A DNA stretch of 19,342 nt from an uncultured bacterium (GTDB taxonomy: Bacteria > Patescibacteriota > Saccharimonadia > Saccharimonadales > Saccharimonadaceae). The notes under the pieces were generated by a model that saw only the letters and a list, made by a program, of their open reading frames with translations, had not been told where the DNA came from and searched no databases. The stretch is from assembly GCA_903844835.1 (NCBI GenBank), contig CAIMUU010000049.1, positions 1 through 19,342 on the forward strand, in the 5' to 3' direction. The position numbers and the translations under genes were made by a program. Positions 1 to 19,342 of the stretch are shown here, in pieces (the stretch's first letter is position 1; the number at the start of each line of letters is the position of its first letter).

Positions 1-147
1 AATTAGCGATTCAGTTTCTTCTAGGCCGCCGCCAGGTGTGCACCAGTAATCCCGTTCCCGTTCATCAATTCCTGGCTTTAATTGCTGAGCTAATATTTTG
101 CCATTCCTAAAGATAATTCCACGTACATTTACTCTTCGGTCTATCAT
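1..147 (-). CDS. NUDIX hydrolase, N-terminal part only (the gene continues past the left edge of the window)
   Basis: My own translation of the minus strand from the ATG at 147 gives MIDRRVNVRGIIFRNGKILAQQLKPGIDERERDYWCTPGGGLEETESLI, open to position 1. The W-x-x-PGGG-x-E stretch is the start of the Nudix box. This ORF is absent from the supplied track because it runs off the window. Confidence 0.65.
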   Translation of the reverse strand, partial: MIDRRVNVRGIIFRNGKILAQQLKPGIDERERDYWCTPGGGLEETESLI

Positions 148-168
148 GAGAGATATTATACACTTTTA

Positions 169-177
169 TGGTACAAT
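169..177 (+). promoter_or_regulatory. Candidate extended -10 promoter element for pnp (TGgTACAAT)
   Basis: tggtacaat at 169-177 matches TGn plus a TATAAT-like hexamer, about 120 nt upstream of the pnp ATG. No convincing -35 element. It lies in the divergent intergenic region between the NUDIX gene and pnp. Confidence 0.3.
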
Positions 178-195
178 AGGTGTATCGCGCGGAGT

Positions 196-278
196 GGCGA
201 ACAAGTGGTGGATAGAGTAATTTGTATAACAAATTTCTGTACCCGTTACTTATTCGCCGAAATTATTAAAAAGGCGAA
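196..278 (+). promoter_or_regulatory. Structured 5' leader of pnp (long-range stem, inner hairpin, alternative pairing)
   Basis: ggcgaacaagt (196-206) pairs with acttattcgcc (248-258) at 10 of 11 positions. It encloses a perfect hairpin, aatttgt-ata-acaaatt (219-235). A second ggcgaa copy (273-278) can pair with the same ttcgcc (253-258) just upstream of the SD aaggagga (286-293). Confidence 0.3.
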
Positions 279-299
279 CTAAAATAAGGAGGACATACT

Positions 300-2411
300 A
301 TGTCTACTATCAACCCAAATGGTAAGGAAATTTTTTCCGTTACCGCCGATTTTTGTGGAAAACCACTTAAACTCGAAGTTAACCGTGTCGGCTTCAGGAC
401 GACCGCAAGCGTACTAGTTACTTATGGCGACACCGTCGTACTTGGCACAGCCATGGTCGGCAGCCGACCAGTCGTACTGGATTATTTTCCGCTCAGTATT
501 GATTATGAGGAAAAGTTTTATGCAGCTGGCAAAATATCTGGTAGCCGATTTATTAAACGTGAAGGCCGCCCAAGTGACGAGGCTATCTTAATTGGTCGCT
601 TGATTGATCGCCCAATTCGTCCATTATTCCCAAAAGGCTATCGTCAAGAAGTCCAAGTCGTTTCGAGCGTGCTATCGCTTGACCCAGCCTTCAGGCCTGA
701 CACTATCGCTATGATTGCATCAAGTGCCGCATTAATGCTGACTGGTACGCCATTTGATGGCCCAGTTTCTGGTGTTCGTGTCGGTCGTGTTGATGGTAAG
801 TTCAAGGCTTTTCTAACACCTGAAGAACGTGAAGCCAGCGATCTCGATTTAGTTGTAGCAGGAATTTCTAGTGGTATTACTATGGTTGAGGCTGGCGCCA
901 ATGAAGTCAGCGAAGAAACGATTGTTGAAGCTTTGGCATGGGCACTAAAGGCCTACCAGCCAGCTATTGAGCTCCAAAAGGAACTTGCCAAAAAAGTTGC
1001 TCCTGTCGCTCAAGAATATACATTAATCTTACCAGACAAAGACATCCAAACCGCAGTCGATAAATGGGTTGAAGGCAAGATGGGCAAAGCACTTCGCAAA
1101 CCTTATCCAGAGCGAAACGAACTTGTTTCAACGGTTCGTTGGGACTTCCATAAACAAATGGCCGAAAAAATTGGCGATGCTGAGTACAAGCCACTTCGCG
1201 ACCAATACGACGAGGCTTTTACGATGGCGCTTCACAAAGACGTTCGCGAAGGTATTGTCACGCATAGCGAGCGTCCAGACGGTCGCAAATTAGACGAAAT
1301 TAGACCATTGTCTTCAGAAGTTGGCGTTTTGCCACGAACTCATGGCTCAAGCATCTTTACGCGTGGTTTGACTCAGGGTCTAAATATTGTTACATTAGCG
1401 CCACTGAGCTTTTCTCAAATGGTTGATTCAATGGAGTCAAATGAAGTCGAACGACGCTTTATGCATCACTATAACGCACCTGGCTACACTGTTGGGGAAG
1501 TCCAGCGTTTAAGTGGTCCAGGCCGACGCGAAATCGGGCACGGCTATTTGGCAGAACGTGCCTTGTCGCCAGTCCTACCAAGTATTGAAGATTTCCCATA
1601 TGCAATTCGTAGCGTAACAGAGATTATGAGCCAAAACGGCTCGACGTCGATGGCCGCGACTTGTAGTAGCTGTTTAGCACTTATGGATGCCGGAGTGCCA
1701 ATAAAGGCGCCTGTATCTGGTATTGCCATGGGCTTAATGATGGACGGTAAAAAACCATACGTTCTAAGTGATATTGCTGATGCCGAAGATTTTGCTGGCG
1801 ATATGGACTTTAAAGTAACTGGTACCGAAAATGGTATCACGGCTTTGCAGATGGATATGAAAGTCCATGGTTTGCCAGTCGAGGTTCTAAAAGAGGCGAT
1901 TGATAAGTCAAAAGCTGGTCGTGCCTTTATCTTGAAGCATATGCTGACAACACTTGCCGAGCCTCGCAAAAAGCTTAGCCAGTATGCACCTCGAATCGAA
2001 AAAATTAAGATCAATCCAGACAAAATTGGCGCAGTTATTGGCAAGGGCGGTGAAACTATCAAGAAAATCACAGCTGAGACCGGCGCCCAGATTGATATTG
2101 CCGAAGATGGCTTAATCACCGTTGCGGCAGTTGATACTAAGGTTATCGAGATGGCCATGAACTGGATCAAGGGGCTAACCGAAGAGCCAGAAGTCGGAAC
2201 GATCTACGAGGGGAAAGTTGTCAGTATCAAGGATTTTGGCGCATTTGTTAACATTATGCCAGGTATTGACGGCATGGTTCATATTAGCGAGTTGTCAAAA
2301 GAACGCGTCGAAAGAGTAACTGATGTTCTTCACGAAGGCCAAATTGTTAAGGTCAAACTAATTGCAATTGATGATCGTGGACGACTCAGCCTCAGCATTA
2401 AAAGTGCTTAG
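300..2411 (+). CDS. pnp: Polyribonucleotide nucleotidyltransferase (PNPase)
   Basis: 703 aa with a strong SD (aaggagga) 7 nt upstream. Two RNase PH-like halves are present (GRLIDRPIRPLFPKGY; HGSSIFTRG; FMHHYNAPGYTVGE; REIGHGYLAERAL). A KH motif (IGAVIGKGGETIKKI) and an S1 domain (GTIYEGKVVSIKDFGAFVNIMPGIDGMVHISEL) follow. Confidence 0.96.
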   Translation: MSTINPNGKEIFSVTADFCGKPLKLEVNRVGFRTTASVLVTYGDTVVLGTAMVGSRPVVLDYFPLSIDYEEKFYAAGKISGSRFIKREGRPSDEAILIGRLIDRPIRPLFPKGYRQEVQVVSSVLSLDPAFRPDTIAMIASSAALMLTGTPFDGPVSGVRVGRVDGKFKAFLTPEEREASDLDLVVAGISSGITMVEAGANEVSEETIVEALAWALKAYQPAIELQKELAKKVAPVAQEYTLILPDKDIQTAVDKWVEGKMGKALRKPYPERNELVSTVRWDFHKQMAEKIGDAEYKPLRDQYDEAFTMALHKDVREGIVTHSERPDGRKLDEIRPLSSEVGVLPRTHGSSIFTRGLTQGLNIVTLAPLSFSQMVDSMESNEVERRFMHHYNAPGYTVGEVQRLSGPGRREIGHGYLAERALSPVLPSIEDFPYAIRSVTEIMSQNGSTSMAATCSSCLALMDAGVPIKAPVSGIAMGLMMDGKKPYVLSDIADAEDFAGDMDFKVTGTENGITALQMDMKVHGLPVEVLKEAIDKSKAGRAFILKHMLTTLAEPRKKLSQYAPRIEKIKINPDKIGAVIGKGGETIKKITAETGAQIDIAEDGLITVAAVDTKVIEMAMNWIKGLTEEPEVGTIYEGKVVSIKDFGAFVNIMPGIDGMVHISELSKERVERVTDVLHEGQIVKVKLIAIDDRGRLSLSIKSA

Positions 2412-2414
2412 AGC

Positions 2415-2443
2415 TTGCGCTATAAAAAGTATTGTGCTAAGAT
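2415..2443 (+). promoter_or_regulatory. Candidate sigma70-type promoter for the UDG gene (TTGCGC, 17-nt spacer, TGc TAAGAT)
   Basis: ttgcgc at 2415-2420, a 17-nt spacer whose last three bases are TGc, and taagat at 2438-2443. Confidence 0.3.
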
Positions 2444-2478
2444 GAATTAACTAAACGTAGTCTTGTAGTTGGGTAAAA

Positions 2479-3066
2479 GTGAATAAGAAACAAATACTTC
2501 TTGAGCAAATTGCGGTAGATATTATTAAAAACAATATCTGCCCAGATTTGGCTCAAGAAGCCAAGAACCTAGTGATGGGCGATGGTAATATTGACGCCGA
2601 AATCATTCTAATTGGTGAAGCGCCAGGCAAAAAAGAGGATGAGACGGGGTTGCCATTTGTAGGGGCTGCTGGCAAATTTTTGAATGAAATGCTAGCTGGT
2701 GCCGATATTAATCGAAGTGACGTGTTCATTACAAATATTGTTAAATACCGGCCACCCAATAATCGTGATCCATTACCGGAAGAAAAAGCAGCCTTTTGGC
2801 CATACTTGGTACGTCAGCTGGACGTCATACAACCACAAATTGTTGTGACATTAGGCCGACATAGCATGGAATATTTTCTTCCGAACCAAAAGATAAGTTT
2901 AATTCACGGCCAGCCAAAAAGGATAAAATTTGGTGACAGTAAATTAGTAGTTGTACCGCTATACCATCCAGCCGCTGCACTTTATAACGGCGGTATGCGA
3001 GCCACACTAATAGATGACTTTAAAAAGTTACCAAAAATAATCGAAATTATAAAAAATAATAAATAA
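2479..3066 (+). CDS. Uracil-DNA glycosylase superfamily protein, family-4-like (SPO1 DNA polymerase-related type)
   Basis: 195 aa with a GTG start. Motif A is IGEAPGKKEDETGLPFVGAAGKFLNEML. NIVKYRPPNNRDP and motif B PLYHPAAALYN are also present. The protein contains only one cysteine (see finding). Confidence 0.85.
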   Translation: MNKKQILLEQIAVDIIKNNICPDLAQEAKNLVMGDGNIDAEIILIGEAPGKKEDETGLPFVGAAGKFLNEMLAGADINRSDVFITNIVKYRPPNNRDPLPEEKAAFWPYLVRQLDVIQPQIVVTLGRHSMEYFLPNQKISLIHGQPKRIKFGDSKLVVVPLYHPAAALYNGGMRATLIDDFKKLPKIIEIIKNNK

Positions 3067-3112
3067 TAACCATTGAAATTTCATAGAAATTTTGTGGACA
3101 AGGAGAAAAAAT

Positions 3113-5263
3113 ATGGGTCAACAAAGACTCAAGAACGTCCAAGGAGACGACCAATCAAGACGACCGAATGTGCCAACCCGGCAGAGGTCAGACAATACCG
3201 TATTAAATAATACGACTATCAAAAGAGGTGAGGCCTACCGGGCTCAACGTCGCACCAGCGAGAATGTAAATATGCGGGCAAGCCAGCATGTTATTAATGT
3301 ACCAGTTAACAAATCAACCTATAACGGCTATGATGGCCGACAATATAGCCCAGTTGATAGTAAAAAACAGCCACGTTTTAACGGCCCAAAATTGCGGATT
3401 ATCCCTATTGGTGGCTTGGGCGAAATGGGCATCGGCAAGAATATGATGGCATTTGAATACGACAATGAAATTATTGTGATTGATTGTGGGCTATTATTCC
3501 CGGGGCCTGACTATCCAGGGATTAATTACATTATTCCTGATATTACATATCTAGAAGAGAACAAACACAAGATTCGAGCAGTGATTTTCACGCACGCCCA
3601 TCTTGACCATATTGGCGCTTGCCGTCATATATTAGAGAAAATTCCTGCACCAGTTTATGCGACCAAGTTTACAATCAATATGATCCAAAAAAACATGGAA
3701 GAGTCGAATGGCGATTATCTGCCACAGTATAATGAGCTGAATCCAGAAAGCCACGACCAAGTTCAGATTGGTGATAATTTCAGAATTGAGTTTGTCAGAG
3801 TTGACCACTCAATACCGGATGCTGCCGCGATTGTTATTCGAACTCCAATTGGAGTTGTCGTCCATACTGGCGACTGGCGTTTCGAAGATGCGCCAATTGA
3901 CGGTAAAAAATTTGATATGGCCAGATTGACTGAGATTGCCAGCAAAGAGGGCATTTTGATGCTACTAAATGAGTCAACTAACTGTGAATCTGATGGCTCA
4001 CATACCCATAACGAACTCGATATTCAAGAGAGTATCGGTCAAGTTATGGACAAATTTACTAACAGTCGAATTATTTTAAGTTGCTTTAGTAGCCACATTC
4101 ATCGCATGCAAGAGATTTTAGAAGAGGCTAAAAAACACGATCGCAAAGTATCATTTGCAGGCTATAGTATGATTCAGAATCTTGAAGTGGCACTGCGCAG
4201 TGGCGTAATCAAAGTTCCAAAAGACGTTGTCGTCAAAATGGAAGACCTCGTTAAATTGCCTGATGGAAAGGTCACGATTGTCTGTACTGGTTCTCAGGGT
4301 GAATTTACGGCTGTCTTGAATCGTATGGCTAGCGGTAGTCATAAATTTATCAAGATTAAAAATTCCGATGTAATTGTCTTTAGCTCGAACCCAATCCCAG
4401 GCAACGAAAAATATGTCACACACACGGTGGACGGCTTGATGCGAGAGGGTAGCGATGTTATCCAAAATAACAAAACTCACCTTACCGGCATAGGGCCATT
4501 ACACCTTTCGGGTCATGCCTATTATGCCGACCACGTTCAGTTAATAACTGCATTGAATCCAAAATACTATTTGCCAATTCACGGTGAGTTTCATATGTTG
4601 GTCCATAGTGCCGAGATTGCCGAAAAGATTGTCGGCATCAAGCGCGAAAATATCTTTGTTTGCGACAATGGTGACATAGTTGAACTAACTAATGATGGTG
4701 CCAGAAAGACCGGCCGAATTACGGTTGGTGGTGTTATGTATGACGACAGCGGCGCAATCGTTTCTGAAGTTGTTCTAAAGGACCGAATTCATATGGCTAC
4801 CGAAGGAATGTTTGTGGTCGTTCTGACTGTTCAGCGGGGTAGTGGACGGCTTATGACTAGCCCAGATATTATCAGTCGTGGTTTTATATACTTACGCGAT
4901 AGTGAGGAGTTAATGGGTACGATTCGCCAGTATCTCAAGCAAAAAGTTGCTAAGAGCTTTTCTGGCAAGCACGTTGATTTGGATGCCGTCAAAAAAGAAC
5001 TCAAAGACGAAATCACGCATATTTTGTATGACCAAACTAGGCGCACACCGATTGTTATTCCAGTAATCAATGAGATTGGTGGAAATAACAATATCAGTGG
5101 AGTCAATGCTCCGAATACTCGCACTCATCAACCTCAAGACAAACCAAGACAAAGCAGTAGTCAGTTTATTGCACCTGTTAAACCAGTCACTTTTCAATTG
5201 CCACAAGTGCCAGACTCTGAAGCAACCGAGCCACGTGGGCGAATTGATTACCGCGGTTATTAG
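3113..5263 (+). CDS. rnj: Ribonuclease J (metallo-beta-lactamase / beta-CASP RNase) with long N- and C-terminal low-complexity extensions
   Basis: Diagnostic motifs are LRIIPIGGLGEMGKNM, the HxHxDH motif FTHAHLDHIG, HTGDWRF, GSQGE and HLSGHA. I prefer the ATG at 3113 (SD aaggaga at 3100-3106) over the TTG at 3092 used by the ORF track. Confidence 0.92.
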   Translation: MGQQRLKNVQGDDQSRRPNVPTRQRSDNTVLNNTTIKRGEAYRAQRRTSENVNMRASQHVINVPVNKSTYNGYDGRQYSPVDSKKQPRFNGPKLRIIPIGGLGEMGIGKNMMAFEYDNEIIVIDCGLLFPGPDYPGINYIIPDITYLEENKHKIRAVIFTHAHLDHIGACRHILEKIPAPVYATKFTINMIQKNMEESNGDYLPQYNELNPESHDQVQIGDNFRIEFVRVDHSIPDAAAIVIRTPIGVVVHTGDWRFEDAPIDGKKFDMARLTEIASKEGILMLLNESTNCESDGSHTHNELDIQESIGQVMDKFTNSRIILSCFSSHIHRMQEILEEAKKHDRKVSFAGYSMIQNLEVALRSGVIKVPKDVVVKMEDLVKLPDGKVTIVCTGSQGEFTAVLNRMASGSHKFIKIKNSDVIVFSSNPIPGNEKYVTHTVDGLMREGSDVIQNNKTHLTGIGPLHLSGHAYYADHVQLITALNPKYYLPIHGEFHMLVHSAEIAEKIVGIKRENIFVCDNGDIVELTNDGARKTGRITVGGVMYDDSGAIVSEVVLKDRIHMATEGMFVVVLTVQRGSGRLMTSPDIISRGFIYLRDSEELMGTIRQYLKQKVAKSFSGKHVDLDAVKKELKDEITHILYDQTRRTPIVIPVINEIGGNNNISGVNAPNTRTHQPQDKPRQSSSQFIAPVKPVTFQLPQVPDSEATEPRGRIDYRGY

Positions 5264-5296
5264 ATAATTGCCAGTTAGCAGTTAACCATTAGCTAC

Positions 5297-5325
5297 TTGC
5301 AAAATGTAGTAATTTTTGCTATAAT
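5297..5325 (+). promoter_or_regulatory. Near-consensus sigma70-type promoter upstream of ftsK (TTGCAA, 17-nt spacer, TGc TATAAT)
   Basis: ttgcaa at 5297-5302, a 17-nt spacer ending in TGc, and tataat at 5320-5325, about 40 nt upstream of the ftsK ATG. Confidence 0.45.
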
Positions 5326-5365
5326 ACACTTAATAAATACCTAAAGCGCTTATAATAGAATAAAT

Positions 5366-7627
5366 ATGACAAAAAGAAAAAAACACCACAAAAATAAAGG
5401 GCTGAACAAACCGGCTGTAAAGCATAGTTTGCCTATTGGTTTTTGGTCGCAGATTGGTGCTGTGTTTTTGCTGGCTGTCTCTGTATTATTTGTCGTTGCG
5501 TGGTTTAATGCTGGTGGGCCAGTTCTAGAATGGCTACATATGGCGACTATCGCCACTATTGGCTATTCGATGTATGTCGTACCGGTATTGTTTGTCTATG
5601 TTGCAATTGAAATTTTTAGAGCCGAAGACAATCGTCTGCCGTTTGCGATGAAACTTTCAACCGCTTCGGCTATACTGTGGTTTTCGTCATTATTTGGCTT
5701 ACTCAAAAATGACAGTGGCCAAACAACCGGTGGCTTTGTCGGTGACATAATCAATAAAGGCGTGTTAGCTTTGGTTAATTCTAGTGTTGCCGCCTTTATC
5801 TATATATTATTTATTGTAATTACTTTGTTGTTCATTTTGCGCGTATCACCACTATCAATTATCAAGAAAATCTGGGAACTGAGTCGTCGCGACACGGCTG
5901 AACACGATGCTAATGTCAAAGTCATGCGTAATGTTGCTGCACTTGATTCGACCAAGATGAATATTGGTAATTTCAAGCTTAACGCGGGCGTACCAACACT
6001 GGATCAAGATTCAATTGATGCCGACAAAAGGCAGTTGAAGCGCTCTGGCCCATCAGGTAGCTTTGGAAGGGATAGGGTCGCCGAAGACCAAACTGCACTT
6101 GTGACCGTTAGAGACCCAAATTGGGAAGCGCCTAGTCTCGATTTACTAGAGAAAAAACAATCTCCAGCTGATGCAGGTGATATCAAACAGAACGCTGCCA
6201 TAATTAAGAACACGCTAAATGAATTTGATATTGATGTCGAGATGGAAGGTGCAAATATCGGTCCACGCGTGACGCAGTTTACACTTCGTCCCCCAAGTGG
6301 TGTTAAGTTAACTCGCATTACCGCTCTTGAAACAAACATTGCACTTAATCTAGCGGCCCAGAGCTTGCGTATTGAAGCGCCGATTCCAGGCAAGAGTGTA
6401 GTTGGTATTGAAGTGCCTAATCGTCGTGCCGCTGATGTGCGTATTTATTCAGTGCTGTCTAGTCCTAAATGGGATGCGAATACCGAGCCGTTAGCGTTTG
6501 CGATTGGCAAGGACATTGCCGGCGACTCAATTGTCGGCGAGCTCAACAAGATGCCCCATCTATTGATCGCCGGCCAAACTGGTTCGGGTAAATCTGTTAT
6601 GATTAACACTCTTCTGATTAGCTTACTATACCGTAACAGCCCAAGTGAGATGCGACTGATTCTGGTTGACCCAAAACGAGTTGAAATGGCTCAGTACCAG
6701 GATATTCCACATCTATTGACGCCAATTATTACTGAACCAGACAAGACGATTAGTGCACTCAAATGGGCCGTCAACGAGATGGAAAGACGCTATCATTTAT
6801 TGGCTGAGAGTAAAGTCAAAGACATTAAATCTTATAATCAAAAAATGCAATCTACTGGCAATCGCATTACTGTAGCCGATGAATACGGCATTCCTCAAGA
6901 ACACGAAAATGGCGCGATGCCATATATCGTAATTGTGGTTGATGAGTTGGCCGACCTTATGATGGCAGCGGCGCGCGATGTTGAAGCTTTGATTGTTAGA
7001 TTGGCTCAAAAGGCTAGGGCAGTAGGTATTCACTTGGTGCTAGCGACGCAAAGTCCAAGAGCGGACATTATTACCGGTCTAATCAAGGCAAACATATCGG
7101 CTCGTATTGCCTTTACGGTCGCCTCACAACTTGATAGCCGAATCATCTTGGACCAGGGTGGGGCCGAGAAGTTGCTTGGTCAAGGCGATATGTTGTATGT
7201 CACCGCCAGCATGAGCAAGCCAAAACGTATTCAAGGCGCGTGGGTAACTGACGAAGAAATGACAAAAGTGACTAACCATTTGCACATGCAAGCTCCGCCA
7301 CAGTACAACGATGAAGTTGTCAGCCAACCAGTCCATCTTAATGGCAAGGGTGGCGTTGTTATGGACTTTGACACAAGTAACGAAGACGATATGTATAAAG
7401 ACGCTGTTCGCGTAGTGATTGAGGCAAACAAGGCTAGTGCTAGCTTGTTACAGCGTCGCTTGCGCGTAGGCTATGCTAGGGCAGCTCGTTTGATTGAAAA
7501 TATGGAAGATCAAGGCATTATTGGCCCAGCTGATGGCGCAAGGTCCCGTGAAGTGCTTATATCGAGTGTTGATGAACTTGGCGGCAGTAGCATTAATGGC
7601 TCGTCTGATGATGATTTTGCTGAATAG
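5366..7627 (+). CDS. ftsK: DNA translocase FtsK/SpoIIIE
   Basis: 753 aa. The N-terminus has multiple hydrophobic helices, followed by a linker and a motor domain with Walker A (GQTGSGKS) and Walker B (YIVIVVDELADL). The C-terminal gamma winged-helix reads LLQRRLRVGYARAARLIENMEDQGIIGP. Confidence 0.94.
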   Translation: MTKRKKHHKNKGLNKPAVKHSLPIGFWSQIGAVFLLAVSVLFVVAWFNAGGPVLEWLHMATIATIGYSMYVVPVLFVYVAIEIFRAEDNRLPFAMKLSTASAILWFSSLFGLLKNDSGQTTGGFVGDIINKGVLALVNSSVAAFIYILFIVITLLFILRVSPLSIIKKIWELSRRDTAEHDANVKVMRNVAALDSTKMNIGNFKLNAGVPTLDQDSIDADKRQLKRSGPSGSFGRDRVAEDQTALVTVRDPNWEAPSLDLLEKKQSPADAGDIKQNAAIIKNTLNEFDIDVEMEGANIGPRVTQFTLRPPSGVKLTRITALETNIALNLAAQSLRIEAPIPGKSVVGIEVPNRRAADVRIYSVLSSPKWDANTEPLAFAIGKDIAGDSIVGELNKMPHLLIAGQTGSGKSVMINTLLISLLYRNSPSEMRLILVDPKRVEMAQYQDIPHLLTPIITEPDKTISALKWAVNEMERRYHLLAESKVKDIKSYNQKMQSTGNRITVADEYGIPQEHENGAMPYIVIVVDELADLMMAAARDVEALIVRLAQKARAVGIHLVLATQSPRADIITGLIKANISARIAFTVASQLDSRIILDQGGAEKLLGQGDMLYVTASMSKPKRIQGAWVTDEEMTKVTNHLHMQAPPQYNDEVVSQPVHLNGKGGVVMDFDTSNEDDMYKDAVRVVIEANKASASLLQRRLRVGYARAARLIENMEDQGIIGPADGARSREVLISSVDELGGSSINGSSDDDFAE

Positions 7628-7675
7628 CTTCAATTATTAAAATAATAAACGTAGTATAAACCATATAATTGCAAA

Positions 7676-7688
7676 TCAAAACGTAAAA
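7676..7688 (+). repeat. Left copy of a short direct repeat flanking the pilin gene (tcaaaacgtaaaa)
   Basis: The exact 11-mer aaaacgtaaaa at 7678-7688 recurs at 8711-8721. The left copy ends 13 nt before the pilin ATG. The right copy starts 22 nt after the pilin stop. Confidence 0.4.
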
Positions 7689-7701
7689 CAAGGAAAGTAC
7701 G

Positions 7702-8688
7702 ATGCTCAGTATCTACCCTAAAAGATTAAAACATCTTAAGGTTATCAATAAAGGTTTTACGATTGTAGAGTTGCTAGTCGTAATAGTAATTATTGGCATT
7801 CTGGCAGCTATAACTATAGTCAGCTATCGCGGAGTATCTCAACGCGCTAAAATTTCATCTATGCAATTTGATTTGTCTAATGCTTCAAGGCAGTTAAAAC
7901 TATTTCAAGTAGCTAGCCCAACGAACGATTATCCAACCGCAAACAATTGCTCAGCCCCTATTGCGACTGAAATTTGTCTAAAATCTAGTCGTGGTAATAC
8001 CTATACATATACACCTAATAATGCATCTAACCCTAAGACCTTTACGCTAACTGCGACTAATGGTACGACAGTCTATTCTGTAACTGATGTCACATCACCA
8101 ACCGCAGTAGTGTCATTAGCTATCTCTGACCCAGCTAACTGGTTACAGGTCGGCACTCAAGTATGGGCTAAATATAACCTGAATGTCGGCACTATGGTTA
8201 TTGGCGTAACTGACCAAACTAACAACTCAGTAATCGAGAAGTACTGCTACGACGACACTGAGAGCAACTGTACGACCTACGGTGCCATCTATCAATGGAG
8301 TGAAGCTATGCAATATGCTACGACAGCTGGTGCTCAAGGCATTTGCCCAGTTGGCTCACATATTCCAACCGATGCTGAATGGAAAACACTCGAAATGCAA
8401 TTGGGTATGACTCAGGTTCAAGCTGACGCTACCGACTTCCGTGGCACCAACCAGGCATATCAACTAATACCTGGCGGTAGTTCGGGGCTAAACATCCCAC
8501 TTGCCGGCGTCCGCAACTACTATGACGGTTCGTTTGGTGGCGATCTGTTGGTGGACGTCTACTTGTGGTCTAGTTCTGGGTCTGGTAGTAATGCCTGGGG
8601 TCGCGGCTTTAGCGATATTAGTGGACTTGTGGATAGGATTTGGACCGACAAAGCTTACGGCTTTTCGGTTCGTTGCGTCGGAAATTGA
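7702..8688 (+). CDS. Type IV pilin / pseudopilin with a C-terminal FISUMP (Fibrobacter succinogenes major paralogous) domain
   Basis: 328 aa; SD aaggaaag at 7690-7697. The class III signal is MLSIYPKRLKHLKVINKG|FTIVELLVVIVIIGILAAI, with Glu at +5 after the predicted cleavage. A Cys83..Cys92 pair is present. From about aa 147 (nt 8140) the FISUMP hallmarks appear: VWAKYNLNVG, CYDD..C..YGAIYQWSEA, CPVGSHIPTDAEWKTLE, LPLAGVRNYYDGSFGG, YLWSSS, AYGFSVRCV. Confidence 0.88.
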   Translation: MLSIYPKRLKHLKVINKGFTIVELLVVIVIIGILAAITIVSYRGVSQRAKISSMQFDLSNASRQLKLFQVASPTNDYPTANNCSAPIATEICLKSSRGNTYTYTPNNASNPKTFTLTATNGTTVYSVTDVTSPTAVVSLAISDPANWLQVGTQVWAKYNLNVGTMVIGVTDQTNNSVIEKYCYDDTESNCTTYGAIYQWSEAMQYATTAGAQGICPVGSHIPTDAEWKTLEMQLGMTQVQADATDFRGTNQAYQLIPGGSSGLNIPLAGVRNYYDGSFGGDLLVDVYLWSSSGSGSNAWGRGFSDISGLVDRIWTDKAYGFSVRCVGN

Positions 8689-8706
8689 TTTGACCACTTT
8701 GATTAT

Positions 8707-8721
8707 TCAAAAAACGTAAAA
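8707..8721 (+). repeat. Right copy of the short direct repeat flanking the pilin gene (tcaaaaaacgtaaaa)
   Basis: See the left copy at 7676-7688. The wider context gattattcaaaaaacgtaaaaaagcc (8701-8726) also resembles caattattaaaataataaacgtagtataaacc (7631-7662), which lies just after the ftsK stop. Confidence 0.4.
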
Positions 8722-8757
8722 AAGCCAGAACCATTTGTCGCTAGTGTAATATTAGTC

Positions 8758-8844
8758 GCCAGATCACGCAAAGTGCTGATATCGAGTGTCGATGGATTGT
8801 CTGGCGGTACCAGCAGCTCTGATCTTTGTGACGAAGACCTCTAG
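8758..8844 (+). pseudogene. Ghost copy of the ftsK 3' end (start-less fragment, diverged from 7538-7627)
   Basis: In-frame reading gives ARSRKVLISSVDGLSGGTSSSDLCDEDL*. The true FtsK C-terminus is ARSREVLISSVDELGGSSINGSSDDDFAE*. The nucleotide core gtgctgatatcgagtgtcgatg matches gtgcttatatcgagtgttgatg at 20 of 22 positions. The ORF track reports no ORF covering it. Confidence 0.6.
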
Positions 8845-8861
8845 ATTTATCCACAGTTTGC

Positions 8862-8870
8862 TGTTATAAT
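8862..8870 (+). promoter_or_regulatory. Extended -10 promoter element for the rpsF operon (TGtTATAAT)
   Basis: tgttataat at 8862-8870, about 70 nt upstream of the rpsF ATG. The downstream context (tataatac) is the same as in the ftsK promoter. Confidence 0.45.
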
Positions 8871-8888
8871 ACAAGGGTTATTAACTCG

Positions 8889-8923
8889 GCTTGTATCTTA
8901 GTACAAGCATCCATAAGACGGAT
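8889..8923 (+). promoter_or_regulatory. rpsF 5' leader hairpins (possible S6:S18 autoregulatory leader)
   Basis: A perfect 7-bp hairpin, gcttgta-tcttag-tacaagc, spans 8889-8908. A 4-bp hairpin, atcc-ataagac-ggat, spans 8909-8923. Both sit directly upstream of the SD agaggagga (8927-8935). Confidence 0.3.
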
Positions 8924-8940
8924 TCCAGAGGAGGAAATCT

Positions 8941-9291
8941 ATGAAAGAATACGAACTAACAGTTCTAATTCATCCCGACCTAGAGGTCGACATCGAGACG
9001 CCACTTAAAAAAGTGCGCGGCCTAATTACATCTGCCGGTGGCAGTATTGTAAGTGAGGACAATTGGGGCAAGAAACGTTTAGCATATCGAATCAAAAACG
9101 AGGACTTCGCAGTCTACGTTTATTTTGATATCAATTTGCCATCCGACGCGCCTCTCAAGATTAGTAATGCGCTAAATATCTCAGACGAAGTATTACGCTA
9201 TTTATTGGTTGCGGTTGATTTGAAGGGTCGTAAGGCTCTTGAAGAAGCAAAAGCAAATGAGTTAACTAGAGACGCAAATCGAAAGGACTAA
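8941..9291 (+). CDS. rpsF: 30S ribosomal protein S6
   Basis: 116 aa with a strong SD. MKEYELTVLIHPDLE...WGKKRLAYRIKNEDFAVYVYF is typical of S6, and the gene sits in the canonical rpsF-ssb-rpsR order. Confidence 0.94.
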   Translation: MKEYELTVLIHPDLEVDIETPLKKVRGLITSAGGSIVSEDNWGKKRLAYRIKNEDFAVYVYFDINLPSDAPLKISNALNISDEVLRYLLVAVDLKGRKALEEAKANELTRDANRKD

Positions 9292-9296
9292 AACCT

Positions 9297-9737
9297 ATGT
9301 CAAAAAGTATTAACCAAGTAATTTTGATGGGACGCCTAACACGTGACCCAGAGCAACGAACAACTAGCACCGGTAAGGTGATTGTGAGTTTTAGTATTGC
9401 CGTTGACCGCTTTGGTCAAGACGATACAGCTGATTTTTTCAATGTTACAGCATGGGAAAAACTAGGCGAATTGGTAATGCAATATCTAGGTAAGGGCCGA
9501 AAAGTTCTAGTTCAGGGCCGTTTGCGACAAGATAGTTGGGACGACAAAGAGACTGGTAAAAAGCGCAGTAGTATCGAAGTAACAGCGACTGACGTGACAT
9601 TTTTGGACGGTCCAAATGACAAGGTTAGCGACAAGCAACCAAGCGAAAAGCCAAAAAGTTCAAGCAAAAAAACTGATGACGTCGTGATTGAAGATATTGA
9701 CGACAAACCTATTGATTTAAGTGAGATTCCTTTTTAG
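9297..9737 (+). CDS. ssb: Single-stranded DNA-binding protein
   Basis: 146 aa. The OB fold reads NQVILMGRLTRDPEQRTTSTGKVIVSFSIAVDR...FFNVTAWEKLGE...GRKVLVQGRLRQDSW. A disordered acidic tail ends in DLSEIPF. Confidence 0.94.
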   Translation: MSKSINQVILMGRLTRDPEQRTTSTGKVIVSFSIAVDRFGQDDTADFFNVTAWEKLGELVMQYLGKGRKVLVQGRLRQDSWDDKETGKKRSSIEVTATDVTFLDGPNDKVSDKQPSEKPKSSSKKTDDVVIEDIDDKPIDLSEIPF

Positions 9738-9767
9738 GAATTCGCCGATTGGCGAAGAAAGAAAATT

Positions 9768-9971
9768 ATGATAATTAAACGATTTAAAAAAGATATGCCA
9801 GCCTATTTTGACTATAAAGACGTCAAAACATTAGGGCGCTTTATTGATATTTATGGTCAAATCAAGTCTGTTAGCAAGACCGGCCTAAGCGCAAAACAAC
9901 AACGACAATTGTCGATTGCTATCAAGCGTGCCCGCCATTTAGCCATGATGCCATTTATGATTCAGGGTTAA
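9768..9971 (+). CDS. rpsR: 30S ribosomal protein S18
   Basis: 67 aa. DYKDVKTLGRFIDIYGQIKSVSKTGLSAKQQRQLSIAIKRARHLAMMPF is the S18 signature. Confidence 0.92.
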   Translation: MIIKRFKKDMPAYFDYKDVKTLGRFIDIYGQIKSVSKTGLSAKQQRQLSIAIKRARHLAMMPFMIQG

Positions 9972-9975
9972 TTAG

Positions 9976-10542
9976 ATGTCGTACTCACCAACTGAATTAA
10001 AGAAGGGGACTGTCATCCAAATAGATGGCAAGCCTTTTAGAGTAATCGAATATAACCAAAAAGTTGTTGGTCGCGGTGGTAGCATTGTTAACGTCAAAGT
10101 TAAAAACTTGATTGATGGCAGTGTAATACCAAAGACATTCAAGGGCCAAGAGAGAATTGAGCAGGCTGAAGTGTCTAGCCAAACTGTGCAATATTTGTAT
10201 ACAGATGGCACAAAATATTATTTTATGGATCCTGAAACTTTCGAGCAATTTGAATTATCTGCTGATATCGTTGAAGAGTCGGCTGGTTATTTTAAAGAAG
10301 GTGAAAACCTAGGCTTACAATCTTTCAACGGCAATATTACAAATGTGGAGTTGCCAAAGAACGTCTATCTTGAAGTCACCGAGGCTGAAAATGCCGTTAA
10401 GGGTGATACTAGCAGTAGTGTTTCAAAAGACGCCACTCTTGAAACTGGTTTGGTCGTAAGGGTCCCAGCTTTCATAAAAATTGGCGATATTATCTCAGTC
10501 GATACCGAGACTGGCCAATATCGCGAACGTAAAAAGGCCTAG
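9976..10542 (+). CDS. efp: Elongation factor P
   Basis: 188 aa, matching EF-P over the full length: GTVIQIDGKPFRVIEY, QYLYTDGTKYYFMDPETFEQ, GDTSSSVSKDATLETGLVVRVPAFIKIGDIISVDTETGQYRERK. The start is only 4 nt after the rpsR stop. Confidence 0.94.
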   Translation: MSYSPTELKKGTVIQIDGKPFRVIEYNQKVVGRGGSIVNVKVKNLIDGSVIPKTFKGQERIEQAEVSSQTVQYLYTDGTKYYFMDPETFEQFELSADIVEESAGYFKEGENLGLQSFNGNITNVELPKNVYLEVTEAENAVKGDTSSSVSKDATLETGLVVRVPAFIKIGDIISVDTETGQYRERKKA

Positions 10543-10548
10543 GTTGTA

Positions 10549-11379
10549 ATGCCAAAGCAACGGTTGGATGTAGCGTTAACTCAGCGCAAGTTAGCGGCCA
10601 GTCGTTCTCAGTCCGAAAATTGGATTAAATTAGGTAAGGTCTTAGTTAATGGTCAGGTTGTTATGAAACCTGGTCATTTTGTTGGCCCGGATGTTGATAT
10701 AAAAATTACGGCTGAAGTTCAATATGTTAGCCGGGCAGGCCTGAAATTAGAATCAGTTGCCGATGTGTTGAAGCTTGATTTTAGAAATAAAGTTGTGCTC
10801 GATGTCGGCAGTAGCACTGGTGGTTTTACTGATTTTGCCTTACGTCATGGTGCCAAGAAAGTATATGCAGTTGATGTTGGGACCGACCAAATGCATCCAT
10901 CACTGAGGCATAATAAACAAGTTGAATTACATGAAAAGACCGATATTCGTGACTATTTAATGGACGAAATGCCCGATATTGTTGTGATTGACGTGTCGTT
11001 TATTAGTTTGCGGGAAGTTTTGCCCCATATTTACAATTCGTTATCAGACAAGTCGACTCAAGTTGTAGCGATGGTTAAACCGCAGTTCGAAGTGCGTGCT
11101 GAAATTAACCAAAGCACGCATGCTGAGCGAAGCCGAAGCACTGTTAAGATGCCCAACCCTTCGACAGGCTCAGGGTTTTGCAGTTCTCGTAAGGGCGAGA
11201 ACGTGCTCAATAAGGGCGTTATTAAAAACGATTCGATGCGCCGTCAAATTCTAAAAGATTTCGAAGATTGGTCCCGAAAATATTTTGTTATTCAAAATAA
11301 ACGTGATAGTGATGTGGCTGGGGCAAAAGGCAATCAAGAGCGATTTTATTTATTGCGAGCAATAAATAAAATCAAGTAG
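10549..11379 (+). CDS. tlyA: TlyA-family rRNA 2'-O-methyltransferase (S4 domain plus FtsJ-like methyltransferase) carrying a 34-aa in-frame insertion
   Basis: 276 aa. The S4-like N-terminus is RLDVALTQRKLAASRSQSENWIKLGKVLVNG. The SAM-binding site is VLDVGSSTGGFTDFALRHGAKKVYAVDVG. VIDVSFISL, VKPQFE and a C-terminal GAKGNQERFYLL are also present. Confidence 0.87.
   Translation: MPKQRLDVALTQRKLAASRSQSENWIKLGKVLVNGQVVMKPGHFVGPDVDIKITAEVQYVSRAGLKLESVADVLKLDFRNKVVLDVGSSTGGFTDFALRHGAKKVYAVDVGTDQMHPSLRHNKQVELHEKTDIRDYLMDEMPDIVVIDVSFISLREVLPHIYNSLSDKSTQVVAMVKPQFEVRAEINQSTHAERSRSTVKMPNPSTGSGFCSSRKGENVLNKGVIKNDSMRRQILKDFEDWSRKYFVIQNKRDSDVAGAKGNQERFYLLRAINKIK
11107..11208 (+). repeat. Nested-palindrome element of about 102 nt inserted in frame in tlyA (boundaries approximate)
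   Basis: Inverted repeat pairs: agcacg/cgtgct (11113-18 / 11202-07); ctgagc/gctcag (11123-28 / 11168-73); cgaag/cttcg (11134-38 / 11159-63); tctcg/cgaga (11185-89 / 11196-200). The segment encodes NQSTHAERSRSTVKMPNPSTGSGFCSSRKGENVL. This falls where TlyA homologs, as I recall them, run KPQFE, about 8 aa, then KGG. Confidence 0.5.
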
Positions 11380-11431
11380 AAGATAGATTATAGATTTTGG
11401 ATTATAGTATAACAAAATTTGCATCTCAATG

Positions 11432-11463
11432 TTGTGTTACTGCATGGTTTTCGAGCAACACAA
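11432..11463. terminator. Candidate bidirectional terminator hairpin between the convergent tlyA and ychF genes
   Basis: ttgtgtt (11432-38) pairs with aacacaa (11457-63) across an 18-nt loop. On the minus strand the stem is followed by a T-rich run (caaattttgtt). The whole spacer is bracketed by the imperfect inverted repeat agattatagatttt / aaaatctatattctataatct. The stem is AT-rich and the loop large, so this call is weak. Confidence 0.25.
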
Positions 11464-11514
11464 ATTATTAGTGATAGTTTTTCGAGATTTATTCTAAAAT
11501 CTATATTCTATAAT

Positions 11515-12603
11515 CTACTGAGTTTTGCTGACGTTAAAGCGAAATTCGACAACGTCACCTGGTCGCATAACATATTCTTTGCCCTCAGTACGCATTTTGC
11601 CGGCAGTTTTTGCGGCAAATTCTGAGCCAGCTGTCATTAAATCGTTATAATCAACAATTTGAGCGGCAATAAAGCCTCTTTCGAAATCAGTATGAATAAC
11701 ACCTGCGGCTTGAGGCGCAGTTGCGCCTTTTTTGATTGTCCAGGCTCTGACTTCTTTTGGGCCTGCTGTTAGGTAGCTTTGTAGGCCGAGAATATCGTAG
11801 GCAGCATGAACTAGTTGTAGCAAGCCTGTTTCCTTGACGCCATAGCTGGCCAGCAATTCAGCAGACTCGTCAGGTAGTAGCCCGTTTAATTCATCTTCAA
11901 GTTTGGCGCAAACAAATATTGCCTTAGCGGGAGCGACTAGTTTAGCCAGCTCAGTTTTTCGGCTATCATTTACTAGCGTCTCTTCATCAACATTAAACAT
12001 ATAAATAACCGGCTTGGCAGTTAGTAGACTAAGGTCGGAAATATATTCCATATTAAGGTTTGGCAAAGAAGAGGCGAGAGTGCCGGCTTTAAGACGCTCA
12101 AGAAGCTCATTTAGGTAATCAACGATTGCTTTTTTCTTTGGCTGGACTTTCAGCTCTTTGATGACTTTCGGTAAATGAGATTCAATTGTTTGAATATCGG
12201 CCAAGATTAATTCGGTATTTATAATATCGATATCATCGCGTGGGTTAACTTTTTCAGAAACGTGGATAACACTATCATCATGAAAGGCGCGCACGATATG
12301 GATAATTGCTTCGCATTGGCGGATATTCGCCAAAAATTTGTTGCCAAGGCCTTCTCCTTTGCTAGCACCAGCAACAAGGCCAGCGATATCCACAAAAGTG
12401 ACGGTTGCAGGTATTATTTTTGGAGAATTATATAATTCAGCTAATTTACTCAATCGTTGGTCTGGCACAGGCACGATTCCGGTATTTGGCTCAATTGTTG
12501 CAAATGGATAATTAGCCACCAAGATATTATTGTTGGTTAGGGCGTTGAATAAAGTTGACTTCCCAACGTTTGGTAAGCCGACGATGCCAATAGATAAACT
12601 CAT
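11515..12603 (-). CDS. ychF: Ribosome-binding ATPase YchF (Obg-family GTPase/ATPase)
   Basis: 362 aa. G1 is GIVGLPNVGKSTLFNALT and G3 is VDIAGLV. The C-terminal TGS-like region reads RAWTIKKGATAPQAAGVIHTDFERGFIAAQIV. Confidence 0.94.
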   Translation of the reverse strand: MSLSIGIVGLPNVGKSTLFNALTNNNILVANYPFATIEPNTGIVPVPDQRLSKLAELYNSPKIIPATVTFVDIAGLVAGASKGEGLGNKFLANIRQCEAIIHIVRAFHDDSVIHVSEKVNPRDDIDIINTELILADIQTIESHLPKVIKELKVQPKKKAIVDYLNELLERLKAGTLASSLPNLNMEYISDLSLLTAKPVIYMFNVDEETLVNDSRKTELAKLVAPAKAIFVCAKLEDELNGLLPDESAELLASYGVKETGLLQLVHAAYDILGLQSYLTAGPKEVRAWTIKKGATAPQAAGVIHTDFERGFIAAQIVDYNDLMTAGSEFAAKTAGKMRTEGKEYVMRPGDVVEFRFNVSKTQ

Positions 12604-12760
12604 ATCAACATCATACAGAAACAGGGGAGATATTAAAAGCTCCAGAGGTTTATCGAAGTCTTTTATGTCTATTTTTTGATAGAGCTAGTTTCGCTGACTT
12701 TACTGCTGTTCAAACTGCATGATACTTATGTTATTATATAAGCAAATAGACAGGAGACTT

Positions 12761-13243
12761 ATGATTAAAAGGTTGGTATTTGTAGGTATAGCAGTAGCGA
12801 TATTAGCGCTTCTTAGTGGAGGAGTGTGGTGGTTATTCAGTAGTGGTCATTTAATATATTCTGCCTCGGGCCAATCGTCGACAACTGTTTGTAATGCAGA
12901 CATTGTTAACACATATAATGCTGCTATGTATTATCAGCCACGCAATGATGCGACCGAGTCTAGTATTGACCAGCAGGGGGTTAAGGATTTGGTGTCTGAA
13001 ATAAGGACCAAGTCAAATTTCGATGGCGACCCAACTTGCCAGACAATTATTTTTTGGTCGGCTGTTTTGGACGATAATTATAGTGAGGCTCGTACTGCCT
13101 ATGATGCAATAATGAATTTATATGAAAAGCGTGTTTTTGCTGACTCAAATTTAAGAAGCGATCAAGCACTTTTCACTTATGAGCAGGTTATGAACGGCTT
13201 GACGGTTTCGGGTATCATTGAGGATGGTATGTTTGGTGGATAA
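12761..13243 (+). CDS. Hypothetical membrane-anchored protein (N-terminal TM helix plus an extracytoplasmic, probably helical, domain)
   Basis: I prefer the ATG at 12761 (SD aggag at 12752-12756) over the track start at 12719. MIKRLVFVGIAVAILALLSGGVWWLF is a signal anchor. I recognise no family. The stop lies 1 nt before the ATG of the next gene. Confidence 0.55.
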   Translation: MIKRLVFVGIAVAILALLSGGVWWLFSSGHLIYSASGQSSTTVCNADIVNTYNAAMYYQPRNDATESSIDQQGVKDLVSEIRTKSNFDGDPTCQTIIFWSAVLDDNYSEARTAYDAIMNLYEKRVFADSNLRSDQALFTYEQVMNGLTVSGIIEDGMFGG

Positions 13244-13244
13244 T

Positions 13245-15749
13245 ATGCCAAAGTTACAAATAAGCCCCATCTTGCGACAAAATTTATTTACATCAAGCCT
13301 ATTATTGTTCGCTGTAATTTTGTCATTTGTTTTTGCCACACTCTTCCGCCAGCCGGTTTATGCTGATGGAGCTATTGGTGATGGCGGCCAACCCGGTAAT
13401 AGTTGTTCAGGAAATTATGCCTGTACCTCCAACGGCTGGGGATGGTATAGCTATCCGACAACTGGCACAATTAGGCCAAAATATTTTTCTAACGGCACCT
13501 CATGGAGTTCAGTGAGCGCTACATGCTCTAGTAAAGGGGCAGATCGAGTGGTGGCATTAATTATTCTTGAGGGTCCCGGCAAGACAGAACCGGACATTAA
13601 TAAAAAGGCCAACTGGGGCGTAGTTTATGATTATGTAGGCTGGTCTGATTATGTAACCCTTTATAATGGCAATTTAGGAACATATTGGCTCAAGACATCA
13701 GACGCCAAATCTAAATATGATTTTATGGAAGTAGCAAAACTTGGTTATACCTGGGGCGTTAATGTCGGTTGGTTTTGCTATTCTACAAGCCCCGCCTGGA
13801 CACTTAGTGCGACTACTACTAACAATAAGCCGTCGGGGACAGCTATGGAGGGCGAGACCATCCTTTGGACCAATAAGATAGTTAACAATGGCATTGGCAT
13901 AACGACCCACAACGTAAATAGCCAAATTGCTTTAACTAATTTTACTTCCGGGTTTTGGGGGGCGTCATCATTAGTCGCTGACGGCAACACGTCAGCCGGA
14001 GTGGCGGCAAGTGGTGTGAGTGGTTATTTGAGGGTCATAAGGTACACGAACGACAATTTTAATTCACCGCCAGATTACTCTACTTATGTTGCTCAGAAAG
14101 TCGATGTTGGCAAAACATTGTGTCAAAAAGTTCGATTTAATCACAAAGCGGGCGCTGCCGATCTTACTTACAGTTATGGAAATGATTCTTGTGTAACTAT
14201 TGTTAGCCCTTGGTCAATTACAGTTACCAGTTCCGCCAATGTTGTAACCGCCAAACCTGGGTCAGTCATCACTTGGACGCACACAGCAACTAATGCTGGT
14301 GCTAATTCGACAAATAAAGATGTTATTGTTACTCCTAGTGCTGGCAGTGGGAGTGGTACTTTGCTGTCTGGCTCTGTGCCTGGTGCTAAAAAGGCTATCA
14401 ATTCTACGTATACGGTGCTAACTAGTGATTCAGGTAGTACCTTGTGCCGTGCAACAGTCGCAACACCTCAAGCATGGGATAAAATAACTTCTATCACATC
14501 GACGCCAGCTTGCGTCACTATCCCACTCGACTATAACTTGGTCCCAGGCGTATCGCTCAACCCATCTGGGGTAATTGAGGCTGGGTCATCTTTTGAAGTT
14601 GCTACATCAATTAACAATTCTGGGACTACAGACAATAACCCAACAGCCACTTGGACTTTAGTTAGAACTCTATCTCAACCTGGTTTTGCCGATGTTGTTA
14701 CTAGCCAAACTGGCAATGGTCTATTGGTCCCTGCAAAAAGTTCCGTTGCTCCAATCGCCACCTTCGTTGATAATAGTACTGAAAAATTGGTTGGCACCCG
14801 CATTTGCTATGTCTTGACGGTCCAGCCATATTCAAGTATTGTGGCCGGTTCAACTAGTTCGGCGCCAGTTTGCGTAACTCTTGGCAAGAGGCCGAAGGCG
14901 CAAATATGGGGCGGTGATCTTTGGGCTGGTGGTAAAGTTCAGACCAGCCTGTCATCGAAGGGCGGCATTATGTTCGGCAGTTGGGACGAATATGGTATCT
15001 TCTCGGCAGGCGTAATTGATGGCATGGCATCTGGCTCTGCATTCTCGGGTTCTGGTCTTGCAGGTGTTACCTCGTCTTGTGACTATAGCTATCTAAGTTT
15101 TTCAAATGCACCAACTGGGCTAAGTAGTTGTAGTGGTTTGGCGGGGACAATCGGTAGCTATGCAGGGATACGAACTTCCCTAGATGTGGCATCTAGTTTT
15201 CCGGGCGGCACAGCTATTGCTGCTGGTGCGACAATTGATCCTAGCAGTTTAGCTGGTGGCACATATGTTGTTGCTGGCGATTTGACACTTAATGCCAGCA
15301 CTTTGCCCGCCAGCAAGTCAATTATAATAAAAGCTTCGGGTACAGTGACTATTAATGGCAACCAAGCATACTTTGGCGGTCCATTTGGCAGTGCTAGCCA
15401 GTTGCCACAGTTAATTATTACTGCAGATATTATTAACATTGCCGAAAGTGTAACAAATATTGATGCTTGGTTGGTTGCAAAAACCAGCATAAATACTTGC
15501 GCTTCAGTTGCAGTAGGCGCATCACTAACTTCCAGTATGTGTGATCAAAAGCTAGTCGTTAATGGCCCAGTTATGACAGACAAATTGTATTTGCGCCGAA
15601 CGGCCGGCTCTAACTCTGGCATTCAAAGTGGTGACCCGGCTGAAATATTCAATCTTCGACCAGATGCTTATCTTTGGGCAACTATGCGGGCCCAGTCTAC
15701 TGGGCGAGTCCAGACGGTCTATGTTACAGAATTACCACCAAGGTTTTGA
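13245..15749 (+). CDS. Large secreted/surface protein with three tandem CARDB/DUF11-like beta-sandwich modules and a Gly/Ser/Ala-rich C-terminal domain (putative adhesin)
   Basis: I prefer the ATG at 13245 (834 aa), which starts 1 nt after the upstream stop. The signal peptide is MPKLQISPILRQNLFTSSLLLFAVILSFVFATLFRQPVYA|DG. Three modules share a G-x-[IF]-x-[WV]-x(4,6)-N-x-G strand (GETILWTNKIVNNG, GSVITWTHTATNAG, GSSFEVATSINNSG) and a paired-Cys ending (TLC..18..CVTI; TLC..21..CVTI; RIC..21..CVTL). The sequence is rich in T, S, G and N. Confidence 0.7.
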   Translation: MPKLQISPILRQNLFTSSLLLFAVILSFVFATLFRQPVYADGAIGDGGQPGNSCSGNYACTSNGWGWYSYPTTGTIRPKYFSNGTSWSSVSATCSSKGADRVVALIILEGPGKTEPDINKKANWGVVYDYVGWSDYVTLYNGNLGTYWLKTSDAKSKYDFMEVAKLGYTWGVNVGWFCYSTSPAWTLSATTTNNKPSGTAMEGETILWTNKIVNNGIGITTHNVNSQIALTNFTSGFWGASSLVADGNTSAGVAASGVSGYLRVIRYTNDNFNSPPDYSTYVAQKVDVGKTLCQKVRFNHKAGAADLTYSYGNDSCVTIVSPWSITVTSSANVVTAKPGSVITWTHTATNAGANSTNKDVIVTPSAGSGSGTLLSGSVPGAKKAINSTYTVLTSDSGSTLCRATVATPQAWDKITSITSTPACVTIPLDYNLVPGVSLNPSGVIEAGSSFEVATSINNSGTTDNNPTATWTLVRTLSQPGFADVVTSQTGNGLLVPAKSSVAPIATFVDNSTEKLVGTRICYVLTVQPYSSIVAGSTSSAPVCVTLGKRPKAQIWGGDLWAGGKVQTSLSSKGGIMFGSWDEYGIFSAGVIDGMASGSAFSGSGLAGVTSSCDYSYLSFSNAPTGLSSCSGLAGTIGSYAGIRTSLDVASSFPGGTAIAAGATIDPSSLAGGTYVVAGDLTLNASTLPASKSIIIKASGTVTINGNQAYFGGPFGSASQLPQLIITADIINIAESVTNIDAWLVAKTSINTCASVAVGASLTSSMCDQKLVVNGPVMTDKLYLRRTAGSNSGIQSGDPAEIFNLRPDAYLWATMRAQSTGRVQTVYVTELPPRF

Positions 15750-15763
15750 TAATAGATTACGGC

Positions 15764-15793
15764 TTGCTTTTAATGCTCATGCTTCTGTATAAT
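15764..15793 (+). promoter_or_regulatory. Candidate promoter directly upstream of pilM (TTGCTT, 18-nt spacer, TATAAT)
   Basis: ttgctt at 15764-69 and tataat at 15788-93. The pilM ATG at 15804 is only 10 nt past the -10 element and has no SD. Confidence 0.3.
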
Positions 15794-15803
15794 AAAAGAC
15801 GTT

Positions 15804-16853
15804 ATGGCATTACTAAAAGGATTGGGTGACTTTTTTGCATTAGACATCGGTACGACCGCTGTTAGGGTGGTGCAACTTTCCCAATCTGGTTCAAATAGCT
15901 GGAATTTACAGCACTATGGCTATGCGCCGGTCGACGAGCGTATTACCAGCAGTAACACTGCAGAGGGCTTGCGTCGTCTCGGTGAGGTAATTATGACTGC
16001 GGTTGGCCAAAGTGGGATTAAAGCAAAGAATGTTGCTATTGGTTTGCCATCGAGCAAAACCTTTACAACGATTATTGATGTCCCGATGGTTAGCGAGGCT
16101 GAGTTAAAGAGCACAATTAAGTATCAAATTGACCAGTATATTCCGATGGCAATTAATGAAACAAAAGTTGACTGGGCACTTCTTGGCCAGTCGCTCCACG
16201 ACCCAAAACAGCAAGAGGTGCTTCTGGCCAGTACGGCCAACGCTTATGCCGAAGAGCGTCTTGAATTTATTGAAAGTCTTGGCTTTAACGTTATTGCCGC
16301 CGAGCCTGACCCAATTGCTATTGTTCGATCTTTGTTGCCAGTTGATGTGCGTGATGCTAGGTTGATAATTGATGTCGGCGAGCGGGCGACTGATTTGGCG
16401 ATTACTTTTGGTGATACGCCACGTCTTGTGCGAAATATCCCAATCGGTCTAGGCTCATTGATTAAAGTTGCAGTTCAGAATCTTAATGTCCAGGAAGACC
16501 AGGCAAGACAATTCATCTTGAAGTTTGGTTTGGCCCCAGATAGACTTGAGGGTCAGGTCTATCGTTCTATCGAAAGTACGCTAGAGAATTTTGCATCAGA
16601 ACTTATCAAATCGATAAAATTTTTCCAAACTCGTTATCCGAACACTCCAGTTGGCGGCATTCTACTGTCTGGTTTTTCGGCTGTGGTTCCAAAGTTTGGT
16701 GAATATATTACCGCAAAAACTGGGGTTCCTTCTTCGATTGCAAATCCTTGGCAGAGAGTTCACGTTGCTCAAGCCGACCAACAGCAATTGAGCTCAATTG
16801 CTGCTGAGTTTGCTACCGCAATTGGGCTCGCCGAAAGGAAAAACCTAAAATGA
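15804..16853 (+). CDS. pilM: Type IV pilus assembly protein PilM (actin-like ATPase fold)
   Basis: 349 aa. Motifs: FALDIGTTAVRVVQL, PSSKTFTTIIDVPMVSEAELKSTIKYQIDQYIPM, VIAAEPDPIAIVRSL, IIDVGERATDLAI. The stop overlaps the next start (ATGA). Confidence 0.87.
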   Translation: MALLKGLGDFFALDIGTTAVRVVQLSQSGSNSWNLQHYGYAPVDERITSSNTAEGLRRLGEVIMTAVGQSGIKAKNVAIGLPSSKTFTTIIDVPMVSEAELKSTIKYQIDQYIPMAINETKVDWALLGQSLHDPKQQEVLLASTANAYAEERLEFIESLGFNVIAAEPDPIAIVRSLLPVDVRDARLIIDVGERATDLAITFGDTPRLVRNIPIGLGSLIKVAVQNLNVQEDQARQFILKFGLAPDRLEGQVYRSIESTLENFASELIKSIKFFQTRYPNTPVGGILLSGFSAVVPKFGEYITAKTGVPSSIANPWQRVHVAQADQQQLSSIAAEFATAIGLAERKNLK

Positions 16854-17578
16854 TAGAAATCAATCTTGTACCAGACATAAAACAAGAATTATTACGAGCT
16901 CAGATTATTAGGGCTAGGGTTATCTTTGGATCTGTCGCAATTGGTATCGTCTCAGTGGCCGTTGTTATCCTATTGGTAATTTACGTCTTTACTTTTCAGA
17001 CGGTTCGTAGCGGCCTAGCGGACGCCTCAATCGAACAGGGTAGTGACAAGCTTGCCGCCGTTACTGATTTAACAAAAACTTTGACGATTCAAAATCAACT
17101 GACTAAAATATCTGTTTTAAATAGTGATAAAAAAATTGATTCACGTATTTTTGATGTTCTAAATGCAATTATTCCGCCAAGTCCAAATAACATCCAAATA
17201 TCTAATCTGGCTATTAATTCTAGTTTAGAATTGATAACAATTGATGGCCAGGCCGCTAATAGCTATGCCGCAGTTGAGATTTTCAAAAAGACTATCGAAG
17301 GTGCGGTGCTAAGGTATACCGACTTAAATGATGCACCTCAGGAAGTGCCTCTAGCATCTGACATTAGTACTAGTAACACTAGTTATGGCGAAGACACTAC
17401 GGGCGCAAAAGTGTTGCGATTTACTCTGAGTTTTGTTTACGCGCCAGAATTATTCTCTCCAGCATCAAAGGGGGTGTCGGTAGCGATAACCATTGATGGC
17501 AATGTAACTGACTCATATTTGGGAGTTCCGAAAAGCATTTTTGCTGATCGTGCAACAGACATAACGGGGGTTAACTGA
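16850..17578 (+). CDS. pilN: PilN-like type IV pilus assembly protein (bitopic membrane protein)
   Basis: 242 aa. The N-terminus MIEINLVPDIKQELLRAQIIRARV followed by a single TM helix (IFGSVAIGIVSVAVVILLVIYVF) is the PilN pattern. The position directly after pilM also fits. Confidence 0.65.
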   Translation: MIEINLVPDIKQELLRAQIIRARVIFGSVAIGIVSVAVVILLVIYVFTFQTVRSGLADASIEQGSDKLAAVTDLTKTLTIQNQLTKISVLNSDKKIDSRIFDVLNAIIPPSPNNIQISNLAINSSLELITIDGQAANSYAAVEIFKKTIEGAVLRYTDLNDAPQEVPLASDISTSNTSYGEDTTGAKVLRFTLSFVYAPELFSPASKGVSVAITIDGNVTDSYLGVPKSIFADRATDITGVN

Positions 17579-17579
17579 T

Positions 17580-18266
17580 ATGCAACCAAAAAATGTAGCG
17601 ATTCGTAAGCGAACGCAGATAATGAAAGCAAACCGAACGATGTTTATTTGGGTTGCCGGCGTGTCGGTTGTGTTCGGTGTTGCATTAGTCGGCATAATAT
17701 TTTTGACCCAGATGCTGCTCTTTAACGAAAGGGTTTTACAGCAAAAAAATCTAACAATTTCTACTCTAGCTACAAATAACAGCAACATATCGGCTCTAGA
17801 GTCGCAGGTTAGAGTACTTGATACTAACGAGGCTTTGATTAGCTCAAAGGCAAAGCCCGATGACCAGGCTATCCAGGTAATTCTTGATGCCCTGCCATCT
17901 GATGCGAATTCGCTAGCATTAGGTGCTTCTTTGCAGACAAAGCTTTTGAGTGGAATCCCTAATTTGTCATTGAATTCAATACAGGTTGATCCAGTTGTTG
18001 GTGTTGAGTCACTAAGCTCTAGTTCGGTTGTTAGCGCTTTACCGGTTTCGACATCAGAGAACAATATTACTTTCCGTTTTTCAGTTACTGGTAGCGACGC
18101 CAGTCTTAGGCAAGTATTGCAGAACCTCGAAAGTTCAATACGTACAATTGATATAATATCTCTCAAGATTGAGAGCCAGGGATCGGTTCGGGTATTGAGC
18201 GTAGAAGCTCAGGCATTTTATGAACCAGCTAGGGTAGTACAGCTAAAAGATATGGTGGTTAAATAA
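17580..18266 (+). CDS. pilO: PilO-like type IV pilus assembly protein (bitopic membrane protein)
   Basis: 228 aa with one TM helix (MFIWVAGVSVVFGVALVGIIFL), a coiled-coil-like segment and a C-terminal alpha/beta region (ITFRFSVTGSDASLRQVLQNLESSIRTIDIISLKIES). The call rests on gene order and architecture, not a strong motif. Confidence 0.55.
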   Translation: MQPKNVAIRKRTQIMKANRTMFIWVAGVSVVFGVALVGIIFLTQMLLFNERVLQQKNLTISTLATNNSNISALESQVRVLDTNEALISSKAKPDDQAIQVILDALPSDANSLALGASLQTKLLSGIPNLSLNSIQVDPVVGVESLSSSSVVSALPVSTSENNITFRFSVTGSDASLRQVLQNLESSIRTIDIISLKIESQGSVRVLSVEAQAFYEPARVVQLKDMVVK

Positions 18267-18487
18267 TGAAAAAAACTGATATTGCGATGATTTTGCTTAT
18301 TGCTTCGGCGAGTGTGGTTATCTCCTTCTTTGTAGCTCAGAGTATTTTTGGAGATGTTTATCAGGGCACAGCTAAAGTAAAGACGATTGATAAAATAGAC
18401 TCTACGATTGTTGAACCCAGCTCTGATATTTTTAATATAAATGCCATAAACCCAGCTGTCCAAGTTGAGATTACTGGGACAAAATAA
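18266..18487 (+). CDS. Small single-pass membrane protein, fourth gene of the pilMNO block (function unknown)
   Basis: 73 aa. MKKTDIAMILLIASASVVISFFVAQSIF is an N-terminal TM helix. The start overlaps the pilO-like stop (TAATG). Confidence 0.5.
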   Translation: MKKTDIAMILLIASASVVISFFVAQSIFGDVYQGTAKVKTIDKIDSTIVEPSSDIFNINAINPAVQVEITGTK

Positions 18488-18502
18488 AAGGTGGTGTAGC
18501 CA

Positions 18503-19342
18503 ATGGCACTTCTGACTGCTGACATTCAGGGAAAGCTAGTGAACCTTCTTGTGAGTGAGGGGCTTGTTAGTAGCGACGTGATAAATGAGGCTAAAATAAC
18601 TTCATCAAAAACGAGTCAGCCTTTATTTGAATTATTAACAGAAAAAAACATTGTTGATGATGAACTATTGACGCATGCTACCGCCCAGGTTTCGGGTGTG
18701 CCATATGTTAACTTGTTAAATAGCGTTATTGATCAGAGTATTTTGGGCTTATTGCCCGAAGACATCGCCGCTCGGTTTATGGCCGTGCCTCTTGCCGAGG
18801 TGCAAAACCGACTTGCTGTTGCTATGATTGACGCTAATAATGTCCAGGCGGTTGACTATCTTGCAAGTCGTATCGAGCGACCACTCAAGGTCTTTATGGC
18901 CTCTGAGGCGGGCGTGCGTCACGTATTAGACCAATACAAGACAGACTTTTCGAGTGTTAATGTGGCGGCCGAGGTAAGTCAGGCAGAAGCCAGCCAAGAG
19001 TCGAATCGTGATGTAAAGACAATTGTGCAGGATTCGCCAATTAGCAAGGCGCTTAGTACCATTCTTGAATACGCCTTAAAATCGCGCGCTAGCGATGTTC
19101 ATATCGAGCCACTTGAAAATTCTCTAAAGATTCGCTGTCGAGTTGACGGTATGTTGCATGAGATAATGCAGCTACCAAAGAGTATTGAACCAGCACTTGT
19201 CAGCCGAATAAAGATTCTATCCAATCTAAAAATTGATGAGCATCGAATGCCACAAGACGGCCAATTTACCGTAAAAATAGCCAACAAGGAAGTTGATTTG
19301 CGTATTGCCATCAGTCCGGTTATTTGGGGCGAGCAGGTAGTG
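18503..19342 (+). CDS. pilB: Type IV pilus assembly ATPase PilB (GspE family), N-terminal 280 codons; the gene continues past the right edge
   Basis: My own translation from the ATG at 18503 (SD aaaggtgg at 18487-94) is open to the window end. A T2SSE_N-like region (LLTHATAQVSGVPYVNLLNSVIDQSILGLLPEDIAARFMAVPLA) is followed by ASDVHIEPLENSLKIRCRVDGMLHEI and SRIKILSNLKIDEHRMPQDGQF...DLRIAISPVIWGEQVV. It is absent from the ORF track because no stop occurs in the window. Confidence 0.9.
   Translation, partial: MALLTADIQGKLVNLLVSEGLVSSDVINEAKITSSKTSQPLFELLTEKNIVDDELLTHATAQVSGVPYVNLLNSVIDQSILGLLPEDIAARFMAVPLAEVQNRLAVAMIDANNVQAVDYLASRIERPLKVFMASEAGVRHVLDQYKTDFSSVNVAAEVSQAEASQESNRDVKTIVQDSPISKALSTILEYALKSRASDVHIEPLENSLKIRCRVDGMLHEIMQLPKSIEPALVSRIKILSNLKIDEHRMPQDGQFTVKIANKEVDLRIAISPVIWGEQVV

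Follow-up and report, generated by a model that had tools for sequence, protein, structure and literature searches.

The locus analysed here raises the question of what a single gene that joins a type IV prepilin N-terminus to a FISUMP domain, alone between ftsK and rpsF, is likely to do, and of how the face that its product would display was shaped. The window, i.e., the whole stretch of 19,342 nucleotides, contains this gene on the forward strand, with the following parts:

7702..8688, + strand: bimodular prepilin gene (pilin module plus FISUMP domain), an ORF of 328 aa with Pfam and NCBIfam matches above cut-off
7702..7755, + strand: class III (prepilin) leader peptide, aa 1-18, with Gly-1 at its end, read from the sequence and from G/A at -1 in 118/120 homologues
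7756..7914, + strand: alpha-1 helix (aa 19-71) in the mature pilin, F+1 and E+5 included, from the model helix 21-71 and matches of the family profile to solved type IVa pilins
7915..8136, + strand: small pilin head, aa 72-145, with Cys83-Cys92, and linker, from the model strands and the invariant cysteines
8137..8496, + strand: conserved FISUMP core, aa 146-265, from PF09603/TIGR02145, with a mean column entropy below 1 bit

The two modules of the predicted protein

The ORF starts with ATG, 7 nt downstream of AAGGA, and its N-terminus matches the N_methyl family PF07963 at aa 16-38 (E = 2e-6, 27.6 bits against a Pfam cut-off of 21.2 bits) and the NCBIfam prepilin motif TIGR02532 (1.5e-7, above cut-off), with sub-threshold similarity to the NCBIfam models of PilA, GspG and ComGC in the N-terminal helix only. 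The initial annotation had described a prepilin with an 18-aa leader, Gly at -1 and Glu at +5, and these matches agree with it. The leader is MLSIYPKRLKHLKVINKG and the mature protein would start with FTIVELLVVIVIIGILAA (KG/FTIVELLVVIVIIGILAA); the short basic leader with its Gly/Ala end, Phe+1, Glu+5 and the hydrophobic helix of about 20 aa that follows are the features of a class III signal, and cleavage after Gly18 by a prepilin peptidase would be expected. Across the best 120 homologues, the leader spans from 4 to 61 aa and the motif [G/A]-F-T-[I/L]-[I/V]-E is found in 118 (G in 92, A in 26), the remaining two being a GFTVVE near-variant and an N-terminal truncation. An alignment of 40 homologues shows no variation at F19, E23, C83 or C92, the latter two being the Cys83-Cys92 pair pointed out earlier, and the alpha-1 helix (aa 19-71) is the best-conserved segment of the family. 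A role in DNA binding via ComP_DUS was considered and rejected, the match being weak (E = 0.025, below cut-off) and not counted as evidence.

The AlphaFold model of the full protein (pLDDT 85) predicts the elements of a pilin fold, i.e., a long alpha-1 helix (21-71), an antiparallel beta-sheet of three strands (100-106, 113-120 and 123-128) and a candidate disulphide between C83 and C92, followed by a short linker and a separate domain from approximately residue 147 onward. Because the model shows helix, three-strand head (100-128), linker and separate domain in this order, the FISUMP lobe seems to be appended after the linker, with the pilin head retained, and not to replace the head, which settles at the level of the model an alternative raised by the initial annotation. 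Among solved type IVa pilins, the family profile finds Geobacter PilA as its best match (E = 4.5e-14), and Thermus PilA4 and PilA5 match it across the entire pilin module.

The C-terminal half had been assigned to the FISUMP domain from its motifs, and both family HMMs exceed their curated cut-offs and cover the whole domain: Fib_succ_major (PF09603) matches aa 149-326 with E = 2.5e-25 and 90.3 bits (cut-off 33.9) over 185/187 profile positions (2-186), and TIGR02145 matches with 1e-22 and 81.7 bits (cut-off 41.65, NCBIfam). The two families expected from a Pfam/TIGRFAM search, N_methyl and Fib_succ_major, were therefore both matched and, judged from these profiles, the prepilin and FISUMP identity of ORF 7702-8688 is real, far beyond chance. 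C182, C190, C215 and C325 in the FISUMP domain are invariant in the 40-homologue alignment, and the domain modelled alone reaches a pLDDT of 89 and a pTM of 0.87. Foldseek searches of the PDB with the whole model and with the domain-only model gave no significant match, the top matches being C-type-lectin-like (E of 0.2-2 for whole and domain models, and at least 0.23 at best for the domain alone), and the family profile search found no solved protein matching the C-terminal half by sequence. Since Foldseek gave no significant match to a solved structure, the lectin fold is assigned here from published work (PMC5758913). Among predicted viral structures (BFVD), Foldseek matched a phage FISUMP domain (E = 4.3e-10) and DUF1566 (E = 0.019). 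As part of the whole explanation that we consider probable, this domain, which belongs to the DUF1566/Fib_succ_major 'CLec2' class of DGR targets, would be a cysteine-stabilised ligand-binding module.

Genomic setting and spread of the family

The surroundings of the gene include two further features:

8752..8844, + strand: relic of the ftsK 3' end (LVARSRKVLISSVDGLSGGTSSSDLCDEDL, then stop), a diverged copy of 7537-7627, from repeat, alignment and translation
15804..19342, + strand: type IV pilus machinery cluster, with pilM identified by Pfam and the rest by translation

The gene is indeed solitary between ftsK (5366-7627) and rpsF (8941-9291), the latter followed by ssb (9297-9737). The upstream genes are pnp, a UDG-family gene, RNase J and ftsK, and the downstream ones are rpsF, ssb, efp, a TlyA-like methyltransferase gene and ychF. 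The distance of about 7 kb to the pilM/N/O/B genes given by the initial annotation also holds, with pilM at 15804-16853 (PilM_2, E = 1.3e-40 in Pfam), two membrane proteins matched to PilN/PilO by size and position alone, one small membrane ORF, and a pilB-like gene that starts at 18503, is present only with its 5' part because it runs off the window, and was assigned by eye from its translation. No second prepilin-like gene was noticed among the ORFs of at least 90 aa on inspection of their Pfam matches and, for 12.6-19.3 kb, of their translations, in line with the absence of neighbouring pilins stated before, and neither pilD nor a major pilin gene lies within the 19-kb window. A promoter/terminator scan around the pilin gene performed no better than shuffles, and scanning the window for Rfam families and tRNAs gave no match.

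The ftsK relic contains a 56-nt direct repeat with 73% identity to 7537-7592 at a spacing of 1220 and, though decayed, still holds the reading frame and the acidic tail. It is the footprint of a past duplication or replacement at the locus, and it is absent from a syntenic locus (L011) in a Saccharimonas MAG of another species, where ftsK, pilin gene, rpsF and ssb follow each other and the flanking proteins are 77-81% identical and the pilin 60% identical to those of the window. Because this order is the same in both species, a recent insertion between ftsK and rpsF is weakened. Flanking direct repeats as a general signature of orphan insertion were also rejected, since they are present only at the window and at one other locus (L003); tandem family genes account for the repeats at L090 and L092, and other orphan copies have none.

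The fusion is neither rare nor isolated. More than 4,759 relatives of the window protein were found, and the best 120 are 48-68% identical, mostly near full-length and nearly all with both Pfam domains; the JGI annotation already reads 'TIGR02145 family / prepilin-type N-terminal cleavage/methylation domain'. In species-representative genomes, the full-length relatives come from MAGs of Candidatus Saccharibacteria or Saccharimonas, which carry several copies each, nearly all of them orphans, and remoter fusions (32-34% identity) occur in a few MAGs labelled Gammaproteobacteria. All contexts inspected show the gene inserted by itself amid housekeeping genes (tilS/ftsH, spoU/hisS, gmrSD/nusA, topA and def/greA), and on a single 578-kb contig three paralogues occupy three sites unrelated to each other. 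IPR011871 is presumably the FISUMP entry. The IPR012902-IPR011871 combination ranks fifth among the modular-pilin architectures catalogued by Raynaud et al. in 2021, who counted 40 such proteins, of unknown function (PMC8179133). With so many relatives, several per genome, and an architecture catalogued in 2021, both the fusion and its solitary encoding are ordinary in Saccharibacteria.

The variable C-terminus and the DGR cassettes of homologues

The interpretation in the initial annotation, a binding head on a pilin scaffold, is supported in part; what it missed is a hypervariable region of DGR type that comprises the last 63 aa of the protein:

8497..8688, + strand: DGR-type variable region (VR), aa 266-328 plus stop, from entropy, codon tests and alignment to template repeats (TRs) at the loci L014, L170 and L173
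8689..8702, + strand: conserved post-stop element TTTGACCACTTTGA (TTTGACCNCTTTGA element), starting at stop+1, with family-specific exact matches

Column entropies computed over 109 full-length homologues show a highly conserved FISUMP core (aa 147-269), and the last 50-60 residues alternate an invariant scaffold (G269, R271, F278, W289-SSS, AW299, R301, R312, K317, G320 and SVRC) with hypervariable columns, 14 of which exceed 3 bits (270, 272, 280, 281, 285, 287, 300, 302, 304, 307, 311, 313, 315 and 316). In the window gene, this region spans the last 63 codons (8497-8685) and has a VR-type 3' end, GGAAATTGA. Lys, Glu, Gln, Met and Trp represent together 3.4% of the residues at the 14 columns, whereas their share is 12-15% at the remaining variable columns. 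At the DNA level, in 26 family genes, the hypervariable codons are NNY in 86% of cases, with C in the third position in 49%; moreover, four-fold codons end in Y in 85% of cases at hypervariable columns versus 65% elsewhere (Fisher p = 5.5e-5), and all 14 hypervariable codons of the window gene are NNY versus 63% in the remaining domain (p = 0.002), both p-values being optimistic because the tested sequences are related. The template codons of DGRs are typically AAC or AAT, and, as judged from codon composition, the NNY-rich hypervariable columns are the footprint of a DGR. Exact matches to TTTGACCACTTTGA were found only at stop+1 of family genes among 175 loci searched, and TTTGAC repeats resembling it follow the VRs of DGR-linked copies.

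DGRs are abundant in CPR genomes, and cassettes of this kind accompany some homologues of the window gene. A search for second copies of the 3' end of each family gene revealed, at one locus (L014), a 172-nt repeat located 620 nt downstream, in which all mismatches fall at adenines of the downstream copy. The target at this locus is a prepilin-FISUMP protein of 415 aa that shares 64% identity with the window protein, and the accessory genes, located between the two repeat copies and after them, encode bAvd (E = 4.7e-17) and a reverse transcriptase (RT; RVT_1, E = 8.6e-18). The homologues of this RT constitute a Saccharibacteria clade and led to further cassettes with the order target-bAvd-TR-RT, one at L170/L172, whose target (P0032) is 60% identical to the window protein, and another at L173-L175, from HGW-Saccharibacteria-1; a fourth homologue (P0107) is tied to an RT (P0122) only via a contig of equal size (40,103 bp), which is an indirect link. 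The order was seen directly in three of the four RT-linked homologues, with the target immediately 5' of bAvd, and the RT-linked targets are approximately 60-65% identical to the window protein where measured; all four carry the canonical prepilin motif.

In the three cassettes with a TR, template adenines account for 16/16, 20/21 and 14-15 of 15-16 VR/TR mismatches. The templates encode ...GNRNTDGSFNNLSSNTNLWSSS...AWNRNLNSGNATVNRNTNDKGNGFSVRCLEN and place AAY codons at window positions 270, 272, 280, 281, 285, 287, 300, 302, 304, 307, 311, 313, 315 and 319, so that the AAY codons of the L014 template cover 13 of the 14 hypervariable columns, which had been defined independently. Family column entropy rises from 0.9 to 1.9 and 2.9 bits for template codons with zero, one and two adenines in the first two positions, respectively. 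Codons with a single adenine also show the expected restriction, since position 316 is limited to D/G/V/A (template GAC) and position 314 to T/A/S/P (template ACG). All three TRs end in GAAAATTGA, versus the VR-type GGAAATTGA of the window gene. Taken at the level of the family, the comparison of targets with their templates shows that the last 63 codons are under DGR targeting.

An alternative would be that C-terminal variability arises from ordinary diversifying selection and recombination between paralogues, the DGR cassettes being a side branch. It could draw on the scarcity of cassettes, as only the L014 gene has one among the 15 family genes for which 2.4 kb or more of DNA is available downstream (14/15 have none), and on a pair of genes, P0006 and P0023, whose pilin modules are near-identical and whose FISUMP domains differ, which suggests recombination. 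Furthermore, binding sites rich in Tyr, Asn, Asp, Ser and Gly can also be the outcome of ordinary selection, a point counted against the explanation preferred here. However, such selection would not account for a third-position bias that persists in four-fold codons, for the coincidence of 13/14 hypervariable columns with template AAY codons or for the restricted residue sets at the single-adenine positions 314 and 316, and this alternative is considered very improbable.

The domain type itself is no stranger to such elements, as DUF1566/Fib_succ_major FISUMP-type domains were already known as DGR targets (PMC5758913, PMC11661182). No paper on DGR-diversified type IV pilins or on a link between Saccharibacteria pili and DGRs was found in the searchable literature, whose coverage of CPR DGRs is incomplete, and the nearest mention is a 'GspG-type pilin' domain overlapping a VR, noted in passing.

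State of the window copy and proposed display of its binding face

The natural variation of the family was compared within clusters of 90% identity. In the RT-linked P0107, the 20 positions that distinguish its three variants are confined to aa 266-328 in window numbering; in P0007, which is unlinked, 26/28 variable columns lie in the same region, and in the cluster of the L014 gene, with 10 members, 20/34 do. Two samples of the HGW-type locus have their sole difference at one template AAC codon, ACC versus GTC, and the NCBI copy of this locus carries Ns across the VR. No VR variation appeared in the clusters of several other family members, and the clusters of the five orphans with an inspected context (P0001, P0003, P0034, P0036 and P0058) consist of one sequence each, despite being present on 3-9 contigs. 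P0001 is the window gene, for which the database holds no variants on 4 contigs. The assemblies behind the reading of these copies as frozen are few, and the clusters used for it were formed at 90% identity.

Within the window, a low-stringency search of the 19 kb found no second copy of 8440-8688 that could serve as a TR, and no match to RVT_1 or bAvd was obtained among the listed ORFs of at least 90 aa; the stretch without template or RT thus covers 7.7 kb upstream and 10.7 kb downstream of the gene. VR/TR pairs with adenine mismatches, found at L014, L170/L172 and L173/L175, are missing from the window. The templates of L014, L170 and L173 were rejected as donors of the window VR, with 63-68% identity and 26-36 non-adenine mismatches per 148 nt. 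Nevertheless, the window gene carries the mutational footprint, i.e., NNY at template AAY positions in a C-terminal CLec-type domain. Because the footprint is present, TR and RT are absent from the window and no variants are seen, the window copy is read as a fixed DGR-shaped variant; on these sequence comparisons, it most likely holds a fixed ('archived') specificity, as one of several dispersed paralogues. By itself, the window gene is an ordinary, apparently static member of its family. It falls into two known kinds, the modular type IV pilins and the CLec2 class of DGR target domains.

The main alternative, because the remaining genome lies out of sight, is that the window copy is a live remote target, with a DGR elsewhere in the genome rewriting 8497-8688 in trans and the population thereby holding many specificities. 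The 3' end of VR type in the window gene (GGAAATTGA) and GAAAATTGA in the three templates, the retention of the post-stop TTTGAC element common to DGR-linked copies, the complete NNY set at the hypervariable codons, the existence of a Saccharibacteria-specific RT clade and the fact that only 19 kb of the genome are visible would all fit it. However, P0001 is invariant on its 4 contigs, as are other orphans on 7-9 contigs, whereas the DGR-linked copies vary; the HGW-Saccharibacteria-1 template is unlike the three paralogues on other contigs and fits only its adjacent target; and every cassette found has the target immediately 5' of bAvd. Rewriting in trans is, thus, considered unlikely for this copy.

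We regard it as probable, for the reading as a whole, that the gene product is a bimodular minor (tip) pilin, which presents a ligand-binding surface shaped by a DGR, here as a fixed variant. A prepilin peptidase would remove the 18-aa leader, and the N-terminal helix and the small head would admit the subunit to a pilus built by the nearby PilM/N/O/B, where a position at the tip is likely because the subunit is bulky. In the family, a reverse transcriptase would copy the template repeat with errors at adenines, and the mutated copy would be written into the last 63 residues, with some 14 surface codons randomised from AAY to NNY; in the window copy, with the cassette absent from the 19-kb contig, the specificity would be fixed. 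The ligand would probably be a surface glycan or protein located on the bacterial host of the episymbiont.

The founding DGR target, Mtd of Bordetella phage BPP-1, resembles the proposed FISUMP pilin in that it binds a receptor from a fibre tip, and it resembles the window family in that its C-terminus contains roughly twelve variable codons with AAY in the template; it differs in being a trimeric phage tail-fibre protein of CLec1 type. To our knowledge, the Mtd cassette is always adjacent, unlike in the window copy. Ligand binding by the variable face is suggested by analogy with DGR variable proteins (PMC5758913). Among these, Legionella LdtA ('CLec2': DUF1566/DUF823/Fib_succ_major) also has a C-terminal VR in a FISUMP/DUF1566-type domain, is diversified in an adenine-specific way from a template repeat, the accessory genes being bAvd and RT, as is the pilin family, and is surface-exposed, as proposed here (PMC5758913). 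However, LdtA and most CLec2 members are lipoproteins or Sec-exported proteins (PMC5758913), whereas the carrier here is a type IV pilin, and the window copy, unlike the LdtA system, has no adjacent cassette.

The choice of carrier bears on a further alternative, in which the prepilin signal would serve for export and anchoring only and the product would be a cell-surface or short-pseudopilus protein, like the archaeal 'bindosome' sugar-binding proteins, which carry class III signals. The gene is unlinked to other pilins and 7 kb away from the machinery, the mature protein is large (about 310 aa), and the DGR-linked FISUMP targets of other phyla (Moranbacteria, Nomurabacteria, Bacteroidota and Ignavibacteriota) have membrane-anchor or Sec/lipoprotein N-termini and not pilin ones. 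Since other phyla use simple anchors, a fibre would not be essential for the FISUMP domain to work. Nevertheless, the entire pilin module is conserved here, with helix, beta-sheet head and invariant disulphide, as well as an invariant Glu+5; in addition, modular pilins of similar size are assembled into Streptococcus sanguinis pili (PMC8179133), and large minor pilins work in TM7x pili (PMC11623550). An anchoring role alone is, hence, judged improbable, and a binding head displayed on a fibre seems to be the most reasonable reading, by analogy with modular pilins (PMC8179133).

The closest architectural parallels are S. sanguinis PilB, with a vWA module, and PilC, with a lectin module, in which a pilin module is likewise followed by a short linker and a bulky C-terminal binding module; tip display and a role as adhesins were proposed for them, as here, and modular pilins do act as adhesins (PMC8179133). 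The grafted module differs, being FISUMP and neither vWA nor ConA-like, and retroelement hypermutation is not described for those proteins (PMC8179133), whereas the binding surface considered here comes from a DGR-hypermutated family. Cultured Saccharibacteria require type IV pili for host binding. In this group, attachment to the host is mediated by such pili and by lectin-like minor pilins, and PilX1 and PilX2 of Nanosynbacter lyticus TM7x are type IV pilins with large C-terminal lectin-like domains, PilX2 being needed for efficient host binding (PMC11623550). Their folds are different (beta-jelly-roll and beta-propeller), their genes lie inside pilus loci, and hypervariation is unreported and FISUMP unmentioned for them (PMC11623550). 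By likeness to both modular pilins and these large lectin-like minor pilins, incorporation of the FISUMP pilin at the pilus tip may be expected.

A more tentative extension, doubtful as it stands, is that pilus-tip specificity in Saccharibacteria is organised in two tiers, with one DGR cassette steadily producing new binding surfaces of the FISUMP pilin and the successful variants being transferred to, or retained at, scattered chromosomal sites as orphan copies, or still being rewritten there in trans. If so, each tiny episymbiont would hold a small archive of host-recognition heads, including the window gene, in a retroelement-driven analogue of pilin antigenic variation aimed at bacterial hosts. 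Comparing the DGR-linked copies, which vary, with the orphan copies, which do not, provides a handle on how DGR products become fixed. For host recognition and host switching by ultrasmall CPR episymbionts, pilus subunits with a ligand face rewritten by DGRs would represent a concrete, testable host-recognition molecule, with the 14 codons in 8497-8685 as candidate residues for mutation.

Evolution of the ftsK-pilin-rpsF locus

The gene order ftsK, pilin-FISUMP, rpsF and ssb is kept at locus L011 (8000-10779), in an uncultured Candidatus Saccharimonas MAG, where the flanking proteins are 77-81% identical to those of the window, whereas the pilin is only 60% identical; thus, the pilin is evolving much faster than its neighbours. 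Moreover, a relic of ftsK lies between the window pilin gene and rpsF:

Window 8752-8844, ftsK 3' end relic (LVARSRKVLISSVDGLSGGTSSSDLCDEDL*), diverged in-frame (compare 7537-7627)

Since this relic is located downstream of the pilin gene, an ftsK end lies on either side of the gene, at a spacing of 1220 nt, which suggests that the locus once underwent a tandem duplication or an allele replacement. The relic is absent from the syntenic locus L011, whereas at L003 the flanking repeats measure 49 nt and 37 nt and show 92-94% identity.

A motif following the stop codon

The motif TTTGACCNCTTTGA begins exactly one base past the stop codon of prepilin-FISUMP family genes and has no other occurrence in the 175 loci searched. 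It is found at the following positions:

Window 8689-8702, TTTGACCNCTTTGA
L004 9021-9034, TTTGACCNCTTTGA
L090 2047-2060, TTTGACCNCTTTGA
L094 880-893, TTTGACCNCTTTGA
L099 7423-7436, TTTGACCNCTTTGA
L108 2942-2955, TTTGACCNCTTTGA

The same post-stop site carries two to three TTTGAC repeats, upstream of bAvd, in the copies linked to a diversity-generating retroelement (DGR). Possible roles for the motif are those of a DGR cis element, a cassette promoter or a 3' UTR signal.

Insertion and variation in DGR-linked pilins

Three of the four DGR-linked pilins (L014 5453-6700, L173 3754-5139 and protein P0107) contain, between their pilin module and FISUMP domain, a repeat-like insert of about 100 aa that follows the pattern ITAIA..TG....LTAG..TP..AT..YQWQ.ATT.GGTY..I.GAT..TY, gives weak matches to Pfam Ig domains and is absent from the window protein. 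Regarding variation, a single DGR-linked pilin gene recovered from two metagenomes (L173 and L175) differs solely at one template AAC codon, which reads ACC in one and GTC in the other (about 5062-5063). In the NCBI MAG copy (L174), a run of Ns covers the variable region from about 5083, as expected if hypervariation had broken the assembly.

Distribution of the fusion and candidate surface proteins

Prepilin-FISUMP fusions that align almost end to end at 32-34% identity are present in two MAGs labelled Gammaproteobacteria (L024 and L038) and in one labelled only 'bacterium' (L039); therefore, the architecture extends beyond CPR, unless these contigs are mis-binned. The orphan paralogue P0036 is adjoined by a 358-aa Laminin_G_3 (PF13385) protein (L176 6110-7186). 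As PF13385 is the most frequent extra module among modular pilins (Raynaud et al., PMC8179133), this protein may be a second modular pilin. In the window, two proteins lie upstream of pilM:

Window 12719-13243, 174-aa membrane-anchored protein, no match, preceding the 843-aa protein
Window 13218-15749, 843-aa protein, membrane anchor at the N-terminus, no Pfam match, adjoining pilM on its upstream side

Both may represent uncharacterised pilus-associated or surface proteins.

Follow-up and report, generated by a model that had tools for sequence, protein, structure and literature searches.

Segment 8758–8844 of the DNA analyzed here, a stretch of 19,342 nucleotides from an uncultured Saccharibacterium (the window), repeats in diverged form the ftsK 3′ end found at 7538–7627. 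By its sequence and surroundings it is the native ftsK end, still in its original position upstream of the rpsF promoter, and a pilin gene now separates it from an intact ftsK gene. This end was probably displaced by one-sided homologous and illegitimate recombination following transformation. We refer to it as the ghost. As a recombination scar it belongs to a known type, in which an incoming gene end takes the place of the old one; new are the phylum and the essential housekeeping gene affected. The ghost would thereby document, in nature, how an episymbiotic CPR bacterium with a reduced genome gained a surface-protein gene without mobile-element machinery.

Gene order around the ftsK–rpsF junction

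The features of the window that bear on the ghost are as follows.

300–2411: pnp (Pfam scan of the window)
2479–3066: UDG-family gene (Pfam scan)
3092–5263: rnj (Pfam scan)
5366–7627, + strand: ftsK, intact, 753 aa (Pfam FtsK_4TM, FtsK_alpha, FtsK_SpoIIIE and FtsK_gamma, the last at residues 672–732)
7538–7627, + strand: current, functional ftsK 3′ end, codons 725–753 and stop; repeat copy 1
7551–7574, + strand: near-identical 24-nt core, copy 1, AAGTGCTTATATCGAGTGTTGATG; 2 mismatches to 8771–8794
7628–7701, + strand: ftsK–pilin spacer, 74 bp (read from the sequence), presumably with the pilin promoter and ribosome-binding site; the junction of the current ftsK tail and the spacer reads GATGATTTTGCTGAATAGCTTCAATTATT
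7702–8688, + strand: type IV pilin-like gene with a C-terminal Fib_succ_major (FISUMP) domain, 328 aa, the cargo of the insertion (Pfam N_methyl, Fib_succ_major)
8689–8757, + strand: pilin 3′ flank, 69 bp, opening with the conserved motif TTTGACCaCTTTGAtt...ACGTAAAA; junction with the ghost at about 8752–8757
8758–8844, + strand: ghost, read as the displaced native ftsK 3′ end, 28 codons and TAG, non-functional
8771–8794, + strand: near-identical 24-nt core, copy 2, AAGTGCTGATATCGAGTGTCGATG
8845–8940, + strand: native ftsK–rpsF intergenic region, near-identical in the closest genome (L001) and conserved in two further relatives (L174, L175), with an extended −10 element, TGtTATAAT, at 8862–8870 and the hairpin of the rpsF leader at 8889–8908
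8941–9291, + strand: rpsF, leading the block rpsF-ssb-rpsR-efp (Pfam Ribosomal_S6, SSB, Ribosomal_S18, EFP)
After efp: FtsJ-like methyltransferase gene, then ychF on the minus strand (Pfam scan)
Between ychF and pilM: two large ORFs without Pfam match
15804–16853: pilM (Pfam scan)

The rpsF leader folded with z = −1.83. No terminator was found in the spacer 7628–7701 or between the pilin gene and rpsF.

The ghost is a diverged copy of the ftsK end

The ghost translates to ARSRKVLISSVDGLSGGTSSSDLCDEDL, followed by a stop codon (TAG, 8842–8844), and the ftsK end at 7538–7627 to ARSREVLISSVDELGGSSINGSSDDDFAE, likewise followed by a stop. An earlier note, made from the sequence alone, had drawn the parallel between the two, and local alignment against shuffled controls bears it out: nucleotides 7537–7592 and 8757–8812 aligned with a score of 45, far above dinucleotide-preserving shuffles (n = 1000; mean 17.9, sd 2.3, maximum 32). 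Elsewhere in the window, the best match to the ghost scored just 26. An independent repeat search returned the same pair as family D2 (56 nt, 73% identity ungapped, spacing 1220 nt), which is the longest and best direct repeat in the window. Its core, 7551–7574 versus 8771–8794, has 2 mismatches in 24 nt (92%), including an 11-nt perfect run, and is more conserved than the flanking codons; the two differences had been reported correctly, for a core given as 22 nt. A single crossover over short homology or an att-like core fits this pattern of a 92% core within more diverged flanks equally well. The ghost aligns with FtsK residues 725–753, the gamma domain ending at residue 732, and hence has what identifies an FtsK C-terminus, i.e., the gamma-domain end and an acidic tail at the orthologous site upstream of rpsF.

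At its upstream edge, the earlier note had proposed that tttgatt seeds at about 7489 and 8698 extend the ghost. This extension was rejected: 7441–7537 versus 8689–8757 scored 7, shuffles averaged 7.1, and the seed at about 8698 is explained by the conserved motif of the pilin 3′ flank, to which it belongs. Homology past the stop codons (7628–7701 versus 8845–8940) was rejected as well, with a score of 8 versus 7.9 for shuffles. A match of 14 out of 21 positions over ATAATA...TAT.AAC is visible past the stops in alignments; we do not claim it as homology.

The arrangement recurs outside this assembly. A 1604-bp contig (L081) from a separate assembly of another sample, ERZ18659942, spans window positions 7511–9114 and hence both junctions with 1 mismatch. 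In a further assembly (L082, ERZ18659709) the pilin protein is identical, as compared at protein level. The samples behind these two assemblies are SAMEA6872939 and SAMEA6872938. Since separately assembled contigs have the same arrangement, a chimera formed within one sample is unlikely.

The ghost occupies the ancestral ftsK–rpsF junction

A one-genome-per-species scan with the FtsK C-terminus placed the nearest relatives in the Saccharibacteria (TM7), with 70–86% amino acid identity. We found ftsK followed by rpsF(-ssb) in synteny in 45 Saccharibacteria loci holding both genes. The gap between them measures 67–150 bp in 17 of these 45 and is filled with 0.2–5.8 kb of unrelated cargo in the remainder. 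Of the closest FtsK relatives, two have a direct junction (L174, gap of 111 bp; L175, gap of 88 bp), and a third, L173, has a sigma-factor gene there. The 17 loci, together with L174 and L175, support the ancestral order put forward in the earlier note, in which rpsF directly follows ftsK. No mobility genes were found in the cargo tested at the ftsK–rpsF junction of relatives, and searches for self-ghosts at these junctions gave scores of 13–27, i.e., chance level.

The closest genome, L001, has an FtsK C-terminus 84% identical to that of the window, and its ftsK aligns collinearly as far as window position 7580. In blastn, it matched the window in two collinear blocks, 4918–7580 and 8833–11090, from which we conclude that, relative to L001, the window carries a single insertion between about 7580 and 8833. 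In a multiple alignment, the last 12 nt of the ghost (GAAGACCTCTAG), its stop codon and the next 96 bp correspond almost base for base to the ftsK end and intergenic region of L001; L174 and L175 likewise conserve the stretch up to rpsF. Between stop codon and rpsF, the window has 96 bp and L001 has 94 bp. The ghost is hence orthologous to the real ftsK end of these three relatives, in line with the earlier view of it as the old ftsK tail; they carry the sequence inside ftsK and not as a separate small gene.

This last observation also speaks against a function of the ghost, be it as a small protein (a 23-aa ORF starting with GTG, 8773–8844), as an extension added to the pilin by read-through or as a regulatory or RNA element serving rpsF. 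The frame is indeed intact over 28 codons, it is shared with the pilin gene, no further stop codon intervening between TGA (pilin) and TAG (ghost), and the ghost abuts the rpsF promoter. It had been described as lacking a start codon, which is true of ATG; the in-frame GTG at 8773 is the Val codon homologous to that of ftsK. We saw no ribosome-binding site upstream of this GTG, and it is not uncommon for 23 codons to stay open by chance. RNA structure of the ghost was no better than that of shuffled sequences (z = +0.75), and no Rfam family scored above threshold between the pilin gene and rpsF. Moreover, two positions occupied by acidic residues in almost all of some 120 FtsK homologues are K and G in the ghost. 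Overall, the ghost has no detectable function, and we regard a functional role as extremely unlikely. On comparison with these homologues, the K and G substitutions suggest early decay after a recent relaxation of selection. Since the frame is still open, the event should be much younger than the split from L001.

The current ftsK tail probably came from another lineage

The two copies differ mainly at synonymous sites. In the alignable core of 14 codons there are 10 nucleotide differences and just 2 amino acid differences; the Nei–Gojobori method counted about 7 synonymous and 3 non-synonymous differences over S = 11 and N = 31 sites. We simulated a model in which, after an in-place duplication, one copy remained under selection and the other decayed neutrally. 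Two or fewer amino acid differences occurred in 0.7% of these simulations (P = 0.007), on a basis of only 14 codons, and we conclude that both copies were coding and under purifying selection through most of their divergence. The synonymous bias therefore suggests that the current tail came together with the pilin gene from another lineage. It thus supports the earlier proposal that replacement tail and pilin gene were recombined in together and, of the two explanations offered there for the divergence of the copies, a divergent donor or an old event, it favors the donor.

The tails agree with this. As noted earlier, the acidic tails of the copies differ by indels; they are several indels apart, and both still look like ordinary FtsK tails. 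Many FtsK tails of relatives end in ...DDL or ...EDL(G), as does the ghost. Both copies also contain the rare, clade-specific sequence ARSR, otherwise seen only in L001 and a few fragments, most homologues having ARPR or SRPR. Because ARSR is common to both copies, the donor was probably a related Saccharibacterium. None of the 120 FtsK C-terminal tails retrieved matched the current tail, the best being 86% identical.

We also looked for the left crossover along ftsK by sliding nucleotide comparison with L001 and sliding amino acid comparison with 12 relatives, and found no step in identity. Such a step would be invisible because the relatives are too distant, the nearest having about 73–82% nucleotide identity.

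An origin of both copies within this genome would require that the ftsK tail was duplicated in place, for example by template switching during replication, which would also have copied in a pilin gene located at another site of this genome, and that the identical copies then diverged. An insertion flanked by a duplicated target is the signature of template-switch repair, and this speaks for such an origin. The small number of amino acid differences relative to nucleotide differences and the indels between two native-looking tails speak against it, and we consider in-place duplication very unlikely. Further loci bear on this question, as described below.

The pilin-FISUMP gene and its homologues

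The cargo has the N-terminal methylation motif (PF07963, E = 2e-6) and the Fib_succ_major domain (PF09603, E = 2.5e-25, profile positions 2–186 of 187) that together define a type IV pilin-like FISUMP protein. Its closest homologues, with 64–68% identity, are encoded at other loci as single genes between housekeeping genes. Examples are spoU-pilin-hisS, a tRNA cluster followed by pilin and tilS, a class II aminoacyl-tRNA synthetase gene followed by pilin, and a pilin gene converging on dnaB. Immediately 3′ of the stop codon, FISUMP pilin genes at six distinct, unrelated loci have the motif TGATTTGACCnCTTTGA. On longer contigs, the genes called in the vicinity of pilin homologues included no integrase. 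Fib_succ_major is named repeatedly in survey papers on diversity-generating retroelements (DGRs). A role of the pilin gene as DGR target was rejected: there was no template repeat, i.e., no second pilin 3′ end, in the window or in 20 related loci, where paralogues in tandem arrays were set aside, and no reverse transcriptase domain in the window ORFs scanned.

Similar scars at other pilin loci

We compared the 500 nt upstream with the 500 nt downstream of the pilin gene at about 24 distinct loci. Significant target duplications were found at four of these, namely the window, L102, L087 and L083; about 20 related pilin loci have no ghost. At L102, the upstream gene is clpP, whose product ends in YGLIDEVITKA*, and a ghost reading YGLIDEVITNA* lies 18 nt 3′ of the pilin gene. 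These copies differ by 4 synonymous and 1 non-synonymous changes (neutral-decay P = 0.066). At L087, the duplication covers the final 17 codons of a GT4 glycosyltransferase gene and a promoter region, with 52 identical nt followed by 47 nt at about 80% identity. There, a second pilin gene follows, so that the ghost lies between two pilin genes. At L083, the duplicated segment consists of some 75 bp from upstream of tilS, and the copies differ by a 34-bp indel.

Ghosts of the coding end of the upstream gene thus occur at three of about 24 pilin loci. As a control, we screened 300-nt flanks of non-pilin genes of the same loci: 5 of 451 genes had a flanking repeat with a score of at least 35, and none of these five was a ghost of an upstream coding end. 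Repeats at L089, L119, L153, L165, L129 and L115 were set aside as promoters or terminators between tandem paralogues.

The repeats at L083 and L087 are nearly identical, which would favor duplication in place. Against it, the L087 repeat is a mosaic, that of L083 has its 34-bp indel, and L102 shows a bias similar in direction to that of the window. Judged from the repeats, the differences between copies appear at all four loci to be of a kind that simple in-place duplication does not predict.

Site-specific integration would account for the layout in another way. A small integrative element whose attP included an ftsK 3′ end would have been inserted at the 24-nt core by a tyrosine or serine recombinase, regenerating an intact gene at one junction and leaving the displaced end at the other, with the integrase acting in trans or lost since. 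The layout matches the classic attL/attR of elements that target gene 3′ ends, and a near-identical core within more diverged repeats is what would be expected. The earlier note had likewise seen a resemblance to integration into a gene 3′ end with restoration of that end, with no integrase visible. Restoration of the gene end is borne out, and so is the lack of an integrase: Pfam scans of the 19 largest ORFs found no integrase or transposase domain in the 19-kb window. None was found either at any of the four loci with duplicated targets, around the pilin homologues or in the ftsK–rpsF cargo of relatives tested. Moreover, related pilin scars lie at unrelated targets (clpP, a glycosyltransferase gene, the tilS promoter region) with no common core; a search for an att-like core shared by the four targets gave only the 5-mer ATCGA in three of four, as expected by chance, and was rejected. 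The distance from pilin stop codon to duplicated target is not constant (18, 38, 69 and 73 nt), and the insert is one 1-kb gene. We therefore regard site-specific integration as distinctly unlikely.

A transposable element was rejected, there being no transposase and no terminal inverted repeats around 7628–8757; also, the repeat of about 56–87 nt at 73% identity contrasts with the identical target-site duplications of 2–14 nt that transposition leaves.

It is conceivable, albeit unlikely, that pilin-FISUMP genes are small (about 1.1 kb), integrase-free cassettes, marked by TTTGACCnCTTTGAC... after the TGA, that are added preferentially at housekeeping 3′ ends and promoters by a recurrent mechanism which brings a replacement end and displaces the native one. 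If so, ghost tails would record how episymbionts diversify and stack an adhesin-like pilin repertoire by transformation.

Proposed mechanism

We propose homology-facilitated illegitimate recombination (HFIR) of DNA acquired by natural transformation, a process that uses homology on just one side to anchor the incoming DNA, the opposite end being joined illegitimately. The DNA recombined in would have measured about 1.2 kb and come from a related but distinct Saccharibacteria lineage, comprising a foreign ftsK tail (codons 725–753 and stop), the 74-bp spacer, the pilin-FISUMP gene and its 3′ flank. At the left junction, the DNA would have paired homologously inside ftsK, at or upstream of the 24-nt core; at the right junction (about 8752–8757), the pilin 3′ flank would have been joined to ftsK codon 725 without homology. 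Downstream, this would have left the last 28 codons of the recipient gene with their stop, followed by promoter and leader of rpsF. Presumably recombinants were viable only where the join left the promoter of the essential rpsF operon intact, which would explain why a short ghost was retained.

In HFIR the second junction is non-homologous, usually with 3–10 bp of microhomology. Here, the flank 8689–8757 has no significant similarity to ftsK and abuts ghost codon 725. The left junction is seamless and in frame, the ftsK ORF being continuous and the gamma domain complete, and was therefore probably made by homologous pairing. That the incoming DNA was foreign is indicated by the synonymous bias, the tail indels and ARSR in both copies. 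A seamless left and a non-homologous right junction, a foreign tail, the lack of an integrase and the varied targets and distances together point to HFIR. Against it counts that homologous recombination at about 75–80% identity is inefficient and that most related pilin loci, about 20 of 24, lack a ghost.

Natural competence, dependent on comEC, has been described for cultured Saccharibacteria strains, in which linear DNA is integrated by homologous recombination (PMC10633639). In the window, PilM is encoded and no com genes were found. Competence has hitherto been shown in cultured strains only; the ghost is sequence evidence from uncultured Saccharibacteria that agrees with gene gain driven by transformation.

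The exchange might alternatively have been a single crossover of the Campbell type over short homology. A circularized fragment with the last roughly 30 ftsK codons and the pilin gene would have recombined at the 24-nt core, so that the left 13 nt of the ghost would be foreign and ftsK upstream of the core native. This would explain why the ghost starts just 13 nt upstream of the best-conserved core and why no foreign tract is detectable in ftsK, and the mosaic repeat of L087 is equally compatible with it. However, transformation delivers linear single strands, and a circular intermediate is hence an extra assumption. Moreover, RecA-dependent exchange usually needs a stretch at least as long as these 24 nt with 2 mismatches, if not longer. 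Over its left 15 nt, each copy matches the relatives by eye at 11–13 of 15 positions, which points to neither donor nor recipient. All in all, a crossover of this type appears improbable.

Comparison with known systems

In laboratory experiments, HFIR more often gives an insertion with deletion. The outcome here is a net duplication with a retained ghost, inferred from a natural scar rather than observed experimentally, and the anchor was apparently about 75–80% identical and not near-identical. In common with HFIR, a seamless junction within a homologous anchor gene is paired with a junction to non-homologous DNA, about 1 kb of foreign cargo came without a mobile-element enzyme, and the host phylum is naturally competent (PMC10633639). 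HFIR is known from transformable Acinetobacter, Streptococcus pneumoniae and Pseudomonas stutzeri (cited in PMC5361080, PMC3240628).

HFIR has also been put forward to explain 3′ ends displaced in a comparable way at T6SS and Rhs loci (PMC5361080). As in the orphan 3′ ends of rhs, cdiA and T6SS effector loci described there, a module brings a new 3′ end with cargo and the old end is shifted downstream and persists. The position of the ghost at L087, between two pilin genes, fits repeated events that would build up arrays. In contrast to these systems, the role of anchor falls here to an essential housekeeping gene (ftsK, or clpP at L102) and not a polymorphic toxin gene with a variable 3′ end, the replaced end encodes the same function, and the cargo is a pilin and not an immunity gene. 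An essential core gene thus apparently acted as the recombination anchor and had its own end replaced.

Integrative elements at the 3′ ends of tRNA, tmRNA and protein genes, with a replacement end in their attP, share with the ghost locus that incoming DNA restores the gene end and that direct repeats, of which one is functional and one displaced, flank the insert. They differ from it in that the ghost locus has no integrase, no common att core, a single-gene insert and a variable distance between cargo and ghost.

Transfer hotspots without integrases, flanked by core genes, are a general concept. The ftsK–rpsF junction resembles them, with unrelated cargo in many Saccharibacteria and no mobility genes in that tested. 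Turnover at hotspots is normally scarless, however, with both crossovers homologous, whereas here the non-homologous endpoint left a datable remnant. With further scars at clpP, a glycosyltransferase gene and tilS, such displaced ends could be mined systematically across the phylum to date and trace the acquisition of pilins or adhesins. In genome annotation, ghosts of this kind should be treated as pseudogene fragments and not as small ORFs.

Target duplications flank pilin-FISUMP genes at other loci

The diverged second copy of the ftsK 3' end (ghost, window 8758–8844) has counterparts elsewhere. At three loci on metagenomic contigs, target sequence is present on both sides of a related pilin-FISUMP gene:

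L102, 3916–3951 vs 4985–5020: 3' end of clpP
L087, 872–970 vs 2120–2217: 3' end of a GT4 glycosyltransferase gene with promoter region
L083, 4818–4925 vs 6030–6103: upstream region of tilS

Each of these duplications is a scar of the same type as the ftsK ghost. L083 also carries the tRNA 5'-end fragment CCAACTGAGCTACGCTACC (locus + strand) twice upstream of its pilin gene, at 4601–4620 and 4721–4738, adjoining what appeared by eye to be a tRNA gene cluster; the doubled fragment suggests that this locus bears another integration scar, older than the first.

Variable cargo at the ftsK–rpsF junction

Across Saccharibacteria (loci L002–L064), the junction between ftsK and rpsF is a variable hotspot, with cargo such as a sigma-70 factor, a nucleoside deoxyribosyltransferase, prephenate dehydratase, a BRO-N protein and DUF6498, along with many unknowns. 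Pilin-like genes occur among this cargo in L005 and L021 and a FISUMP protein in L050; L043 gave a weak, sub-threshold FISUMP fragment match. No integrase was found among the tested ORFs of the cargo at these loci. In L054, a Saccharibacteria relative, efp lies between two copies of a 66-nt repeat that share about 90% identity (7494–7559 vs 8321–8385), and a FISUMP-domain gene lies just past the repeat on the opposite strand (8497–8826).

Two surveys of DGRs (PMC4159848, PMC5758913) reportedly mention Fib_succ_major several times. We therefore checked the pilin gene of the window (7702–8688, + strand) for DGR components; neither the window nor the surroundings of 20 related pilin genes yielded a template repeat or a reverse transcriptase.

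Sequences following the pilin stop codon

At unrelated loci, the motif TGA-TTTGACCnCTTTGAC(T)ATTT... stands immediately 3' of the stop codon of many FISUMP pilin genes, among them those of L083, L089 and the following:

Window, 8686–8730
L084, 6018–6034
L087, 2044–2060
L091, 877–893
L099, 4577–4593
L106, 2939–2955

The stop codon is TGA in every pilin gene bearing this motif, within which TTTGAC is repeated two to four times. The motif might act as a recombination signal, bind a regulator or form a -35-like box.

Near-palindromic sequences accompany some pilin genes. In L100 a 23-nt near-palindrome, TTTGCAAGGTGACACCCTGCAAA, stands on either side of the gene (3742–3764 and 5134–5156); related stem-loops with TTGCAAGG...CCTTGCAA arms lie 3' of other pilin genes, among them those of L092 and L094. 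Such elements may act as terminators common to these genes or belong to a small dispersed repeat.

In the window, the pilin gene and the ghost share one reading frame, with zero stops from the pilin TGA to the ghost TAG (8686–8844). If the TGA were read through, the pilin would gain 51 residues, with the old FtsK tail at the end. The common frame is probably coincidental.

Further downstream, the rpsF leader (8871–8940) contains a hairpin at 8889–8908 with arms GCUUGUAU...GUACAAGC. Hairpin and flanking sequence are kept in the closest relative (L001) and in two relatives with a direct ftsK–rpsF junction (L174, L175). The leader matched no Rfam family at threshold; it may be autoregulatory for S6/S18.

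Other features of the window

Two ORFs (174 and 843 aa; 12719–15749) directly upstream of pilM gave no Pfam match and may encode lineage-specific pilus-associated proteins. Inverted repeats of 29–37 nt with 78–83% complementarity lie at 11368–11526, where the methyltransferase and ychF genes converge; they probably form a bidirectional terminator.

Follow-up and report, generated by a model that had tools for sequence, protein, structure and literature searches.

The window, a 19,342-nt stretch of DNA from a member of the Saccharimonadaceae, carries an intact tlyA gene, the product of which contains an S4 domain (Pfam, 6e-12) and an FtsJ domain (9e-31) and yields an AlphaFold model that matches the TlyA structures 3hp7 and 7s0s_B. 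The host genome comprises 664 kb and is 90% complete. Directly behind the KPQFE motif, the lysine of which aligns with Lys182 of Mycobacterium tuberculosis TlyA, the gene departs from L004, a 98-99% identical ortholog that represents the closest allele lacking the inserted segment (hereafter "empty," as opposed to "filled") and that served as the reference for the boundaries (Table 1). The differing block comprises 116 nt (11093-11208) and stands in place of 17 nt in L004, CGGGTATTGGTCAAACT, which encode A-G-I-G-Q-T; the net gain amounts to 99 nt, or 33 codons, and begins in the codon right after KPQFE. A preliminary description of this DNA had placed an insert of 102 nt at 11107-11208. The insert is real, but its extent has to be revised, and the residues VRAEI, which were thought to stay behind upon deletion (leaving KPQFEVRAEI-NKGVIKND), are part of the insert, since the differing block already begins at 11093. 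No target-site duplication was seen at the junctions when the filled allele was compared with L004, and a clean insertion with target duplication does not fit a locus at which 17 nt are replaced. The last bases in common with the empty allele include TTCGAAG, which resembles the GTCGAAG arm of the element. Identity to L004 is 97.7% upstream of the block and 99.7% downstream (23/1003 versus 1/309 mismatches; Fisher p = 0.026); this divergence step across the insert is only suggestive, and no donor-derived SNPs are evident in the flanks of the cassette.

Table 1. Features of the tlyA gene and of the inserted cassette in the window.
Feature	Position	Strand	Basis
tlyA (16S/23S rRNA cytidine-2'-O-methyltransferase), 276 aa, intact	10549..11379	+	ORF, Pfam, AlphaFold model
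KPQFE codons and first base of next codon; last bases common with empty allele	11077..11092	+	L004 alignment ends at 11092
Inserted cassette, 116 nt replacing 17 nt of canonical loop, frame read (V)RAEINQSTHAERSRSTVKMPNPSTGSGFCSSRKGENVL	11093..11208	+	L004 comparison; GC 0.53
Hairpin 1 (TGCGTGCT ... AGCACGCA)	11093..11120	+	DNA fold; comparison of 7 cassettes
Core left arm CTGAGC-GAAGC-CGAAG, read (A)ERSRS	11123..11138	+	Motif search; G036-family covariance model
Core right arm AACCCTTCGACAGGCTCAGGG, read NPSTGSG	11155..11175	+	Identical to multi-phylum 19-mer
Hairpin 3 (GCAGTTCTCG ... CGAGAACGTGC), tlyA-specific 3' module	11180..11206	+	Pairing in 7 cassettes; DNA pattern search
NKG codons; identity with empty allele resumes, 99.7% over next 309 nt	11209..11217	+	L004 alignment

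The cassette consists of three hairpins. All of the nested inverted repeats named for it earlier are present at their mapped positions: AGCACG (11113) is matched by CGTGCT (11202), with a second CGTGCT at 11095, CTGAGC (11123) by GCTCAG (11168), CGAAG (11134) by CTTCG (11159), and TCTCG (11185) by CGAGA (11196). Likewise, the reading frame is open and without a stop, as had been stated, and the translation of the insert includes the stretch ...STVKMPNPSTGSGFCSSR. Hairpin 1 is a degenerate additional copy of the left arm, which is clearer in orthologs (CATGCTGAGCATGGTCGAAGCATG in L061). The plus strand folds as RNA with -43.2 kcal/mol (z = -2.5, with 0/200 dinucleotide shuffles as good) and as DNA with z = -3.3 (1/200 shuffles as good), so that in both forms the fold is better than that of shuffled sequence, a comparison that had been proposed at the outset. 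A Rfam scan of the tlyA region gave no match on the element. In its size and in its stable hairpin the cassette corresponds to the Rickettsia palindromic elements (RPEs), taken as palindromic segments of approximately 100-150 bp.

The filled allele lacks the canonical AG(K)GQT loop, the site of Lys189 in M. tuberculosis TlyA, where this residue contacts the tip of helix 69 (H69). Empty alleles are colinear with the solved TlyA structures and have the same loop length (KPQFEAGIGQTNKG versus KPQFEVGKGQVGPG in M. tuberculosis), which indicates that the empty state is ancestral; deletion of the cassette could not regenerate the canonical loop. In the AlphaFold model, residues 182-223 have a pLDDT below 50, the rest of the protein being modelled confidently, and the insert sits between a confident strand (171-176) and a confident helix (228-242). 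It is predicted to form a disordered loop at a fold-compatible surface position, replacing a loop of canonical length, in agreement with the earlier suggestion of a tolerated loop. An adaptive role would be conceivable at this site, namely a lineage-specific extension of the TlyA surface that contacts H69, kept for its amino acid sequence: the insert replaces the loop with the equivalent of Lys189, the peptide is mildly basic, and AERSRST, NPST and SGFRSSR recur among the filled alleles. However, these recurring motifs are translated palindrome arms, the predicted loop is disordered and its halves are freely lost, and the 39-aa peptide is without relatives, given that an exhaustive HMMER search against 1.84 billion cluster representatives retrieved only two spurious repeat proteins. 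(A word-indexed protein search limited to the insert returned the query itself alone and was uninformative.) With the codon-position pattern described below, this makes an adaptive loop improbable.

Of the 120 closest protein clusters, 15 have a homologous cassette at this position of tlyA and 101 are empty, as is tlyA in nearly all of 384 order-level genomes and in each of the same-genus species searched (4/4). Homologous segments are found at the identical position in several families of the Saccharimonadales, e.g. in G487 of family f30, where the insert also starts with CATTGCTGAGC. The insertion had been expected to be lineage-specific, which holds insofar as the nearest relatives are empty, but not for the other lineages that carry homologous cassettes at this site, an occurrence that the preliminary description had named as grounds for refuting its interpretation. 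In a TlyA tree calculated with the linker removed, the filled alleles are scattered, such that at least 12 state changes are needed, and well-supported branches require at least five of these. In the sister pairs P0001/P0002, P0030/P0072 and P0101/P0120, one member is filled and the other empty, and the near-identical alleles of the window and L004 are polymorphic for the cassette at one fixed site. A search of JGI metagenomes with the DNA pattern of hairpin 3 gave four matches, each of which lies in frame at this very site of tlyA, which argues for a single origin of the cassette. A candidate "second insertion site" in some orthologs was rejected, as it is a direct-repeat expansion without a palindrome.

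The occurrence of homologous segments at one position in several families could also reflect a loop that was ancestral in the Saccharimonadales and repeatedly lost. However, the empty alleles, which prevail among the closest clusters and across the order, carry the pan-bacterial canonical loop in its M. tuberculosis length, and neither basal filled alleles nor deletion scars in empty alleles were seen. Furthermore, divergence at synonymous sites exceeds that of the cassette, the GC content of which (53-55%, compared with 42% for both tlyA and the host genome) is foreign to the genome. Repeated loss is therefore very unlikely; rather, the patchy distribution, the canonical sequence of the loop in empty alleles and the small divergence among cassettes suggest that a single, tlyA-specific cassette has spread laterally.

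In the flanks, pairs of sequences differ on average by 0.12-0.16, 0.05-0.07 and 0.48-0.50 at the first, second and third codon positions, respectively (0.14, 0.06 and 0.49 when given as single values), whereas the 3' module of the cassette shows 0.32, 0.18 and 0.22, without the third-position excess. The cassette has no signature of selection at the protein level, which speaks against maintenance of its amino acid sequence, and it is far less diverged than the flanking synonymous sites: between the window and L061, the 3' module differs at 9% of positions and the flanking third positions at 54%. Differences within the cassette are fewer in paired columns (0.13) than in unpaired columns (0.30). 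The stems are 94% paired over seven diverged cassettes, compared with 28-43% in slid controls, and in hairpin 3 paired cells reach 98.6% in seven cassettes, with two pairs changed on both sides. Together with the fold z-scores and the low divergence, these features would suit a selected nucleic-acid element, the hairpins of which act in cis in DNA or mRNA, for instance by affecting the stability of the mRNA or inducing pauses, by offering a protein-binding site, or by signalling recombination or replication, with translation as a side effect. Templated correction in palindromes can, however, imitate compensatory change, and the covariation is modest, being reached by 43/500 shuffles. In addition, the core hairpin is dispensable, since several lineages retain only the left or the right half, most orthologs, including those of all same-genus species, are empty, and no Rfam family was matched, so that a selected cis-acting element is unlikely. 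The cassette behaves like selfish DNA, unlike a part of the protein.

All of the recovered filled alleles (n = 19; 15 protein clusters and 4 DNA-pattern matches) keep the reading frame and contain no stop, although indels are numerous, and the variants include alleles with the left half only, with the right half only, or with 9-nt expansions. Stable hairpins within a coding region are a hallmark of known bypass elements. The hairpins of the cassette could thus belong to an untranslated segment that is excised from the mRNA or skipped by the ribosome, comparable to the coding gap in gene 60 of T4 and to mitochondrial "byp" elements. Bypass and splicing require neither an intact frame nor the absence of stops, yet both are kept in every variant, and the segment is too short for a group I/II intron or an intein and is without a Rfam match, which makes this explanation highly improbable (for coding palindromes in mitochondria, see PMC6649704). 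The exact TlyA protein of the window is known from a single contig, as might be expected of an assembly or binning artefact in a metagenome-assembled genome; however, the junctions are clean and in frame, and assemblies made independently (ENA, JGI, Logan, NCBI) contain homologous in-frame cassettes, so that an artefact is hardly credible.

One full copy of the composite cassette and no second was found in the host genome, contrary to the further copies that had been anticipated there, and a search of ~300 species representatives with a model of the 3' module (R2) gave no convincing second location; these counts lend no support to present-day transposition of the composite cassette. Parts of the core do occur elsewhere. 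In the host genome, the 15-16-nt arm motif is present at five sites (0 for the control), and the right arm CCCTTCGACAGGCTCAGGG is a 19-mer that was matched at least 137 times, in no fewer than 120 contigs from many phyla, where approximately nine matches are expected by chance; 53/137 of these have the partner arm within 150 nt, and in 31/137 the match is followed by CGAACGG. A 22-nt stretch identical to the right arm region is found in another gene of G319. The tlyA cassette itself contains an arm of the form CCCTTCGACA(A/G)GCTCAGGG with a complementary CTGAGC-N2-4-GTCGAAG partner. Rfam likewise had no match for the element when ten loci from other phyla were scanned, text searches of the literature by arm sequences and translations retrieved no relevant paper, and no published name or description of the cross-phylum CTGAGC-GTCGAAG module was found.

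A loose pattern, CTGAGC..CGAAG..CTTCG, matched mostly by chance in 200 genomes of the family and revealed G036, a genome with at least seven copies of a similar palindrome, five of them in frame in housekeeping genes. The 19-mer described above bears out the earlier suggestion that the core resembles widespread palindromes. The in-frame copies of G036 share the left-arm phase (CHPERSEGS versus HAERSRS in the window), and the palindrome sites that were checked in same-genus genomes (rnhA, tatD) are empty. With covariance model R1, which represents this G036 family, i.e. the TGTCAT...ATGACA palindromes of the Saccharimonadales, the tlyA cores are the top matches in 51 kb, yet weak ones (18.8, 17.1, 14.2 and 12.2 bits; E 0.02-0.84); in the window the match covers 11123-11173 (E 0.84 at 12.2 bits), and this core is likewise matched in L061, L007 and L063. 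The tlyA cassette may be related to such multi-copy families. The host genome additionally harbors at least five copies of another palindrome family, in which a 64-nt core is combined with outer stems specific to each copy; one copy lies in frame in an mnmA-like gene. The sequence of this family differs from that of the tlyA cassette, which, unlike this family, is confined to a single site and has orthologous occupants in many species.

Homology of the cassette to RPE sequences is not to be expected, as the lineages are unrelated. As RPEs are described in PMC10969869 (Ogata et al. 2000, 2002), they form families of ~150 bp with tens of dispersed copies per genome, and they resemble the tlyA cassette in being short palindromes that lie in frame in conserved housekeeping genes of a reduced-genome bacterium, leave the host protein intact and add a peptide at a fold-compatible place. 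Compared with RPEs as described there, the tlyA cassette differs in that it is present in one copy in the host genome, at one site of one gene, is laterally shared and replaces 17 nt. A second parallel is the yeast mitochondrial var1 gene with its optional GC-rich palindromic clusters (Hudspeth 1984; Strausberg and Butow 1981, in PMC8811140), whose spread by unidirectional gene conversion was demonstrated genetically in yeast (PMC8811140). In the features covered by that source, clusters and cassette are alike: both are optional, in frame, GC-rich against the background of an AT-richer genome, tied to fixed positions within one gene, and polymorphic between close relatives. The distribution of the tlyA cassette suggests conversion of the var1 type. 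However, var1 belongs to an organelle and the cassette to a free bacterial genome, the sequences are unrelated, and biased conversion, a genetic result in the cited account of var1, is only putative for tlyA.

REP/BIME sequences and the tlyA cassette are both short imperfect palindromes and mosaics of modules. REPs are normally extragenic and species-specific, whereas the core arm of the tlyA cassette is common to many phyla. RAYT-like Y1 transposase genes are present in the host genome (C47) and directly adjoin tlyA in two filled loci, but the palindromes that flank them are of a different sequence, (A)TYCAGGGTKNMACCCTGRAT, and the CTGAGC..CGAAG motif is absent beside the Y1 genes in L052, L053, L054, L007 and L058. 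A RAYT link to the cassette was rejected, as the Y1 genes are flanked by their own, different REP. Unlike a MITE, the cassette has neither terminal inverted repeats with a target-site duplication nor a parent insertion sequence or transposase with matching ends, the flanks of the Y1 genes being different. The preliminary interpretation of an RPE- or MITE-like selfish palindrome is thus partly supported: the foreign composition, the hairpins and the in-frame position stand, whereas the MITE traits do not, and the cassette replaces part of the gene without duplication. With the cross-phylum modules (CTGAGC..GTCGAAG / CTTCGAC..GCTCAG) the cassette shares a right arm identical over 19 nt and a left arm of the same two-stem layout. 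These modules are often bounded by CCGTTCG...CGAACGG, whereas such outer arms are absent in all tlyA cassettes, which have an extra private hairpin instead; the copies in other phyla appear mostly intergenic and often in arrays, as judged by eye only.

We consider it probable (roughly 0.6) that the segment is an RPE-like palindromic cassette which is translated, arose once and was spread laterally by recombination. A small non-autonomous cassette, composed of the widespread hairpin module (CTGAGC-N3-GTCGAAG / CTTCGAC-N2-GCTCAG) and a second hairpin, would have entered tlyA once in some ancestor within the Saccharimonadales, behind KPQFE, and would have replaced six residues (AG-K/I-GQT). It would be kept in the mRNA and translated as a disordered, mildly basic loop of ~39 residues, which, as we propose, is tolerated because this part of TlyA contacts the H69 tip only peripherally. 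As an optional allele, the cassette may then persist and pass from one lineage to another through gene conversion, i.e. homologous or short-patch recombination that uses the strongly conserved tlyA flanks; the lineage of the window would have acquired it by such recombination, while its closest relatives keep the canonical loop. Over time the cassette would change by in-frame duplications of arm pieces and by in-frame deletions of one half. A possible but doubtful variant is a homing-type hairpin element, i.e. a tiny non-coding palindromic cassette, made from the cross-phylum hairpin module, by which empty alleles of a conserved gene would be actively converted at one fixed site across species; breaks induced by the hairpins, a nuclease or Y1 enzyme acting in trans, or the microhomology between TTCGAAG of the target and GTCGAAG of the element could serve as routes. 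Such an element would be the bacterial counterpart of the var1 GC clusters and a clue to the spread of the module across phyla.

If the reading as a translated cassette spread by recombination is correct, the essential genes of ultra-small CPR bacteria resemble those of Rickettsia in tolerating and exchanging selfish hairpin cassettes, with the added feature of a single gene site at which an optional cassette crosses species lines. The loop after KPQFE would be a permissive site in TlyA, and the cassette could serve as a natural marker of recombination between lineages of Saccharibacteria. For annotation and for alignments of protein families this calls for caution, as lineage-specific "loops" may be translated repeats. 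The cassette would also offer a tractable case in which to ask what spreads a hairpin module with a 19-nt arm that is identical in many phyla.

The window comes from a Saccharimonadales (CPR/TM7) assembly of 664 kb, 42% GC and about 90% completeness, and its tlyA gene carries a hairpin-forming cassette that begins in the codon directly 3' of the KPQFE motif. The limits of the cassette are seen against the closest ortholog of the window TlyA, P0002 at locus L004, which lacks it (empty allele): the two loci are 97.7% identical over 1003 nt ending at window position 11092 and 99.7% identical over 309 nt starting at 11209, with the 116 nt in between (11093-11208) standing against 17 nt in L004 (CGGGTATTGGTCAAACT, encoding A-G-I-G-Q-T). 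The event thus amounts to a replacement that adds 33 codons net to tlyA. The preliminary description was right that a real, in-frame insertion is present, but placed it too narrowly (102 nt, 11107-11208). All of the nested inverted repeats it listed are there, the block has a GC content of 53%, and the stretch folds better than its dinucleotide shuffles both as RNA (z = -2.5, equalled by 0 of 200) and as DNA (z = -3.3, equalled by 1 of 200). This cassette-bearing (filled) allele of the window is represented by a single contig. The near-identity of L004 to the window ends where the tlyA-ychF spacer ends, at a synteny breakpoint (window 11517/11518, L004:1329/1330) 140 nt downstream of tlyA, and an ArsP_2 permease gene occupies the ychF position in L004.

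Coordinates of tlyA, the cassette hairpins and other palindromes (window positions unless a contig, C, or locus, L, is named)
Feature	Position	Strand	Description
tlyA ORF	10549-11379	+	TlyA-type rRNA 2'-O-methyltransferase, 276 aa, S4 and FtsJ domains
Hairpin 1	11093-11120		DNA fold and motif positions
Core palindrome	11123-11138; inside 11155-11175		left CTGAGC..CGAAG, pairing with CTTCG..GCTCAG
Hairpin 3	11180-11206		DNA fold and motif positions
64-nt-core family	C58:5443-5503; C71:2178-2241; C71:11937-11999; C43:5822-5885; C33:10288-10326		window's genome
RAYT-flanking REP palindromes	L007:3881-3917, 4612-4637; L058:2266-2286, 2327-2347, 3071-3091

Empty alleles align gap-free with solved TlyA structures, KPQFEAGIGQTNKGVIKND corresponding to KPQFEVGKGQVGPGGVVHD of M. 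tuberculosis, and the empty state is the canonical TlyA state. The lysine of KPQFE is presumably Lys182, by the numbering of the K-D-K-E tetrad. If so, the replaced loop would bear the equivalent of Lys189, which in the 50S complex of M. tuberculosis TlyA contacts the tip of helix 69, and whose alanine variant has a modest effect only (PMC9168844). An AlphaFold2 model of the window TlyA shows a confident fold that matches 3hp7 and 7s0s_B, with pLDDT below 50 at residues 182-223. The low pLDDT, the modest effect of the Lys189 variant and the structural matches together point to a predicted peripheral, permissive loop, in agreement with the loop position first proposed; we infer that the cassette is translated as part of it.

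The canonical 7-residue linker is present in 101 of the 120 closest TlyA protein clusters, and 15 of the 120 have a homologous insert at exactly the same site, with linkers of 19-48 residues. The variants comprise the full core, a tandem-doubled left arm, a doubled right arm, 9-nt expansions, the left half only and the right half only, every one of them in frame. Same-genus species other than that of the window are empty in 4/4 cases, and in an order-level sample of 400 species the TlyA matches listed break near residue 182, except in G487. In this genome (L042 = G487:C62, tlyA on the minus strand) a different, longer insert of 66 aa follows KPQFE at the same site; it has 57% GC and a very strong DNA fold (-58 kcal/mol), and starts with CATTGCTGAGC, as does the window cassette. 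On a quick TlyA tree built with the linker removed, the filled alleles are scattered and need at least 12 state changes (shuffled-label mean 14.4), at least five of which are forced by well-supported branches; P0001/P0002, P0030/P0072 and P0101/P0120 are well-supported sister pairs of unlike state. The DNA pattern of hairpin 3 had matches on four JGI metagenome contigs, each of them lying in frame at this same tlyA site, and a covariance model gave no convincing second location for this module among about 300 species. From the patchy same-site distribution and the confinement of the hairpin-3 module to tlyA we therefore conclude that the cassette had a single origin tied to tlyA and moved between tlyA backgrounds. 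A second variable TlyA site, with 14-23 extra residues (…HLPST…) after EKTDIR(N/D)V(Y/F) in the tlyA loci L061, L062 and L063, consists of short direct repeats (CTACCATCTAC) with no palindrome and is thus probably a slippage expansion.

Across seven filled loci, the tlyA codons on either side of the cassette show mean pairwise differences of 0.12-0.16, 0.05-0.07 and 0.48-0.50 at codon positions 1, 2 and 3, which is classic protein-level constraint with saturated synonymous sites. The same positions of the 3' (hairpin-3) module differ at 0.32, 0.18 and 0.22, with a difference of 0.13 in paired versus 0.30 in unpaired columns, and between the window and L061 9% of module positions differ, compared with 54% of flanking third positions. 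The codon-position values and the low module divergence show that the cassette peptide is not what is conserved; the cassette is either younger than the divergence of its host genes or under nucleotide-level constraint. Stem pairing is 94% across the seven copies, and two hairpin-3 pairs are changed on both sides, a modest covariation that was reached by 43 of 500 shuffles. Because this selection signature is found together with the scattered tree, lateral spread of the cassette by recombination is favoured; the direction of the event and a conversion bias are what we infer. Across the insert, mismatches step from 23/1003 upstream to 1/309 downstream (Fisher p = 0.026), and this step may mark a recombination endpoint where the heterology lies.

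Further copies of the cassette, for which a count had been proposed, did not turn up, the composite being single-copy in the window's genome (G000). The arm motif CTGAGC-N2-4-GTCGAAG occurs there five times, versus 0 for the reversed control and about 0.06 expected by chance, namely in tlyA, in leader-peptide codons of two pilin paralogs, in a typA-like 5' UTR and in a repeat-rich spacer; 120 other genomes of the family gave 24 matches versus 8 for the control. In the two type IV pilin paralogs the arm CTGAGCGTAGTCGAAG (C28:2738-2753 and C105:2720-2735) translates as LRLRSG between duplicated G-F-T-I (MKRHLSSLVGFTI-LRLRS-GFTIIELL), and is apparently an in-frame insertion of 27 nt with a direct repeat of 12 nt, immediately ahead of the prepilin cleavage site. 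Upstream of the typA/bipA-like GTPase gene lies a solo right-arm complement, CTGAGCCTGTCGAAG (C102:1114-1128, locus L002), whose end is the GGAG Shine-Dalgarno 10 nt upstream of the start codon. A second palindrome family of G000, from which the cassette differs in sequence, has a 64-nt GC-rich core (ACATCTGCAGCCCGAGTTCAATAAGGCGCCGGGGCCCTTAGTGGACGCGGCGCGAAGCCGTGTT), copy-specific outer stems and at least five copies; that on C58 is in frame within a 427-aa mnmA-like ORF.

Another genome of the same family, G036, holds at least seven copies of the palindrome TTGTCATYCTGAG..CGAAGRATC..GATYCTTCG..CTCAGRATGACA, five of them in frame in pheT-, trmB-, rnhA-, murD- and tatD-like ORFs (identified by eye). 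All five translate as CHPERSEGS...AQNDK, in the phase of HAERSRS of tlyA. Where the rnhA and tatD sites were located in same-genus genomes, they lack the palindrome. Among 150 further genomes of the order, 6 contain this palindrome family, again partly in frame, and its covariance model finds the tlyA cores as best, if weak, matches in 51 kb of loci (12-19 bits, E 0.02-0.84). Exact matches to the right arm CCCTTCGACA(A/G)GCTCAGGG number at least 137, on at least 120 contigs (about 9 expected by chance), which bears out the suggested likeness of the core to palindromes of many metagenomes. The matches listed cover Bacteroidota, Cyanobacteria, Proteobacteria, Actinomycetota, Chloroflexota, Acidobacteriota, Planctomycetota, Nitrospirota and several CPR groups, often with the complementary arm and the flank CGAACGG nearby. 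What suggests homology of the tlyA core to multi-copy palindrome families is a short stretch of core sequence that they share. In other Saccharibacteria genes the right arm is in frame at L085 (G319:C4:44388-44425) and L137 (CAYWFM010000007.1, 3039-3057), where it is read in the tlyA phase as NPSTGSG and PSTSSG. A literature search found no paper with the arm sequences or their translations.

As for other identities, a known RNA family was rejected, since no Rfam family matched the element when the tlyA region and the loci with related arms were scanned; the cassette is too short for a group I/II intron or an intein, and a conserved protein module was ruled out by peptide search. Genes for RAYT-like Y1 transposases (REP-associated tyrosine transposases) adjoin tlyA in two filled loci, but the cassette is not their cognate REP, since a different palindrome flanks them. 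These genes, of about 200 aa, sit as insertions in the tlyA-ychF interval with REPs of their own, ATTCAGGGTTNAACCCTGAAT and CCAGGGTGNCACCCTGG, on their flanks; the 3' end of tlyA in L058 contains one such REP, which alters the TlyA C-terminus.

In anatomy and effect the cassette is like the Rickettsia palindromic elements (RPEs), being a coding palindrome read through as a loop (PMC10969869), but it departs from them in not being multi-copy in G000. Among the systems known to us, the closest analogue by population behaviour is found in the GC clusters of yeast mitochondrial var1, which are optional, in-frame, GC-rich and palindromic, and spread by unidirectional gene conversion (PMC8811140). 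The early view of an RPE- or MITE-like selfish palindrome was thus largely right in kind, but the cassette is no dispersed repeat: it is a single-site, horizontally shared and optional element of tlyA.
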